A stretch of DNA of 36,691 nt, from IMG/VR virus record IMGVR_UViG_3300045988_165663, positions 1 through 36,691 of that record. One strand, 5' to 3'. Numbering within the stretch: position 1 is the first letter of the stretch; the number at the start of each line of letters is the position of its first letter. The notes beneath the pieces are model-generated. The model searched no databases. It saw only the letters and a list, made by a program, of their open reading frames with translations, and was not told the origin of the DNA. Of this stretch, positions 1 through 36,691 are shown piece after piece. The translations under genes were made by a program, and so were the position numbers. The stretch comes from a virus.

Positions 1-607
1 ACAGCACTTGAACTATTACCAGCCCTTTATAAGCATGATAGAAGCAAACACAGACGAGCCTTTAGCAGCGACCGCTTACAAATCATGGTGGGCTTTAGAT
101 GGTAACCCGCTTTTTGGAACCATCACAAGGCTATCAAATGCAGGGCTTACAGCACAAACGCCTAGCGGATATTTAGAGATAGGGGGGGCTACTCCAAATG
201 CAAAATATAACTTTAACGATTATCCGCGTGTAAAGAGAGCTATACAAGCCGGATATGCCAGCGAGTTTTTTACAAACAACAACGACGATACATTTAGCAT
301 TGTGGATTTAAGAGGGCGATTCTTTAGGATATGGAGTAACGGCGGGGATATTGATAGTGCTAGGACTTTTAACACATTGCAAGGCGATGCAATAAGGGAT
401 TTTAATATTACACAAGATGGCAATAATAGAGCCTTTAACTTTCCTAATGGAGGTAATTATTGGGTAGCACCAACCTCAAATGCATTTATCCTAGGTCAAA
501 TGTCAATTTACGGCAAACCTAGCAGAGCAGGGGTGCCAACAACAAGTGGTGCTAACGCAGAGAATAGACCTTATAACTTCAACATTCGAATGTTTATAAA
601 AGTTTGA
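1..607 (+). CDS. tail fibre / receptor-binding protein, C-terminal part (gene wraps the circular junction; N-terminal part is 36235..36572)
   Basis: ORF-track ORF 8..607 is the in-frame continuation of the ORF opening at ATG 36235 (36580-36235=345, divisible by 3). It is the last gene of the baseplate/tail operon. The sequence is Gly/Asn-rich and fibre-like. The combined product is about 314 aa. Confidence 0.55.
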   Translation, partial: QHLNYYQPFISMIEANTDEPLAATAYKSWWALDGNPLFGTITRLSNAGLTAQTPSGYLEIGGATPNAKYNFNDYPRVKRAIQAGYASEFFTNNNDDTFSIVDLRGRFFRIWSNGGDIDSARTFNTLQGDAIRDFNITQDGNNRAFNFPNGGNYWVAPTSNAFILGQMSIYGKPSRAGVPTTSGANAENRPYNFNIRMFIKV

Positions 608-619
608 TACAATTGCAAC

Positions 620-670
620 GGCTAAGGGTAGCTCCTTTATAAGAACCTCACACTCTCAAATCCCTTAGCC
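620..670 (+). terminator. stem-loop after the tail fibre gene (GGCTAAGGG ... CCCTTAGCC, perfect 9-bp inverted repeat, about 33-nt loop)
   Basis: Perfect inverted repeat at 620..628 and 662..670 read directly from the sequence, 13 nt after the stop at 605..607. No U-tract follows, so function as an intrinsic terminator is uncertain. Confidence 0.3.
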
Positions 671-713
671 ACTCCAAAGCATAGCAACACTTAAAAAATC
701 TATAAACCTTTTT

Positions 714-789
714 TAGTAATTAAGTATTAATTAAGTTAAACATATATATAATTACAGCACTTTAAAGAAAAACTTATAAAGGAGCTTAA
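714..789 (+). promoter_or_regulatory. reiterated promoter/RBS cassette copy 1 (TATAAT at 747..752; AAAGGAGCT RBS; ATG 790)
   Basis: Shares the motif ...TTAAGTATTA...TATAATTACAG...ATAAAGGAGCTnnnATG with the copies at 5224, 6766, 7482, 9000, 12068 and 13053. Confidence 0.5.
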
Positions 790-1170
790 ATGGCAGTTAA
801 AATAGAACGCTACCCAGATGGTAGCATCTTTAAAAAGATAGAATACACAAACAGCAAAAGAAACCGAGTTGAAACACACTACAACAGCAACGGAGGCATC
901 TTTATTATAAATACATTCAAAAATAACAAGATGCACGGAGTCCAAAAAGTGTTTCGTGATGGTGGTGGGATTATGATGGAAACCCCTTATGTGAATGATA
1001 TGCCACACGGAGTCTCTATACTTTATGATAAAGATGGAAGCATTAAAGGCACAATTACCTATGAAAAAGGCAAAGAGGTTAATATCCAAAAATTCAAAAA
1101 AAGAGGCCTAAGTAGCGTGGTATTACAGCAAAAATATTCACAAGCGGTTAAATTGGTAAATAAACAATGA
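790..1170 (+). CDS. MORN-repeat (YwqK-like) protein, paralogue 1
   Basis: Repeated (Y/F)xxNGx...(H/N)G(x)xxxYxxxGxxxxxxxYxxG units (HYNSNGGIF..., MHGVQKVFRDGG..., PHGVSILYDKDGSI). Strong RBS and promoter cassette upstream. Confidence 0.6.
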   Translation: MAVKIERYPDGSIFKKIEYTNSKRNRVETHYNSNGGIFIINTFKNNKMHGVQKVFRDGGGIMMETPYVNDMPHGVSILYDKDGSIKGTITYEKGKEVNIQKFKKRGLSSVVLQQKYSQAVKLVNKQ

Positions 1171-1292
1171 AAGAATTTTTCGAACAATCGCTAATGTATC
1201 TCTTTGCAGGTTTTACAATAGGTGGAGTTGTTGTAGTCAGTATTTTTGCTATTTGTGCGGTTGTAATACTATTAAGACAAGATAAGGATTAA
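1167..1292 (+). CDS. small membrane protein (41 aa), ATGA-overlapped with upstream gene
   Basis: Missing from the ORF track (below 60 aa). ATG 1167 overlaps stop 1168..1170 and the stop is TAA 1290..1292. Single hydrophobic helix. Shares the LxYLFAGxxxGxxxV motif with the next gene. Confidence 0.35.
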   Translation: MKEFFEQSLMYLFAGFTIGGVVVVSIFAICAVVILLRQDKD

Positions 1293-1301
1293 CAAGTAAT
1301 A

Positions 1302-1505
1302 ATGAAAGAAATCTTGGATATTATAGGAATAGAGCTTATATATCTCTTTGCAGGGATTATGGGAGTTTCATTGCTAGTTGGAATATGCCTAGCAGTCGGT
1401 GCATCTTATTATTATTTATTCGATTATTTTATAATGGCGACTCTCATGATTATGTTAGTTATTGTGGTTTTTATGATAGGCATAGCTATCCATAAATTAC
1501 TATAA
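1302..1505 (+). CDS. small membrane protein (67 aa, 2 TM), paralogue of 1167..1292
   Basis: Hydrophobic throughout. Shares the N-terminal motif IYLFAGIMGVSLLVG with the preceding mini-gene. Confidence 0.45.
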   Translation: MKEILDIIGIELIYLFAGIMGVSLLVGICLAVGASYYYLFDYFIMATLMIMLVIVVFMIGIAIHKLL

Positions 1506-1518
1506 ACAAGGATTAGCA

Positions 1519-2058
1519 ATGAAAATCTTTTTGGATAGATTTAAGATAAGCGATAAACAAGACAGCAAAGGCGAGCTTAGCACTATAGGCAATTTCTACA
1601 TACTTGATAACGATGGCAAAGAGATTTTTAGGTGCTACAGCGTAGAAAACAACGCGCCCTCAAGTGATGAGAGTGGTAGAGACCATAGGATAATGCCACG
1701 CGTTTATAGCTTGCAATGGAATTTCACAAAAACAAGCGTAGCAAAAGAGGGCTTTAGAAATGTGGATTTTGAGAGCGTTAAAGCTTTGGTAAAAGAATCC
1801 TATCACAACCGCTACCATGAATTTCATTCTAAGCATCTTGGAATCCAGCTAATAACCGATGAGGTAAAGGGCTTTAATGAAAGATGGATTTTTATACATA
1901 TTGCAAATAGTGGCAAGGATATTGACGGGTGCATCGGATTAGGTTATAGCTTAACCGAGATTGGAGTAGCACAATCTACACAAGCAACACAAGACTTTTA
2001 TAATATAGTGCATAAAGCCAACATAAGCGATTTTACCTTAGAGATTAAAGACTTCTAA
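1519..2058 (+). CDS. hypothetical protein with conserved His...GCIG motif (possible Cys/His hydrolase or L,D-transpeptidase-like fold)
   Basis: ORF of 179 aa with RBS AAGGA. Motif FIHIANSGKDIDGCIGLGYS resembles the H...GC catalytic signature of YkuD-like enzymes. The assignment is speculative. Confidence 0.45.
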   Translation: MKIFLDRFKISDKQDSKGELSTIGNFYILDNDGKEIFRCYSVENNAPSSDESGRDHRIMPRVYSLQWNFTKTSVAKEGFRNVDFESVKALVKESYHNRYHEFHSKHLGIQLITDEVKGFNERWIFIHIANSGKDIDGCIGLGYSLTEIGVAQSTQATQDFYNIVHKANISDFTLEIKDF

Positions 2059-2078
2059 ATAGCCTTGCTTTAATGCTT

Positions 2079-2107
2079 GCTTCTCTTTTGCTTCTCTTTT
2101 GCTTCTC
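2079..2107 (+). repeat. 11-bp tandem repeat GCTTCTCTTTT x about 2.7
   Basis: Read directly in the intergenic region after the stop at 2056..2058. Confidence 0.6.
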
Positions 2108-2190
2108 ATAATTCTATAATCAAATATTATTTTAAGCTTCTTTTAAAGTATAAATAATTATTATACAGGCAACAAAATAAAGGAGTTTAT

Positions 2191-2787
2191 ATGGAGTTAA
2201 TAGATACAAAAGTATTTGCATTAGATAAAGTAAAATTTGAAGTTAAAGTCAAGATGATTGACAATTATCCGTCTTTTCTAAGCCTTTGTGAGATAGCTAA
2301 AGCAGTGGATAATGATTTTAATGCAGACAATTACTTCAACCAAAAGGATTTTTTGGACTTCTTAAAGGACTTAGAAAAATTGGATTATCCAGCGTTTGAG
2401 TTTGAAAAGACGCCTTATAGCTTTAGAATATGGACTCATCCATTTGTATTTATAAAGACTTTGCACGATGCAGGGATAGAGACACAATACTTTTTAAAGA
2501 AACAATGGCTTATGAAAGCTATTTTGAACTTTAGATACCCATCGGCTAATAGCAACTATAAAGAGAATCTTTACGCTTTGGTAAATAGCCTTTTATCAAA
2601 TGCCAGTGAAATAGCATTGTTTGAGAGATTTAAGAAAGAAACCGAAACACATATAACATACAAGCAGGAAAGAATACACGACTTAACCTATGGCGCAATA
2701 CATACCTTTAAGAGCTTGGAGCTAGGATTAGAACTAGGCATTGAACTCTACAAAGAGAGCTTAAAAGGCAATATAGCATTATCCTGA
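2191..2787 (+). CDS. hypothetical protein (198 aa)
   Basis: Clean ORF with an AAAGGAG RBS and a variant promoter cassette upstream. No recognisable motif. Confidence 0.5.
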   Translation: MELIDTKVFALDKVKFEVKVKMIDNYPSFLSLCEIAKAVDNDFNADNYFNQKDFLDFLKDLEKLDYPAFEFEKTPYSFRIWTHPFVFIKTLHDAGIETQYFLKKQWLMKAILNFRYPSANSNYKENLYALVNSLLSNASEIALFERFKKETETHITYKQERIHDLTYGAIHTFKSLELGLELGIELYKESLKGNIALS

Positions 2788-2873
2788 TTTTGTAAAACAA
2801 GCTATTTTAAAAGAATTCGAACTATCCACTTTATGCGTGGGTAGCTTTGATAAAAGCATGTAAATTAAACTTA

Positions 2874-2882
2874 CCCCCCCCC
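2874..2882 (+). repeat. poly-C homopolymer (C9) in the promoter region upstream of the KilA-N gene
   Basis: ttaCCCCCCCCCttag read directly. Sits about 105 bp upstream of ATG 2988 in an extremely AT-rich intergenic region. Confidence 0.8.
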
Positions 2883-2987
2883 TTAGAAACATCAAAAAAA
2901 AGTAATTAAAAAAATTAAAATTTAAATAAACTTTTATAAAAGTTATTATAAAATTCTAATTTTAAACTTATATTTAAAGGGATAAGC

Positions 2988-3629
2988 ATGACTACTGAAG
3001 TTATAATGCAAAGAGAGCTATTGGGTGATTTTGTAAGCCAAAAAAGCAAAAGTGGATTTTTTAGTGCTACCGATTTATTTAGAGTTGGCAATAAATGGAG
3101 ATTAGCAAATGGGTTTGATTCTAAAACAATGCAAGATTATTTGCAGACAAAAAATGCAAAAGAGTTTATTGCAGAGCTAAAAACTAAAAACAACGGCGAA
3201 ACGCCTTTAATTAGCGGTAGGGGTAGGGGGCATCATAGCTGGGTGCATCCTCTTTTGTTTATAGATATGGCATTGTGGATTAATCCAAAGCTAAAGATTG
3301 AAGTATATGAGTGGCTTTTTGATAGCCTTTTACAATATAGAAACAACAGCGGGGATAGCTTTAAGAAAATGTGCGGGGCTTTACTTATAAGAGCAAACCA
3401 AACCGATTTTATAAAAAACATACAGAAGCTATGCAAACTCATACAAGTGGAGTGCGGGGTTAGTGATTGGAATAATGCAACACAAGAGCAACTAAGGTTA
3501 AGGGATAGAATCCACGAAAACATAGCCTTATTGGCAGATGTGCTAAACAATAACAAAGAAGCAATAAGGCTAGGAATCTACAAAGCAAAGAATAAAGACA
3601 ATAAAATAGACTATTCTCAAATGGTGTAG
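2988..3629 (+). CDS. KilA-N domain DNA-binding protein (anti-repressor/Bro-like)
   Basis: N-terminal FSATDLFRVGNKW...SWVHPLLFIDMALWINPKLKIEVYEW matches the KilA-N/APSES fold signature. Confidence 0.75.
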   Translation: MTTEVIMQRELLGDFVSQKSKSGFFSATDLFRVGNKWRLANGFDSKTMQDYLQTKNAKEFIAELKTKNNGETPLISGRGRGHHSWVHPLLFIDMALWINPKLKIEVYEWLFDSLLQYRNNSGDSFKKMCGALLIRANQTDFIKNIQKLCKLIQVECGVSDWNNATQEQLRLRDRIHENIALLADVLNNNKEAIRLGIYKAKNKDNKIDYSQMV

Positions 3630-3771
3630 CAAAATACTACGCAGGGGTAGAAAATGGGATGGCTATACATATTTAATATGTAGATGGTGCATGTTTAACA
3701 TGTATCCTTTGCAAGATTTAGTTTTCTTTAAGTAAATATTACATATAATTAAGCATTACTACATTCTAGTA

Positions 3772-3819
3772 AGCGGGTTCTACAAAGGCTTGCGAGTGCC
3801 TGCTACCAGCCCGCTTTTT
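3772..3819 (+). terminator. rho-independent terminator-like hairpin (AAGCGGG...CCCGCTT + TTTTT)
   Basis: GC-rich stem 3772..3778 / 3808..3814 followed by a T5 run, downstream of the KilA-N gene. The loop is long (about 30 nt) and contains an internal GGC/GCC stem. Confidence 0.45.
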
Positions 3820-3832
3820 AGAGTGTAGATTT

Positions 3833-4234
3833 ATGGTAGTGAAACTCGCAACTTCACTTACTACTACACTACTTCTTTTTACACGCGGAAAGATTTTTAC
3901 AATGTATAACTTAATTCAAAATACACTAGGAGATACTAGCTTTGTTATGCTAAACAAGGCAGTTATTAAGGAATTAGGATTGCACGAAGCAGTAGTGCTA
4001 GGCTTTTTTGCAGATAGATGGGCTTATTTTGAACACGCGGATTTTTACTACATGATACATCAAGTATCAAACGATACCGGCTTAAGTGAGAGAGAATGCA
4101 GAAACATTATCAGCAAGCTAGTAGATAAAGGCATTTTAGTTAAGACGGGGTTTAGAGGCGCGCCTCCTAAGCAATTTTACAATCTTAACAAAGATGCGCT
4201 TATTAAGTATGAGGGGGCTTGGCATGTTGAATAA
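3833..4234 (+). CDS. winged-helix protein paralogous to the N-terminal domain of the replication protein (alternative start ATG 3902)
   Basis: VIKELGLHEAVVLGFF...ISKLVDKGILVKTGF aligns with VAKRLGIVEAVLLHNI...LKQLVDDGWLIKDNF of the 4273 gene. Confidence 0.5.
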   Translation: MVVKLATSLTTTLLLFTRGKIFTMYNLIQNTLGDTSFVMLNKAVIKELGLHEAVVLGFFADRWAYFEHADFYYMIHQVSNDTGLSERECRNIISKLVDKGILVKTGFRGAPPKQFYNLNKDALIKYEGAWHVE

Positions 4235-4272
4235 AAAACTACAAAAAAATTTCACAATCAAGGAGTTTTAGC

Positions 4273-5226
4273 ATGAGCTATCACATGTTTAATACACAAG
4301 TAGCCAAAAGATTGGGGATAGTGGAAGCAGTTTTGCTACACAATATCCAGTTTTGGATAGATAAAAATAGAGTGAATGAGAAGCACTTTTACAAGGGCAG
4401 ATATTGGACTTATAACTCTGCAAAGGCATTTTCAGAATTATTCGAGTATTTATCAGACAGACAAATAAGCAGGGCATTGAAGCAATTGGTAGATGATGGG
4501 TGGCTTATTAAAGACAATTTTAATACTAACCCATTTGACAGAACTAATTGGTATGCCTTAACCGATAAATACTACAACGAATTTATGAGTCAGAATGGAG
4601 TAGAGAATAGTTGCGAACCGATACACAAAACAAAGGACGCCGATTTGCCAAAAATGGTAAATGGTAAAACAAAAAGTGGCAATTCTTATATAGATACAGA
4701 TATTAAACCAGATATTAAAAGAGCAGATATAAACACAAATATAAACACAGATTCTCACGCGAAAACACAAAAAGACATAGCAGATTCTTTGTTTGGTTTT
4801 TTTGGTTTTGAAAGTGAAAATTCAGTTTCTGCCTCTAAAGCAAAAGAGAAACAAGACGACTTAGAAAGCTTAGAGAATGAATTTAATCAGATTTGGGAGA
4901 TATATCCAAAAAAGCAAGATAAACAAGCAGCGCTTAATAGCTATATAAAAGCCAGAAAGGGGTCAAAAATCGCTTTAAATAGTAGAGGTAATACCAAAGT
5001 AGCCTCTCAATCATTTGAAACGATTTTAAAGGGCGTTAGAAACTATTTAAGAGCTAATAGAGGAGTCGAGATTAAGTTTATTAAGCACTTAAGCACATTT
5101 CTTAATCAGCAGGCATATTTGGATTTTCAAGGTGAGGTTAATTTAAATCGGCGCGTTGGAGTTGTAGATAACCACGAGGACTATATAAACGCGGATAAGA
5201 GCATATATATCCCCAAACCTAAATAA
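4273..5226 (+). CDS. replication initiation / replisome-organiser protein (N-terminal wHTH, DnaD-like)
   Basis: wHTH N-domain, position immediately upstream of the DnaC-like loader, and internal iteron-like repeats at 4680..4760. Confidence 0.55.
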   Translation: MSYHMFNTQVAKRLGIVEAVLLHNIQFWIDKNRVNEKHFYKGRYWTYNSAKAFSELFEYLSDRQISRALKQLVDDGWLIKDNFNTNPFDRTNWYALTDKYYNEFMSQNGVENSCEPIHKTKDADLPKMVNGKTKSGNSYIDTDIKPDIKRADINTNINTDSHAKTQKDIADSLFGFFGFESENSVSASKAKEKQDDLESLENEFNQIWEIYPKKQDKQAALNSYIKARKGSKIALNSRGNTKVASQSFETILKGVRNYLRANRGVEIKFIKHLSTFLNQQAYLDFQGEVNLNRRVGVVDNHEDYINADKSIYIPKPK

Positions 5227-5288
5227 TAATTAAGTAAAGATTAAGAATAAATAATTATAATACACACAAAAACAAAAGGGGCTTATAA
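5224..5288 (+). promoter_or_regulatory. promoter/RBS cassette copy (TATAAT 5256..5261)
   Basis: TAATTAAGTAAAGATTAAGAATAAATAATTATAAT... shared with the other copies. Confidence 0.45.
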
Positions 5289-5555
5289 ATGGCATTTCAT
5301 AGAGATGGATTTACCGGTATCAAAAAGATTTATCGCGACAATGGCAGGTTATATTGTGAGGTAGAGTGTAAAGATGGAAAATTTAACGGCATCTACAAGG
5401 TTTATTATGAGAACAGAAAGCTAAGCCGTTTTTATTTGTATAAAGATGGCTTAAGGCATGGGACTTGTAGGGATTATGATGCCAAAGAGAGGCTAATTAG
5501 AGAGAGAGTATATCAAGATGGAGTCTTAATAAGTCAAAGGGATATTGTATGGTAA
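5289..5555 (+). CDS. MORN-repeat (YwqK-like) protein, paralogue 2
   Basis: IYRDNGRLYCEVECKDGKFNGIYKVYYENRKL...YKDGLRHGTCRDYD repeats. Confidence 0.6.
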   Translation: MAFHRDGFTGIKKIYRDNGRLYCEVECKDGKFNGIYKVYYENRKLSRFYLYKDGLRHGTCRDYDAKERLIRERVYQDGVLISQRDIVW

Positions 5556-6247
5556 AGGTAGCAGAAGTAGCAAAGGCTTCAGAAGTAACGACGCTAAAAT
5601 GCCAAAAGCATGGTATAGAGTTTCAGGGTAGGCTATTGCTAAATAGAATCAAAATCGGTTGTCCTAAATGCAGGGAAGAGGACGAGAGAAAAATAAGAGA
5701 GAGGGAGGAGGCTAAAATCAAAGCAAAAAACGAGGAGTTGCAACGATTTAAGGATTTTAGGATTAAGCATAGCGGTTTGCCTAAAAAGCTAATAGAAACA
5801 AAAGCTAAATACACGCAGAATTTCAGGCGGTTTTCAGAGCACTTAATAGAGCTAAAAAATAATCTCTTTCTTTGTGGTGGTATAGGAACTGGTAAGACTA
5901 TGTTTTGTGCAGAGCTTATTAAGAGAAACACAGAGAAGTATCCCATGTATTTTTTGGCATGCGATTTAGCCTATTTATCAAACACAAAGAAGCAGGATTT
6001 TATAAAGAGCCTAGATATATGCGAGCTTTTTATCCTTGATGAGATTAGCGATATAGGCTTAATTGATGAGAGCTTTTTTAATCTTGTAATAGATAAGCTA
6101 TACAATCAAGATTGTATTATTGTGCTTAGTGGCAATGTGAAAAATGATTATTTAAACTCTTTAAGCCTTAAGGTGTTGTCAAGGCTAAACACTAACGGCT
6201 TAAAAGTATGCGAGTTTAATGGAAACGATTTAAGGGTTAAAAAATAA
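5549..6247 (+). CDS. DnaC/IstB-like AAA+ helicase-loader ATPase with N-terminal Zn-ribbon
   Basis: Walker A LCGGIGTGKTMF, Walker B ELFILDEISD, CxxH...CPKC near the N-terminus. ATG overlaps the upstream stop. Confidence 0.8.
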   Translation: MVKVAEVAKASEVTTLKCQKHGIEFQGRLLLNRIKIGCPKCREEDERKIREREEAKIKAKNEELQRFKDFRIKHSGLPKKLIETKAKYTQNFRRFSEHLIELKNNLFLCGGIGTGKTMFCAELIKRNTEKYPMYFLACDLAYLSNTKKQDFIKSLDICELFILDEISDIGLIDESFFNLVIDKLYNQDCIIVLSGNVKNDYLNSLSLKVLSRLNTNGLKVCEFNGNDLRVKK

Positions 6248-6765
6248 TGGAATCTGGACAATTCTTTTTATCCGCGCTAGAAATAGAATCGCTGGTCTCT
6301 TATTTTTATAGATTGTTTGATAACAATAAAGACACGCAAGACTATATTTACACTTGCGAAAAGCCCGCTACAAAACAAGATGTAACGATAAGATTTAAAG
6401 ATGGCATCTTAAGCGTGTGGCTTAATGAGAATGGTAACCCCGCCTCTTTATTGTCAGAGTTTGATACAAAAGAGCTTATTTTAACAATACATGCCGGCGG
6501 GATAACCGATACATTAAGACAATCTATTTTCTCTCAATCTATAAGAGGGTGTATCGAACAAGCAATACTAAAGAAATATGGCTACAAGGTTTATTTTGCA
6601 AGGAATCAAGTCAAAAGACGCGATGTTGTATATTGCCAGTGTAGCATCTTGAACGATAAAGGTGGCTTTGTTATAAAGAAATTCAGAATCTATCCAACAT
6701 CCCCGCTTTACTTTAGGTTTGACTTAAAGAAACTCACTATAGAAAATTTACACGAAAACATATAA
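6247..6765 (+). CDS. hypothetical protein (172 aa)
   Basis: ATGA overlap with the DnaC-like gene (translationally coupled). No motif recognised. Confidence 0.5.
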   Translation: MESGQFFLSALEIESLVSYFYRLFDNNKDTQDYIYTCEKPATKQDVTIRFKDGILSVWLNENGNPASLLSEFDTKELILTIHAGGITDTLRQSIFSQSIRGCIEQAILKKYGYKVYFARNQVKRRDVVYCQCSILNDKGGFVIKKFRIYPTSPLYFRFDLKKLTIENLHENI

Positions 6766-6828
6766 TTAAATATTATTTAAGAATAAATAGTTATAATTAC
6801 ATCGCAATTAAATATAAAGGAGCTAAAA
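6766..6828 (+). promoter_or_regulatory. promoter/RBS cassette, near-consensus copy (TTAAGAATAAATAGTTATAATTACA; TATAAT 6792..6797)
   Basis: Almost identical over about 40 bp to the copy at 12068..12130. Confidence 0.55.
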
Positions 6829-7143
6829 ATGGAAATTTTAGAAAAAATTGCAGAAAAGGTAAATGGGAAGGTTTGGATTAAGCATGGCAAGCAAAGAATT
6901 TATTTTAAAACTGATAAATCCGCTAGCGCTTACCTTGATTATGAAGTCATGCCAAAAAGTGATAATGGTGCAGAAGCTTTAAACAATTCAAGTTTAAAGG
7001 TTTTTAGCGATTGTCAATCACAAAGCGTCGCTTGGAATGTAAATCGTGCCAAACAGATTAAATTTGAAATTATTAGAAAATTAAATGCGTTGCTTGGTTT
7101 GAATTTGGATTTGCCTAAAAAATGGCAAGAAGTTATTTTGTAA
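6829..7143 (+). CDS. hypothetical protein (104 aa)
   Basis: ORF with consensus cassette and RBS upstream. Confidence 0.5.
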   Translation: MEILEKIAEKVNGKVWIKHGKQRIYFKTDKSASAYLDYEVMPKSDNGAEALNNSSLKVFSDCQSQSVAWNVNRAKQIKFEIIRKLNALLGLNLDLPKKWQEVIL

Positions 7144-7156
7144 GAGGGGTTGAATC

Positions 7157-7483
7157 ATGAGAAAGCTTAACCTAAAGCAACAAGTTATAAACGAATATTA
7201 TGCCAGCGGTCAGATTATGAACATATGCGAATATGTGAATAATAAAAAAAATGGCTGGGATATTTGGTTTCATGAAAACGGCAATAAATGGATAGAAGCA
7301 GAATATAAAGACGATATACAACACGGCTTAGAGAGATACTACGACAACCAAGGGATTATAATATATGAGAGGCCATATAAAAACGATGAGATAGATGGGA
7401 CAGAGCGGTGGTTTGATGAGTTTGGAAATGTAATAAAAGAATATGAGTATAGAGATTCTGTCCGGCAATTAAGCAAAGGTTAA
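7157..7483 (+). CDS. MORN-repeat (YwqK-like) protein, paralogue 3
   Basis: WFHENGNKWIEAEYKDDIQHGLERYYDNQGIIIYERPYKNDEIDGTERWFDEFGNV is a textbook MORN variant repeat. Confidence 0.65.
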   Translation: MRKLNLKQQVINEYYASGQIMNICEYVNNKKNGWDIWFHENGNKWIEAEYKDDIQHGLERYYDNQGIIIYERPYKNDEIDGTERWFDEFGNVIKEYEYRDSVRQLSKG

Positions 7484-7530
7484 GTAATAATTATTTATAA
7501 TGTTAATCTAATTTATATAAAGGAGCTTAT
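7482..7530 (+). promoter_or_regulatory. promoter/RBS cassette copy (TATAAT 7496..7501)
   Basis: TAAGTAATAATTATTTATAAT...ATAAAGGAGCTTATATG. Confidence 0.45.
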
Positions 7531-8319
7531 ATGGAAAAACTTAGTTTAACACAAGAGGATTACAGGGCTTATCCAGCATTAAGCACTAGCGATATTAAGC
7601 AAGTGCTAGATAATCCTTACAAGTTTAGAATCGGCTTTAAGACAGAGGAAACTCCAGCAATGAAGCTAGGTAGCTTGGTGCATACCCTTGTATTAGAGCC
7701 TTCAGAGTTTAATAAAACCTATGCAATAGCGCCCATCGCGGATAAACGCACAAAAGAGGGCAAATCAATATGGGCGGAGTTTTCAGAAGCAAATCAAGAC
7801 AAAATCATTATAGATTCTGCCATGTATGAAACCGCTAAAGGAATGCTACATAGCTTAAAAACAAGCGGGGTTTTTGAGAGATACTTTACACAAGGCGAGG
7901 CAGAGTCTAGCTACATAGGCGAGGCTTTAGGTGCAAAAATAAAGGTGCGTCCGGATTTCTTTAATCTTGAAAAAAACCTTATAGTGGATTTGAAATGCGT
8001 TAGTAATGCCAGTGCAAAGGGATTTCAAAGACTATGCGCTAACCTTAGATATTACATACAAGCCTATTTGTATATGAAAATCACGGGTGCTAAGCAGTTT
8101 ATCTTTGTGGCTATTGAAACCAAAGAACCTTACACAATAGGCATTTATGAGTTGGATTACATAGCCTTAGAATTAGCAGAAGCAGAGGTTAAAAAAGCCT
8201 TGCAGATAATAAGCGATATGGACGAGCTAGACAATATTATAAACGTGTATGGCTACCAGAGCATAGAGCCGGTTATGTTGGCACTCCCAAACTATGTTTT
8301 TTATGATAGCGAGGCATAA
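7531..8319 (+). CDS. PD-(D/E)XK family exonuclease (phage recombination exonuclease, YqaJ/Cas4-like fold)
   Basis: RPDFF...LIVDLKCV (D...D-x-K) motif plus a QAYLY segment. Located upstream of the annealase and SSB genes. Confidence 0.65.
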   Translation: MEKLSLTQEDYRAYPALSTSDIKQVLDNPYKFRIGFKTEETPAMKLGSLVHTLVLEPSEFNKTYAIAPIADKRTKEGKSIWAEFSEANQDKIIIDSAMYETAKGMLHSLKTSGVFERYFTQGEAESSYIGEALGAKIKVRPDFFNLEKNLIVDLKCVSNASAKGFQRLCANLRYYIQAYLYMKITGAKQFIFVAIETKEPYTIGIYELDYIALELAEAEVKKALQIISDMDELDNIINVYGYQSIEPVMLALPNYVFYDSEA

Positions 8320-8320
8320 C

Positions 8321-8881
8321 ATGGGAGGCGTGAAAAAGGTTAAGGGCTTTTGGGTAGATAAGAATAACAATTGCTGGGATTCTTTAATCTACACAAAAGA
8401 GGAAGCCTTAGAGTATTCTAAGAGCTTAGAAAATTGTAGAGATTGCGTTAATTGTATCAAGTGTAAAAATTGCATATCTTGTATAAATTGTGATAATTGT
8501 ATCAATTGCAAAGAGTGCAAAGACTGCACACATTGTGATATTTGTGAAAATTGCATCTTTTGTAAAGGTTGCAGAGAGTGTCAGGATTGCTATTCTTGCA
8601 AAAATTGTAAGGTTTGCAAATCTTGTAAGTATTGCGATGATTGCAGGGCTTGTATTGATTGTGAGGATTGTAAAGAGTGTGAAAAATGCTCAGCAAGTTA
8701 TCGTTGTGCATCTTGTAAATCTTGTATAGGTTGCTTTGATTGTAATTTTTGCGATGATTGTAGTCGTTGTAAAGATTGCGGATATTGTGTATATTGCAGT
8801 GGTTGTAAAACTTGTAGAAATTGTAAGTGGTGCAAGGATTATAAAGAGCGTTTTAATATCCACTTAAGAGCAGAATCATAA
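8321..8881 (+). CDS. cysteine-triplet repeat protein: about 44 consecutive X-X-Cys units after a 45-aa unique N-terminus
   Basis: Preferred start is ATG 8321, just after the upstream stop at 8317..8319. The translation reads NCRDCVNCIKCKNCISCINCDNCINCKECKDC... with Cys at every third residue over about 135 aa. The DNA shows a 9-nt periodic TGY signal across 8432..8836. Confidence 0.6.
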   Translation: MGGVKKVKGFWVDKNNNCWDSLIYTKEEALEYSKSLENCRDCVNCIKCKNCISCINCDNCINCKECKDCTHCDICENCIFCKGCRECQDCYSCKNCKVCKSCKYCDDCRACIDCEDCKECEKCSASYRCASCKSCIGCFDCNFCDDCSRCKDCGYCVYCSGCKTCRNCKWCKDYKERFNIHLRAES

Positions 8882-8999
8882 TTAGTTTGGTGCAGATTTA
8901 AGGCATCTGCAGGAAGCGTAAAGCTAGCCATCTCTTTATACCATCGGTATTCGAGCATTGGCATTATATCAAAATTTTTCTTGATTTCAACACAAATCG

Positions 9000-9062
9000 C
9001 AATTAAGTATTTTTTAAGAAATAATTACTTATAATTACACACATATAAATAAAGGAGCTTAT
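9000..9062 (+). promoter_or_regulatory. promoter/RBS cassette copy (TATAAT 9030..9035)
   Basis: AATTAAGTATTTTTTAAGAAATAATTACTTATAATTACAC...ATAAAGGAGCTTATATG. Confidence 0.45.
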
Positions 9063-9692
9063 ATGGAAAAAACAATCTACAAAAAGTTAATGGAAATACA
9101 GTCGAGTTTAAAGGCTAACAAAAGCCGTTTTAATAAGTTTGGGGGCTTTTCATACAGAAGCGCAGAGGATATTTTGGAAGCAGTGAAGCCCTTGCTAAAA
9201 CAAAATGGCTTAGTGCTTGTTTGTAGTGATAGTATAGACAATGGAATCCTAACCGCTACTTATAGCTTAATTGATGTGGATACCGGCGAATCGGTTACTA
9301 ATAGCGCAGTGGCTATTGTAGGCGAGCATAAAGGTATGAGTGCAGAGCAGAACACGGGGTGCGCTAGTAGCTATGCAAGGAAATACGCACTTAATGGCTT
9401 GTTTGCTATCGATGATAGCAGTGCAGACCCGGATTCTATGCCAGCAGAAAAAGAAGCTAAGCCTATGCCAGCAGAAAAATCTAAAGCAAAGAGCGAGCTA
9501 TTGGAAGCTAAAAAGCTACTAATGAAAGCCTTTAATGATGCCGGTGTAAAAAACAATAACGATATTAAGGAAATCTTGGAGTCAATCAAACTAGATACAA
9601 ACAATCCGGAAACAATAAAGGAATTTTTAAGTTTAAACCATAGAGAGATTATCCGAGAAAACATGAGAAAAATTGCAGAGAAGGTATTTTAA
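9063..9692 (+). CDS. single-strand annealing protein, Erf-like
   Basis: N-terminal KLMEIQSSL...FSYRSAEDILEAVKPLLKQNGL and central GCASSYARKYALNGLFAIDD resemble Erf-family SSAPs. Sits in an exonuclease-SSAP-SSB gene order. Confidence 0.55.
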   Translation: MEKTIYKKLMEIQSSLKANKSRFNKFGGFSYRSAEDILEAVKPLLKQNGLVLVCSDSIDNGILTATYSLIDVDTGESVTNSAVAIVGEHKGMSAEQNTGCASSYARKYALNGLFAIDDSSADPDSMPAEKEAKPMPAEKSKAKSELLEAKKLLMKAFNDAGVKNNNDIKEILESIKLDTNNPETIKEFLSLNHREIIRENMRKIAEKVF

Positions 9693-9694
9693 GT

Positions 9695-9701
9695 GGGGGG
9701 G
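9695..9701 (+). repeat. poly-G (G7) forming the RBS of ssb
   Basis: TAAgtGGGGGGGtgctaaATG read directly. Confidence 0.7.
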
Positions 9702-9707
9702 TGCTAA

Positions 9708-10169
9708 ATGCTTAATAATCTATCAATCTTAGGACGCGTTACAAAACCGCTAGAATTAAGGTATTTGCAGAATGGAACAGCGGTGCTAAATTTCGATATA
9801 GCAAACTCTCTCAAGGTAAAAGATAGCGAGCCAGTTGTTACATATCTTAGGTGCGTGTGCTATGGTAGAGGTGCAGAGGTTATTAATCAGTTTGTAGGAA
9901 AAGGGGATAGAGTGCTTTTGCAAGGGGAGTTAAGGCAAAATAGCTACAAAGACTCTACTGGTGCTACAAAGACTTATCACTACTTGCAAGTGAATAATTT
10001 TGACTTTATAGAATTTAAGAACAAAAAACAAACACAAAATCCAGAAGCAACACAACAAGCACAAGGTAAGCAAGGGGAGAGCATTATGGGATATGTTAAA
10101 GATGCCATGAAACCAAAAACCCAGAAAACAATAGACTTTGAAATATCAGACGATGATATACCATTTTAA
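9708..10169 (+). CDS. ssb: single-stranded DNA-binding protein
   Basis: OB-fold N-terminus (LSILGRVTKPLELRYLQNGTAVLNFDIA), Gln/Gly-rich linker and acidic C-terminal tail DDDIPF. Confidence 0.9.
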   Translation: MLNNLSILGRVTKPLELRYLQNGTAVLNFDIANSLKVKDSEPVVTYLRCVCYGRGAEVINQFVGKGDRVLLQGELRQNSYKDSTGATKTYHYLQVNNFDFIEFKNKKQTQNPEATQQAQGKQGESIMGYVKDAMKPKTQKTIDFEISDDDIPF

Positions 10170-10177
10170 AAGGAGTA

Positions 10178-10438
10178 TTGATGGAATTTAAGTTTAAAGC
10201 ACACAAACAATATAGTAGAAAAGATGTAGCTAAAGCCTTTAATAAGACTATTTACAATATAGACACACAATCCAGAAAATATAAAGCAAACGGGGGCAGA
10301 AAAGGGCTTTTAAATAGTAACCAGCAAGTGCCTTTCGTGGTATTTGCAAGCAGAATAATAAGAAACACGCCAGAGGAGTTTTGGGGCTTTTTCTTAGATG
10401 ATAACAACTTTACAAACTTTGATATTGTTAAGGATTAA
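10178..10438 (+). CDS. hypothetical protein (86 aa)
   Basis: ORF with RBS AAAGGAG. Confidence 0.45.
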   Translation: MMEFKFKAHKQYSRKDVAKAFNKTIYNIDTQSRKYKANGGRKGLLNSNQQVPFVVFASRIIRNTPEEFWGFFLDDNNFTNFDIVKD

Positions 10439-10442
10439 TGGC

Positions 10443-10682
10443 TTGAAATATATTCTTTTGCTTATGTGCGTGGTTGTGCTTGGTGGGTGCTTTAGTACTA
10501 AAGAGAGGGTAGTGTATATCCCCCAAAGATGCGATATAATCTACCCAGCTTATCCATTGCCTAGAGGCAATGCAGTAGAAAACCTTAAAGAGCTTGCTAT
10601 TTACACAGAGAAGCTAGAATGCTCCTTAGATTTTTGCATAAACGGCGAGAATCTTATACCAAATTGCAAGATTGAGAGGTAA
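10443..10682 (+). CDS. lipoprotein (TTG start; signal MKYILLLMCVVVLGGC, lipobox LGG-C)
   Basis: In-frame TTG 10443 lies 8 nt after AAGGA. Classic lipoprotein signal peptide with four further Cys. Candidate o-spanin or superinfection-exclusion lipoprotein. Confidence 0.45.
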   Translation: MKYILLLMCVVVLGGCFSTKERVVYIPQRCDIIYPAYPLPRGNAVENLKELAIYTEKLECSLDFCINGENLIPNCKIER

Positions 10683-10692
10683 AGGGTTGTTA

Positions 10693-10854
10693 ATGCTTAA
10701 GCGAATGTTTTTTTATTTCAGATGGTTTTTAATTGGCAAAAATCATTGCATGGTTAGCGATGAAATGAAGTGCTTGTTTTGGGTGTTTCACAAGACTCTT
10801 TGGTGTGCGATTAGTTTTTCTTTGTGTTTTACTTTCTACATGATTTTTTTATAA
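10693..10854 (+). CDS. small aromatic/hydrophobic protein (possible membrane peptide)
   Basis: ORF-track ORF 10672..10854, trimmed to ATG 10693 (MLKRMFFYFRWFLIG...). Weak call. Confidence 0.25.
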   Translation: MLKRMFFYFRWFLIGKNHCMVSDEMKCLFWVFHKTLWCAISFSLCFTFYMIFL

Positions 10855-10864
10855 GTTTCTAGGA

Positions 10865-10873
10865 GGGGGGGGG
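10865..10873 (+). repeat. poly-G (G9) forming the RBS of the 10880 membrane-protein gene
   Basis: aggaGGGGGGGGGtgtgtaTTG read directly. The TTG start lies 6 nt downstream. Confidence 0.8.
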
Positions 10874-10879
10874 TGTGTA

Positions 10880-11176
10880 TTGACTCAACATGAAATAGAG
10901 CAGCTTTTAAGCCTAATACCCATCTTTTTGATTGGAATCTTGGTTGGAATTTCTAGCTATTTAACGCAGGAAACAGAAGCAAAAAAGACTTTCAAATATC
11001 TATTAAAGCAAATATTGCTTAGCGTATCTTTATGCTTAATTGTATTTAGCTTGCTTAGCATTTCAGAGTTGCCGTATCTTGCAAAAATAGGAATATCATG
11101 CGCCTTTGGATTCTTTGGAATAGACAAAGCCTTAGATATAGTTAAAAATATCCTTAGCCTAAAGGGTGGCAAGTGA
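10880..11176 (+). CDS. membrane protein, 2-3 TM (holin-like candidate)
   Basis: TTG start. Hydrophobic segments LSLIPIFLIGILVGISSYL, ILLSVSLCLIVFSLLSI and ISCAFGFFGI. Confidence 0.5.
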   Translation: MTQHEIEQLLSLIPIFLIGILVGISSYLTQETEAKKTFKYLLKQILLSVSLCLIVFSLLSISELPYLAKIGISCAFGFFGIDKALDIVKNILSLKGGK

Positions 11177-11382
11177 TTTACTTCAGAGTCTTAGTTTTAT
11201 ACATATTCACATTAAGCGTTTCATGCAACATATACCTAGCGATATACTTAAACGATATGAAAAAGGCTTTGGGTTTATACAAAGAGATTATTTACGATGC
11301 CACACATATAGACTTGAACTTGTTAAGAGAAGCAGTTATCGACAAGATAATCAGCGACAAGGAAAATGTTAAGTATAAATAA
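11173..11382 (+). CDS. hypothetical small protein (GTGA-overlapped)
   Basis: GTG 11173 overlaps stop 11174..11176. N-terminal hydrophobic stretch. Weak call. Confidence 0.3.
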   Translation: MIYFRVLVLYIFTLSVSCNIYLAIYLNDMKKALGLYKEIIYDATHIDLNLLREAVIDKIISDKENVKYK

Positions 11383-11677
11383 ATGCCTAATTCTTGGAAT
11401 CGGCTTTGCATTTATCTCATTGGCAACGGGTCTCTTTTACTATAAAAACAAATATGAAAACGCATTGGTTAAGCTAGGCAGTGTGGAAAATAGCCTAGAT
11501 ATACAAAACAAGGCTATAAAGCAAAAGGAGTTGGCATTAGAGGCTTATAAAAATAATCTTAAGGATATAGAGACAAACATTAAGAGCAGGTATAAAAGCG
11601 TTAATGTTTCACATGAAAACTGCGAGAGCGAGCTTAAGGAAATAAATAGGATTTTAGAGGTTTTTTATAATAGATAA
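11366..11677 (+). CDS. N-terminal TM + periplasmic coiled-coil protein (i-spanin-like candidate)
   Basis: LILGIGFAFISLATGLFYY followed by a heptad-rich region KAIKQKELALEAYKNNLKDIETNIK. This is the Rz-like architecture. Confidence 0.4.
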   Translation: MLSINKCLILGIGFAFISLATGLFYYKNKYENALVKLGSVENSLDIQNKAIKQKELALEAYKNNLKDIETNIKSRYKSVNVSHENCESELKEINRILEVFYNR

Positions 11678-11688
11678 GGGGGCTTATC

Positions 11689-12072
11689 TTGAGAGGTTTT
11701 AATAAGTTTAGAAACATAAAGATAAATAATGCCACTTTTGGCAAATTCGATTCTACATTGGAATACAACACTTTTTTGTATCTCCTAGCACTACAACAAC
11801 ACGGGAAAATATCAGAGTTAAAAAGACAAGTAGCAATCGATTTAACTCCGCTAAAGCAAAAGCATAAGGTTAAGTATGTATGCGATTTTCTCTATAAAGA
11901 CAAGGAACGCGGGTTAATTATTGCAGACGCTAAAGGTATGTTAAGGCCAGAGTATAGAGTTAAGAGAGAGTGGTTGTTATACCAGTTTAAGGGATTTGTT
12001 TTTATTGAATTCTACAAAGAGAAAATAAAAGAGTATCTGCCATCAGGGAGTATTGATATTTTTAGTAATTAA
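11689..12072 (+). CDS. DUF1064-like phage protein (predicted restriction-endonuclease-like fold)
   Basis: FDSTLEYNTFLYLLALQQHGKISELKRQVAIDLTP...VKYVCDFLYKDKERGLIIADAKG matches the pattern recalled for DUF1064 phage proteins. TTG start with GGGGG RBS. Confidence 0.5.
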   Translation: MRGFNKFRNIKINNATFGKFDSTLEYNTFLYLLALQQHGKISELKRQVAIDLTPLKQKHKVKYVCDFLYKDKERGLIIADAKGMLRPEYRVKREWLLYQFKGFVFIEFYKEKIKEYLPSGSIDIFSN

Positions 12073-12130
12073 GTATTATTTAAGAATAAATAGTTATAAT
12101 TACAGCGTAAATTTAAATAAAGGAGCTAGA
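12068..12130 (+). promoter_or_regulatory. promoter/RBS cassette, near-consensus copy (TATAAT 12095..12100)
   Basis: TAATTAAGTATTATTTAAGAATAAATAGTTATAATTACAGCG...ATAAAGGAGCTAGAATG. Confidence 0.55.
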
Positions 12131-12874
12131 ATGAAAAGAGAGATAGAATATATCTATGGGGATAAAGACAATAATATACTAAGACAACGCGTTTCTAAGT
12201 TAGGCAATATAAGACACGGGCTTACGATATGTTATTACAATGCGAGAACCCCTTGCAATATAAGACACGGGCTTACGATATGTTATTACAATGTGAGAAC
12301 CCCTTATCGCAAGATTCTTTATAAGTTTGGCAAGAGGGTTGCAGAATTATTCTTGTTTGAGAATAGCAAAGGCGATATTGTAAAGTCTAAGACAAACTCT
12401 TTTTCTGAATTAGTCAAAGAGGGCAGAAAAACCATATTAAAGGAATGGCAAGCAACAAAAAGAGGGGTGTTTTTAAAATCTGAAGCAGAAATAAAGAATG
12501 GTGTTTTGCATGGCAAAAAAGTCGTTTATGATTCTGATGGCTGGGTTAGTCAAATTATGCAATATAGAGATGGTAAGCTTGAGGGCGCGTCTTATTCTTA
12601 CAACAAAGATGCTGATATTGTAACCGAGATAAATTATAAAAATGATGTTAGACACGGCGAGGCTTTTCTTGTTGGAAGCTCCATGTTTGGCGAGGGCGCG
12701 CTTACAAAAGGTGTGCGAGTTTTAAGCGATAAATCCACTAGTAATAAAGAGTTTGTAGCACTATATGAAAATGGCAATGTAATCGAGTTATATTTCTCTA
12801 GGTTTGGCATAAAAATAGCAAAGGTGCATGAGAATATGATTAGTGAAATCATATTGCACGGGGATTTACCATAA
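12131..12874 (+). CDS. MORN-repeat-containing protein, paralogue 4, with an in-frame 51-bp tandem duplication near the N-terminus
   Basis: Start chosen at ATG 12131 (RBS AAGGAG) rather than the track's 12053. C-terminal KNGVLHGKKVVYDSDGWVSQIMQYRDGKLEGASYSYNKDADIVTEINYKNDVRHGEAF MORN units. Duplication NIRHGLTICYYNARTPC / NIRHGLTICYYNVRTPY. Confidence 0.6.
   Translation: MKREIEYIYGDKDNNILRQRVSKLGNIRHGLTICYYNARTPCNIRHGLTICYYNVRTPYRKILYKFGKRVAELFLFENSKGDIVKSKTNSFSELVKEGRKTILKEWQATKRGVFLKSEAEIKNGVLHGKKVVYDSDGWVSQIMQYRDGKLEGASYSYNKDADIVTEINYKNDVRHGEAFLVGSSMFGEGALTKGVRVLSDKSTSNKEFVALYENGNVIELYFSRFGIKIAKVHENMISEIILHGDLP
12206..12307 (+). repeat. 51-bp direct tandem duplication (2 copies, 2 mismatches) inside the CDS
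   Basis: AATATAAGACACGGGCTTACGATATGTTATTACAATG(C/T)GAGAACCCCTT(GC/AT) at 12206..12256 and 12257..12307. Confidence 0.85.
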
Positions 12875-12882
12875 GGGGGGGG
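12875..12882 (+). repeat. poly-G (G8) between the stop at 12872..12874 and ATG 12885
   Basis: ccaTAAGGGGGGGGttATG read directly. Confidence 0.8.
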
Positions 12883-12884
12883 TT

Positions 12885-13058
12885 ATGACATTGTATGTTA
12901 CCTATAAAGACGGCAGGCATTCTTATATTGAAACGAAAAATATGGTAGATATTAAAGATTCTAAAGGGGATAAATACGTTGTCTTGAGTGAAAAAGAGTA
13001 TAAAAAGTTGCTTGCAGAGATTGAGTATTTAAAGAAAAATCCAGTTTTATTTAATTAA
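12885..13058 (+). CDS. small hypothetical protein (57 aa)
   Basis: ATG 12885 lies right after the G8 tract. The ORF-track version (12843..) is extended upstream only through the G tract. Confidence 0.4.
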   Translation: MTLYVTYKDGRHSYIETKNMVDIKDSKGDKYVVLSEKEYKKLLAEIEYLKKNPVLFN

Positions 13059-13113
13059 GTAAAGATTAAGTAATAAATAAATATAATTATACAAATTAAA
13101 TAAAGGAGCTAGA
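13053..13113 (+). promoter_or_regulatory. promoter/RBS cassette copy (TATAAT 13082..13087)
   Basis: TAATTAAGTAAAGATTAAGTAATAAATAAATATAATTATACA...ATAAAGGAGCTAGAGTG. Confidence 0.45.
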
Positions 13114-13410
13114 GTGCAAGAGGTTAAGGAAGCATTAAAGAATATCTTTATGGGTATAGCGCTAGGCATTGTGATGGCAGGATTCGTGTTATCCATTATT
13201 GAAGGACGGCTATTGCTGGCATCGAGAGAGAATTACGGCTTAATATCTTTTTATATATTTGTGCTAATTACTACATTGTCAATTTTTGTTTATCTCTTTA
13301 AAGATGGGATAAACAACACTACTTTAGCAATAGGCATTCTAAGCGCAATTGGGTTTGTAATAAGCGAGATTCTTATATCCCTTGACTTAGTGCTAGCTTT
13401 TTCATTTTAA
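13114..13410 (+). CDS. membrane protein, 3 TM (holin / superinfection-exclusion candidate)
   Basis: GTG start. Hydrophobic helices GIALGIVMAGFVLSII, LISFYIFVLITTLSIFVYLF and LAIGILSAIGFVISEILI. Confidence 0.5.
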   Translation: MQEVKEALKNIFMGIALGIVMAGFVLSIIEGRLLLASRENYGLISFYIFVLITTLSIFVYLFKDGINNTTLAIGILSAIGFVISEILISLDLVLAFSF

Positions 13411-13418
13411 GGGGTGCA

Positions 13419-13619
13419 GTGATGGCAATGTTTGTATGGTTTTTAGTGCTAACAAGTGCCAGCATTTATGCGCTTTTTGGAGTTGCTATCGAAGCAGGGA
13501 AAGAATCTTGCTTTAAGGTTAAGTGGTATTGGTGGCTAATTGTAGGAGGGCTATGTATGCTCTTTTTATGCTTGGATATTTATTTGCTATATAAGACTTT
13601 TAATGCTTTAAGGGCCTAA
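13419..13619 (+). CDS. membrane protein, 2 TM
   Basis: FVWFLVLTSASIYALFGVAI and WWLIVGGLCMLFLCLDIYLL. Confidence 0.45.
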   Translation: MMAMFVWFLVLTSASIYALFGVAIEAGKESCFKVKWYWWLIVGGLCMLFLCLDIYLLYKTFNALRA

Positions 13620-13622
13620 AGA

Positions 13623-14909
13623 ATGAGTGTAGGAAAGCAATTAAGCTTATTTGACTTTATCGAAAACCCTTTTGGTGTGATAGATACTAATCAAACCACT
13701 AACACAGATTCTATTAAAAACCTTAATGCTTGCATCCCTTACAAAGGAAGCAAGAGAAAGATTAGCCACTTGATACTACAAGAGCTAAGAAACCATGCTC
13801 CACAAGCGAAATATTTTTATGATATGTTTGGCGGTGGTGGTGCAATGGCTTTAAACGCGCATTTTAACGGATACAAGACTCACTACAATGAGCTAGATAT
13901 AGACGTGTATGTGTATATGAAGTTTCTAATATCCCGGCTACAAAATAAAAAAGGTAAATATGGGATTTTGCCTGATGAGTGGTATAGGTTTATTACAAAG
14001 GCAGAATTTGACAAGATTAAGGCAGACAAAACGCCGAGCGCATATAGAAGCTTTGTTTTGCTTAATTACAGCTTTGCTAATGATTGGAATACCTACTTTT
14101 GCAATAAAGAAAAAGAGCTATTCAAACAAAAAGGGCATTATCTATTGCTAGACAACGACAAAGAGTGCGCAGAGTGGTGGGATAATCACTTTAAAGAGAA
14201 TGGAAGCGTAGCAGGCATATATAATCATTTGCATAGTGAGATATATCCTAGCCTTAACTGGAGAGAGCGGAGAGCTTATTTTGTGAATATAACCCTTAAG
14301 ATAGAAGCAATAAGAGTTGCAGGGATAGCGTATTTATTTCAAAAGAAAAGCAACGCGGATACATACAAGGCAGTTAAGGATATATCACAAAAAGACTTAT
14401 GCAGGCTTATAGATAAACATAATCCGGATTTACCTAAGAAAAACTACAAAGGAACACAAGGCAAAGGATTAACCGAGCTTAAGCAATTACAGCGATTAGA
14501 GCAATTACAGCAATTACAGCAATTACAGCAATTACAGCAATTACAGCAATTAGAGCGATTACAGCAATTAGAGCGATTAGAGCTAATCACACACACGAAT
14601 CTGGATTATGCAGAAGTAAAAATAAGCACTCCTCCACAAGACACAATCATATATGCAGACCCGCCTTATTCAAATACTAGCGAGTATAAATTGTGTGGAA
14701 ATAGCTTTGATTATGAGCGATTCTACCAGTGGTGTATAGACAAGGCAAAGCAAGGGTATTATGTTTTTATAAGCGAATATAATATGCCACAAGATAGGTT
14801 TAAAGAGGTATGGAGTAAGGATACTTTAGCAAATTTTAACACTATCAAAAAAGATTGTGGTGCAAGAGTAAGACCACAAAGAGTCGAGCGTCTTTTTATG
14901 GTGCGTTAG
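13623..14909 (+). CDS. DNA N6-adenine methyltransferase, Dam/D12 class (orphan), with an internal (QLQ)n repeat linker
   Basis: N-terminal motif IPYKGSKRK and a C-terminal DPPY motif (IIYADPPYSNTSEY). Between them lies LKQLQRLEQLQQLQQLQQLQQLQQLERLQQLERLEL, encoded by 9-bp tandem repeats. Confidence 0.85.
   Translation: MSVGKQLSLFDFIENPFGVIDTNQTTNTDSIKNLNACIPYKGSKRKISHLILQELRNHAPQAKYFYDMFGGGGAMALNAHFNGYKTHYNELDIDVYVYMKFLISRLQNKKGKYGILPDEWYRFITKAEFDKIKADKTPSAYRSFVLLNYSFANDWNTYFCNKEKELFKQKGHYLLLDNDKECAEWWDNHFKENGSVAGIYNHLHSEIYPSLNWRERRAYFVNITLKIEAIRVAGIAYLFQKKSNADTYKAVKDISQKDLCRLIDKHNPDLPKKNYKGTQGKGLTELKQLQRLEQLQQLQQLQQLQQLQQLERLQQLERLELITHTNLDYAEVKISTPPQDTIIYADPPYSNTSEYKLCGNSFDYERFYQWCIDKAKQGYYVFISEYNMPQDRFKEVWSKDTLANFNTIKKDCGARVRPQRVERLFMVR
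14483..14584 (+). repeat. 9-bp tandem repeat (CAATTACAG / CGATTAGAG), about 11 units, in frame within the methyltransferase gene
   Basis: Read directly: cagcaattacagcaattacagcaattacag... Confidence 0.85.
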
Positions 14910-14956
14910 AATTATGCTAATAGTATTTCATGAAACAAACATAAGAGGTTAATCAA

Positions 14957-15532
14957 ATGGCTAAGCCTTTAAATAAGAATATGGAAACAATAGCTACTAA
15001 ATACCAAACGGGGCAGTATGGGATTAATGAGTTAGCTAGAATGTATAAGGTAGATAAATCCACTATAAGCCGTTATATAAAGAGGCATAATATAACAATA
15101 AATCAACACGCAAAAGATGCTATAAGCCACTTAACACAGGGGCTTAATGAGTTTAACGAAATTTGCAATGGCAACACTTTGAGTCAACAGAGTCAACACT
15201 TAAGCGTTTCAGAGATAGAGAATGCACATAAGAACTCGGTTAATCTAGCTAATGAAGTTATAGAGATTGTTAGAGAAAAGAATCCGCAATTTGCTAAAGG
15301 CTTTCAAGCAATAAGTAGCCTTATATTAAAGAGAAGTGCAGAGTTATTACAAAAAGACGGGGTTACAAGCACGGATATAGCTAACATAAGTAAGGCTATG
15401 GGTAATGTAAATGATACGCTAGGCGTTATCCCTAAATTACCAACAATCGCACAGCAGATTAACATTAATGGTAAAGGTGCAGAAGCAAACAAGCAGGATA
15501 AGAGGATAGATTTAGATATTAAGTTCGTTTGA
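14957..15532 (+). CDS. terminase small subunit (HTH DNA-binding)
   Basis: HTH GINELARMYKVDKSTISRYIKRHN. Immediately upstream of, and nearly abutting, the large terminase. Confidence 0.6.
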   Translation: MAKPLNKNMETIATKYQTGQYGINELARMYKVDKSTISRYIKRHNITINQHAKDAISHLTQGLNEFNEICNGNTLSQQSQHLSVSEIENAHKNSVNLANEVIEIVREKNPQFAKGFQAISSLILKRSAELLQKDGVTSTDIANISKAMGNVNDTLGVIPKLPTIAQQININGKGAEANKQDKRIDLDIKFV

Positions 15533-15533
15533 T

Positions 15534-16805
15534 ATGGAAATAAGCATACCTAAAAAATTTAAGCCCTTATTCGAGGGTGCTTATGATAAATATCGCGTTA
15601 TTGTATATTATGGTGGTCGTGGTGCCGGAAAGAGTGTTACATTAAGCTATTTTGCTATTCTTAAATGCTTGCAGGATAGAATCAGATTCTATATTGTGAG
15701 AAAGGTAGAAAAAAGCAAAGCAAATAGTATCCATAGCCTTATAAAAAGACTATTAAGAGAATCTAACCTATTTGATTATGTAAAAAGCACAAGTATAGAT
15801 AAGATAACCTTTATAAATGGAAGCGAGCTTTTGTTTGATGGTGTAAGCGAGCGTACAATAGACAACATAAGAAGCGCGGATAATATTCGTTATTTCTGGT
15901 TTGAGGAGGCACACGGTTTAAAAGATGATTTGATGCAAGTGCTAATCCCAAGTGTAAGAGCGGATAATAGTCAAGTAATAGTAAGCCTTAATCCACAAAA
16001 AAGCACGGATTACATTTACACGCAGTATATAAAAAGCGAGAATATAGACAATAGCTACAGCATAGCTATTAAGGTTAATTATAACGATAATCCATTTTTA
16101 CCGGAGGTTTTGGATAGAGATAGGCTAAGGGATTTGAAAATGCTACCCCGTGAAGTATATTTACATATATGGGAGGGTGAAACTAACGACTACAACGACT
16201 TAAAGGTGATTAATACAGAGCTAATAGGCTACTTTGACAATAATAAAACCTTTGACTATCGCTACCTAGTGCTTAGCATAGACACGGCTACAAGTGTTAA
16301 GAGCGGCGCGGATTATAGTGCTATAGGTGTATTTGGCTTGCTAGATAGCAAAGAGGTGCATTTGGTGCATATGAACCGAGGGCATTACGATTTTCACACT
16401 CTTTTAAGTGAAATAAAAAATACTTATGAAATAACCAAAGAGCTAACAAAGAGAACGCCTAACCTAATCCTCTTAGAATCCAAAGCAAACGGGTTAAGCG
16501 TTATGCAGGAATTGCAGAGAACCACTAACCTAAGAGTAAAGGGCTTTAATCCAATGAGCGATAAATTAAGCCGCGTCGTTAATGATTTTCTACCCTTTAT
16601 CGATAAGCTTAAGCTACCCATGCAACAAAACATTTACAATTTCTGGATTAATGATTACCTAAGCGAGTGCAAAGGCTTTAGAGCAGACAACAAGCACGAA
16701 CACGACGATATGATAGATTCTACTTCACAAGCACTAGCCTTTTTGTGTAGAAAAACCTTTAACTATGAAAACATAAAAGAAGCATTCTCTGGTCTTAAAA
16801 ATTAG
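15534..16805 (+). CDS. terminase large subunit
   Basis: Walker A VIVYYGGRGAGKS. C-terminal nuclease region with conserved acidic residues. Correct size and position. Confidence 0.9.
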   Translation: MEISIPKKFKPLFEGAYDKYRVIVYYGGRGAGKSVTLSYFAILKCLQDRIRFYIVRKVEKSKANSIHSLIKRLLRESNLFDYVKSTSIDKITFINGSELLFDGVSERTIDNIRSADNIRYFWFEEAHGLKDDLMQVLIPSVRADNSQVIVSLNPQKSTDYIYTQYIKSENIDNSYSIAIKVNYNDNPFLPEVLDRDRLRDLKMLPREVYLHIWEGETNDYNDLKVINTELIGYFDNNKTFDYRYLVLSIDTATSVKSGADYSAIGVFGLLDSKEVHLVHMNRGHYDFHTLLSEIKNTYEITKELTKRTPNLILLESKANGLSVMQELQRTTNLRVKGFNPMSDKLSRVVNDFLPFIDKLKLPMQQNIYNFWINDYLSECKGFRADNKHEHDDMIDSTSQALAFLCRKTFNYENIKEAFSGLKN

Positions 16806-16831
16806 CTAAAATTAAATAAAAAAGGATTCTG

Positions 16832-18313
16832 ATGCCAAAATACTATCCCACAGCCCCAAAGGATAAAATAAAAAACAATATAAGGGCTTTGTATGATTTT
16901 TTTCTAGGTAAAGAGCAACAAAAGCAGAGGCTAGATTTATCCCCTCTTGTTAGCTTTAAAGATTCTTACGATCACAAAGAATGGGAAAAGCATTTTAAGG
17001 ACGGCTGGCAGAACAGCTATGCAAACCTAGGAACTGGCAATAGCCTTATGCAACATTCACAATTTATATTGCAACGCATAGGTTATCCGGAACTAGCAAA
17101 GTTAAGTAGTTGTGATGATATTATCTCAAAGGCTATCGATATTCTTACAAGGGAGTGTTTAAGCAAATGGGGGCACATTAATGTAGAGATAAGCGATGCT
17201 ACTCTAAACGATGAAGCTAGACAAGCAAAGGCTAATGAGATAATCGAATACTTAGAGAATAGGCTAAAAGAGCTAAACCTTAGAAGCCTATTATATACAG
17301 CATGTAAAAAAGCATTTGGATTTGGTGGAGTTGGAATCTACTTTGCTTTTAAAGGTAACCAAGATTTAAGTAAAGAGGTGATTATAAGCAAGGAAACAAA
17401 AGATAATAAGCTAATAGATATACGTGTTGTAGAGCCGTGGTTATTTGCTCCAAGTCAAGTAAATTTCTCTAACCCATTAGAGCAGGATTATATGAAACCA
17501 AAAAGCTGGTATGTAACCGGCGCGGGCATGGTGCATAATAGCAGGCTTTTAACATTTGAGTTTTTTGGAGTAACCGATTTAATTAAGCCACTCTATAACT
17601 TCATGGGTATTAGCCTATGCCAATTAATGGTAGATAAGGTAAAGAGCGCGGATAGTATTAGACAAAGCCTTAGCGATATGTTTTTAAGGTTTAGAACAGC
17701 CGTTATAAAAACCCCCGCGCTTATGAGTGCAGATAAAGAGGAGTTAAAGCAGAGAATAGAACTTATAAATATGAGTGAAAATAACTTTGGAAAACTTCTA
17801 TTAAGAGACGATGAGTCTATTGAAAATGTAATAACTCCCATTAGCGGATATGATAAGATACAAGCACAAGCATACGAAGTAATAGCAGCAGCGGCAGGGA
17901 TACCAATTAATAAGCTATTTGGGCAGACTCCAACTGGTTTAAACAATAGCGGTTTATACGACTTGCAAAGCTTTTACGATACCATTCAAGGCTACCAAAA
18001 CACTACAATACTCCCTCTTATAGAGAAAATCCTAAACATACTTGCCAATGAGATAGGCTTTGAAGGTAATGTAAGCTTTGAGTTTGAATCGCCTATGAAA
18101 CTAAGCGCGCTTGATGAGAGCAACCAAGCAAATACAGAGGCGGACTTTTACACAAAGCTAATAAACGCAGGGGTTATCTCACAAGACGAAGCATTAATAG
18201 AATTGCAGAGAAAGGGCTTTTTAGACAAGAACATCAATGTTAGCGGGGGAGAGGATATAGGCGAGGATATACAAAACGCATTGAACGGGTTAAGTGATTT
18301 AGACAATGGCTAA
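16832..18313 (+). CDS. portal protein
   Basis: 493 aa, directly after TerL and before the MuF-like gene. Acidic C-terminus. Confidence 0.7.
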   Translation: MPKYYPTAPKDKIKNNIRALYDFFLGKEQQKQRLDLSPLVSFKDSYDHKEWEKHFKDGWQNSYANLGTGNSLMQHSQFILQRIGYPELAKLSSCDDIISKAIDILTRECLSKWGHINVEISDATLNDEARQAKANEIIEYLENRLKELNLRSLLYTACKKAFGFGGVGIYFAFKGNQDLSKEVIISKETKDNKLIDIRVVEPWLFAPSQVNFSNPLEQDYMKPKSWYVTGAGMVHNSRLLTFEFFGVTDLIKPLYNFMGISLCQLMVDKVKSADSIRQSLSDMFLRFRTAVIKTPALMSADKEELKQRIELINMSENNFGKLLLRDDESIENVITPISGYDKIQAQAYEVIAAAAGIPINKLFGQTPTGLNNSGLYDLQSFYDTIQGYQNTTILPLIEKILNILANEIGFEGNVSFEFESPMKLSALDESNQANTEADFYTKLINAGVISQDEALIELQRKGFLDKNINVSGGEDIGEDIQNALNGLSDLDNG

Positions 18314-19808
18314 AAAAGATTTACTCACATTAGCTCCCGAAGGCACGGAATACAAATCTACTTCAGGGATTTTTTTTAAAAAAGGTGGCAAGTGGCTCCA
18401 TAAGTTTTACCCAAAGATTAGTGGAGACGTGTTTATAGGGGACTTGAAGTCCGATAGTGATTTTTTTAGCTTAACAAAGCTTGCTTTTTCTGAAGGGCAA
18501 AGAAATTCCGAAAAAGGTGTTTTTTTTACATATAACGACAGGCTTTTAAACCTAGAATACACGGGAGATACAAGATACGGCTCAAGGTTTGTGCTTTATG
18601 CGCGAGATTTAAAAAACTTCAAAGATAAAGAATATCCCCTTTTTGATAAATACGATAACCTACAAAGCTTTTCAAAGTGGGTTAAATCTAATTGTGATTA
18701 TAGAGAGCCAGAGATACAAGATGCAGGCATTGAAAAAATCAATAAAAAAACTTTAAAGGATATGATAACTGATGAGGATTTAAGCCCCTCTGCCGTCACT
18801 GATAAAAAAGAACTTGATTTTTTAGAAAAGCAATTAGAAAACGACAAGGATTTAATAGCAAAAATAGAATCGCAGCCAGCAACAAAAGAAACACAAGCAA
18901 AAGAGCCACAAGCTAAAGAAAATACAAAAACTACAGGTAAAGCTACTACTACAAAGGCTACAAGGCAAGTAAAAGCGCAGGCAAAAAAGCTTAAGCCTAT
19001 TGAGAAAAATATAGGCATAGAGAGAGAATTCAATAAAGCCTTAAGAGAATTTAGCAAGGAAGTATTAAAGAGCGTAAATTACTGGAGTATCGCACAAATC
19101 AATAAATACAAGCGAGGGGATATTACAAACATTAGCAGGGTATTATCCGTTGAATTTAGCGACCTCTTAAGAGTTTGGAATAAAAAAAGCGAGGTGTTTG
19201 CTAAAAAGCTATCCAATGCAATAAACGATAGGATTAAAAACCATGTGGATTTAGGCTTTAAGAATCAGGGTAAAGAGTATATATTAGAAACTCTAAGCAG
19301 AAAATCCGCGCAAGTGTTAAATGCCAACATCTTGCAAAACATAGCATTAATTAAAAGCATACCCAGAGATATAATAGAAAAATACCAAGTCTTGCTATAC
19401 AACAACATCACGGATTTTGACTTACAAGCAACGCAGAAAACAATAACTACATTTGCATCCACAACATTAAAGCGCGCCAAAATCATAGCTAGAGACCAAA
19501 CCGCTAAAGCAATTGAAAACTATGCCATGTCTAGGAGTCAAGATTTAGGCTTTGAGTATTACATTTGGCAAACTGCAAAAGATGAGAGGGTAAGCAAAGG
19601 CAAAGGAGGGCATGATAAACTAGAGGGTCGGATATATAGATACGATACCCCAACAGCCGTTATTGATAGCTATGGAAACAAAGGACATTGCTCACAGCGC
19701 GTAAATTGCAGATGCCTAAGCTCCCCTTTATTCTTAGAGCCAAACCAAACTCTAAAGCTTGTCCGCGATTCTGATGCAGGGGATTATTATGTTTTGGTTG
19801 AAAAGTAA
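18306..19808 (+). CDS. head morphogenesis protein, Mu gpF / SPP1 gp7 family
   Basis: C-terminal region ...ARDQTAKA...YIWQTAKDERV...GHCSQRVNCRCL is typical of the Phage_Mu_F domain. Overlaps the portal stop. Confidence 0.75.
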   Translation: MAKKDLLTLAPEGTEYKSTSGIFFKKGGKWLHKFYPKISGDVFIGDLKSDSDFFSLTKLAFSEGQRNSEKGVFFTYNDRLLNLEYTGDTRYGSRFVLYARDLKNFKDKEYPLFDKYDNLQSFSKWVKSNCDYREPEIQDAGIEKINKKTLKDMITDEDLSPSAVTDKKELDFLEKQLENDKDLIAKIESQPATKETQAKEPQAKENTKTTGKATTTKATRQVKAQAKKLKPIEKNIGIEREFNKALREFSKEVLKSVNYWSIAQINKYKRGDITNISRVLSVEFSDLLRVWNKKSEVFAKKLSNAINDRIKNHVDLGFKNQGKEYILETLSRKSAQVLNANILQNIALIKSIPRDIIEKYQVLLYNNITDFDLQATQKTITTFASTTLKRAKIIARDQTAKAIENYAMSRSQDLGFEYYIWQTAKDERVSKGKGGHDKLEGRIYRYDTPTAVIDSYGNKGHCSQRVNCRCLSSPLFLEPNQTLKLVRDSDAGDYYVLVEK

Positions 19809-19874
19809 TGTTAGTTTTATGTTTGTGCTATACTTTAAGTTTAAATTAATACAAGGGGGTAACAAAGGTTACTA

Positions 19875-21083
19875 ATGGAAAAGATAAGGATAGCAGACGC
19901 TAACACTTCAAAGAGAGAAAAAGACTCTAACGGCTTTTTGATTGTAAAAGACAATCCAATAGCTAAAGCAGGGGTTTTTGATTATCTTTTATCCGAGGTG
20001 TTTTCACAAGTTGAAAAAGACAAAGATAGAATCGTCCGGGTTTGTAGAGAGTTTGAAAACCTAAAGGCTAATAAAGACTCCTTTAAGGGCAAGCCAATCA
20101 AATGGGAGCATTTTTGGGTTGGCAAAGAGGGTCAAACACAAACTGCAGACGGTGCTATTTTTGGCGAGGTGAGAGCGGATGAGCCTTATCTTAAGGCAGA
20201 CCTAATCATATATAACAATGATTTGATAGCTAAAATTGAAGCCGGCGAGGTTGTGGAGTTAAGCCCTGCCTATGAAGCTAATATTGAAGCTATCGAAGGG
20301 AGTTATAATGGCGAAGGTTATTCGTATCTGCAAAAGCTAAAAGAGGTTAATCATTTAGCGGTTGTAGAAACGGGACGCAGTGGTAGCGATTTAAAAATAC
20401 AAGACAAAAAGGGGACTCTAAAAATGAAAGAAACAAAAGGTAGCTTTATCGATAAGCTTATTGCAAAGCTAAAAGATGAGGACACAACACAACAAGCGGA
20501 CTCTAGTGCAGAGGTTATAGAGAAAATCGTAGCAATTGCAGGGGGTGAGGGCAGTGATGATGAGAAGCTTTTAGCTATTATCGAAGCACTCAAGGATTAT
20601 AAAAAAGAGGGTGATGGTGCAGAGCCAAAAGATGAGCCAAAAGAGGGTGATGCAAACGATAATGCACTGGAAGTTAAAGAAAAAGACGAGGACGAGGTAG
20701 AACCAAAAGAGGGCAATATTAACCTTACTCCAGAGGCTTTAACCGAGCTAATCGAAAAAGTAACGGATTCTAAAATCAAAAAGTTACAAGACTCTATGCA
20801 CGCGGATAACCAAAAAGTAGCACAAGCTTACAAAGAGGTATCCAGTGCATTAGGAACGGGCTTTGACTTCACAAGCAAAAGCGCGAGTGATATTTACAAG
20901 TATGGCTATGAAATGCTATCAAAGCAAAAACTCCAAGATTCTATGGACGCTAAAACGGCTTTTTTAGCAATTTCAAATGCCAATGGTATTAATGTGGTTA
21001 ATAGCAATGTAAAGACAAGCGATAGCAGTGCTACAAACGAAGCTTATGCAGAGCTTGACTCTTACTTGAAACTTTATAAATAA
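19875..21083 (+). CDS. scaffold / prohead protease-like protein (DUF2213-like) with acidic low-complexity region
   Basis: Position between the MuF-like gene and the capsid gene. Central KDEPKEGDANDNALEVKEKDEDEVEPKEG acidic segment. Confidence 0.5.
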   Translation: MEKIRIADANTSKREKDSNGFLIVKDNPIAKAGVFDYLLSEVFSQVEKDKDRIVRVCREFENLKANKDSFKGKPIKWEHFWVGKEGQTQTADGAIFGEVRADEPYLKADLIIYNNDLIAKIEAGEVVELSPAYEANIEAIEGSYNGEGYSYLQKLKEVNHLAVVETGRSGSDLKIQDKKGTLKMKETKGSFIDKLIAKLKDEDTTQQADSSAEVIEKIVAIAGGEGSDDEKLLAIIEALKDYKKEGDGAEPKDEPKEGDANDNALEVKEKDEDEVEPKEGNINLTPEALTELIEKVTDSKIKKLQDSMHADNQKVAQAYKEVSSALGTGFDFTSKSASDIYKYGYEMLSKQKLQDSMDAKTAFLAISNANGINVVNSNVKTSDSSATNEAYAELDSYLKLYK

Positions 21084-21101
21084 CATAAGAAAGGATTTAC
21101 T

Positions 21102-21572
21102 ATGCAAAAATCAGTAGGCGCAATGGGTGCAGCTAAACCCGGACAGATTCTAAAAGGCTTGCATTCGAGCTTTTTGCCATTTTCAGCAGTAACAAAAGAT
21201 ACAAGCGTGCGTATAGGTTGCTTTGTGCAATCAGATGGTAAATTTATAAAAGGTGCGAGTGGTAATCAAATCACAGGCAAAATAGTAGGAATTGCTATTG
21301 CTAATGAGTATTTTAGCGGTGTAGAGAATAGCGATGCTTATCCAGCAAATGTAAATGCTACTTTTGCATACCAAGGGTGCATCTCTATTACAACAAGCAC
21401 ACAAGCAAACGCAGGGCAGTATGTATTCTTAAAAAATAGCGATGGCTCTTTGGTGTTTAACGATACAAAAACACTAGCATCACACACATTTACAGGGTTT
21501 AGAGTCGTGTATGGAACGAATGGAAGCGTTACAGAGCCTCAAATTATCGGGGTAGAAGGTAAAGTAGATTAA
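21102..21572 (+). CDS. putative head decoration / small capsid-associated protein
   Basis: 156 aa between the scaffold and major capsid genes. Call by position only. Confidence 0.35.
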   Translation: MQKSVGAMGAAKPGQILKGLHSSFLPFSAVTKDTSVRIGCFVQSDGKFIKGASGNQITGKIVGIAIANEYFSGVENSDAYPANVNATFAYQGCISITTSTQANAGQYVFLKNSDGSLVFNDTKTLASHTFTGFRVVYGTNGSVTEPQIIGVEGKVD

Positions 21573-21589
21573 CAAGGGGGATTTAGGAT

Positions 21590-22612
21590 ATGAGAAAACA
21601 ACATATATATTTGGACAGCGCAAAGCTAGCAGAGGTGCAGGCAGTAGGTGTTTTTAATGGTGTAAAAATGATGGACGCTCAGCCCGGATTTAGCCCAGCG
21701 AACATAAACATGCCAGCGGGCATTCTCTCTCAAGTATCAGTTAATGTTGTAAATAACATTTTGCAACACAGAGCGGGGGACGAGGCTTTAGGTGGCAGAC
21801 AAAGACTTTTAGAGTTTTACCAGCAGGAATACTATGTGCCAATGGTTGAAAGATTAGGAACAACCGTGCCTTATAACGATTATGATGATGCTATAAGCGC
21901 AGGTATTAACCTCTCTTTTGACAAAACCGGGCATTACAGATTCTCAAATAATGTAGTTGTAGGCGAGCTTGAGGAAGCACAATTAAGCGCGGCTAATGTA
22001 AATGCAAGGGATTATATTACTAGTGCTAGTGCTGAAGCCCTTATGATTGAATTTAACCGCGTTGCATTTAACGGCTATGTGGATAACGCAGGCAAAAACC
22101 TAGTATATGGGCTTTTAAATAACCCATCTTTGAATGCATACGAAACCGCATCTAAGAAATTTGCAGAGATGAGTTGGCAGGAATTAGTAGCCTTCTTTGG
22201 GAAAGCAGTTTCAAAGATTAGAACACAAAGTGGTAACAATGTGCAAAGAGGTAGCAAGCTAAGATGCGTTGTATCAGCCAATGCAATAGATTATCTTATT
22301 TACAAATGGACAGAGATGGGCGTTAATGTTTTGGTAGAGCTTAATAAAGCGATGGAAATGCTAAAACTTGAATTTAGCCTTATCCCAGCTTTAGAGCTTG
22401 ACAAAGCAAACGCTAACCAAGATGTGATTTACTTCATTCTTGAAAATAACCTAGGCGGTGTAAGCAACACAACAACACTCGGTTATTCAGAAATTGCTAG
22501 AATGGGTAACGTAGTGGTTGGTAGTAGCTATACCATGCAAAAAATGAGTGTAGGAACTACAGGCGCGGTTGTATTTAAGCCAGCGTTTGTTTTGAGATAC
22601 ACAAACATATAA
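21590..22612 (+). CDS. major capsid protein (HK97-fold, DUF2184-like)
   Basis: 340 aa and follows the scaffold and decoration genes. Strong RBS GGGGGA. Confidence 0.6.
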   Translation: MRKQHIYLDSAKLAEVQAVGVFNGVKMMDAQPGFSPANINMPAGILSQVSVNVVNNILQHRAGDEALGGRQRLLEFYQQEYYVPMVERLGTTVPYNDYDDAISAGINLSFDKTGHYRFSNNVVVGELEEAQLSAANVNARDYITSASAEALMIEFNRVAFNGYVDNAGKNLVYGLLNNPSLNAYETASKKFAEMSWQELVAFFGKAVSKIRTQSGNNVQRGSKLRCVVSANAIDYLIYKWTEMGVNVLVELNKAMEMLKLEFSLIPALELDKANANQDVIYFILENNLGGVSNTTTLGYSEIARMGNVVVGSSYTMQKMSVGTTGAVVFKPAFVLRYTNI

Positions 22613-22631
22613 CACACAAAGGGGGAGCTAC

Positions 22632-22973
22632 ATGCCAATTCTAGTATTAAAAACACAAGGGGGGATTAGCTACCCCTTAGATAATGGCAAATCACTAACG
22701 CTAAGAGGCTATGGACTTATTAACAAAGTAGATTCTAGTGTTTGGAAGGAATGCAAAGAGAAGCATAAGGATACAATCCAGCAAATGATAGAGGACGGAT
22801 TTTTAATCGTTAGCGATAATGAAAACTCTGCTACAAAGAATGCCACAGACGATACTATGCAACAAGTCTTAGATAAGCAAAACAAGGCTATCGAAAACAA
22901 CAAACAAGATATAGTAATCGATGAGGGTGGCAGAAAAAGAAAAATAGGTAGAGTAGGCGTTAAAGAGGGTTAA
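22632..22973 (+). CDS. hypothetical head-tail joining protein
   Basis: Position; RBS AAAGGGGGAG. Confidence 0.4.
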   Translation: MPILVLKTQGGISYPLDNGKSLTLRGYGLINKVDSSVWKECKEKHKDTIQQMIEDGFLIVSDNENSATKNATDDTMQQVLDKQNKAIENNKQDIVIDEGGRKRKIGRVGVKEG

Positions 22974-22983
22974 GGGGTTAGGG

Positions 22984-23406
22984 GTGGAAACAACAACACA
23001 AACAAACCCTTTATATAACCTATTTGTTGAAACATATAAAGAGTTTAAGGGCATAGAATCTAGTGAAGTAATTAATATGTTTCAAAAGATAGGTTGCATT
23101 TATCCAAAATATAAGGATTTGGTAAAAACAAGCGACCTTAACCTATGCGATGCGTATCCCTTTTTTATGCTTACAGCGCATTACCTTTGCATCGAGGGTA
23201 AGGCAGAGGTTGTAGGTATAAATCGCAGTAATGGAGTGGTGTCAAGTAGTAGTATCGATGGTGTGAGTGTAAGCTATGCCACGATGCCATATAAAGACAA
23301 TTTTCAGTATTTCTTTAGCCAGACTCCATACGGGCAGGAATACCTTGCTTACATAAACTCAAATAACATAATGCTATATGTGAATAATGCTAAAGTTAGA
23401 ATGTAA
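22984..23406 (+). CDS. head-tail connector-like protein (DUF4054-like, conserved ...LTAHYL... motif)
   Basis: Size, position and the motif DAYPFFMLTAHYLCIE. Confidence 0.4.
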   Translation: METTTQTNPLYNLFVETYKEFKGIESSEVINMFQKIGCIYPKYKDLVKTSDLNLCDAYPFFMLTAHYLCIEGKAEVVGINRSNGVVSSSSIDGVSVSYATMPYKDNFQYFFSQTPYGQEYLAYINSNNIMLYVNNAKVRM

Positions 23407-23827
23407 AGATTTGCAAAATATCAAGATTGATAAAAAAGCAATAATCAAATTCATGGGTAAAGAGAAGCTAGAAATAGGCTTTTTTGAAACCGCGCGTTAT
23501 CCAAATGGCACATTTGTAGCACAAGTAGCTTATTTTAATGAGTTTGGGACTCTAAATATACCAATGCGTCCTTTCTTTAGAAACGCTATTAATAAGAATA
23601 TAAAAAAGTGGTATGCAACCTTGCAGAATTGTATAAACCAAAATGCTACTCCAAGCAAGGCATTAGCAATTGTAGGCGAGGCAGCAAGGGCAGATATTGT
23701 AGAGAGCATCACAAGCTTAAGAGAGCCTCCTAATGCAGAATCTACTATTAAAAGCAAAAAAAGCACTAATCCGCTAATTGATACCGGCTTAATGCGCAGA
23801 AGTGTAACCTATAAGGTAAAGGGTTAG
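23387..23827 (+). CDS. virion morphogenesis protein, Mu gpG-like
   Basis: GFFETARYPNGTFVAQVAYFNEFGTLNIPMRPFFRNAI resembles the Mu G family signature. Confidence 0.5.
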   Translation: MLKLECKDLQNIKIDKKAIIKFMGKEKLEIGFFETARYPNGTFVAQVAYFNEFGTLNIPMRPFFRNAINKNIKKWYATLQNCINQNATPSKALAIVGEAARADIVESITSLREPPNAESTIKSKKSTNPLIDTGLMRRSVTYKVKG

Positions 23828-23828
23828 A

Positions 23829-24215
23829 ATGCCAAATATATTAACAGACGCGCTTAACTCAATCCAAGGGCTTATAAAAAACCAAAGCATAGAGATTTTT
23901 ACCTATGAAGTAGAAAATGTGAATGGGTTGCCAAAAGAAACGATTAAAAACAATGTGAAAGCATATGCACATATCCAGCCAATCACTCCAAGCGAGCTTA
24001 AAAAGCTAACGGATTCTACAATCGATTCTATTGAATGCTACAAGGTTTTTCTAATAGGCGATAAGGGCTTTTTGATTAACTCTTTAAAATTACCTTTAGA
24101 GCAATCTTGCATAAAATGGAATGACAAGCTTTTGAAGCTATATGCCAAAAAAGACTGGGTGTTAAATGGTTGGATTTGTTTATATGCTACAATAAGCACA
24201 GAAAATCTTACATAA
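23829..24215 (+). CDS. hypothetical structural protein
   Basis: Tightly packed ORF in the neck/tail-completion region. Confidence 0.4.
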   Translation: MPNILTDALNSIQGLIKNQSIEIFTYEVENVNGLPKETIKNNVKAYAHIQPITPSELKKLTDSTIDSIECYKVFLIGDKGFLINSLKLPLEQSCIKWNDKLLKLYAKKDWVLNGWICLYATISTENLT

Positions 24216-24226
24216 AGGACTTTAAA

Positions 24227-24721
24227 ATGCTTGTAAGTGTTTATAATAAGAGCGGCATTGCTATTACAATAGACAACACAATAATCGAGGAGGGTGTAAA
24301 TTCTATCCCAGCGATTCAATGGAATGCTATAAGCAGAAACAAAAGCATACTAGACTTGATTAAAAATTGTGATTTGTTGGTTGAATGCTACGAGGAGTAT
24401 GTAAGCTATAAAGAGGCTTTAAACTTCTTTAATGATGGCTTGCTAAATACTATTGAAAAATGCAAAGAAAATAAGAATTTACAAGCATTAGAGGGGATAT
24501 TGACACAAGCACAAGCTAACTTAATCACTTTGGAAGTGTTTGCAGAGAATTTTGCAGGGGATAAAGAAACAAAAGAGATTTACATTAGCTTAGATACCTC
24601 CAGATACATGCAGGAAATAGAAAAAGCACGGGATTTTATATTACAAGCACAATTAGAGCAGGAAGCCAAGCAAAGAGAGCAGGCAGAAAAAGAGATTAAC
24701 GAAGCAGAATCTAAAGAATAA
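24227..24721 (+). CDS. hypothetical structural protein
   Basis: Start trimmed to ATG 24227 (RBS AAAGGA) from the track's 24170. Confidence 0.4.
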   Translation: MLVSVYNKSGIAITIDNTIIEEGVNSIPAIQWNAISRNKSILDLIKNCDLLVECYEEYVSYKEALNFFNDGLLNTIEKCKENKNLQALEGILTQAQANLITLEVFAENFAGDKETKEIYISLDTSRYMQEIEKARDFILQAQLEQEAKQREQAEKEINEAESKE

Positions 24722-24729
24722 GGGCTCAA

Positions 24730-25275
24730 ATGTTTGTAGTAAATTTCAATAATAGGCTAGAGATATTAAGAGAATATGTGCTTAATCCGGGTGTGAATAT
24801 AATAGAGGACGACACACTAAGCGAGGACGATAGAACCGAGCATATAGGCATAGGCAATAAAGATTTAAACCATTTCAAAGAGATACTAGAATTTTTCAAA
24901 ATAAAGGGTATTTTCATTAACGAATCGGATTTGAACTATAAATCTCTCTTAGAGCGCTACACAATACTACAAAAGCAAAGAGAGCTTTTAAAGCAAAACA
25001 TAAAGCAAAAAAACAATGAGATTTTAATTTTGATTAACAAGCAAGTAAAATCAAGTATTAAAATGTGCCAGCATTACAATGCAAACATAAAGAGAGAGCA
25101 GTTAAGCGATGCACAAATAGAAGCAATAAAAAAAGAATATAACGATATTAAGGATTATCCATATCGTTTTAAGGTTATGGATACAATAGACAAGCTATTT
25201 AATGAGCTTGTGAATGAAAAGATGCAAGCTTACCCATTAGCTTACTATGCAATAAAAGACGATTTGAAGCTTTAA
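24730..25275 (+). CDS. hypothetical protein, coiled-coil rich
   Basis: ORF of 181 aa. Confidence 0.4.
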   Translation: MFVVNFNNRLEILREYVLNPGVNIIEDDTLSEDDRTEHIGIGNKDLNHFKEILEFFKIKGIFINESDLNYKSLLERYTILQKQRELLKQNIKQKNNEILILINKQVKSSIKMCQHYNANIKREQLSDAQIEAIKKEYNDIKDYPYRFKVMDTIDKLFNELVNEKMQAYPLAYYAIKDDLKL

Positions 25276-25793
25276 TGTTTAACACTACTCTTTTACATGA
25301 AATCATTGCAAAAAAAACCCATTATGATGTAATCATAGGTGGTAGCACATTACCAGCGGATTTTGAAAAAGGGTGTGTGATAATAAACCTAATTAACTCC
25401 ACTCCCTTAACACAATCCTTTAAAGACTTCTCTAGCATACAAACAAAAGACAACACAAGCACGATAAAAAGCACAAATTTGGTTAGAAACAATTACCAGT
25501 TAGATTTATACAGAATCAATCCTAGAAACTTTGAGTATTTAGATATTGAAGTGCAAGCACAAAGGCTAAGAGAGTATCTTAACTCTTACGATGTAGCGGA
25601 TTATATGGAAAAAATAGGCGCGGATATTTTGCCAGTTACCTCTCAAATAACCTTTTTAAGCGAGTTTAACGAACAAAAGAAACTGATTAACCGCGCTTTC
25701 TTTGAAATCGCAGTTGTATTTACCATTCAAGGCGAGCAAAATATAAACATATTTGATAAAATCACACTTGAAAATAAACTAATCGGAGGCTAA
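25275..25793 (+). CDS. hypothetical tail-completion protein
   Basis: ATGT overlap with the upstream stop. Immediately upstream of the sheath gene. Confidence 0.4.
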   Translation: MFNTTLLHEIIAKKTHYDVIIGGSTLPADFEKGCVIINLINSTPLTQSFKDFSSIQTKDNTSTIKSTNLVRNNYQLDLYRINPRNFEYLDIEVQAQRLREYLNSYDVADYMEKIGADILPVTSQITFLSEFNEQKKLINRAFFEIAVVFTIQGEQNINIFDKITLENKLIGG

Positions 25794-25795
25794 AT

Positions 25796-27889
25796 ATGGC
25801 AGGAATCCCCTTAAGTTGGCTTGTGGATATTACAAGCGTTGGTGTTAAAGATTCTTTTTCTTTAAGCAAGTTGCCTACCTTGCTTGTAACCAAACATAAA
25901 AGCGATTATGTAAATCCAAAGTGGAATAAATTTTATGATGCAGACGCTACAAAAAAGGCATTTGGTGAGAAAACAAGCGTTGGCAAATTTGGTAACAATT
26001 ACTTTAATGTAGCGAATAAGTTATCCAGCAAGCCAGATTTGTTAAATGTATATATTTGGAATGAAACCGCTATCCCAGCGATATTACAAGGGGGGCGCGT
26101 TAGCTCAATCAATACACTAAAGACAAGCGGTGCGTTTTCTCTGACAATAGGTAATGAAACCAGAGATGTAATAGTAGATTTAAGAGATGTAGTAAGCTAC
26201 ACTGATGTAGCTACAAGGCTACAAAATGCCATCAATAAAGCCGGCGAGCCAACGCCTACAACGCTTGATGTAAGCATAGGTAAAAATACTAACTTCAAGG
26301 TAACAAAGGGCAGTGATGGTAGCAATACACAAACGCTAACCATTACACTAGATGATGTCGATACAAGCGACTTTGAAGTGGTAAATACAGACGATTCTAA
26401 AGCTACCTTTGACAAGGCTACAAAGACAATTACAGGGGTTGCACAAGGCAATACGACGCTAAAATTCACTTGTAAAAAAGAGGGCTTTAACAAGGTAGAA
26501 ATCGATGTAAGCGTTGCAGTAAGTGCATCTCCTTATAACTTGACTTGTAGTGTAGGACAAGCCATAGCCTTAGATAATGTATTAAGCATAAGTACAAACG
26601 CAGGTGATTTTAGTGCAGAGGGTATAGATACAAATAAGGCTACCTTTGACAAGGCTACAAAGACAATAACCGGTGTAGCACAAGGAAGCACGACGCTTAC
26701 AATAAAAGCAAAGTTTGGTGATGCCAGCGAAGTATCAAAGCAAGTAAATATCACAATAGCACAAACTACATTAGCAGTAACTGCACAAGTAGCACAAAGC
26801 AGAAGCGTTAAAAGCGCGGTTACAAATCCAGCTTTACCAAATTTCACTAATGCCACTTGTGTTTTTGATACGAATAAGCAAGTGTTTAGAATCTCAAGCG
26901 GTGAGAGCGGTGTTGTTAGTATAGGCTATGCCAGCGCGCCTACTATGCTAACTGACATTAGTGGATTATTATCACTCACAAAAGAAAAAGGCGCGGTTGT
27001 ATATGATGGCAGAGATGCAATAGGTAGCTTTGACAATGTATTAAGTGAAATTAAAACCGATAATGGTGCATACTTTGTTTTAGCCTTTGACTGGGAGTTA
27101 TCCGAAGCAGAATCACAAACGCTAGGCGAGTTTGTAGATTCTAGCAATAACCGCTTTTTAGGCATTGTGAATAGCACAAACGCTACACTAACCACACAAG
27201 AGGGCGTTAGCGATAGGCTAAAGGGATACAATGGGATAATCCTAGACTATTTCAAAGACTTAGAAGCGGTTAATGGTTTCTCTGCCGGGCTTATAAGTGC
27301 AATTAACTTTAGCCAGACAAATGGTAATGCTAATCTAGCCTTTAATGATGCAACAAAATATGTAAAGCAAGCCATACAAACACAAGCGGAGTTGAATACA
27401 CTAGAATCTAACCTTGCAAACTCAATCCTAGAATTTTCACAAATAGGACAATCCAGAGCATGGTATGGCATGGGTAACATCATGGGAACGCTTACAAACT
27501 CTGCAAATGTGTATATAGGCAATGCTTACCTTCACTTTCAATTGCAGTTGCAGTTTGCAAATATGTTTAATGCACAAAGCTTTATAGGCTTAAGAGGTAA
27601 AAACAACGAAGGAATTTTGACTGCATATATAGAAGCCGTGTTTCAAGGGTGCGTAAATAATGGCATCATAATACAAGGCGCGGAGCTAACCACTACAGAG
27701 GAGCAGAGCTTAATTACTGCATTTAGTGATAAAGGTGAGTCTGCAGTATCCCAATGTAGTAGAAGCGGTTATTTTTATGAAATAGGAACGGCTAATTTAG
27801 AAAAGCAAACTTTGCCTATAAGTATTGCTTATGTAGCAAACAAATCTGCTAAAAGAATTGTTATTACAAACTATGTATTAGGTGCGTAA
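25796..27889 (+). CDS. tail sheath protein with two inserted Ig-like (BIG2-type) domains
   Basis: Position (sheath-tube-chaperone-TMP order) and 697 aa size. Central duplicated segment KATFDKATKTITGVAQG(N/S)TTL is typical of bacterial Ig-like domains. Confidence 0.55.
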   Translation: MAGIPLSWLVDITSVGVKDSFSLSKLPTLLVTKHKSDYVNPKWNKFYDADATKKAFGEKTSVGKFGNNYFNVANKLSSKPDLLNVYIWNETAIPAILQGGRVSSINTLKTSGAFSLTIGNETRDVIVDLRDVVSYTDVATRLQNAINKAGEPTPTTLDVSIGKNTNFKVTKGSDGSNTQTLTITLDDVDTSDFEVVNTDDSKATFDKATKTITGVAQGNTTLKFTCKKEGFNKVEIDVSVAVSASPYNLTCSVGQAIALDNVLSISTNAGDFSAEGIDTNKATFDKATKTITGVAQGSTTLTIKAKFGDASEVSKQVNITIAQTTLAVTAQVAQSRSVKSAVTNPALPNFTNATCVFDTNKQVFRISSGESGVVSIGYASAPTMLTDISGLLSLTKEKGAVVYDGRDAIGSFDNVLSEIKTDNGAYFVLAFDWELSEAESQTLGEFVDSSNNRFLGIVNSTNATLTTQEGVSDRLKGYNGIILDYFKDLEAVNGFSAGLISAINFSQTNGNANLAFNDATKYVKQAIQTQAELNTLESNLANSILEFSQIGQSRAWYGMGNIMGTLTNSANVYIGNAYLHFQLQLQFANMFNAQSFIGLRGKNNEGILTAYIEAVFQGCVNNGIIIQGAELTTTEEQSLITAFSDKGESAVSQCSRSGYFYEIGTANLEKQTLPISIAYVANKSAKRIVITNYVLGA
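26380..26720 (+). repeat. tandem duplicated Ig-like domain (about 234-bp period; about 80-nt stretches of about 85-90 % identity at 26395.. and 26626..)
   Basis: gctacctttgacaaggctacaaagacaat(t/a)ac(a/c)gg(g/t)gt(t/a)gcacaagg occurs twice, read directly. Confidence 0.75.
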
Positions 27890-27901
27890 GGGGGGTAAAT
27901 C

Positions 27902-28348
27902 ATGGCAACGAATATAAGCACAAATAACGCGAGACTAACGATAATGATAGGGGCTATCCCGGTAGAGATAGAGGGCTTTAGTGCAGAGTCGGATATGTGG
28001 GTGCCAAATGGAACTATCCAGACGGCTGAAACATTAAAAACTGCAGACGGAGTTATGGTTGCTTATGGTAAAAATGCAGTTATCCGCTACACGCTTACTC
28101 TTAACGGTGGTAGCAAATCCGCTAGGATATTAAAGGAAGTGCTAAAACAACAAAGCAGAAATGGCGCTATCCCAGCCATACTTTTACCAGTAACGGCTAC
28201 TATGATTAACCCATCAGCGGGTATTAAAGAGATATATATAGATGGGACTTTAGAGGACGGCGATGTGGGTGCAAGGCATGGTAACCAGCATTTGCTAGAC
28301 CAATCATGGACTTTTGCTTTTGGAACAATGCAGACAATCTATACATAA
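27902..28348 (+). CDS. tail tube protein
   Basis: 148 aa directly after the sheath. RBS GGGGGG. Confidence 0.5.
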   Translation: MATNISTNNARLTIMIGAIPVEIEGFSAESDMWVPNGTIQTAETLKTADGVMVAYGKNAVIRYTLTLNGGSKSARILKEVLKQQSRNGAIPAILLPVTATMINPSAGIKEIYIDGTLEDGDVGARHGNQHLLDQSWTFAFGTMQTIYT

Positions 28349-28368
28349 TCTATTAAAAAGGGGGCTTA

Positions 28369-28731
28369 ATGGAACTTAAGGATTTATATACAAGCGGTTA
28401 TTCTTTTGAGATAGAGGGTAAAAAAATCTCTTTCAAAATGATAGCCTATGGGAGTGCATTAAAAGCACAAAATGCAATCCACTTCATTGCAACAAACGAA
28501 CCTAGCAACATCGCAAAAGGTAATGAGATTCTCTTAGATTTAGCTTTAAAGCATGCAATAATAGAGGGTAGCGAGGGCGGTGCAGATATAGAATCGCCTA
28601 TACTTGAACTATTTGCAAGCCAGTTTAAGAACCCATTTGCAAGCGCGGAGTTACAAGCACAATTTAGGGATTATGTTTTGGGTTTTTTAGGAGAATTGCC
28701 GACCTTTCAGAAATCGGCAAAGGGAATGTAA
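28369..28731 (+). CDS. tail assembly chaperone (G-like, short form)
   Basis: Position between the tube and tape measure genes. Slippery heptamer at its 3' end. Confidence 0.5.
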   Translation: MELKDLYTSGYSFEIEGKKISFKMIAYGSALKAQNAIHFIATNEPSNIAKGNEILLDLALKHAIIEGSEGGADIESPILELFASQFKNPFASAELQAQFRDYVLGFLGELPTFQKSAKGM

Positions 28732-28922
28732 GTGCAGGGGTGCGTTATAGACACATTGTAGATAACATAACCGCTACTCTTATAATACATAAGGTTGGCA
28801 CATATAGAGATATAATGGAAATGGATTTAGAGAACGTATTGCTAACATATGCAACGCTTTACATAAACTCTCTAAATGAAATAGAAGCTAATAAGCAAGC
28901 TAATAAGGCTATAAAAAAATGA
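28369..28922 (+). CDS. tail assembly chaperone, frameshifted long form (G-T-like fusion)
   Basis: Inferred from the conserved G/GT arrangement in tailed phages, with the -1 frame open to 28922. Confidence 0.4.
28683..28689 (+). other. candidate -1 programmed ribosomal frameshift site T_TTT_TTA
   Basis: Heptamer in the zero frame of 28369..28731. The -1 frame is open from here through the ORF-track ORF 28740..28922, which lies in frame 2. Confidence 0.5.
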
Positions 28923-30295
28923 ACGATGTATTGAAGCAGTTTAGAATCGTTTTTGGTATTAACACAAAGCCACTTGAACTAGGCTTACAGAGAACAGAAT
29001 CAAAGCTTAGAAAATTCGGGCGCGTGTTTAGCTCCATTGCATCCACTTATTTCAGTTATAAAATTATGCAAGGCGTTATAAACGGCTTTGCAGAATTCAA
29101 CACAAGGCTATCGCATAGCACTTCACTCATGGGTTACAATGTAGAGAACATAACCGCGTTTGGTGGTGCTTTAAAGCGGTTTGGTGGTGATACCCAGAGC
29201 GTTATTACCTCTTTAAACGCGCTTAATAGTGGCTTACATGAAGCAAAATTTGAGGGTGGCGCTTTAGTTGAAGTTGCAAAACGATATGGGTTAAGCATAT
29301 CTACAAGCAACGGCAAATTAATGAGCGCAGAGCAGTTGTTAAAATCCTTAAGCTACCAGTTGCAACGATACGATAAACAAACACGCGTAGCAATAGCATC
29401 GCAGTTAGGTTTAGATGAGAGCATAGTTAGAGCGTTTAACAATGGAAGCAAAGGGCTACAAAGGCTTATAGACAAGCAGAAGCAGTTTGGCATCATAACG
29501 GCTAAAGATGTAAAGATTAGTAATAACTTTAATAATGCGGTGCTAGACTTAAAAGATAGCTTTAGCGGCATAGTTAAGATGTTTGCAAGGTTTATATTAC
29601 CTATGCTTACAAAGCTATTTAAGCTTTTAACTTCATTTGTAGAATTTATGAAAAAACGAAAGCAGTTTGTAATTGCATTCTTTAGCACTTTAATCATTGC
29701 AATGATGCCAGTGTTAGCTATTCTAGGAAAAATGGCATTAGCAAGTGCAGCAGCCTTTGCTCCCATTTTTGCAGTGGTTGGCATCGTGTCGTCCATTGCT
29801 TTGGTTTTAGAGGACATATATTACTATTTCATGGGTTGGGATAGTGTAACGGAGGGGTTAGTGAAAAAATTCCCTCTTTTAGCCAAATCCTTAGAAGCAA
29901 TCCGGCCGGTTTTTATGGCTATTAGACAAGCGTTTAGCGATATTATGGACTTTCTAACCGACCCATCATGGGATAACTTTATCAATATCTTTTTAAACAT
30001 AGGTAAAGCTATAGTTGAAATGCTAGAAAAGCCCATAGCTAGAATCAAAAGGCTTTTAATCGATATTATAGAGAGCGTTAAAAGCTTTGTGATGGATAAT
30101 GCCATCGTTAAATTTATGTTTGGGGATAATAGCACTCCAGTGGTGCCAACAACAAACAACACAAGCACTACTAACAACAATGTGCAAGTAACGCAGAATA
30201 TTACAAGCGCTACTCCTAAAGCTTTGGCAGATGAAACAAGGGGGTTATTAACCAGCCAGATTAATCAACAAAGACAACAAGTAGGGGGCTTTTAA
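28919..30295 (+). CDS. tail tape measure protein
   Basis: 458 aa. N-terminal helical region with central hydrophobic TM-like segments (FVIAFFSTLIIAMMPVLAILGKMALASAAAFAPIFAVVGIV). Positioned after the chaperone. Confidence 0.7.
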   Translation: MNDVLKQFRIVFGINTKPLELGLQRTESKLRKFGRVFSSIASTYFSYKIMQGVINGFAEFNTRLSHSTSLMGYNVENITAFGGALKRFGGDTQSVITSLNALNSGLHEAKFEGGALVEVAKRYGLSISTSNGKLMSAEQLLKSLSYQLQRYDKQTRVAIASQLGLDESIVRAFNNGSKGLQRLIDKQKQFGIITAKDVKISNNFNNAVLDLKDSFSGIVKMFARFILPMLTKLFKLLTSFVEFMKKRKQFVIAFFSTLIIAMMPVLAILGKMALASAAAFAPIFAVVGIVSSIALVLEDIYYYFMGWDSVTEGLVKKFPLLAKSLEAIRPVFMAIRQAFSDIMDFLTDPSWDNFINIFLNIGKAIVEMLEKPIARIKRLLIDIIESVKSFVMDNAIVKFMFGDNSTPVVPTTNNTSTTNNNVQVTQNITSATPKALADETRGLLTSQINQQRQQVGGF

Positions 30296-30834
30296 TGGCT
30301 TTTACTTTGAATGTGCCTACCCTTAGCCAAGCCTTATCCGGCTTTTATCCTATGAAAATCCACGAGCAAGGAAACGAGGATGTTAAGCTAAAATGCACGC
30401 TTATCGAGATACTAGAATCCGATAGCTACAATCTACCAAACGAACCAGTAGACTCCCAAAGCTTTATAAGTGATACGCTATACAAAATGCCTAAGCAAAT
30501 CACTTGCAGGGTATTTGTGAATACTAACTTTTTGGATACTTTTAATAGCGTTTTAGAATCCTTGCAGAATGGCAAAGGCTTTTGCATAAGAGGCGCGGAC
30601 GGCCAGAAATACGAAAATATGCGTTTAGAGAGCCTATCCACTTCACAAACGGCCGATGTGCAAGGGGGGTATTTCTATAACATGGCATTTAAGGAAACCA
30701 TAGTAATAGAATCCTTTAACGCAGGGATACCATTAAGCAACGCACAAAAAAGCGCGTATTCAACTAAGCAAAGCGTAGGCGAGTCGGCTAATAACAAGCG
30801 ACCCCGCTCTATACTAAAAGGGCTTACCGGATGA
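30295..30834 (+). CDS. tail/baseplate protein (position of Mu gp43 / P2 gpU-like)
   Basis: ATGG overlap with the tape measure stop. Call by position only. Confidence 0.35.
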   Translation: MAFTLNVPTLSQALSGFYPMKIHEQGNEDVKLKCTLIEILESDSYNLPNEPVDSQSFISDTLYKMPKQITCRVFVNTNFLDTFNSVLESLQNGKGFCIRGADGQKYENMRLESLSTSQTADVQGGYFYNMAFKETIVIESFNAGIPLSNAQKSAYSTKQSVGESANNKRPRSILKGLTG

Positions 30835-31169
30835 TTGAGGATGTTATTATTGATATAGATAGCTTTACAAGTGTGTATGAAATAACCCTGCAAGCAATAC
30901 CTAATCAAGAATTTAGCACAACAATCAATAATGAAATATTTAATATTGAAATAAGAACCTTTGCAAATGATAGAACCTATATAACCATTAAAAAAGACGA
31001 TGTAACTCTCTGCAATAATGCAAATATAAAATGTGGAGTTGATATTACATATTTTGGGGGTTTTAGAGGCTTTAGGTTTTTCTTTTTAAAGCAAAATGAT
31101 AAGCAAAATATCCCATACAATTACACAGACTTCAGTAAAAATATAGGACTCTATTGTGGCATTATTTAA
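30831..31169 (+). CDS. hypothetical tail protein
   Basis: ATGA overlap. 112 aa. Confidence 0.35.
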   Translation: MIEDVIIDIDSFTSVYEITLQAIPNQEFSTTINNEIFNIEIRTFANDRTYITIKKDDVTLCNNANIKCGVDITYFGGFRGFRFFFLKQNDKQNIPYNYTDFSKNIGLYCGII

Positions 31170-32016
31170 GCGATGCTACAAGCTTACTCTAACAATAAAT
31201 GGTAAAACTAAAATTTACCAGGAATTAGCTACAAGCGATGTAAGCTTAAAAATTGAATTTGAAGTAACCGCTAGCGTTAATGGTGCGTTTAGCAATGGAA
31301 TAATTACCATCTTTGGATTAAAGCAAGAGGATACGGCCTTTTTAGCTACAAACTACAATCCCCAGACCTTGCAGTTAAAGGACTCTTTTGTGGAGCTAGA
31401 GGCCGGTTATCCGGAGCAAATGGCTATGATTCTAAGTGGCAATATATATGAGAGCGAGCCTAATTTTACAAGCGCAGACCAGAGCATACGCTTTAAGGTA
31501 ATGAGTGGAGTGCAAAATAACTTAAAAAAAGGTGCTAGCATAGCGGATAGCATCTCTAAAAATGCTACTTTTAAAGATATATGCGCTAAGGTTGCAAGCA
31601 ATAATAATCTAGCCTTAAAATATGATAATAAAATAACAAATAAGGTAATAGGTGATTTTGCATTTCAAGGGACTCCATACCAGCAAGTAATGAAGCTTAG
31701 AGAGCTTATGCCTTTAAGCGTAAATATTGCAATAAATAATAAAACACTTGAGGTAACCTATACAAACTCCAGCAGTGCTAAGAAAATGATTATTAGCGGG
31801 GATAGTGGTATGATAGGAACGCCTAAGCCTACCAGCACGGGTTGCATTGTTACTATTTTGCTTAATCCCATGCTAAGCATTAACACTTTTGTAGAAATTC
31901 AGTCAAAGAAACTCCCGCAATTAAATGAGTTGTATCGCATAATTGAAGTTAAGCATCGCGGGGGTAACAGAAGCGATAACTGGCATACAGAACTCACACT
32001 AACAAAGGCGCTTTAA
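31156..32016 (+). CDS. baseplate hub-like protein (Mu gpP / P2 gpD position)
   Basis: 286 aa. Call by position. Confidence 0.4.
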   Translation: MALFKRCYKLTLTINGKTKIYQELATSDVSLKIEFEVTASVNGAFSNGIITIFGLKQEDTAFLATNYNPQTLQLKDSFVELEAGYPEQMAMILSGNIYESEPNFTSADQSIRFKVMSGVQNNLKKGASIADSISKNATFKDICAKVASNNNLALKYDNKITNKVIGDFAFQGTPYQQVMKLRELMPLSVNIAINNKTLEVTYTNSSSAKKMIISGDSGMIGTPKPTSTGCIVTILLNPMLSINTFVEIQSKKLPQLNELYRIIEVKHRGGNRSDNWHTELTLTKAL

Positions 32017-32705
32017 TGGCTTATGAGAATCTTATAAAACCATTTGAAAACGATTTTGGAACGGCTATACAAGCACTAATACAAGACAATATTAAGAACA
32101 TTAACACGGCTTTTATAGCAAAGGTGCAGAGCATCAGCGAGGATAATAAAAAGGTTAATATTGTAAATGTGATAAAAAACGATGCCAGTAATCAAAATGT
32201 AGTAATCCCAAATGTATTAATAGCCCAGCCTTATAGCAGTGAGTGGCAAATATCCTTTAAAATAGCCGTTGGTGATATAGGTTTAGCCATTGTATGCAAA
32301 GACGATATTACAAACTACAAGCAAAGCGGTTTGGATTCTAAAGCAAACACAAAGAGGCGTTTTGATATAACGGACTCCATCTTTATCCCATTAAGCCTTT
32401 ATTTGCAAGGGGATAATGAAAACGCAGGTTTTAGTGTGAAAAACAAAAGCGGGGATTGTGAGTTATCCTTTGATAAAGATGGAAAGCTATCAATCAAAGC
32501 TAAAGAGGTAGAGATAAAATCACAGAATCCTTTAAGCATAGGAACGAATGAAACTCTATTAAGTTGCTTTAATGCAATAATTGACAATTTGCAAGGTGCT
32601 ATTATAGGCGGGACTACAAACGGAGGGCAGAGTATCACAACGCTACCAAACTATAATGCACAAGCGCAGACAATGAAACAAACTATACAAGCGGTGCTAA
32701 AATGA
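32016..32705 (+). CDS. baseplate spike/assembly protein V-like (OB-fold)
   Basis: ISFKIAVGDIGLAIVCKDDITNY resembles the gpV VGDxVLVxFxxGD region. Size and position fit. Confidence 0.5.
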   Translation: MAYENLIKPFENDFGTAIQALIQDNIKNINTAFIAKVQSISEDNKKVNIVNVIKNDASNQNVVIPNVLIAQPYSSEWQISFKIAVGDIGLAIVCKDDITNYKQSGLDSKANTKRRFDITDSIFIPLSLYLQGDNENAGFSVKNKSGDCELSFDKDGKLSIKAKEVEIKSQNPLSIGTNETLLSCFNAIIDNLQGAIIGGTTNGGQSITTLPNYNAQAQTMKQTIQAVLK

Positions 32706-33034
32706 TAAGCTTTAAACTAGATAGTAATAACAATCTAATCGTAGGAACGCAACTTGTAACAATTAGCGGGGTTGAAGCAGTGGCTCAAGATTGTAGAACA
32801 CGGCTTAATATGCTATTAGGCGAGTATCCATTTGATACCACGCAGGGAATGGATTATGCAGGGCTTTTAAATGGAAATAATCGTAACGCATTAAAAAGCA
32901 CTATAATTACAGAGTTAAAAAAGGATAGTAGAATCGAATATGTAACGATTAAGGATTTTGCAATAGATAGCAATGGCAAAGCTACTCTATCGATAGAATG
33001 CACTTTGTACAGCGGGGAGGTTGTAAGTGTTTAG
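32702..33034 (+). CDS. baseplate wedge protein, GPW/gp25 family
   Basis: 110 aa. CRTRLNMLLGEYPFDTTQGMDYAGLL fits the gp25-like motif. Confidence 0.6.
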   Translation: MISFKLDSNNNLIVGTQLVTISGVEAVAQDCRTRLNMLLGEYPFDTTQGMDYAGLLNGNNRNALKSTIITELKKDSRIEYVTIKDFAIDSNGKATLSIECTLYSGEVVSV

Positions 33035-34223
33035 TTTTGGAACGAAAACAAATACTAATTTATGGACTTTTAACGATGACAAAAGCGGGTTGCAATTCTC
33101 TCAAACAAGCGATATAGAAAACGCATACAAGGACTTATTTAAGCGCATATTTGCAGATATAAACCTAGACCCTAGCACTCCAGCAGGGCAGATTATCACA
33201 TACCTAACCGAGCAAGATACAGCTACCATACAAGGCATTCAAGACTTTGTAAATTACTTCTTTTTAGGTGGTAGCGGGCAGATGCTAGACCTATGGGCTT
33301 ATAATCAGTATCGCATCACACGAAAAAGCGCGGTTAAAGGCAGTGTGCTTATTGATATAATAGGCGTCCCGGCTACAATAATCCCCAAAGGTTTCATAGT
33401 AAGCAACGGCGAGATGCAGTTTGAAACATACGCAGAGCATACAATAGGCGAGAGTGGTAGCATCCAAATACATTTGCAGCAAGTAGAAGTAAGCGAGAGA
33501 ATCGCATTACAGAACACAATTAGGCAAATCATTACAAAAATTGACGGCGTGGATTCTGTGAATAATCCAAATTCTAGCACAGCGGGTATTCTAAGAGAGA
33601 GCGACACACAATTCTATAAAAGAGCCTTGCAGTATGGAAGCATTTATAAAAATTCAAGTTTTACAAGCATCCTAGCTAATATCGCAAATGTAAGCGGTGT
33701 TGAAAAAATCAGTGGCTTTGAAAATCCAACAAAGAACGAAGTTATACACAGAGGCATTACAATGACTCCGCATAGTATTTGTGTGTGCGTGCTTGGTGGT
33801 AGTGATTTAGATATAGCAACGGAGTTTAGCTATTCAAAGCCTCCCGGTTGTGGAATGGTTGGCGATACTAAAGTGCCTATTGAAGTCGAGGGTAAAGATA
33901 TTACATATTCTTTTTACAGACCCATTACAAAAGCCTTAAAATTTGAAGTATCATGCGTAATTTACACAAACTCCCCTAGCAGTTACCAAACAATCATAAG
34001 AGAAGCTATAAAAACCTATATAAACAATCTAAATATAGGCGCGGATATAACCCAGCCGGCTATCTCTAAAGTATGCGAGAGCGTTGCTAATGGCTTTGCT
34101 ATTGATAGCGTTAAAATTGGCTTAAAAAGCGGTGCAGTTGGTTGGGATGCAATAGCGTTAAACTTGAACGAAATGGCATCGGTTAGCGATAGCGATATAT
34201 TAGTTACAAGCAAGGGCGGCTAA
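33027..34223 (+). CDS. baseplate J-like protein
   Basis: 398 aa immediately after the gp25-like gene, in the canonical W-J-I order. Confidence 0.55.
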   Translation: MFSFGTKTNTNLWTFNDDKSGLQFSQTSDIENAYKDLFKRIFADINLDPSTPAGQIITYLTEQDTATIQGIQDFVNYFFLGGSGQMLDLWAYNQYRITRKSAVKGSVLIDIIGVPATIIPKGFIVSNGEMQFETYAEHTIGESGSIQIHLQQVEVSERIALQNTIRQIITKIDGVDSVNNPNSSTAGILRESDTQFYKRALQYGSIYKNSSFTSILANIANVSGVEKISGFENPTKNEVIHRGITMTPHSICVCVLGGSDLDIATEFSYSKPPGCGMVGDTKVPIEVEGKDITYSFYRPITKALKFEVSCVIYTNSPSSYQTIIREAIKTYINNLNIGADITQPAISKVCESVANGFAIDSVKIGLKSGAVGWDAIALNLNEMASVSDSDILVTSKGG

Positions 34224-34981
34224 TGTTTGAGAAGCTATATGATGATATTAGAATCCAGTCACAATACCAGAACACAAACATAGAAGCCTTGCTTAATGGC
34301 ATAAAAGAGATTAGGATTAATTTCATTGTAAAAGCATTGGAATCCGCTATAACTGAAGTTTTTAATTTTGAGACAATGAGTGGTGATGCTTTGGATATGT
34401 GGGGTCGGTTGCTAGATTTTTCGAGATATGTACCCATAAATATCGAGGACGCCGGCGCGTTTAAAAACTTTAGCTTTTACCAAAGTAATTTTCATTTAGC
34501 AAAATTCTTTGATAAAGAGGATATTAAATACGTAGAACTAACCGATGCATCTTATAGGCGAGTCTTGCAGTTGCTTTGGCGCGCTAGAAACACATCATCG
34601 ACTTTACGTAACAATAGCGAGCTAGCAAAACAAGCACTTGGAGTAGATATTGCTACAGGCGACTCGATGGATATGGAATTCATAACCTATTTTTTCAAAG
34701 AACAGATACCCGGTTGGTTAAAAAATATCCTATCTAAATACGATATATTACCCAGACCAGCGGGGGTTGGAAGCAATTATGTAAGCGCGTTTTATAGAAT
34801 CTTTGGCTTTAAGACAGACAGCGCGGATTATAATAGAGAGTATTTAGGCAACTTCTTTAATGCACAATTTGCCAGAGAGGGCATTGCAAAGCTAAATACT
34901 CCAGACGATAAAGAGGAGTTAGATAAACTTAAAGAAATCTTAGACCCTTTATTGCAAGGTGGAAGCAATGATAAGCAATGA
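34223..34981 (+). CDS. baseplate/tail protein I-like (Mu gp48 position)
   Basis: Position after J. ATGT overlap. Confidence 0.4.
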   Translation: MFEKLYDDIRIQSQYQNTNIEALLNGIKEIRINFIVKALESAITEVFNFETMSGDALDMWGRLLDFSRYVPINIEDAGAFKNFSFYQSNFHLAKFFDKEDIKYVELTDASYRRVLQLLWRARNTSSTLRNNSELAKQALGVDIATGDSMDMEFITYFFKEQIPGWLKNILSKYDILPRPAGVGSNYVSAFYRIFGFKTDSADYNREYLGNFFNAQFAREGIAKLNTPDDKEELDKLKEILDPLLQGGSNDKQ

Positions 34982-35372
34982 GAAAAAAGCAGAGGCTAAA
35001 AAGCTAATAGAAGCCTTAATTAAAAAGGTGGAATCCCATATCCAAAAGATAAAAGAAACTAAAGAATCCGAGCGCGTAAATCCTTTTGATAAATATCCAC
35101 TTGACGGCTACTTAAAAAAGGCAGAGAAGTTAAGAAACAATTACATCATGGCATACAAGCAAATAGACAAGCAAGACTCCGATTTTGACTTTAAAGCACT
35201 CTTTAAAAATGAGCTCAAAGAGCTACCAAAACCATACACTTGCCAGCAAGTAAAACAAATGGAGTTAGGCATTAAAGGAGTGCATAGGATTAAGCGGTTA
35301 GAAAAATACGATTTAGGCAGGCTTAATGTGGAATTCTTAGGGGGAAATAAGTTTGAGAAAGTGGAAGCTTAG
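34959..35372 (+). CDS. hypothetical protein (Lys/Glu-rich)
   Basis: ORF of 137 aa. Confidence 0.35.
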   Translation: MEAMISNEKKAEAKKLIEALIKKVESHIQKIKETKESERVNPFDKYPLDGYLKKAEKLRNNYIMAYKQIDKQDSDFDFKALFKNELKELPKPYTCQQVKQMELGIKGVHRIKRLEKYDLGRLNVEFLGGNKFEKVEA

Positions 35373-36222
35373 AGGATTAAAGCTAGGTAAAGAGAGAGCG
35401 AGGGTTATCCAAAATGATAACGGATACATTCAAGATACTTTTTTGGAGTTTCAGTGCATAAAAAACGATGATGATATACAGAGAGAGAATGATATAGAAG
35501 CCAGAAAGACCGAGCTAGAAGCCAAAAAAGCCGAGTTACAAACCAAAAATAACGAATTGCAAGCTAAAAACGGCGAGATTCAGCCACTATTTACCGGTGC
35601 TATAGACGACAAAGCAATAAAGACCATGATAGAGTTTCTAAGGAATAGAGAAAGCGCGTTAAAAGCACATTACACAAACTATTTCACGATACCTGGAGGG
35701 AGGCTATTAACCCAGCATCTTGGCTTAGGACATATAGAGCTAGGATTCTTTAACAAGGCAGATATATTTGTCAAATACCAAAACGATATGCTTAACGCAA
35801 TAAAGGCTACTAATAGCAGTGTAACTAACTACAAATTCAACGCACACAAGCGAGGTATGATGATGGGATTCGGCTCTCACGAATTCAACGCCTTAAAAGA
35901 GTGGCATTGGGAAATGTTTGCCAGAGACCATTGGACTACACGTATGTATAGATACTATAGAGATGGTAGAACCAGAGTCGGTTGGGGTCGCTACAAATTG
36001 CATCACAGAACGGATGGTGGTTGGTATCTTAACTATGGGGTGCCTAGACTAAGAAACATTAGCGAAATCTTTTTTAAATGGGACGATTTAGAGAATTTTT
36101 ACCAAAAGTTAGAGCAAACCAGCCTTTTAATTGATAAAATTAGAGACCTAGAAGCCCTTGTAGCTAGACTTGAAAGAGAAAAAGAAACAAAAATTCAGGA
36201 AAACCACAACATACTCTATTGA
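35353..36222 (+). CDS. tail-fibre-associated protein with coiled-coil segments
   Basis: TELEAKKAELQTKNNELQAKNGEIQ coiled coil and a Trp/Arg/Tyr-rich C-terminal domain. Precedes the fibre gene. Confidence 0.35.
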   Translation: MRKWKLRGLKLGKERARVIQNDNGYIQDTFLEFQCIKNDDDIQRENDIEARKTELEAKKAELQTKNNELQAKNGEIQPLFTGAIDDKAIKTMIEFLRNRESALKAHYTNYFTIPGGRLLTQHLGLGHIELGFFNKADIFVKYQNDMLNAIKATNSSVTNYKFNAHKRGMMMGFGSHEFNALKEWHWEMFARDHWTTRMYRYYRDGRTRVGWGRYKLHHRTDGGWYLNYGVPRLRNISEIFFKWDDLENFYQKLEQTSLLIDKIRDLEALVARLEREKETKIQENHNILY

Positions 36223-36234
36223 AAGGATTAGAAA

Positions 36235-36691
36235 ATGCCTATAACTAACGCGCCTTTTTTTAAATACGCTTTTGCACAAAACGGGGATAAGACTCCTATA
36301 CCACAAGACCAAGACCCAAAAGGTAAAGTAAGCTATGAAGTAGGCTTTGGTGGTATTTACAGCAGAGACCCGTTAGCGGACGGGGATTATGTATTAAGAC
36401 CGGATTTTAACCAGCTAATGTTTGATACAACCAACGCTATAAGGCAAATGCAAATAAACGGCGCTAACCTTTGGAGAGCAGAGGTAGCAAATAATGGTGG
36501 CTATCCAGCCGGCGCGGTTGTTTTAGTAAAAATGCAAATGAACGGGGTTATCGATAGTGGTAGCGATTTTGTACAGCACTTGAACTATTACCAGCCCTTT
36601 ATAAGCATGATAGAAGCAAACACAGACGAGCCTTTAGCAGCGACCGCTTACAAATCATGGTGGGCTTTAGATGGTAACCCGCTTTTTGGAA
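36235..36691 (+). CDS. tail fibre / receptor-binding protein, N-terminal part (continues through the circular junction into 1..607)
   Basis: ATG 36235 with RBS AAAGGA. MPITNAPFFKYAFAQNGDKTPIPQ... The last 119 bp are identical to 1..119 and the frame is continuous with ORF 8..607. Confidence 0.55.
   Translation, partial: MPITNAPFFKYAFAQNGDKTPIPQDQDPKGKVSYEVGFGGIYSRDPLADGDYVLRPDFNQLMFDTTNAIRQMQINGANLWRAEVANNGGYPAGAVVLVKMQMNGVIDSGSDFVQHLNYYQPFISMIEANTDEPLAATAYKSWWALDGNPLFG
36573..36691 (+). repeat. 119-bp terminal direct repeat identical to 1..119 (circular-genome overlap)
   Basis: acagcacttgaactattaccagccctttataagcatgatagaagc... is present at both ends. Confidence 0.95.

Follow-up and report, generated by a model that had tools for sequence, protein, structure and literature searches.

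Does a run of nine cytosines lying a short distance upstream of the first early gene of a phage act as a switch on that gene? A true switch at this position would represent a rare phage use of a non-coding contingency locus to diversify the infection programme. The first-pass annotation took this view, proposing that changes in the length of the run, placed in the spacer of a KilA-N promoter, would phase-vary transcription and gate phage development. The data presented here argue that the C9 run is more likely something more ordinary than a switch: a hot spot of replication slippage that originated within a gene relic.

The DNA analysed, referred to as the window, is the complete 36,691-nt stretch of IMG/VR virus record IMGVR_UViG_3300045988_165663. 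Its ends share an exact 119-nt overlap (1..119 = 36573..36691), indicating a circular genome of 36,572 bp in which all plausible genes are on the plus strand. The gene order comprises tail/baseplate genes, small membrane proteins, DUF5675, a 198-aa ORF (no record was returned by an exact look-up of this protein), KilA-N and replication initiators, continuing with ERF, SSB, a holin-like protein, methyltransferase, terminase, portal and head/tail genes. No tRNA genes or Rfam families were found in the window or in the region of the tract. The host is most likely Campylobacter, since homologues of the KilA-N protein (73% identity) occur in C. coli and C. jejuni assemblies, on contigs of 35-37 kb, the portal has its nearest relatives in Campylobacter phages DA10, PC22 and PC11 and in Helicobacter prophages, and a 41-nt stretch (10708..10748) is 93% identical to Fletchervirus phages (CP8, CPX, F207, F336 and others). 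Some Fletchervirus records label this stretch a putative antiholin; in the window it lies within a 60-aa ORF (10672..10854), just 5' of the holin-like gene.

The features in and around the KilA-N upstream region are as follows.

2783..2821, plus strand: possible further piece of a Bro-N relic (PDFVKQAILKEFE against PAMVANAIKAEFE)
2817..2850, plus strand: 13-bp hairpin after ORF 2191..2787 (-14 kcal/mol, z=-4.0), without a U-run
2859..2894, plus strand: Bro-N gene relic, TGTAAATTAAACTTA-C9-TTAGAAACATCA
2874..2882, plus strand: C9 homopolymer, within the relic
2894..2901, plus strand: A8 run adjoining the relic, A6 to A9 among aligned relatives
2902..2987, plus strand: KilA-N regulatory block, starting 20 nt 3' of the tract
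2929..2944, plus strand: perfect 16-bp palindrome AACTTTTATAAAAGTT, abutting TATTAT/TAAAAT
2944..2949 and 2949..2954, plus strand: -10-like hexamers TATTAT and TAAAAT
2976..2981, plus strand: KilA-N ribosome-binding site, AAAGGG
2988..3629, plus strand: KilA-N gene, 213 codons, the first gene after the late/lysis block
3675..3731, plus strand: scar of a deleted Bro-N/ANT gene, 3' of KilA-N (29 nt, 93%, E=1e-6)
3765..3822, plus strand: intrinsic-terminator-like hairpin with U5 after KilA-N (-25.9 kcal/mol, z=-3.0)

The assignment of the downstream gene to KilA-N is borne out by Pfam PF04383, which scores 54.7 bits against a gathering cut-off of 23.8 (E=1e-14), and ATG 2988 is confirmed as its start, since this first ATG is conserved in relatives, distant ones included. 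The best PHROG of the protein is phrog_6095 (E=6e-31, full length), labelled 'amidase / lysis', and homologues in Vibrio phages go under the names KilA, transcriptional regulator or amidase; on phrog_6095, 'amidase' looks like annotation drift.

The C9 homopolymer lies exactly where it had been reported, with CCCCCCCCC read at 2874..2882 on the plus strand, and the 105 nt from the end of the run to ATG 2988 match the spacing of about 105 bp given previously. It is the sole run of at least six cytosines in the 36.7-kb window, in which a first-order Markov model predicts about 0.001 C-runs of nine or more. The intergenic region was described as more than 85% AT, which holds for the 105 nt 3' of the run (88%) but not for the whole 200 nt (2788..2987; 77%) or the 86 nt 5' of the run (72%). 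Homopolymers are error-prone, and a related Logan contig (L012) breaks 43 nt 5' of the gene, features that would fit a sequencing or assembly artefact. Contig L001 (ENA ERZ27229646), however, is an independent metagenome assembly, 99.85% identical to the window, that carries the same C9, G9, G8 and G7 runs, which excludes an assembly artefact; in addition, related tracts recur as C8 in three separate assemblies and as C7 in three runs of one series. An artefactual origin can thus be practically dismissed, and the C9 run is real.

C. jejuni lacks functional mismatch repair, and its G/C tracts undergo 1e-4 to 1.6e-3 indels per division, biased towards insertion at G8 and towards deletion at G11 or longer (PMC8355987); in strain NCTC 11168 every tract of 8 or more varies (PMC6321876). 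Promoter-spacer phase variation, known for instance from Neisseria porA/opc and H. influenzae hif, calls for a slip-capable homopolymer (at least 7-8 G/C) in a slippage-prone organism, and C9 is such a repeat by the length thresholds of these studies (PMC6321876 and PMC8355987) and with a Campylobacter-type host as the probable setting. As C9 would be replicated in a host without mismatch repair it should be unstable, and it is plausibly hypermutable within the phage population.

Relatives of the locus were reached solely through exact-protein look-ups of KilA-N variants (94-98% identity), which yielded eight more distinct upstream regions besides that shared by the window and L001. In all eight the approximately 86 nt preceding the ATG are nearly invariant. 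The alleles at the tract site are listed below.

TTA-C9-TTAG: window and L001
TTTACA-C8-TCCTAG: L017-19, from three separate samples
TTA-C7-TCAG: L020-22, from three runs of one series
C5 in three differing contexts: L013, L023 and L024/25
TTA-C4-TAG: L004/5
TTA-CCCACTC-AG (CCCAC): L014-16

A near-identical downstream flank accompanies the whole allelic series CCCAC/C4/C5/C7/C8/C9, and repeat number thus differs among related strains, as is characteristic of phase-variable loci. The C7-C9 cluster is consistent with the published insertion/deletion bias. Within a lineage the length is constant across contigs (C8, n=3, separate samples; C7, n=3; C9, n=2), and each contig group therefore displays a consensus length without rapid flipping. 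Either the tract could be steadier than supposed, or a particular length could be favoured. One close relative (n=1) derives from pig faeces. Source samples of the C4, C5, C7 and C8 relatives are SRR21357734, ERZ28436085, SRR14369257 and ERZ27250628. Neither a 29-mer from the conserved promoter block nor a gapped pattern of the tract had a match in GTDB genomes, IMG/VR or JGI metagenomes, and protein-pattern scans of the same collections for the KilA-N and holin-like proteins returned no relatives.

The distribution of sequence conservation places the run outside the strongly conserved stretch. Mean pairwise identity is 96% in the conserved block (86/87 nt before the ATG) and 87% at KilA-N third codon positions, compared with 76% in the segment containing the relic, the C-run and the A-run, which is below even the third codon positions. 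Judged by these identities, the C-run is a repeat of varying length in the part of the intergenic region that is under the weakest constraint.

The predicted promoter also lies entirely on the gene-proximal side of the tract. The sole plus-strand sigma-70-like site in 2600..3900 is TTTAAA-17-TATTAT at 2921..2949, and the -10-like hexamers able to serve KilA-N are all predicted at least 33 nt 3' of the run. The -10 element of KilA-N is probably at 2944..2954, with a predicted transcript start near 2956..2961; this would position the tract at approximately -74 to -87. Were the nearest alternative -10 (2916..2921) used instead, the tract would be at -46 to -54, still 5' of the -35 zone. With respect to these predicted sites, and to a conserved block that begins at 2902, the C-run neither separates -35 and -10 elements nor overlaps the core promoter. 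It is not a spacer tract, because the predicted promoter elements are all 3' of the run. Thus, a genuine simple-sequence repeat of polymorphic length in a Campylobacterota-type phage is upheld, but the promoter-spacer switch built on it in the first-pass annotation is not. The proposed gating of the developmental programme fares no better: integrase, recombinase and repressor domains were not recognised among the scanned ORFs, which are those other than some dozen structural ORFs at 21.1-25.8 kb, so a KilA-N switch would have no visible integrase or repressor as its substrate, and nothing points to the tract gating a developmental decision.

Other features of the upstream region agree with this promoter position. 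The distance from TATTAT/TAAAAT (2944..2954) to ATG 2988 is the same as that of AAATAGTTATAATTA-like elements, which elsewhere in the genome lie 25-36 nt 5' of start codons. In the C. coli contig L002 just 74 nt of intergenic DNA precede KilA-N, and in L002 and L006, which are more distant, a different perfect palindrome, ACCCTATAATTATAGGGT, surrounds TATAAT at the equivalent site. A palindrome at or beside the -10, differing in sequence with the architecture shared, is as expected for a candidate operator overlapping the promoter. Campylobacter promoters lack a clear -35 element, and upstream AT-rich DNA may matter. The hairpin described behind the preceding gene does exist, although it is longer than originally drawn (13 pairs, 2817..2850); terminator prediction did not call it, and it is partly conserved among relatives, being missing from L004 and L016. 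Further -10-like elements lie 25-36 nt ahead of the starts at 790, 5289, 9063 and 13114. A direct repeat of approximately 72 nt (6763..6835 and 12066..12137; 88% identical), whose copies run up to the start codons of two genes and hold AAATAGTTATAATTA and AAGGAGCTA, is probably a duplicated promoter/ribosome-binding-site module.

The flanks of the run point to its origin. The segment 2859..2894 is homologous to nt 202-234 of intact Bro-N/ANT genes in relatives, a stretch that encodes CKFNLYPLETS. Local alignment to the Bro-N gene of L024, evaluated against shuffles, gives z=7.3 for the window and z=9.2 for L004, and the Bro-N coordinates of the match are constant. In translation the window reads CKLNL-PPP-LET where the intact protein reads CKFNL-YP-LET. 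The similarity is collinear and without an intact frame, as in a gene remnant, and no ORF covers 2859..2894. The additional piece at 2783..2821 is weak alone (tblastn E=6.3) and is collinear with a match at 2835..2891. On these alignments the C-run derives by expansion from the CCC of the TAC-CCT codons in the Bro-N relic. The relic, adjacent to the promoter block, is kept in every close relative found.

Remains of the same gene type occur on the other side of KilA-N. In relatives, Bro-N genes next to KilA-N are truncated and upstream in L017/18, and full-length Bro-N/ANT genes lie downstream in L004, L013, L024 and L025. At the downstream position in the window, the scar at 3675..3731 juxtaposes pieces of the start, the middle (CMFNMYPLQ) and the end of the gene, and precedes the KilA-N terminator. 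The KilA-N region is thus a recombination-prone antirepressor cassette containing many relics. It resembles Bro-N/KilA-N/ANT phage cassettes in that the KilA-N genes of relatives are flanked by Bro-N and Bro-N/ANT genes, relics of which are present in the window; it differs in that the Bro-N genes of the window have gone and fragments alone are left.

On balance, the C9 run is probably a slippage by-product in the Bro-N relic, tolerated outside the constrained promoter. The CCC within the codons for '...NLYPLET...' in the decayed Bro-N fragment, which sits just 5' of the conserved early KilA-N promoter, grew into the C-run. Once it had reached 8-9 residues in a mismatch-repair-free, Campylobacter-type host, the run would gain and lose units often, and slippage in such a host may explain the C4/C5/C7/C8/C9 series among near relatives. 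Approximately 75-85 nt 5' of the predicted transcript start, the run occupies the least constrained intergenic stretch and, as it lies outside the constrained one, changes in its length would be tolerated. Its length would then provide at most a weak modulation of KilA-N transcription, with no ON/OFF switch. It should be noted that pure neutrality does not predict the retention of the relic, the length of nine shared by both relic-derived tracts (C9 and a G9 at the holin-like gene), or the complementarity to the holin leader described below.

Variation in the length of the C-run or A-run could alternatively alter the rotational or linear position of upstream DNA with respect to the core KilA-N promoter, grading transcription between lineages or within a population; we regard this as unlikely, albeit deserving of consideration. 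The DNA so moved could be the hairpin region, the left copy of the 9-mer TTAAACTTA or a factor-binding site. The T-tract of H. pylori sabA is a repeat that acts in this manner at a distance from the promoter. Precedents are also provided by the TAAA repeat of N. meningitidis nadA (PMC2791445) and the T-repeat upstream of H. pylori HPnc4160/NikS (PMC8035401), repeats which, like C9, are located 5' of the -35 zone where they could alter promoter geometry. The C9 run is length-polymorphic, is predicted to lie 5' of the -35 zone, and is within approximately 200 bp of the gene start, the usual search zone for such repeats (PMC6321876). In addition, TTAAACTTA is found immediately left of the tract (2865..2873) and again at 2962..2970, near the ribosome-binding site, and CTTTGATAAAAG (2845..2856) is similar to the palindrome core. 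The nadA, NikS and sabA repeats, however, are flanked by defined factor-binding sites or promoter elements, whereas the upstream flank of C9 is not conserved. Thus, TTAAACTTA is changed to TTAGATTTA in L017 and to TTAAACTTG in L013, and is weakly above chance in the window (5 found compared with 1.9 expected; 4/100 shuffles reach 5), while the element at 2845..2856 is deleted in L014 and absent from L004 and L016. Repeats on the far side of the tract that could support phasing exist but vary among relatives. In different relatives 21-31 nt separate the left flank from the conserved block (counted by hand), a range that spans a full helical turn without a preferred phase, and conservation in the segment is below that of synonymous sites. 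Three other candidates were considered and rejected. The site of a putative second operator (2843..2858) is missing, through deletion or otherwise, from L014, L016 and L004. An intramolecular fold that would mask the ribosome-binding site by pairing CUUACCC with the KilA-N GGGAUAAG is present in the minimum-energy folds of several variants and is better than shuffles in L004 alone (z=-2.9); in the window z=+0.9 and the duplex is at background level (-8.0 against a mean of -8.5). A small minus-strand ORF that would use the G9 complement of the tract as ribosome-binding site loses its ATG in L017, L023 and L014 in the alignment.

The segment containing the tract has an inverted counterpart approximately 8 kb away, at the leader of the holin-like gene, which gives rise to two further explanations. 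The features concerned are as follows.

2873..2901, plus strand: IR-L, segment of the tract region matching the holin leader as an inverted copy
10844..10874, plus strand: IR-R, TTTTTTTATAAGTTTCTAGGA-G9-T, comprising the end of ORF 10672..10854 and the holin-like ribosome-binding site
10865..10873, plus strand: G9 run of the AGGA-G9 ribosome-binding site, equal in length to C9
10880..11176, plus strand: holin-like membrane protein gene with a TTG start, its leader being IR-R

The holin-like protein matches phrog_11878 (E=2e-20) and holin PHROGs (1e-6 to 8e-5). Both repeats are covered in the window; the long contigs L024 and L025 stop short of the holin region. The reverse complement of the L017 variant equals the holin leader of the window over 33 nt except for one G, and the match between IR-L and IR-R shows, on the basis of the aligned sequences, common descent of the two copies. 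Pattern matches to the IR core are unrelated, chance matches resembling ribosome-binding sites.

At the RNA level, a transcribed C9 with its flanks may pair with the G9 leader of the holin-like gene, block its translation and tune lysis timing, the RNA being supplied by late-operon read-through or a long KilA-N leader and pairing less strongly with the ssb, 12885 and 27902 genes. This model is improbable, despite an evident similarity to the H. pylori RepG RNA and the tlpB G-repeat (PMC8295292), also from Campylobacterota, where a C-rich single-stranded RNA is complementary to a variable G-run at a leader/ribosome-binding site. The C-rich segment does display extended complementarity to a G-repeat leader: the two elements are inverted copies, and the duplex between RNA 2860..2905 and the holin leader (-38.6 kcal/mol) is the best of 1822 plus-strand windows (mean -8.5, sd 4.0), the next-best duplexes being those with the ribosome-binding sites of ssb and gene 12885 (about -26 to -27). 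In this phage AAGGGGG-type ribosome-binding sites are the norm. Folding predictions for 2788..2900 leave the C-run unpaired, and read-through is plausible because all genes are on the plus strand and the upstream hairpin lacks a U-run. Unlike RepG, however, no discrete small RNA is evident, as neither a promoter nor a terminator bracketing the tract was predicted and no Rfam family matched it, and the predicted KilA-N transcript start is 3' of the tract. Homopolymers would be present on both partners, and the complementarity would stem from an inverted duplication; common descent explains it, and selection is not required. The copies in the window have drifted apart (TTAG compared with TCCTAG, and ACATC with ACTTAT), and pairing would be considerably poorer in relatives carrying CCCAC or C4. 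The extended version of the model is more doubtful still. In that version the C-run and the holin G9 form a matched, hypermutable complementary pair, the RNA masks the holin and, more weakly, other G-run ribosome-binding sites, and the two tract lengths stochastically tune lysis and late translation; if true, it would constitute a phage-borne, two-sided version of RepG/tlpB. At the DNA level, IR-L and IR-R could record an earlier inversion or gene conversion between oppositely oriented copies, or could now and then serve as sites of inversion driven by ERF and SSB, which we consider very unlikely. The inverted copies, of approximately 30 nt, are at both ends of an 8-kb early module, the phage encodes ERF and SSB, and the minus strand of 10796..10823 resembles Bro-N/ANT nt 454-483 (E=0.02), a hint of an inverted Bro-N relic. 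The early module, however, is in a single orientation relative to the late genes in every assembly found, the copies in the window are imperfect and their longest uninterrupted identity is the homopolymer itself. Inverted repeats are thus present, but, in contrast to invertible segments of the Hin/Gin/Cin type, no invertase, integrase or other recombinase domain was recognised among the scanned ORFs (again without the dozen or so at 21.1-25.8 kb). Of all the features, it is nevertheless only the inverted copy at the holin leader that could lead to novelty, which, if true, would be lysis control at the RNA level with variable homopolymers on both partners.

As a slippage by-product, the C9 run has much in common with the intergenic poly-G/C repeats of the Campylobacter phasome (PhasomeIt, PMC6321876; PMC8355987): it is a G/C run of 8 or more residues, belongs to an AT-rich genome of Campylobacter type, is less than 200 bp from the 5' end of a gene, and differs in length between related genomes. 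It departs from these repeats in lying in a phage pseudogene relic outside the core promoter, and is known here from sequence alone; furthermore, Campylobacter tracts are mostly inside reading frames, whereas C9 is non-coding. A similar distinction applies to phages. In Fletchervirus the polyG tracts are reportedly inside receptor-binding-protein genes, switching by frameshift. Campylobacter phages of this genus carry hypermutable polyG tracts (Sorensen et al. 2021, Cell Rep 35:109214, via PMC10877375), and the phage contingency loci of a preprint are described as frameshift loci (bioRxiv 10.1101/2025.10.21.683753). Such loci resemble C9 in being slippage-prone phage homopolymers, with Fletchervirus sharing the host genus, and differ in their reported action by frameshift, where C9 is non-coding. 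The locus also provides a caution, in that a long G/C run close to a gene start can emerge and endure with no regulatory role in genomes shaped by mismatch-repair-free hosts.

Other homopolymers in the window are G-runs. The G7 at 9695..9701 ends 6 nt before the start at 9708, in agreement with its assignment as the ssb ribosome-binding site. The G6 at 27890..27895 likewise ends 6 nt before a start, at 27902, although its designation as the tail-tube ribosome-binding site rests on a presumed product: the protein matches a PHROG 'virion structural protein' family alone, and its L024 counterpart by gene order carries Pfam E217_Gp32. Two longer plus-strand G-runs were absent from the first-pass annotation, the G9 at 10865..10873 and a G8 at 12875..12882. 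The latter, directly behind the stop of ORF 12053..12874 and 2 nt before ATG 12885 (a 57-aa ORF), is a second long, potentially slippage-prone ribosome-binding-site run. ORF 12053..12874 contains MORN repeats and a 51-nt tandem duplication at 12204..12305 (17 aa, NIRHGLTICYYNxRTPx). A further G7, at 182..188, is in frame in the tail-fibre-like ORF 8..607, which encodes the C-terminal portion of a 314-aa protein spanning the window ends, and is a candidate for frameshift phase variation of a host-recognition protein, the mode of action reported for the Fletchervirus polyG tracts. Finally, the window and L001 differ by 27 substitutions and 4 gap columns, nearly all in 7820..8085, 10439..10514 and 34486..35078, with one apart at 31936, a clustering that suggests recombination tracts and not scattered mutation.

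Follow-up and report, generated by a model that had tools for sequence, protein, structure and literature searches.

A short intergenic sequence recurs, in nearly the same form, in front of one small gene group after another in the early region of the phage genome analysed here, and the locus raises the question of what these copies do. The original prediction described a promoter and ribosomal binding site reiterated about eight times and left two readings side by side: a set of identical early promoters, as a regulon under a single factor that binds the conserved upstream half, or a portable moron cassette that has mobilised accessory genes together with their own expression signals. The copies are probably strong cassettes of a promoter and a Shine-Dalgarno (SD) sequence that are recognized by the host RpoD polymerase and that also serve as recombination points, a reading drawn from sequence comparison.

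The window, i.e. the whole stretch of DNA that was analysed (36,691 nt), is a single circular contig of a phage. Bases 1-119 recur without change at 36573-36691, and since a sister contig from another sample, 99.85% identical, has a name of the form k119_..., this end overlap is taken to be an assembler k-mer artefact. All plausible genes are located on the + strand and the G+C content is about 36%. The first 13 kb contain early or accessory genes (MORN-repeat proteins, a DUF5675 protein and a KilA-N protein), genes for replication (two replication-initiator-like proteins, O-like/DnaD-like, and an AAA+ loader-like protein) and recombination (a DUF3799/PD-(D/E)XK exonuclease, ERF and SSB), and further a holin and a DUF1064 protein. 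After the early region follow a Dam-like methyltransferase, the terminase, the portal and a myovirus-type structural block, for which the Pfam labels on relatives were used; the gene set is of the contractile-tail type in a genome of 36.6 kb. Rfam and tRNA scans of the window gave nothing.

A megablast search with 20 kb of sequence found nothing at the nucleotide level among 50,697 phage records, and the phage therefore has no close cultured relative. By their portal and exonuclease proteins the nearest phages are the Campylobacter phages DA10, PC11 and PC22 (~38% identity) and one Helicobacter prophage, and all closer relatives found in the capsid and exonuclease homologue searches are contigs of gut metagenomes, from pig gut where the source is stated, with no isolate among them. 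The host is therefore probably a gut bacterium of the Campylobacterota. The ERF protein gave no host signal in a scan of a genome collection, with matches of only 37-57% spread over many phyla; a scan of IMG/VR for relatives of the exonuclease gave none, and the IMG/VR contigs that contain the motif are unrelated to the window phage.

The reiterated unit of promoter and ribosomal binding site is real. A motif built from the copies describes seven canonical cassettes and there are two degenerate copies in addition (Table 1), the common pattern being AATTAAG-N6-TTAAG-N10/11-TATAAT, then 26-37 nt, then ATAAAGGAGCTnnnATG. All of the cassettes are on the coding strand, intergenic and inside the first 13 kb, where none is expected by chance. 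As a regular expression the promoter pattern is found exactly in six copies and with one mismatch (AATTAAA) in P6764. The position-weight scan gives the seven sites, all on the + strand, scores of 34-38 bits, which are circular since the same seven sites trained the matrix; an independent check of the matrix is that the next-best site, at ~3715, has 18.2 bits and that nothing else exceeds 12, with a highest score of 17.8 and a mean maximum of 7.7 in 100 first-order Markov simulations. The two boxes alone, TTAAG-N6-TTAAG, occur at six exact sites in the window against 0.48 expected. The 40-mer on which the prediction was based is exact at 12066-12105 and has two mismatches at 6763-6802, and the 31-mer TATTATTTAAGAATAAATAGTTATAATTACA is identical at 6771-6801 and 12074-12104, with no match in 100 shuffles. 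Mean pairwise identity is 0.83 over the boxes, 0.30 over the 30 nt upstream and 0.35 over the first 30 coding nucleotides, where composition predicts 0.27-0.38, and the similarity thus ends at the cassette edges. The remaining 23 kb of the window contain no copy in the matrix scan.

The number of about eight copies stands for the seven canonical ones, whereas the variant at 2130-2190 is degenerate (N7, TAAAG, TATTAT) and was missed by the ungapped matrix because of a 1-nt indel; the copy at 3717-3749 is degenerate as well. A copy is present in front of the exonuclease gene as predicted, but it starts at 7467 and not at 7482. The TATAAT hexamer said to be in each copy is perfect in all seven canonical copies and in that at 3717-3749, but is replaced by TATTAT in the 2129 copy.

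Table 1. Cassette copies in the window and the genes located behind them.
Copy	Position	Strand	Elements and remarks	Score (bits)	Genes
P718, canonical	718-789	+	AATTAAG 718-724, TTAAG 731-735, TATAAT 747-752, SD AAAGGAG ~778-784	35.8	MORN gene 790-1170; 1302-1505; DUF5675 gene 1519-2058 (Pfam)
2129 copy, degenerate cassette	2129-2190	+	TTAAG-N7-TAAAG-N10-TATTAT (core 2129-2164), then ATAAAGGAGTTTATATG		198-aa gene 2191-2787, no assigned family
3717 copy, degenerate promoter copy	3717-3749	+	TTTAG-N6-TTAAG-N11-TATAAT; no SD	18.2	Replication-initiator genes 3833-4234 and 4273-5226 (PHROG)
P5228, canonical	5228-5288	+	SD variant AAAGGGGCT	37.0	MORN-like 5289-5555 (weak Pfam match); AAA+ loader-like 5549-6247; 6247-6765
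P6764, canonical	6764-6828	+	Distal box AATTAAA; the copy to which the original prediction was attached	35.1	Hypothetical 6829-7143; MORN gene 7157-7483
P7467, canonical	7467-7530	+	Distal box overlaps the final MORN codons	34.6	DUF3799/PD-(D/E)XK exonuclease 7531-8319; Cys-rich gene 8321-8881
P9001, canonical	9001-9062	+		37.2	ERF 9063-9692; SSB 9708-10169; on through holin (10880) to DUF1064 gene 11689-12072
P12067, canonical	12067-12130	+	88% identical to P6764 over 66 nt	38.2	MORN-like 12131-12874 (weak match); 12885-13058
P13053, canonical	13053-13113	+	Last copy; GTG start	37.0	13114-13410; 13419-13619; Dam-like methyltransferase 13623-14909; small terminase 14957

A cassette is 60-70 bp long and reads, from 5' to 3', as the distal box AATTAAG(T), six variable bases and, at a distance of 11 nt from the first box, the proximal box TTAAG; an A+T-rich spacer of 10 or 11 bases then leads to TATAAT, often with TACA behind it. 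The distance from TATAAT to the start codon is 26-37 nt and includes AAAGGAG(CT). Positions that are invariant over the seven copies are mostly found in the functional boxes, with variable spacers between them, and GCT follows the SD in six copies. In five of the seven, the stop of the upstream ORF lies between -2 and +16 relative to the first base of the cassette, and every cassette core has stop codons in two or three frames. The predicted common context of the ribosomal binding site is borne out, in that all six occurrences of AAGGAGC on the + strand are the SD directly behind a cassette, reading ATAAAGGAGCT and located 5-7 nt ahead of the start codon; genes without a cassette have weaker SD sites, AAGG, AGGG or GGGG. 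Folding of the seven cassettes with their flanks was no better than that of shuffles (z from -0.95 to +0.92), the regions 600-720 and 8875-9000 showed no significant structure, and no terminator-like site was found in the scan next to the canonical cassettes or after the accessory genes, which run on into core genes with gaps of 0-15 nt. A very stable hairpin is located at 3759-3828, behind the 3717-3749 copy, the only copy followed by a hairpin.

Nearly all intergenic gaps of at least 45 nt in the first 13 kb carry a copy, the exception being the 200-nt gap ahead of the KilA-N gene. The genes said to be served, i.e. the MORN-type genes at 790, 5289 and 12131 (the last two by weak matches), the hypothetical gene at 6829, the exonuclease gene at 7531 and the ERF gene at 9063, do lie behind cassettes, and the fourth MORN gene, at 7157, is the second gene behind P6764. 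The 198-aa gene at 2191, the putative membrane protein of the original prediction, lies behind the degenerate 2129 copy. The accessory genes (the MORN paralogues and the hypothetical gene at 6829) are found directly behind the cassettes, ahead of core genes. The last copy, P13053, may also serve the tightly packed late genes.

The promoter half of the cassette was compared with promoters known from Campylobacter. The -35 consensus of C. jejuni, given by Wosten et al. 1998 as quoted in PMC3824568, is TTTAAGTnTT; TTTAAGTATT swapped in for a weak -35 region approximately doubled the reporter activity in C. jejuni, and in the cj0183 promoter the spacer from the -35 region to TATAAT is 19 nt (PMC3824568). 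The cassette consensus ATTAAGTATT matches TTTAAGTATT in 9 of 10 positions at 17-18 nt from TATAAT, by the rules of C. jejuni, from which the true host may differ. Mapping of σ70 start sites in C. jejuni showed gnTAnaAT at 4-8 nt ahead of the starts and no -35 region (PMC3847290), and a periodic signal centred on -7, -17, -27 and -38 has been described for its promoters (Petersen et al. 2003, Porcelli et al. 2013; PMC3847290). Provided that the last T of TATAAT is -7, which assumes the start site, the TTAAG boxes begin at -38 and -27, with no clear feature at -17. The distal TTAAGT hexamer, 20-21 nt from TATAAT, would be too far away for a classical contact with sigma region 4. A TG or G at -14/-15 is common in C. 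jejuni promoters, and most cassettes lack the T-rich/TG -16 element, G at -14 being found only in P6764 and P12067 and TGn in none. Since only some C. jejuni promoters have this element, and those with a good -35 region tend to be without it (PMC3824568), it is not obligatory. A standard σ70 scan (TTGACA-N16-18-TATAAT) of the window misses every cassette, because the cassette is not an E. coli-type promoter, and its hits are not enriched over shuffles. FliA and RpoN promoters were rejected, as inspection of the cassettes gave neither GG-N10-GC nor TAAA-N15-CGAT, the consensus patterns used for RpoN and FliA. No gene for a sigma factor or RNA polymerase was found among the approximately 33 proteins scanned, which cover the early region and the terminase. 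By its -10 box and its element in the -35 region, and by its phasing if the start site is as assumed, though not by the optional -16 element, the predicted promoter fits a Campylobacter RpoD promoter.

The double box is not restricted to the window. The first 100 kb of the unrelated C. jejuni myophage CPX contain 25 sites of TTAAG-N6-TTAAG where 1.1 would be expected, and every one of them lies on its main coding strand; a -10-like box of the type TAnAnT is located 6-14 nt downstream in 21 of them, and beyond it there is usually an SD and ATG or a tRNA cluster. The A+T-rich Staphylococcus phage K, used as a control over 50 kb, has one site against 0.82 expected and shows no enrichment. Of the window proteins only three (the DUF5675 protein, the holin and a methyltransferase fragment) have homologues in these 100 kb, and CPX is therefore taken to have no regulator in common with the window phage. 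The DUF5675 protein was considered as a possible common DNA-binding factor; its AlphaFold model (pLDDT 74) is mostly beta with no helix-turn-helix, and searches of the PDB by fold and by sequence gave no match for it, an outcome that is uninformative. No published description of the double TTAAG pattern of CPX was found in a search that did not cover Kropinski et al. 2011 on phage NCTC 12673, and the DA10 paper does not mention promoters. Like the window cassettes, the sites of CPX (Fletchervirus) are confined to the coding strand and combine the two boxes and a -10-like box ahead of an SD and ATG, but they usually have an extended -10 (TGn) and are without a shared leader, a shared SD or the AATTAAG prefix, and they look like independent promoters and not like copies of one cassette. 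In the simplest reading the upstream half would be a sharpened and almost ideal version of the promoter signal that is general in Campylobacter, read by the host machinery, and a dedicated regulator would not be needed because this half matches the -35 consensus and, with the assumed start site, the periodic signal of C. jejuni and recurs in CPX.

Related contigs were reached via exonuclease homologues, and the informative relatives are few. Of these, L203 (97% protein identity) carries both P7467 and P9001. Between the window and L203, 77 of 1193 coding sites differ (6.5%), compared with 0 of 70 in the two 35-nt cores and 2 of 56 in the leaders (P7467, 0/35 core changes; P9001, 0/62 changes), and the cassettes are thus more strongly conserved than coding DNA. 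L203 is without the Cys-rich gene 8321-8881, and its exonuclease stop codon is followed directly by ATCGC and then by the ERF cassette, so that the indel (8320-8995) is a gene insertion that lacks a cassette of its own and adjoins one cassette, and does not lie between two. In L204 (82%) the order is a homologue of 6247-6765, a cassette, the exonuclease gene and the ERF gene; compared with it, the window has as extra P6764, the genes 6829-7483 and P7467, this two-gene unit being flanked by P6764 and P7467, and as a second unit the Cys-rich gene with P9001. Cassettes ahead of the exonuclease and ERF genes are found also in L200 (62%), where the replication gene is followed by a variant cassette and a Cys-rich gene, at the place of P5228 and the MORN-like gene in the window.

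The contig L199 (51%) has six copies in a sequence version of its own, with CTAAG as the proximal box. Four of them are identical over the promoter core AATTAAGCTAACACTAAGCAAAACATTAATATAATTACA, five share the upstream A+T-rich stretch AACAATAAATAATTATAT, in two pairs the leader and SD are the same as well, and the copy after the DUF1064 gene is at the same place as P12067 in the window. Contigs L205-L208 and L218 start or stop inside a cassette, as is typical of repeats at which assemblies from short reads break. The distant relatives L211, L213, L215, DA10 and the Helicobacter prophage have none to two copies, and DA10, the closest cultured relative, has only one strong copy, and the reiteration is therefore a trait of this subclade only. 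There are no copies in the late regions of L218-L220. The copies appear to be homogenised within each genome and different between genomes, with the differences in gene content located at cassettes. This coincidence of breakpoints with cassettes is suggestive only, since indels are expected in intergenic DNA anyway.

As a set of identical early promoters with ribosomal binding sites, the copies are well supported by anatomy, position, orientation and comparison, all of them read from the DNA. The single-factor regulon suggested for the conserved upstream half is not supported. It would take the two TTAAG direct repeats as a tandem-dimer site for a dedicated factor that replaces the -35 contact, the nine sites being its regulon, and the candidate factors are the phage KilA-N protein or winged-helix protein or a host activator of the response-regulator type. 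Class II activator sites of the PhoB/OmpR kind, which are bound by a cognate winged-helix regulator, are built from two direct repeats that have an 11-bp period and lie about 10 bp ahead of the -10 region, and the boxes resemble these, with a periodicity of 11 bp and an end 10-11 bp upstream of -10; they are also more sharply conserved than the 'fuzzy' periodic signal known from host promoters, the distal box would be beyond the canonical reach of sigma region 4, and the relatives keep AATTAAG and vary the proximal box, uniformly within a genome, as under co-evolution. Nevertheless such a factor is unlikely. A cognate regulator could not be identified. The double box is strongly enriched also in CPX, with which only the three proteins named above are shared; the DUF5675 protein would, by its model, lack a helix-turn-helix, and the distal box is a consensus from chromosomal C. 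jejuni promoters that raises activity there without any phage factor. If the factor was encoded by the phage, the first cassette would in addition have to fire in its absence.

That the copies are promoters but neither mobile nor recombinogenic is improbable too. They would then have evolved independently to the optimum of the host, with indels nearby because intergenic DNA tolerates insertions, and the concentration of the invariant positions in the functional boxes, the variable spacing (10 or 11 nt between box and TATAAT, 26-37 nt from there to the start) and the best-resolved recent indel, that of the Cys-rich gene against L203, which is not flanked by cassettes on both sides, would be consistent with this. 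Convergence on one host optimum, however, does not predict a uniform version per genome or identity at positions without known function, as in the 31-nt match between P6764 and P12067, the GCT after the SD and the TACA after the -10 box; nor does it account for the copies of L199, with their common A+T-rich upstream stretch, core, leader and SD, and L204 gives a clean case of cassette, genes and cassette against a single cassette. It is very improbable that the repeats are DNA-level sites outside transcription, such as replication iterons, packaging signals or partition sites. They are iteron-like as direct repeats with helical phasing, and O-like/DnaD-like initiators are encoded beside one degenerate copy, but the copies are spread over 12 kb and not clustered, all of them are on the coding strand with a perfect TATAAT at a fixed distance and 26-37 nt ahead of a start codon with a strong SD, and the same architecture is found ahead of genes and tRNA clusters in CPX.

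Among known systems the cassettes are functionally closest to the PeSL (promoter-early stem-loop) cassettes of T4-type phages (Arbiol et al. 2010, PMC2839356; Comeau et al. 2014, PMC4122927), in which an upstream stop codon is followed by A+T-rich DNA, a strong σ70-like early promoter, an SD and a start codon (PMC2839356), and which occur mainly in hyperplastic regions, in front of orphan genes, where they mediate cassette-bounded indels (PMC2839356, PMC4122927). Both are reiterated intergenic units of ~60-100 bp with a strong promoter of the host σ70 type that end in an SD and start codon, and both are concentrated in variable early regions ahead of accessory or orphan genes. Indels of cassette, gene and cassette against a single cassette are seen also here (the window against L204, and the swap of the first gene in L200), in few relatives and with one counter-example. 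Unlike PeSLs, the window cassettes are without a stem-loop or terminator, and transcription from upstream would not be insulated; the predicted promoter is of the Campylobacter type (paired TTAAG and no TTGACA), the SD is built into the unit as a constant element, and the phage, of 36.6 kb and with a contractile-tail gene set, is not T4-type. The cassettes are thus not PeSLs in the strict sense, although at the DNA level they appear to act in a similar way. With C. jejuni RpoD promoters they have in common the TATAAT, the TTAAGT-type element in the -35 region, a 10-11-nt periodicity that would fall at -27/-38 and the short predicted leaders, and they differ in the two discrete TTAAG boxes with a fixed 11-nt register and in the T-rich/TG -16 element that is mostly missing; the host of the window phage is moreover not C. 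jejuni, and the phage has 36% G+C.

Morons of lambdoid phages are accessory genes with their own expression signals and terminator in the late operons of prophages, and the start-associated sequences (SAS) of cluster K mycobacteriophages are conserved translation-proximal 13-mers that overlap the ribosomal binding site of a subset of genes and contain no promoter. The coupling of accessory genes to expression signals of their own is similar in the window, but its cassettes are confined to the early region and are not classic morons, as they have no terminator of their own. The portable cassette of the prediction is thus retained in part: the cassettes are found at breakpoints in gene content and are homogenised within genomes, but one accessory gene, 8321-8881, which is absent from L203, was inserted without a cassette.

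The preferred reading, host-RpoD promoter/SD cassettes that also recombine, would work as follows. Each cassette may act as a self-contained intergenic adaptor, the A+T-rich first bases of which stop the upstream reading frame. The housekeeping RNA polymerase of the host (RpoD) would start at the perfect TATAAT with the help of two phased TTAAG boxes at about -38 and -27, which, one helical turn apart, would replace the E. coli -35 region, the distal box corresponding to the published -35 consensus of C. jejuni. A short unstructured leader of ~20-30 nt would then lead to AAAGGAG, presumably the strongest SD of the genome, just ahead of the start codon. In this way seven good and two weak copies should restart transcription before every small group of early genes, and the last cassette should start the methylase, terminase and late block; with no terminators between the cassettes, early expression would add up cumulatively and not be partitioned. 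Transcription starts, promoter strength and the contacts of the polymerase with the TTAAG boxes are here all predicted from the DNA. Since they are 60-90 bp of near-identical DNA, the copies may act as homology patches that are recombined by the phage Erf, exonuclease and SSB or by a host system, by which copies would be homogenised and the genes between them inserted, deleted or swapped; the replacement of the first gene after a cassette, as between L200 and the window, may have the same origin. We infer recombination as the cause of both the homogenisation and the shuffling.

A joint reading that goes further on both sides is tentative. In it the paired TTAAG boxes at about -38/-27 would be a discrete, sequence-specific upstream element of the Campylobacterota RNA polymerase or of a host factor, i.e. 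the sharp form of the signal so far described only as periodic and as replacing a -35 box, which phages of this clade would use to the full, and the cassette of this phage lineage would be a plug-and-play adaptor of stop, promoter, SD and start that might be copied and recombined by Erf, exonuclease and SSB, with an integron-like capture of accessory genes such as those for MORN-repeat proteins.

The cassette is a familiar phage design and no new kind of system. It extends the PeSL idea, that repeated regulatory cassettes are seams for the shuffling of accessory genes, to a small non-T4 phage in a version without terminator, and the copies give a ready-made operon map of the phage. They are also candidates for strong and compact promoter/RBS parts for Campylobacter-like hosts, where the genetic tools are poor and the E. 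coli promoter rules fail. Of some value for the promoter biology of Campylobacter is the crisp upstream motif common to unrelated Campylobacter phages, as TTAAG-N6-TTAAG-N10/11-TATAAT gives the vague 'periodic signal' of the epsilonproteobacteria the form of a defined motif that is open to mutation and testing.

The degenerate promoter copy at 3717 is followed by a hairpin (3759–3828) with a predicted stability of -36.4 kcal/mol and a z-score of -5.5, and none of 200 shuffled sequences was equally stable. Its last bases are a U-run immediately upstream of the replication-initiator genes 3833–4234 and 4273–5226. A search of Rfam with the hairpin gave no match; possible roles are those of a small RNA, of an attenuator in the leader or of an element of the origin. 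The same order, promoter and then hairpin, is found in the closest cultured relative, Campylobacter phage DA10 (around 32879, minus strand), and at 10804 in L199, a 51% relative.

The only sizeable gap of the late region (19809–19874) is located upstream of a 402-aa gene starting at 19875, and contains an extended -10-like sequence, TGTGCTATACT, with no TTAAG boxes, and is thus a candidate internal late promoter. At the contig ends there is a direct repeat of 119 bp (1–119 and 36573–36691) that is an artefact left by the assembly (k = 119), the contig being circular, and a tail-fibre-like ORF spans the junction, from 36236 through to 607.

Three homopolymer tracts of a type prone to slippage in Campylobacter, C9, G9 and G8, are present in the window (see table). 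Their lengths are unchanged in L209, a sister contig from another sample. A change in tract length would shift the spacing between the SD and the start codon, so tracts placed in ribosome sites could give translational phase variation.

Homopolymer tracts and the degenerate promoter copy preceding the hairpin
Feature	Position	Strand	Location
C9 tract	2874–2882		in a 200-nt A+T-rich gap 5' of the KilA-N gene
G9 tract	10865–10873		within the holin ribosome site (gene start at 10880)
G8 tract	12875–12882		within the ribosome site of gene 12885
Degenerate promoter copy	3717–3749	+	followed by the hairpin, no SD

Longer repeats are also present. The Dam-like D12 methyltransferase gene (13623–14909) contains about 16 tandem 9-nt units (AGCAATTAC / AGCGATTAG) at 14455–14601, coding for a Q/E-L-repeat linker, and the related metagenome contigs L206–L208 end in this repeat, with a homologous gene directly downstream of the exonuclease. 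The MORN-like gene 12131–12874 carries a 51-nt tandem duplication that keeps the frame exactly (12204–12305, 98% identical). At 2075–2110, shortly before the degenerate cassette at 2129 begins, an 11-nt unit, TTGCTTCTCTT, occurs three times in tandem.

Nearly all differences between the window and L209 (99.85% identical) fall in two short patches, 7820–8085 within the exonuclease gene and 10438–10514 at the start of gene 10443, and this clustering suggests patchy recombination and not point mutation. The only others are two repeat-unit swaps in the methyltransferase gene, at 14553/14562; the cassettes show none. Compared with the 97% relative L203, the region 8320–8995 is a clean insertion, consisting of a Cys-rich repeat gene (8321–8881; phrog_15341) with CxxC units in a 9/27-nt period, and a 114-nt tail. 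A distant homologue of the gene is found at a different locus in L200 (62%). The tail holds the best E. coli-type promoter match of the early region (TTGAAA-16-TGATATAAT, 8990 to 8963), which lies on the minus strand and would therefore run antisense to the Cys-rich gene.

The DUF5675 protein (1519–2058) is kept in the relatives and in the unrelated Campylobacter phage CPX (33% identity), with an invariant His127 and Gly-Cys138. The AlphaFold model (pLDDT 74) gave no match in the PDB. These invariant residues lie in a stretch, ...H-x10-GC(I)G..., that resembles the active-site motif of L,D-transpeptidases (YkuD), and the protein is for this reason a candidate for the missing cell-wall enzyme.

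Many other IMG/VR contigs hold several copies each of the promoter motif in family-specific versions, for example L007, L045 and L047 (...TTTAAGCTAAnnTACGGTATAAT), and L052 and L067, which are not relatives of this phage. Bases 1–100000 of CPX contain 25 copies of TTAAG-N6-TTAAG, all on a single strand and preceding early and middle genes and the tRNA cluster, and 21 have a -10-like box of the TAnAnT type downstream. A limited literature search found no published description of these double TTAAG sites, which have the appearance of a clearly delimited class of promoters in Campylobacter myophages.

Follow-up and report, generated by a model that had tools for sequence, protein, structure and literature searches.

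Phage genome and lysis cassette

The DNA analysed here, called the window, is a stretch of 36,691 nt in which a run of nine G residues stands between an antiholin-like open reading frame (ORF) and a holin-like gene. The features of this region are the following.

10398–10682, + strand: small protein with a lipobox-like signal (VLGGC), candidate lipoprotein (phrog_2291), upstream of the cassette
10693–10854, + strand: 53-aa membrane ORF, antiholin-like (phrog_16537, 1.2e-9), homologue of F336_037
10865–10873, + strand: G9 homopolymer, probably slippage-prone, G7 to G12 in related copies
10880–11176, + strand: putative holin gene of LydA type (PF16083), 98 aa, TTG start
11173–11382, + strand: 69-aa ORF with an N-terminal transmembrane (TM) segment and no family match; its GTG start overlaps the holin stop (GTGA)
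11366–11677, + strand: 103-aa protein with an N-terminal TM segment, candidate Rz-like spanin (phrog_739, 2.6e-5)

A 119-bp direct repeat of the window start was found at the window end, and the assembly was therefore taken to be circular at ~36.57 kb. Every gene lies on the + strand. Gene content includes ERF, SSB, KilA-N, a DUF3799 nuclease, a D12 methyltransferase, the large terminase, the portal, a Mu-F-like protein, a DUF3383 sheath-like protein and baseplate J, and this set, from ERF to baseplate J, together indicates a myovirus-like phage; a DUF5675 protein is encoded at 1519–2058. The closest terminases were those of Campylobacter temperate phages PC22, PC11 and DA10 (39%), a Helicobacter prophage (38%) and an uncultured Helicobacter MAG contig (65%), and holin homologues in the annotated phage collection were confined to Campylobacter phages and Helicobacter prophages. 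These terminase and holin relatives support the Campylobacter/Helicobacter host group that a preliminary description of the DNA had guessed. The Helicobacter MAG locus (L011) has only the structural module in common with the window, and a holin homologue is absent from it. Megablast of positions 9000–13500 against annotated phages returned no match. Related contigs came from pig and gut metagenomes. The window is the complete circular genome, ~36.6 kb, of a myovirus-like phage of a Campylobacterota host from the pig gut.

The 98-aa product encoded at 10880–11176 matched the LydA holin family of Pfam (PF16083) with 36.8 bits (cut-off 28.4, E = 4.3e-9) and four PHROGs annotated as holin, and its homologue in Campylobacter phage F336 is annotated hol (LydA-like). 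On these family matches the gene is classed as a LydA-type holin gene, in agreement with the earlier placement of the G run at the Shine-Dalgarno (SD) position of a holin-like or membrane protein gene. The N-termini of 12 homologues (MSExEFEQL...) align with MTQHEIEQL from the first residue, that is, with the TTG-encoded methionine, which fixes TTG as the start codon. Hydropathy gave strong TM segments at residues 9–25 and 45–61 and a weaker, amphipathic third at ~65–81, and the C-terminus, KNILSLKGGK, fits a small membrane protein with at least two TM helices and a charged C-terminus. For the F336 homologue the annotated topology, N-out/C-out, calls for an even TM count. The earlier description of three TM segments is confirmed only in part.

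The 53-aa ORF was called by no gene finder in any contig. Its alignment partners are F336_037, the 'putative antiholin' of Campylobacter phage F336, and counterparts in Helicobacter prophages, and it shares with these antiholin-like relatives the motifs FxFRWFLIGKxHC and HKxLW. In F336 and the Helicobacter prophages the holin start and the antiholin-like ORF overlap (ATGA), and the last codons of that ORF contain the SD. In the clade of the window, 25 nt remain between the end of the ORF and the holin TTG, and this gap is occupied by the G tract. No recognisable endolysin was found adjacent to the cassette that holds the antiholin-like ORF, the holin gene and the Rz-like candidate.

Sequence setting of the G tract

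The G9 run spans exactly 10865–10873 in the order tttctAGGA-GGGGGGGGG-tgtgta-TTG, and 6 nt (10874–10879) separate it from the TTG at 10880, so both its position and its spacing, as first described, are read directly in the sequence. Under a first-order Markov model of the window (36.4% G+C), 0.055 G runs of at least 9 are expected, so the run is non-random. The length of the run exceeds the SSR instability threshold (G/C of at least 7–8 in Campylobacter).

No ORF of at least 30 aa crosses the tract on either strand. A change in its length therefore cannot cause a frameshift, as the preliminary description had also held, and the locus differs in this from frameshift-type phase variation, in which the tract lies within coding sequence. 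In three contigs alone (L001–L003) a GTG upstream of the tract is in frame, and a properly spaced SD is absent there.

The predicted fold of the leader was no better than that of shuffled sequence (z = +0.86), and a leader structure that sequesters the SD was dropped on this basis. Neither a promoter of E. coli type nor a terminator was detected around the tract. The TATAAG that follows a T7 run (10844–10851) was considered as a possible Campylobacter-type -10 element and was set aside; it is not conserved in distant relatives, and it falls within the last codons of the antiholin-like ORF. No tRNA or Rfam element was found anywhere in the window.

Tract length among related copies

Further copies of the locus were collected by exact-protein look-ups with six holin alleles (P0001, P0002 and P0015–P0018) and a fused form (P0013), which yielded 35 further copies. 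The exact look-up missed the window's own protein, apparently because the P0014 copy begins with L instead of M. Close copies came only from ENA and Logan assemblies (public short-read metagenomes). No relative of the holin protein was found in IMG/VR, the holin family alignment found none in 185,579 species-representative genomes, and an exact 21-mer of the holin 5' end was absent from IMG/VR and JGI metagenomes.

Across the 36 copies the tract measured G7 (two copies), G8 (six), G9 (17, the mode), G10 (seven), G11 (two) and G12 (two), with nearly invariant flanks. Each repeatedly sampled holin protein allele occurs with several tract lengths. On an NJ tree of the 28 flank haplotypes, at least 13 independent length changes were required; the polymorphism, with six length classes in 36 copies, is recurrent and bidirectional among close genomes. 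All 17 pairs with 5–9 differences per ~397 flank sites differ in tract length. In three pairs that are 1.7–3.6% apart (L015/L019, L035/L039 and L031/L032) the tract is the sole gap in alignments of 0.8–3 kb. Neighbouring control runs stayed constant: the T7 at 10844 was unchanged in 35 of 35 contigs and the A6 at 10981 in 36 of 36, and all remaining A6/T6 control runs in the contigs were invariant. The G tract is the most indel-prone site of the region.

Among the closest copies, tract length is conserved. None of the 10 pairs with identical flanks has unlike tract lengths. One strain represented in four sequencing runs, 100% identical over 3–6 kb, has G9 every time, and non-modal G10, G8, G11 and interrupted G7 tracts are common to contigs 0.1–1% apart, although some of the agreeing pairs may be re-assemblies of one sample. 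The only close pair that differs in length (L038/L039) is accounted for by a T-to-G substitution at the tract edge. Such a T-to-G change lengthens the run in L038 and L040, and other edge substitutions gave AGGA-GT-G9/10 in L001–L003 and L028 and G7-T-G in L004/L005. Since the consensus length is stable within a strain, switching must be too slow to scramble consensus sequences. The tract is hypervariable between strains yet inherited within them. The preliminary description had anticipated that related phage copies would differ in tract length, and the copies carry lengths from G7 to G12 in place of one invariant length.

Pairing with the 16S rRNA 3' end

The 16S 3' end was slid along leaders carrying G4 to G13, and pairing energies were computed; these are thermodynamic only and leave out kinetics, 30S sliding and effects of over-strong SDs. 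The sequence used for the full 16S tail is an assumed one, and the result obtained with the core alone is independent of it. The elements of the leader that enter the comparison are listed below, where n is the number of Gs.

10861–10866, + strand: perfect AGGAGG SD core at the 5' edge of the tract, n+4 nt from TTG (13 for G9), moving with tract length
10869–10875, + strand: 3'-anchored SD register GGGGGUG, unaffected by tract length and predicted to pair most strongly with the 16S core
10873–10893, + strand: out-of-frame GTG mini-ORF (GTG TGT ATT GAC TCA ACA TGA), possible decoy start
10875–10883, + strand: second out-of-frame GTG (GTG TAT TGA), whose stop codon shares bases with the TTG start (TTGA)

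When pairing was restricted to the universal core CACCUCCU, the 3'-anchored register was strongest (-12.0 to -12.2) and identical for G5–G13, as against -10.4 for AGGAGG. Whether the core or the full tail was used, the preferred site ended 3–4 nt ahead of TTG, its energy constant from G5 to G13. With 9-nt windows and the 15-nt tail, the site ending 2–4 nt before TTG gave -12.3 to -12.8 kcal/mol for G5 upward, and the site containing AGGAGG gave -13.3 to -13.4 and receded by one base per added G. In unrestricted duplexes G9–G13 shared one 12-bp helix ending 3 nt before TTG (-18.3 to -18.4), with -19.3 for G7 and -17.7 for G8. The G run of the GGGGGUG register ends 6 nt before TTG, and its equivalent is the AAGGGGTG site of two relatives at ~60% identity (L006 and L007).

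The invariant edge of the tract faces the start codon (GGGGG-UG-UGUA-UUG), so slippage amounts to moving the far boundary, and because it acts on the far side, SD-to-start spacing and SD strength are left essentially unchanged. The earlier proposal that a length change would alter the SD-to-start spacing was not borne out: the best register is fixed at the 3' edge, with the same position and energy for G5–G13, and only AGGAGG shifts. The distance from AGGAGG to TTG is 11–16 nt in the observed variants, as against 4–9 nt for other SDs of the genome, so a spacing mechanism is unsupported for the site most likely used. To the two GUGs, the distances from AGGAGG are n-3 nt (6 nt for G9) and n-1 nt, within the working range. 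At GUGUG sequences the SD spacing influences which start is chosen, and in E. coli overlaps of this kind allow termination-reinitiation (PMC9841429). When folding was made quadruplex-aware, a two-tetrad G-quadruplex covering the SD was predicted only at G8 and above, under a ViennaRNA energy model that is generous for two-layer quadruplexes.

G-run ribosome-binding sites in the genome and its relatives

The typical ribosome-binding site of this genome is AAGGAG or AGGGGG. Ten of the 27 G runs of at least 5 sit 2–10 nt before the start of an ORF of at least 50 aa (p = 2e-4), against a baseline of 10% of all positions that pass the same 2–10 nt start test, and six of these ten, the holin tract included, end exactly 6 nt before the start. 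Further tracts of the window are as follows.

9695–9701, + strand: G7 tract, SD of the SSB gene, 6 nt before ATG 9708, length-variable in relatives
12875–12882, + strand: G8 tract that begins immediately behind a TAA stop and leaves 2 nt to ATG 12885 of a 57-aa gene, shorter or interrupted in relatives
27890–27895, + strand: G6 SD, 6 nt before ATG 27902, an example of the ordinary G-run SD design
182: G7 tract
2874: C9 tract

In 151 kb of relatives, all G runs of at least 7 lie at SD positions, the exceptions being the window's G7 at 182 and C9 at 2874; on variation of the C9, the one contig 100% identical to the window (L042) is uninformative. Runs of at least 7 are always present at the holin SD, and occur at the DnaD-like gene as G9 in one contig (L013) and, in the window alone, at the 57-aa gene as G8. 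At SSB the SD is G7, G8, G9 or G10 in four haplotypes and is G4, G5, interrupted or missing elsewhere; it is usually short, in contrast to the holin tract. Because G runs of at least 7 sit at SDs and that of SSB expanded independently, long tracts appear to grow repeatedly from short G-run SDs.

In holin relatives at ~60% identity the gene begins with ATG, in the arrangement AAGGGGTGtta-ATG, AAAGGtttttt-ATG or GGAGTGgcaa-ATG, and AAGGGGTG, AAGG or GGAG serves as the SD; no G/C run of at least 6 was found near the holin gene of these relatives. The holin SD is GGAGG, AGAGG or AGGA in Helicobacter prophages and F336. The close clade combines the long tract with a weak TTG start and two out-of-frame GUGs.

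Campylobacter and Helicobacter lack mismatch repair. The poly-G/C tracts of C. jejuni show a modal length of 9, with an insertion bias at G8/G9 and a deletion bias at G10/G11, and Bayliss et al. ascribe the modal length to mutational drivers and not to selection (PMC3401435). The G7–G12 distribution of the holin tract is of the same shape and matches the C. jejuni poly-G mutation bias.

Preferred explanation

The tract is read here, with a probability of roughly 0.6, as a slippage-expanded G-run SD whose variation leaves the working register untouched and is nearly neutral or weakly modulatory. The G9 run is the SD element of the TTG-initiated LydA-type holin at the antiholin–holin junction, and probably an expanded form of the short G-run SD that is used by many genes here and, with ATG, by the holin of distant relatives. 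Replication slippage would add or remove Gs and so produce heritable strain lengths of G7–G12 with a mode of G9, and the best register for 16S pairing (the last five Gs plus UG) remains anchored at the invariant 3' edge, 6 nt from TTG. With spacing and SD strength essentially unchanged by slippage, the length variation would arise chiefly as a side effect of mutation at a G-run SD, in a lineage whose poly-G tracts are prone to slippage; the tract would be at most a weak rheostat of holin translation, and no switch. The sequences show the tract, the identity of the gene, the variability between strains and the geometry of the register; slippage as the cause of the length changes is what we infer, together with a small translational effect and a lack of mismatch repair in the host group. 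Against neutrality, the tract is at least 7 Gs long in 36 of 36 copies, whose 28 haplotypes differ by up to ~6%, and this could reflect selection to keep it.

Alternative explanations

A true contingency locus, or rheostat, in which tract length tunes holin translation and through it the holin:antiholin ratio and lysis timing, is possible but somewhat unlikely. Length could act by shifting AGGAGG relative to the GUG decoys and UUG, by creating competing out-of-register 30S sites, or by an SD-masking quadruplex at G8 and above. The retention of a long tract in every copy speaks for such a locus, and the persistence of non-modal G8, G10 and G11 across 0.1–1% divergence is compatible with selectable states. 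The AGGAGG-to-GUG spacing of n-3 equals a functional 4–9 nt for G7–G12, SD spacing governs start choice at GUGUG (PMC9841429), and changes to the lambda holin SD alter lysis time (bioRxiv 10.1101/2025.05.14.654169); since lambda lysis responds to the holin SD, even a modest effect could be visible to selection. The predicted restriction of the quadruplex to n of at least 8 would also fit, as would the position of the tract exactly between antiholin-like and holin genes that overlap and are coupled in distant relatives. The strongest and best-spaced register, however, is independent of length, and the lengths follow the mutational equilibrium of C. jejuni, so selection is unnecessary to explain their distribution. 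Similar expansions occur at the SDs of unrelated genes (SSB, DnaD-like and the 57-aa gene). A visual count on the NJ tree gave roughly two events in which the tract was interrupted at an edge. The two-layer quadruplex energy from ViennaRNA is generous, and the leader fold does not depart from shuffles. The narrower form of this idea, a selected and heritable rheostat in which the number of Gs redistributes initiation between UUG and the decoy GUGs, or else hides the SD within a length-dependent G-quadruplex or RNA duplex, is regarded as unlikely.

That slippage alters the SD-to-start distance and thereby switches holin translation up or down is improbable. Each added or deleted G does displace AGGAGG at 10861–10866 by 1 nt, but this core stays 11–16 nt from TTG in all variants, outside the 4–9 nt of the genome, and the G run supplies a stronger-pairing register at a fixed 6 nt.

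There is little to recommend the idea that the G-repeat is targeted by a C/U-rich, RepG-like sRNA of the host or the phage (for example an RNA containing the C9 at 2874), with repeat length determining the regulatory outcome. A variable leader G-repeat in the same bacterial group offers a precedent (PMC8322730, citing Pernitzsch 2014), and a perfectly complementary C9 is present between genes on the same strand; no Rfam family, however, was found within the window, and the C9, which was rejected as part of an sRNA, lies outside a hairpin loop, with no terminator or promoter-like signal nearby and a fold of z = -0.89. Homopolymer sequencing or assembly artefacts, conceivable where long G runs attract errors and every copy was assembled from short metagenomic reads, are largely refuted, assembly noise being excluded by the reproducible G9 in four runs of one strain, the concordant pairs and triplets with G7, G8, G10 and G11, the T7 and A6 neighbours that never vary, and lengths that track haplotypes.

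Comparison with known systems

The poly-G/C contingency loci of C. jejuni (PMC3401435) share with the holin tract the repeat type, the host group, a mode of G9 and a range of ~7–12, and inferred gains and losses in both directions are common to the two. The C. jejuni tracts (PMC3401435) are mostly in-frame and act ON/OFF by frameshift, whereas the holin tract is phage-borne and lies outside any ORF, in a ribosome-binding site. No ON/OFF consequence is predicted for it, unlike those loci.

In Fletchervirus the likeness lies in a phage-borne poly-G in the same host group, with a homologous LydA-type holin present. Sorensen et al. reportedly described there, in 2021, hypermutable poly-G tracts within the coding sequence of receptor-binding protein genes, with phase variation by frameshift. 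The tract studied here differs from them as an SD; in F336 the antiholin gene runs into the holin gene, whose site is an ordinary AGGA.

Among tracts in leaders, a poly-G upstream of uspA1 of Moraxella catarrhalis is said to alter expression on a single-G indel with no frameshift (Lafontaine, in 2001). A single-G indel in the 5'UTR poly-G of M. tuberculosis espR likewise alters expression without frameshift (PMC11898584). Both the espR and uspA1 tracts lie far from the SD, and their effect is exerted through transcription or the folding of the leader, in contrast to the holin tract, which overlaps the SD in a leader with no significant fold (z = +0.86). The tlpB-hp0102 leader of H. pylori carries a variable G-repeat targeted by the sRNA RepG (PMC8322730, citing Pernitzsch 2014). 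It resembles the present tract as a variable leader G-repeat in Campylobacterota bound by a C/U-rich RNA, which here would be the 16S anti-SD; the tlpB repeat, however, lies upstream of the ribosome-binding site and has a dedicated sRNA, whereas the holin repeat is itself the ribosome-binding site and has no sRNA partner in the window, as searched with Rfam.

In lambda, a weaker or an optimised holin SD delays or accelerates lysis, respectively (bioRxiv 10.1101/2025.05.14.654169). The S gene is a likeness in that lysis timing is set by the holin initiation rate and the holin:antiholin ratio, and in that close alternative starts follow one SD. Lambda S, a single gene, relies on two starts in the same frame together with an RNA stem-loop. 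In the present phage the antiholin candidate has a gene of its own upstream of the holin, neither GUG shares the holin frame, and a mutable homopolymer supplies the SD.

Implications for phage biology

Campylobacter and Helicobacter are well known for hypermutable poly-G tracts. In a literature search, no homopolymeric tract was found as the SD of a phage lysis or holin gene. The 36 natural alleles, G7–G12, are a ready-made experimental series. If tract length has no effect on translation, G-run ribosome-binding sites act in these genomes as seeds for long poly-G tracts, and a tract whose anchored edge faces the start codon would be free to vary with initiation undisturbed, a caution that not every intergenic poly-G is a regulatory switch. 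If length does affect translation, the tract would give phages a simple heritable route to diversify lysis time, a central fitness trait. Were the rheostat true, lysis-timing variants would exist within and between populations, and the tract would be a contingency locus for a viral life-history trait and not for a surface antigen.

Possible translation starts around the holin tract

Among related loci, three (L001-L003) carry the arrangement AGGA-GTG-G9 and two (L004-L005) carry G7-TGTGTGTA, both of which place a GTG in frame 5' of the holin TTG. Because of this upstream GTG, gene callers give holins of 104 aa (MGGGCVL...) and 101 aa (MCVL...) at these loci. If started at the GTG, the G run of L001-L003 would be coding sequence of the longer holin; neither the in-frame GTG of L001-L003 nor that of L004-L005 has a properly spaced Shine-Dalgarno (SD) sequence. 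The window itself carries:

10873-10893, two GTG codons bordering the tract on its 3' side, out of frame with the holin gene

The second of these opens a mini-ORF (GTG TAT TGA) whose TGA overlaps the holin TTG (TTGA), and this overlap resembles termination-reinitiation sites.

Antiholin-like ORF

A conserved membrane ORF was found at:

10693-10854, 53-aa ORF, a homologue of F336_037 (the 'putative antiholin' of Campylobacter phage F336) and of Helicobacter prophage genes

This ORF was missed by gene finders in every metagenome contig. Its counterparts in distant relatives overlap the start of the holin gene (ATGA). In the 1-kb contig L041, a deletion of ~22 nt at about 480-530 removes the T7-TAA-AGGA segment and thereby joins the antiholin-like ORF in frame to the holin via G10, giving a 170-aa product (P0013). 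The fused form was seen in this one contig and could be a genuine variant or a misassembly.

Genome ends and other genes

The following further features were recorded:

1-119 and 36573-36691, terminal direct repeat of 119 bp
1519-2058, DUF5675 / phrog_1501 protein
about 12229-12330, tandem 51-nt (17-aa) duplication within the ORF at 12131-12874, copies NIRHGLTICYYNARTPC and NIRHGLTICYYNVRTPY

The terminal repeat is a circular-assembly signature (k = 119). The window represents the whole genome of a phage, about 36.57 kb long, and the ORFs that were scanned included no integrase gene. The DUF5675 / phrog_1501 protein is the sole unassigned endolysin candidate noticed, an endolysin being otherwise missing, and its gene lies distant from the holin cassette. 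The product of the ORF containing the duplication shows weak similarity to MORN repeats.

Homopolymeric tracts elsewhere in the genome

Four additional tracts were located:

182-188, G7 run on the coding strand of, and inside, ORF 8/35-607
2874-2882, + strand, C9 tract in a 200-nt AT-rich intergenic region 5' of the KilA-N gene (2988-3629)
9695-9701, G7 tract forming the SD of the SSB gene, 6 nt 5' of its ATG
12875-12882, G8 tract immediately 3' of a TAA stop and just 2 nt before the ATG at 12885 (57-aa gene)

Gain or loss of one G in the 182-188 run would frameshift its ORF; none of the related copies recovered extends over this run. Transcribed into RNA, the C9 tract would be a perfect complement of the holin G9; the C9 region, as examined, showed no hairpin-loop position, terminator or promoter-like signal, and the only further copy of the tract recovered was in L042, a genome 100% identical to the window. 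At the site of the G8 tract, relatives have GGGGGTTG, GGGGTGG or GGTGCGG. In the related phage locus L013, a G9 (1575-1583) lies directly 3' of a TAA, 7 nt before an ATG and 5' of a DnaD-like gene; this is another poly-G at an SD position, for which the window has no counterpart.

At the SSB gene, the SD of relatives (loci L012 at 6079, L021 at 1687 and L029 at 849 among them) is G4, G5, G8, G9, G10 or an interrupted form such as GGGGTGGGG, and in some relatives there is no SD and the stop abuts the start codon. The SSB SD is a separate, independent instance of poly-G expansion at an SD.

Follow-up and report, generated by a model that had tools for sequence, protein, structure and literature searches.

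The two genes and their junction

At positions 12860-12900 of the window (the whole stretch of phage DNA analyzed here, 36,691 nt), two genes meet at a junction that reads ...GGGGATTTACCATAA-GGGGGGGG-TT-ATGACATTG. The upstream ORF runs from ATG 12131 to 12874, encodes 247 amino acids and is closed by a TAA at 12872-12874; eight G residues (12875-12882, hereafter G8) and TT follow, and the downstream ORF, of 57 amino acids, extends from ATG 12885 to 13058. This layout had been described in a first-pass annotation of the DNA, and all of it is confirmed in the sequence. The two ORFs are in different frames and lie 10 nt apart. The features of the region are as follows.

12058..12130, + strand: cassette copy before the MORN-like gene (TTAAG..N..TATAAT..AAATAAAGGAGCTAGA), putative start of a two-gene unit
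12131..12874, + strand: MORN-repeat-like gene, 247 aa, first in the unit (Pfam MORN_2, E=3.5e-4, below the curated cut-off)
12872..12874, + strand: TAA stop of the MORN-like gene, 5' of the G tract; overlaps the AAGGGG Shine-Dalgarno (SD) core
12873..12882, + strand: SD region AAGGGGGGGG of the 57-aa gene, as judged from the junction census, anti-SD duplex energies and folding
12885..13058, + strand: conserved 57-aa gene, second in the unit (codon statistics; start fixed by an in-frame TAA)
13047..13113, + strand: next cassette copy, putative end of the two-gene unit and start of the next (GTG 13114)

The ends of the window are identical over 119 nt (1-119 and 36573-36691), and sister contigs of 36.5-37.9 kb are available from independent samples, several of them pig-gut metagenomes by their record names. 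The window is therefore a complete phage genome of ~36.6 kb, either circularly closed or terminally redundant (about 36.57 kb). All long ORFs are on the + strand, and recognized genes include those encoding KilA-N, ERF, SSB, a LydA-type holin, an Rz-like spanin, a DUF1064 resolvase-like protein, a D12 adenine methyltransferase and the small and large terminases. The large terminase (TerL) is 65% identical to that of a contig binned with an uncultured Helicobacter metagenome-assembled genome (MAG), and 38-39% identical to those of Campylobacter phages PC22, PC11 and DA10 and of a prophage of Helicobacter sp. MIT 05-5294; TerL relatives in IMG/VR, at 30-38% identity, are uninformative. Because of these closest large terminases, and judged by TerL similarity alone, the host is probably a Helicobacter or Campylobacter relative. 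A genome-collection search with TerL returned one Helicobacter MAG locus, which has no 57-aa homologue among the ORFs listed upstream of the terminase. Megablast and blastn searches of 11600-14000 against GenBank phages gave no match, and scanning IMG/VR and the JGI metagenome contigs for the exact junction pattern gave 0 matches. The relatives that carry the locus come from ENA/Logan assemblies only and were found through exact-protein look-ups.

A ~70-nt element precedes several genes of the window, and eight copies can be aligned as repeats.

712-792, + strand: copy before start 790
2125-2193, + strand: copy before start 2191
5218-5300, + strand: copy before start ~5290
6755-6831, + strand: copy before start 6829
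7461-7533, + strand: copy before start 7531
8995-9065, + strand: copy before start 9063
12058-12133, + strand: copy before start 12131
13047-13116, + strand: copy before start 13114

The consensus is AATTAAGTA..TTAAG.AATAAATA.TTATAATTACA...AAATAAAGGAGCT..ATG, with TATAAT (TTATAAT) between AATAAATA and AAATAAAGGAGCT. Going by these motifs, the elements may be promoter-plus-SD cassettes that appear to delimit the transcription units of the early region, and they are likely to be recombination points at which gene cassettes are exchanged. A promoter/terminator consensus scan gave nothing above shuffled sequences. With copies at 12058-12130 and 13047-13113, the MORN-like and 57-aa genes would thus form a two-gene unit, presumably co-transcribed, with G8 at its internal junction. 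The first genes of such units use the cassette SD, AAAGGAGCT.

The label "MORN-like", also taken from the first pass, is acceptable: the sub-threshold MORN_2 match is accompanied by two homologues with PF07661 and by the JGI product name "antitoxin component YwqK". Homologues are 161-252 aa in length, and an exact look-up of the 247-aa protein returned no record. The gene contains a 51-nt tandem duplication at 12204-12305 (98% identical) that lengthens the product by 17 aa (NIRHGLTICYYNxRTPx); it is missing from close homologues, which are 230 aa, and the JGI call of the window's gene is only 193 aa.

The gene upstream of the 57-aa gene varies in related phages, where it is the MORN-like gene, a 75-aa gene, both (as in locus L024) or neither. 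In loci without the MORN-like gene, its final ~22 nt, CACGGGGATTTACCATAA, survive and form the leader of the 57-aa gene; this remnant lies between the 75-aa and 57-aa genes in L002-L007 and L012-L019 (for example, L002 2959-3000) and is the footprint of cassette loss or replacement.

The 57-aa ORF is a real gene under purifying selection in its own frame. Among 13 distinct alleles of 171 nt, 24 of the 33 variable sites are at third codon positions, and variable codons in the gene's own frame comprise 22 with synonymous changes only versus 7 with an amino-acid change, compared with 2/26 and 1/26 in the other two frames. In 14 loci with a G4 run, a TAA lies in frame with the ATG, 9 nt upstream; the start is therefore fixed at ATG 12885, with no upstream start. 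The first pass had also described an ORF extended backwards through the tract in the frame of the upstream gene. This ORF exists (GTG 12843..13058, 71 aa), although its frame is that of the downstream gene. GTG 12843 was rejected as the true start, as it has no SD before it and the in-frame TAA occurs in those 14 relatives. Apart from this incidental GTG-started extension, no reading frame passes through G8.

The 57-aa protein is modeled by AlphaFold, with moderate confidence (pLDDT 74), as four beta-strands followed by a C-terminal helix. Foldseek of this model against the PDB found no match with E <=0.001, Pfam and PHROGs searches found nothing significant, and six small relatives were all that a profile search of 1.84 billion representatives gave. 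A likeness to Phd/YefM (Pfam PhdYeFM, PF02604) is sub-threshold (E=0.012, 15.8 bits versus a cut-off of 29.8 bits); given this score and the Foldseek result, assignment of the product as a Phd/YefM antitoxin was rejected.

The junction in related loci

Exact-protein look-ups provided 34 loci, including the window, in which the sequence between the stop and the ATG can be compared. The forms observed are given below, each followed by the ATG.

G4-CAG-TT (after TAA): 6 loci
G4-TGG-TT (after TAA): 6 loci
G5-CAG-TT (after TAA): 6 loci
G5-TTG-TT (after TAA): 4 loci
TTA-G5-CAG-TG (no TAA; as shown): 3 loci
G4-CGG-TT (after TAA): 2 loci
G8-TT (after TAA): 2 loci, the window and L011
G5-CTG-TT (after TAA): 1 locus
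G9-CT (after TAA): 1 locus, L021
Divergent leader AAAAAGGGGACGGTT: 1 locus
Divergent leader TAAAGGGATTGTT: 1 locus
Divergent leader AAGGAGCTAAAGCGGTT: 1 locus

An A-A-G-G-G(-G) core with its last G at -6 is present in 33 of the 34 loci. The exception, L022, is the one divergent leader of the three that has a canonical AAGGAG. In the window, the G residues from -10 to -6 correspond to this conserved SD run, which leaves a spacing of 5 nt to the ATG, while those from -5 to -3 stand where relatives have a CAG, TGG, CGG, TTG or CTG spacer. The G at -3 is also constant across the junctions; the window has G at -5 and -4 as well, joining all of them into G8. The run is interrupted or absent in 31 of the 34 loci. 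Because an uninterrupted G8 is found only in the window and L011, and G9 once, comparison of these loci shows G8 to be a rare, derived and recent allele of an ordinary G-rich ribosome-binding site. The natural distances from TAA to ATG are 9, 10 and 11 nt, exactly the span that -1 and +1 changes in G8 would produce. Where the run is uninterrupted, its length differs between genomes, with G8 in the window and L011 and G9 in L021 (91% identity).

The ENA contig L011 was assembled independently and shares 99.68% identity with the window across 4,686 nt. The two differ at 15 sites, all of which are at 10438-10514 and 14553-14562, and none falls in the G8 tract or in a G9 tract upstream of the holin gene. 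Because L011 was assembled independently and carries the identical G8, the tract is not an assembly artefact of one data set. The first of these two regions (~77 nt, within ORF 10398-10682) holds 13 of the 15 differences, including a 4-nt indel, and is a local hypervariable spot.

It had been suggested in the first pass that a +1 or -1 change in tract length could fuse or uncouple the two reading frames. The TAA of the MORN-like gene lies 5' of the tract, which is never translated in the upstream frame; tract length therefore cannot alter the end of that gene or join the frames. No MORN-like/57-aa fusion (~300 aa) was found among the relatives of either protein. Homologues of the 57-aa protein, whose cluster has more than 60 member sequences, are 56-61 aa with few exceptions, and entries of 68, 71 and 100 aa are gene-caller extensions through an accidentally open upstream frame. 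The 100-aa entry (P0058, on a 700-nt contig) joins to the 57-aa protein a stretch that by eye resembles the MORN-like N-terminus. Judging by the peptide, a deletion appears to have removed the stop along with most of the upstream gene, and the internal ATG with an AAGGGGG site is kept. A 133-aa entry (P0066) is a recombinant with a different, unrelated, membrane-like N-terminus, and a 375-aa member of the same cluster (P0056), considered as a fusion, proved to be an unrelated protein.

G-run ribosome-binding sites and sister tracts

G runs are common before the genes of this phage. At 16 of 50 gene starts, a run of at least four G residues occurs within 20 nt upstream (G4 at five starts, G5 at seven, and G6, G7, G8 and G9 at one each). 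TAAGGGG occurs at five sites on the + strand (11675, 12872, 13408, 22971 and 27887), and all five are the stop of a gene with the next start within 14 nt. At the ERF-SSB and MORN-like/57-aa junctions and at the five TAAGGGG sites, the G run comes after an upstream stop codon. The first pass took the tract for the ribosome-binding site of the 57-aa gene, and this view is supported by the conserved AAGGGG core, with its last G at -6, in most related loci.

AAGGGGG pairs with UUCCUCC of the 16S tail through one G-U wobble. Computed with a generic 16S tail and unconstrained duplex folding, which is not a validated initiation model, the predicted duplex of the tract SD is -10.5 to -13.4 kcal/mol versus -6.3 to -7.9 for the cassette SD. 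On the same terms, the predicted anti-SD duplex is -11.8 kcal/mol for G6, -13.4 for G7 and for G8, -12.8 for G9 and -12.5 for G10, a spread of <=1.6 kcal/mol, and local mRNA folding is constant at -6.6. No competing structure was found in folding around the tract (z=+0.8). A G run offers several registers to CCUCC, and a suitably spaced GGGGG would therefore be kept at any length; with these registers and with natural spacers of 9-11 nt, the predicted effect of a +1 or -1 change is therefore small. A change in the strength of the ribosome-binding site with tract length, as had been proposed, is possible, and these models predict it to be weak. Slippage of the tract is plausible in this host group, with a small expected effect. 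A G-quadruplex at the junction was also considered and was rejected, as only two G runs are nearby.

The window is 20.9% G (36.4% GC), and its long runs are G7, G7, G8, G9 and C9. Three G/C runs of at least 8 nt are present versus 0.17-0.20 expected under order-1 and order-2 Markov models, and none of 200 simulations reached three; because of this excess, G8 is more than chance.

Two sister tracts occupy similar positions. At the ERF-SSB junction, G7 (9695-9701) lies between the ERF stop (TAA 9690-9692) and the SSB start (ATG 9708), and in relatives this tract is missing (L022 and L023) or is G4 (L012-L014 and L017), G9 (L015), G12 (L005) or G15 (L002). Before the holin start (TTG 10880), G9 occurs at 10865-10873 as AGGA-G9-TGTGTA-TTG, and this tract is G9 in 11 loci and G10 in two (L002 and L025). 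Called holin ORFs are 98, 107 or 151 aa, or none is called, depending on the contig. The first pass had named G8 a second candidate phase-variable switch, and the G9 before the holin gene is probably its other candidate. Compared with G8, both the SSB and the holin tracts differ much more from genome to genome and are better targets; no other tract of the family varies in length nearly as much as the one at ERF-SSB, which is a better candidate for phase variation than G8. PolyG junctions also recur in more distant phages. In the Helicobacter MAG contig (L001 6214-6231), which belongs to the distantly related prophage with the 65%-identical TerL, TAA-G7-TGGAT-ATG lies between two ORFs, and L027, whose MORN-like gene is 56% identical, has G9-TGATA-ATG. 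This recurrence could reflect selection for mutable tracts and not tolerance of them.

Several other repeats are present in the window. A C9 tract on the + strand (2874-2882) lies 106 nt before the KilA-N ATG at 2988, within an AT-rich intergenic region of 200 nt and just after a hairpin at ~2817-2848; in the centroid fold its bases are unpaired. Neither significant structure (z=-0.99) nor a terminator-like hairpin was found in this region, and a search of the window against Rfam at gathering thresholds matched no family. The C9 tract could have a promoter effect and could in principle pair with the G tracts. A G7 run at 182-188 is in the coding frame of ORF 8-607 (199 aa, no Pfam match), where slippage could truncate the product. 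In the D12 adenine methyltransferase gene (13623-14909), 9-nt tandem repeats at 14455-14601 encode (QLQ/QLE)n, possibly an in-frame variable linker; products in relatives are 419-433 aa, and the window differs from its 99.7%-identical sister by two substitutions within the repeats. ORF 8294-8881 (195 aa) contains 13 copies of a 9-nt periodic repeat with TGT/TGC at 8434-8829, which suggests repeated Cys motifs in an unusual cysteine-rich repeat protein.

Interpretation and comparison with known systems

The most probable reading, at roughly 0.7, is that G8 is the SD of the conserved 57-aa gene within a two-gene unit, and that it tolerates changes in length, its slippage being a by-product and not a dedicated on/off switch, and yields no fusion. 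In such a model, a promoter/SD cassette at about 12058-12130 would drive the unit. The phage routinely sets a G-run SD (AAGGGG...) straight onto the TAA stop of the preceding gene, and a ribosome would then start the next gene ~10 nt downstream, either by fresh initiation or by coupling to termination. In this lineage, the spacer (CAG, TGG, CGG, TTG or CTG in relatives) would have been converted to G residues by substitution, joining a G5 run and the conserved G at -3 into G8. A single C-to-G change could convert G5-CGG-TT into G8-TT, and this exact intermediate is absent from the observed loci. Any five consecutive G residues could pair with CCUCC of the 16S tail via one G-U wobble; a G-run SD would therefore tolerate changes in its own length, and such tracts could arise and drift while expression hardly changes. 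Should the host be related to Campylobacter or Helicobacter, the tract probably slips at an appreciable rate, and under this neutral account an uninterrupted G-run SD would drift toward about G9-G10 while SD function tolerates the change. We infer both the mechanism of translation and the rate of slippage. In C. jejuni, a G8 tract lengthens to G9 at a rate of 6.9e-4 per division and shortens to G7 at 0.4e-4. Insertions outnumber deletions in G8-G9 tracts, the reverse holds for G11, and tracts have a modal length of G9, which the authors ascribe to molecular drivers, not selection (PMC3401435). With such rates, population heterogeneity is therefore likely at the G8 site.

It may instead be that the tract is a translational rheostat, selected for hypermutability, in which slippage alters SD strength and spacing to give graded, heritable and reversible levels of the 57-aa protein as a form of bet-hedging. 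This is considered unlikely. The G8 and G9 alleles at the site, the wider length variation of the two sister junctions, the similar TAA-polyG-ATG junction in the distant Helicobacter MAG prophage and the enrichment of long G/C runs would all fit a rheostat, as would the high slippage rates of G8 in C. jejuni (PMC3401435), the intergenic G-repeat rheostats known in H. pylori (PMC8295292) and the contingency loci now reported in phages (PMC12633550). However, with the run interrupted or absent in 31 of 34 loci, mutability is not conserved at the site; G6 to G10 differ little in predicted pairing and have identical mRNA folding; the stop-to-start distances that slippage would create are all natural; and the window and its 99.68%-identical sister show no tract difference. 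A broader proposal, that the phage family uses polyG at the ribosome-binding sites of operon-internal junctions (ERF-SSB, pre-holin and MORN-like/57-aa) as mutable translational dials of which G8 is a young member, is speculative and distinctly unlikely. If such dials are real, a RepG-like C/U-rich RNA or the C9 element of the phage itself might read them, and the dosage of proteins for recombination, lysis and accessory functions would vary heritably among progeny.

A target for a small RNA is very unlikely: here a C/U-rich loop of a host or phage sRNA would bind the G tracts, with tract length setting the outcome. In a related host genus, RepG acts in this way on a 5' leader with repeats of 7-12 G (PMC8295292); three ribosome-binding sites of this phage contain tracts of G7-G9, and its intergenic C9 is on the same strand and unpaired in the centroid fold; however, no partner RNA was found in the window, where Rfam gave no match and the C9 region shows neither significant structure nor a terminator-like hairpin, and most relatives have an interrupted G tract. 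Some platforms are prone to homopolymer errors, but a sequencing or assembly error in tract length is highly improbable, since a JGI contig and an ENA contig (k119_173407 of ERZ27229646) were assembled separately and have the identical G8. A frame switch, by which gain or loss of one G would join or separate the MORN-like and 57-aa frames, can be set aside almost entirely. The ORFs are indeed 10 nt apart in different frames, and P0058 joins a MORN-like-looking N-terminus to the 57-aa protein; however, the TAA is 5' of the tract and is not removable by its length, P0058 is apparently a deletion product in which the internal start site survives, and neither protein has a ~300-aa homologue among its relatives.

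If G8 is a length-tolerant SD, a false lead is avoided, as a homopolymer beside a start codon in a low-GC phage resembles a phase-variation switch. G-run SDs can grow into long polyG in high-slippage hosts, up to the G15 before SSB in one relative, and a tolerance account would explain intergenic polyG tracts without selection for switching. The polyG junction tracts of the family, above all the one before SSB, merit more attention than G8 and offer a better test of rheostats.

Campylobacter phages carry hypermutable polyG tracts, and such tracts reportedly lie in their receptor-binding genes. The polyG/polyC contingency loci of C. jejuni and H. pylori resemble the present site in tract length, in a host of probably the same phylum and in having sister tracts that differ between genomes, and G8 is of a length at which tracts in C. 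jejuni have mutation rates of ~1e-4 to 1e-3 per division (Bayliss et al. 2012, PMC3401435). However, classical contingency loci are inside reading frames and are turned on or off by frameshift, whereas G8 is intercistronic, follows a stop and shifts no frame; it is neither in a reading frame nor between promoter hexamers, the positions that define a simple-sequence-repeat contingency locus. The contingency loci described in phages (PMC12633550) are likewise simple-sequence repeats able to diversify progeny, but they act through reversible frameshifts in coding sequences, and G8 is non-coding.

RepG-tlpB of H. pylori also has a variable G-repeat in a leader or intercistronic mRNA, with gradual consequences expected (PMC8295292). 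The tlpB repeat, though, is upstream of the ribosome-binding site and acts via a defined sRNA, whose C/U-rich loop brings about repression at 7-12 G and activation at 14 or more (PMC8295292); G8 is itself the ribosome-binding site. The SD at a stop/start junction of a polycistronic phage operon has the same G-rich complement to CCUCC of the 16S rRNA, with a core that ends 5 nt before the ATG, and likewise overlaps the upstream stop, a TAAGGGG design found at five junctions of this genome. G8 differs from it in being a pure G run that stops only 2 nt short of the ATG and has a G-U wobble where the central A-U pair would be, and coupling is a proposal here. The G8 site is thus an ordinary feature of a known kind with a slippery-looking sequence.

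Follow-up and report, generated by a model that had tools for sequence, protein, structure and literature searches.

The in-frame 9-nt tandem array in a solitary phage DNA methyltransferase gene is best explained, with a probability that we put at about 60%, as a coding minisatellite: a conserved module of the enzyme's subfamily that encodes a selected helical arm of tolerated length. The (Leu-[Gln/Glu]-[Gln/Arg])n tract would lengthen the α-helix that leads from the target-recognition domain into Rossmann strand β3. Whole units would be gained and lost through slippage during replication or through unequal recombination among the repeats, which would always leave the reading frame intact and would keep an array's units homogenised. 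Selection at the protein level would hold a leucine at every third residue together with a mix of Q/E and Q/R in which charges roughly balance. The number of units would set the length of the arm and not an ON/OFF state.

The methyltransferase gene and its surroundings

The window, by which we mean the whole stretch of 36,691 nt analysed, represents a phage of ~36.7 kb, probably with a host among the Campylobacterota. The array lies in a plus-strand ORF of 428 aa (13623..14909), assigned to a solitary D12-class, alpha-group DNA methyltransferase on the basis of the ORF list, Pfam, PHROG and an AF2 model. Pfam PF02086 was matched in two stretches (39.8 bits against a cut-off of 22, E=5.5e-10), and phrog_56 'DNA methyltransferase' with E=2.5e-28. 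Foldseek, run with the AF2 model (mean pLDDT 80), returned M.CbeI, EcoDam, T4 Dam and DpnM as the nearest folds with a probability of 1.00; the TM-scores are just 0.4–0.56 (on target) because the window protein has an extra domain and the arm. These four best structural matches belong to the same Pfam family and share the motif order X, I, II, recognition domain, III, IV (DPPY); T4 Dam, which was also matched by the family profile (E=5e-8), is likewise a solitary phage enzyme. The window protein follows the alpha order, with motif I N-terminal, then the recognition domain, and motif IV (DPPY) C-terminal. An earlier note on this DNA had called the enzyme Dam-class, which holds for the D12 class (PF02086 and the fold) but not for Dam proper: the TIGR00571 model (Dam, GATC) scored 28.8 bits against a cut-off of 114.85 and matched aa 36–85 alone, and by this sequence measure the enzyme is not a Dam (GATC) equivalog. 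M.CbeI is an alpha-class N4-cytosine methyltransferase with a DPPY motif (PMC8616854), and DPPY alone is therefore no proof of adenine specificity.

No existing record of the exact window protein was found. Scans of IMG/VR and GTDB genomes yielded distant relatives alone (identity ≤37%) and no host genome, and a nucleotide search of GenBank phages gave nothing beyond one 80-nt match. A single-sequence search of the PDB gave nothing but a match of the repeat to a SAM-domain protein (E=0.038), discarded as spurious and of low complexity; the Lau218 homologue had no match in the PDB.

The N-terminal IPYKGSKRK and C-terminal DPPY motifs pointed out in the earlier note are located at aa 38–46 and aa 346–349. 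By translation and alignment the former (13734..13760, plus strand) constitutes the motif-X region; it aligns with IAYTGNKQ of T4 Dam, and an alignment of 50 sequences shows no variation at Y40, G42 and K44. Motif I, DMFGGGGA (aa 67–74, AdoMet binding), and motif II, YNELD (aa 88–92), follow at 13815..13898 (plus strand) and coincide with strands β1 and β2 of the AF2 model (aa 64–67 and 85–89). F65, D67, G71, Y88 and N89 are invariant in the same alignment, as are DMFGGGGA and DPPY among 50 homologues. An all-helical insert (aa 93–266; 13899..14420, plus strand), modelled by AF2 with a pLDDT mostly >90, occupies the position of the target-recognition domain, of which the model contains one per chain. 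It is about twice the size of its counterpart in T4 Dam, EcoDam, DpnM and M.CbeI, the solved relatives being no longer than 244–259 aa each.

Alignments and the AF2 model place a Lys/Gly-rich loop, NPDLPKKNYKGTQGKG, followed by LTELK, between this domain and the array (aa 267–287; 14421..14483, plus strand). PKKNYK is kept family-wide (consensus PxxPKKNYK in two alignments), and the loop may correspond to the DNA-contact loop of Dam enzymes. The model is of low confidence at aa 274–290 (pLDDT <50), and the Leu-every-third periodicity begins at L283, before the array proper. Downstream of the array, the end of the periodic tract and strand β3, LELITHTNLDYAEV (motif III region), lead to motif IV, IIYADPPY (14583..14669, plus strand; DPPY at nt 14658–14669), with AF2 strands at aa 323–325 and 341–345. 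A profile alignment pairs EQLEKITLTNLDYKEVKI...DPPY with residues 145–184 of T4 Dam, QNCDKIIFSSLHFKDVKI...DPPY, so that the C-terminal end of the tract aligns with the residues just before β3 of T4 Dam. At this point T4 Dam, EcoDam, DpnM and M.CbeI, which have no repeat, possess a helix of ~12 residues, compared with at least 33 repeat residues here.

Immediately downstream of the gene lie the terminase-region genes (14957..16805), in an order that recurs in three relatives (L061, L063 and L068). An HTH protein occupies the small-terminase position (14957–15532, plus strand; Pfam HTH_38, E=1.4e-5, 25.1 bits, below the gathering score of 27) and is followed by the large terminase (15534–16805, plus strand; Terminase_3, Terminase_6N and Terminase_6C; PHROG terminase large subunit). 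Also nearby are genes for a holin, a spanin-like protein, a DUF1064 protein and the portal, along with small ORFs of unknown function; the early region contains nothing but genes for replication and recombination. Family scans covered roughly 0–16.8 kb and one ORF near the 3' end. In agreement with the orphan status proposed in the earlier note, neither the early nor the lysis region yielded a nuclease partner; several small neighbours carry no annotation, and one of them could conceivably encode a novel nuclease. One of the chief ways in which phages evade restriction is through orphan methyltransferases of their own, enzymes that have also come into use as tools. By analogy, an anti-restriction role is plausible for the window enzyme, which most likely methylates a short sequence on the phage DNA and would thereby evade host restriction.

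The 9-nt array within the window and across the subfamily

The array consists of 11 head-to-tail 9-nt units, C[A/G]A TTA [C/G]AG, encoding (Q/R)-L-(Q/E) at aa 288–320 (14484..14582, plus strand). The units vary at nt 2 and nt 7 alone, and their translation (QLQ, RLE, five times QLQ, QLE, RLQ, QLE, RLE) is exactly the one given in the earlier note, which had counted about 11 in-frame copies. Tandem Repeats Finder reported 14482–14583 with a period of 9, 11.3 copies, 89% matches and a score of 155, and a repeat search found a single direct-repeat family with a spacing of exactly 9. The pattern CRATTASAG has 11 contiguous matches at 14484–14582 and just two more in the remaining 36.6 kb; shuffled sequences contained 1.47 on average and 5 at most, and 13 matches were reached in none of 100 shuffles. 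The codons are uniform: in the arrays of the window and five relatives taken together, 72 of 73 leucines are encoded by TTA and 25 of 26 arginines by CGA, compared with roughly 30–40% and 0–10%, respectively, in the flanks. A minus-strand ORF at 14444–14596 (CCN repeats) is a by-product of the array. The gene had been described as split by the repeat; the array does lie between motifs I/II and motif IV, but the ORF is unbroken and relatives carry the array in the same place. The repeat logic supposedly shared with a Cys-triplet gene proved a superficial likeness, as the Cys-triplet repeat is degenerate at the DNA level.

Across relatives the number of units ranges from about 4 to 31 with every allele in frame, as expected from the earlier argument that a 9-bp unit preserves the frame when copy number changes. 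Among close relatives we counted 51 distinct arrays of 6–31 units, and relatives with 99.7% identical flanks differ by 5–14 units. P0028 came out identical in at least two samples and with two assemblers; some metagenomic arrays are longer than the read or k-mer length and are possibly mis-assembled. The earlier note had suggested comparing copy number across reads and isolates. Cultured Lactococcus phages carry 6–20 units, for example 6 in LP0109 and 8 in LP9406, whose flanks are 98.6% identical; since copy number differs in these phages, an assembly artefact is not the cause of the array. Evolution of the tract is not fast in every case: LP9406 and LP1407 (name-coded 1994 and 2014) have identical arrays despite flanks that are 2.6% diverged.

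Such behaviour could also be that of a functionless tract, slippage-prone DNA in a permissive, solvent-exposed site with neutral turnover of units, a reading to which we give a low but appreciable probability. The distribution of unit numbers is smooth and unimodal, with no preference for parity or phase, AF2 confidence over the window array is low, and extreme length variation among near-identical proteins, here up to 14 units, is also expected of a neutral tract. Moreover, D12 enzymes that have no array (T4 Dam, EcoDam, DpnM) are active, and an Enterococcus phage has an array-free homologue of 240 aa, so that the arm is dispensable for catalysis. A tract of this kind should, however, decay or be lost, and arrays of fewer than five units are very few.

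A phmmer search with the repeat-free N-terminus (aa 1–283) against 1.84 billion representatives gave 401 matches. Among the best 150 of these, 64 of the 76 full-length, DPPY-bearing representatives, whose mutual identity is <50%, retain at least six [LIVMF]xx units, and their arrays end about 18–25 residues before DPPY. The position is the same in relatives with just ~30% identity to the window protein. Position 1 of the units in the subfamily is L in 74%, I in 13%, V in 6% and F in 5%; position 2 is mostly E (33%) or Q (29%), and position 3 Q (28%) or R (24%). As judged by these comparisons, the array is an ancestral hallmark of the whole subfamily and not an insertion peculiar to the window gene. 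The subfamily of Dam-like D12 enzymes is large, mostly from phages and prophages, and apparently undescribed; a literature search found no published description of an L-[Q/E]-[Q/R] array. An Asn repeat in an Erwinia methyltransferase and the (TA)n tract in the dcm8/dam3 fusion of Metamycoplasma hominis are both unrelated.

At the DNA level, arrays at ~45 distant loci each use essentially one leucine codon, which is lineage-specific (TTA, TTG, CTG, CTT, CTA or CTC), yet all encode L-[Q/E]-[Q/R], and within arrays just two sites vary, the first nt of codon 2 and the second nt of codon 3. Within the window clade, 16–27% of the conserved flank residues have a different codon between relatives. A unit homogenised within lineages, two variable nucleotides and a constant amino-acid code together indicate concerted evolution by slippage combined with protein-level selection. 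Without selection, the code would not be expected to outlast complete codon turnover, nor the two dimorphic sites to escape the homogenisation that fixes all other sites; a selected mixture of Q, E and R is needed to account for them. Consistent with this, E-R pairing is enriched within units (z=4.6) and between positions i and i+4 (E(i)-R(i+4); z=3.0), with a net charge of ~0. A diversity-generating retroelement or other targeted mutagenesis at the two variable nucleotides seems unlikely, as the C/G and A/G changes misfit adenine-directed mutagenesis.

Predicted geometry of the arm and comparison with known repeats

The L-[Q/E]-[Q/R] tract is predicted to be helical and to extend the helix before β3. 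For the window protein, AF2 modelled a low-confidence helix at aa 284–312 (pLDDT 42–54 over the array). For a relative with 30 units it predicted helices at 283–291, 296–311 and 317–365, with a pLDDT of 84–88 over 320–350. The helix breaks in this model fall at Gly units, and arrays of at least 19 units have four times the Gly density of shorter ones; long arrays would thus fold back at Gly-containing units, a fold-back or hairpin geometry predicted from secondary structure and pLDDT alone. Leu, Glu, Gln and Arg are strong helix formers. Together with the AF2 helix and the E(i)-R(i+4) enrichment, this disfavours a β-solenoid, a polyproline-II helix or a 3-10 helix (period exactly 3) as the primary model.

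Motifs I/II and IV–VIII are parts of a single Rossmann sheet, which would force the array to loop out. With the tract tethered at either end to the same globular enzyme, any added units would have to protrude as a helical arm; this looped-out geometry is one that we infer. An α-helix turns 100 degrees per residue, so that a line of leucines turns by 60 degrees with each three-residue unit. The hydrophobic residue recurs at every third position throughout the array and no 3-4 heptad was found; with 3-3-3 spacing, the leucine line spirals around the helix. By this sequence pattern the array is neither a leucine zipper nor a coiled coil of the canonical type, and dimerisation via a Leu stripe, as the earlier note had suggested, is a poor fit.

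A second suggestion, that the repeat tunes the spacing between domains, leads to the possibility of a molecular ruler, in which paired helices of two subunits would set the distance between modules, the spacing of a bipartite target or the specificity. We consider this unlikely, although there is a precedent. In the HsdS subunits of EcoR124I and EcoR124II, two versus three 12-bp TAEL copies in a helical connector change the target from GAAN6RTCG to an N7 spacer, and copy number changes by unequal crossing-over (PMC3874165). Both the TAEL repeat and the window array are in-frame tandem repeats in a component of DNA methylation; the latter is situated where the recognition domain meets the catalytic domain, and some loci encode two array-bearing methyltransferases in tandem. 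The TAEL repeat, however, has 2–3 copies of a four-residue unit forming a 4-3 coiled coil that joins two recognition domains, whereas arrays of the window type have 4–30 copies of a three-residue unit, 3-3-3 leucine spacing and a single recognition domain per chain. A series of 4 to 30 units, corresponding to a helix of ~18 to 135 Å, far exceeds any plausible set of spacers, and antiparallel E/R complementarity in the arrays, which a hairpin pairing with itself or an antiparallel dimer should show, gave no signal (z at most 1.5).

Further evidence against a ruler comes from the lactococcal phage enzymes M.Phi15I, M.Phi93II and M.Phi145II (Skunavirus, 936-type), which belong to the same subfamily by N-terminal homology (matches H6–H41). 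Like the window enzyme they are orphan phage alpha-group enzymes with an L-[Q/E]-[Q/R] array (6–20 units) at the same position; their identity to the window protein is ~34% in the N-terminal part alone. They differ in length (290–337 versus 428 aa), in their location in the replication module and in their leucine codon, CTT. M.Phi15I has 9 units and M.Phi93II has 20, with flanks 88% identical. SMRT sequencing assigned them CC(6mA)G and CY(6mA)G, respectively, the motifs being attributed to genes just tentatively (Murphy et al. 2014; PMC4190342). Near-identical, contiguous 4-bp motifs at 9 and 20 units argue against a spacing ruler and make the tuning of domain spacing, geometrically awkward in itself, a poor explanation. 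Judged indirectly, from these motifs and the single recognition domain, the array probably does not act as an HsdS-type ruler, and copy number would not alter the recognised motif. The nearest members with any methylome data (CCAG/CYAG, m6A) are distant relatives of the window enzyme. The same study leaves the repeat unmentioned, and it demonstrated protection against restriction for other methyltransferases of these phages, not for these three (PMC4190342).

The array could instead act primarily in the DNA, as a packaging, regulatory or protein-binding site by the terminase or as a recombination hotspot, with coding being secondary; this we regard as very improbable. It lies ~375 nt upstream of the terminase-region genes, and its units are homogenised in DNA at synonymous sites as well, but the unit DNA differs between lineages that keep the amino-acid pattern, and the repeat search found no inverted repeat in the window array. 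Its position in the protein is also constant whatever the genomic context, which ranges from the replication module (Skunavirus) to a site beside thymidylate synthase (Lau218) or before the terminase (window).

Phasevarions (Type III mod, Type I hsdS/hsdM) likewise carry slippage-prone repeats in methyltransferase genes, but their units are not multiples of three and cause ON/OFF switching or truncation; the 9-nt unit cannot shift the frame, and with all 170 distinct arrays examined in frame the phase-variable ON/OFF class was rejected. Least probable of all is an artefact of assembly (collapse or expansion) or a frameshift switch: tandem repeats are mishandled by short-read assemblers and many methyltransferase genes are phase-variable via simple repeats (PMC7383803), but the window array of 99–102 nt fits one short read, arrays occur in hundreds of independent sequences, including finished cultured-phage genomes, and every allele seen is in frame.

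Possible roles of the predicted helical arm

If the array encodes a selected helical arm, the arm is most likely a protein–protein surface, for self-association or for a partner, or a surface that stabilises the hinge. With no canonical coiled-coil fit and a negative antiparallel E/R test, self-association is conjectural. Candidate partners may include a tandem-encoded second methyltransferase with an array, a protein of the packaging or replication machinery, or a sensor of the host whose detection the phage has to escape. More speculatively, the array could be a functional module so far overlooked in Type II methyltransferases, a fast-evolving arm kept by selection, with its length and its E/R pattern (two 'bits' in each unit) governing how the enzyme associates with itself or binds a partner; we hold this stronger form to be rather doubtful. 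Slippage would then supply phage populations with standing functional variants while the enzyme would never be inactivated.

A conserved coding minisatellite is thus present, at the hinge between recognition and catalysis, throughout much of a large subfamily that comprises hundreds of 50%-identity clusters and includes the well-studied dairy Skunavirus phages. Its evolution is unusual, with codons homogenised within a lineage and replaced between lineages, and the same two dimorphic sites in each unit everywhere. Should the arm be functional, it would represent a variable module of a new kind for Type II methyltransferases, a natural case of frame-safe length variation and, as a (Leu-x-x)n helix, a member of a poorly understood structural class. 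Were it merely tolerated, the array would be a clean model of how slippage and purifying selection shape protein repeats. In practical terms, the array confounds the clustering and short-read assembly of subfamily genes, but might be put to use as a marker for strains.

A repeat-bearing methyltransferase of the D12 class

An ORF at 13623-14909 (+, 428 aa) of the window holds an in-frame array of 9-nt units. Tandem Repeats Finder placed this repeat at 14482-14583 (period 9, 11.3 copies, 89% matches, score 155), where an earlier note on the sequence had located it, and 11 head-to-tail copies of the degenerate unit CRATTASAG, spaced by exactly 9, occupy 14484-14582. Just two more copies lie elsewhere in the window; the shuffled window averages 1.47 copies and never reaches 13. 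A repeat search found no inverted repeat at the array. The translation at aa 288-320 reads QLQ, RLE, five times QLQ, QLE, RLQ, QLE and RLE, and the rhythm of a leucine at every third residue spans L283 to I323. The 50-aa ORF of CCN/CSN repeats on the minus strand (14444-14596) is a mere reverse complement of the array and not a gene.

The protein belongs to the D12-class, alpha-group DNA methyltransferases. Its Pfam PF02086 score exceeds the threshold, PHROG 56 also matches, and the key residues of motifs I (DMFGGGGA), II (YNELD) and IV (DPPY) are invariant in 50 homologues. The IPYKGSKRK (aa 38-46) and DPPY (aa 346-349) motifs quoted in the earlier note are present. The AlphaFold2 model (mean pLDDT 80) has M.CbeI, EcoDam, T4 Dam and DpnM as best PDB matches; by sequence profile, T4 Dam is the nearest solved relative (E=5e-8). 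The class proposed previously is thus retained, but the designation as Dam is not, the score for the Dam equivalog TIGR00571 being far under its cut-off. The N-terminal ~27 residues (aa 1-27, 13623-13700) are predicted to be disordered (pLDDT <50), and because many relatives align only from about aa 25 on (94% coverage), the true start codon may be downstream of 13623. No restriction endonuclease was detected in the early or lysis regions, which supports the description of the enzyme as solitary. Judging from other phage methyltransferases of the solitary kind, its likely overall function would be to shield the phage DNA from restriction. It adds to a family already known, and is an ordinary enzyme that carries an unusual and conserved module.

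A first, word-based homologue search (1898 matches) was biased to QLQQL words, and the search was therefore repeated without the array: phmmer, given no more than aa 1-283 as query, was read against the full set of 1.84 billion representatives. It yielded 401 matches, the best 150 of which included 76 full-length sequences with DPPY. At least six consecutive [LIVMF]-x-x units were found in 64 of these 76, in arrays that stop about 18-25 residues before DPPY. What had been taken for an insertion in this gene is, judged by these sequences, a hallmark of the family. Close homologues (80-91% identity, 378-481 aa) all contain the tract, and their lengths mostly differ by multiples of 3. Composition depends on the position in the unit: position 1 is L (74%), I (13%), V (6%) or F (5%), position 2 is E (33%), Q (29%) or K (8%), and position 3 is Q (28%) or R (24%), followed by N, H and S. 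Cultured-phage members with annotated enzymes include Lau218 (13 units) and the Lactococcus Skunavirus methylases. In contrast, D12 enzymes outside the subfamily (T4 Dam, EcoDam, DpnM) have a short helix alone at the array position, as does a 240-aa Enterococcus phage homologue whose likeness is limited to the C-terminal half. In the literature searched, neither the module nor the way it evolves seems to have been described, although the module is widespread and occurs in well-studied dairy phages too.

Codon turnover and length variation of the array

The arrays of the window and of five relatives share the unit C[A/G]A TTA [C/G]AG, which varies at nucleotides 2 (Q/R) and 7 (Q/E) only; the order of the four resulting unit types is shuffled from phage to phage. 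Synonymous sites in the arrays hardly vary: leucine is encoded by TTA in 72 of 73 cases, arginine by CGA in 25 of 26, and glutamine at unit position 3 by CAG. Each of these is a minority codon in the flanks, where 16-27% of conserved residues differ in codon among the same sequences. At some 45 distant loci (identity near 30%, GC 24-46%), every array is homogenised on its own leucine codon, be it TTA, TTG, CTG, CTT, CTA or CTC, and each still specifies L-[Q/E]-[Q/R] and varies at those same two nucleotides of the unit. We read this pattern as concerted evolution, in which slippage or unequal exchange would homogenise the 9-nt units while purifying selection on the protein, acting on top, would keep the amino-acid pattern through complete codon turnover. 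Because only the two charge-determining sites escape homogenisation, the Q/E/R mixture would itself have to be maintained by selection.

Close relatives contain 51 distinct arrays, which range from 6 to 31 units. When all sequences are taken together, unit number is distributed unimodally, with a mode of 8-11 and no parity or phase preference. Pairs with 99.7% identical flanks are 5-14 units apart, and in one of these pairs, the alleles P0043 and P0053, the difference resembles one internal deletion. Assembly error may affect the longest metagenomic arrays; length variation as a phenomenon is not an artefact, because the window array is only about 100 nt long, 11 contigs, which two assemblers built from at least two samples, agree exactly on the 30-unit allele P0028, finished genomes of cultured Lactococcus phages have 6 to 20 units, and LP0109 (6 units) and LP9406 (8 units), from a common dairy host strain, have 98.6% identical flanks. 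The earlier note is right that such variation, in units of 9 nt, keeps the frame. Short arrays can be stable, since LP9406 and LP1407, whose names suggest isolation in 1994 and 2014, have the same array despite 2.6% flank divergence.

A predicted helical arm and its proposed role

In the AlphaFold2 model of the window protein, aa 284-312 form a helix, with a pLDDT of only 42-54. For the 30-unit relative, helices were predicted at 283-291, 296-311 and 317-365 (pLDDT 84-88 over 320-350), with breaks that coincide with Gly-containing units. Further observations agree with a helix. L, E, Q and R all favour helix formation strongly; compared with within-array shuffles, there is an excess of E(k)-R(k+1) pairs (i,i+4; z=3.0) and of E-R pairs within one unit (z=4.6), and the net charge of the arrays averages -0.4. 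Glycine per unit is fourfold denser in arrays of at least 19 units; it is present in 80% of these versus 7-21% of arrays of up to 14 units (Spearman 0.32, p=2e-5, not corrected for phylogeny).

Because the C-terminal end of the tract aligns to the T4 Dam residues just before strand beta3 (QNCDKIIFSS), the array is predicted to lengthen the helix by which the chain leaves the recognition domain and re-enters the catalytic sheet. In the model, beta1 and beta2, N-terminal of the array, and beta3-beta7, C-terminal of it, together form one sheet; the tract ends would therefore be fixed close together, and added length must loop out as an arm, which in long arrays is probably a fold-back hairpin. 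Dimerisation through a leucine stripe had been suggested. However, Leu at every third residue makes no heptad, and in an alpha-helix the Leu line turns 60 degrees per unit, so that a classical leucine zipper is not to be expected. Antiparallel E/R complementarity in the arrays was looked for too, with a negative result.

We consider it rather probable (about 0.6) that the array encodes a helical arm kept by selection, with tolerance as to its exact length, and that this arm most likely offers a surface for protein-protein contact or for stabilising the hinge. The arm as such, its conservation, the way it evolves and its helical nature are well supported; its role is not. A purely neutral tract would account for the length variation, but is not favoured since it fails to explain family-wide retention and an amino-acid pattern kept through codon turnover. 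The closest precedent is a ruler of the HsdS type, the TAEL repeats of EcoR124I/II, where the change is from N6 to N7 (PMC3874165). The array is probably not such a ruler, nor the device for spacing domains that the earlier note suggested: the lactococcal enzymes M.Phi15I (9 units) and M.Phi93II (20 units), with 88% identical flanks, were tentatively attributed by Murphy et al. the contiguous 4-bp motifs CC(6mA)G and CY(6mA)G, respectively (PMC4190342). A role at the DNA level is unlikely, as lineages do not share a conserved nucleotide sequence and the position of the array in the protein is constant across quite different genomic contexts. An ON/OFF switch is excluded by the 9-nt unit.

Several loci contain two array-plus-DPPY tracts ~1 kb apart, each with an L-[Q/E]-[Q/R] array of its own that differs in length: L008 (3490-3552 and 4411-4473), L029 (685-765 and 1810-1863), and L046 and L058 (Levilactobacillus prophage; in L058 at 4439-4555 and 5523-5567). 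They look like two tandem methyltransferase genes, or possibly one fused gene, and raise the question whether arms pair.

Genome setting and other repeats

The window (GC 34-39%) has the appearance of an entire phage genome, its genes all lying on one strand; the ORFs that were scanned included no integrase. Genes for replication initiation and helicase loading, an exonuclease, an Erf protein and an SSB are followed by a holin, a spanin-like protein, a DUF1064 protein and a few unknown ORFs, and then by the methyltransferase, an HTH protein, the large terminase and the portal. The recombination module, consisting of the exonuclease (7531-8319), the Erf-type annealing protein (9063-9692) and the SSB (9708-10169), could, speculatively, help short tandem repeats, the array among them, to rearrange. 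The large terminase (15534-16805) is nearest to those of Campylobacter phages PC22, PC11 and DA10 and a Helicobacter prophage (38-39% identity). Close relatives of the methyltransferase are on 33-38 kb contigs, from pig-gut metagenomes where sample records name a source. From both lines of evidence, the host is probably a Campylobacterota member of the pig gut.

In two close relatives, L060 (4369-6010) and L061 (1326-2970), a ParB_N-like gene and a C5 cytosine methyltransferase gene (PF00145) lie just 3' of the D12 gene in one and just 5' in the other; upstream of the D12 gene, the window (12053-13620) has unrelated small unknown or membrane ORFs instead. Given these differences, we regard the stretch from the DUF1064 gene to the terminase as a variable cassette. 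In L064 (4447-5715), from the phage of allele P0028, the large terminase gene comes directly after the methyltransferase gene; absent there is the 191-aa HTH protein that the window and other relatives have in the small-terminase position.

Two further repeats were seen in the window. In a 195-aa ORF at 8294-8881 (+), Cys recurs at intervals of three residues some 40 times (CxxCxxC...); the ORF matches phrog_15341 of unknown function (E=1.5e-35) and has no Pfam match. The array had been said to share its repeat logic with this gene; the likeness is superficial, because the DNA repeat of the latter is degenerate (66-80% matches) and, unlike the methyltransferase array, is no homogenised minisatellite. 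The second repeat, at 12204-12305, lies in an ORF at 12053/12128-12874 (+) whose remainder has no PHROG match and a weak MORN-variant match; it is a 51-bp tandem duplication (2.0 copies, 98% identical) that encodes NIRHGLTICYYNARTP twice.
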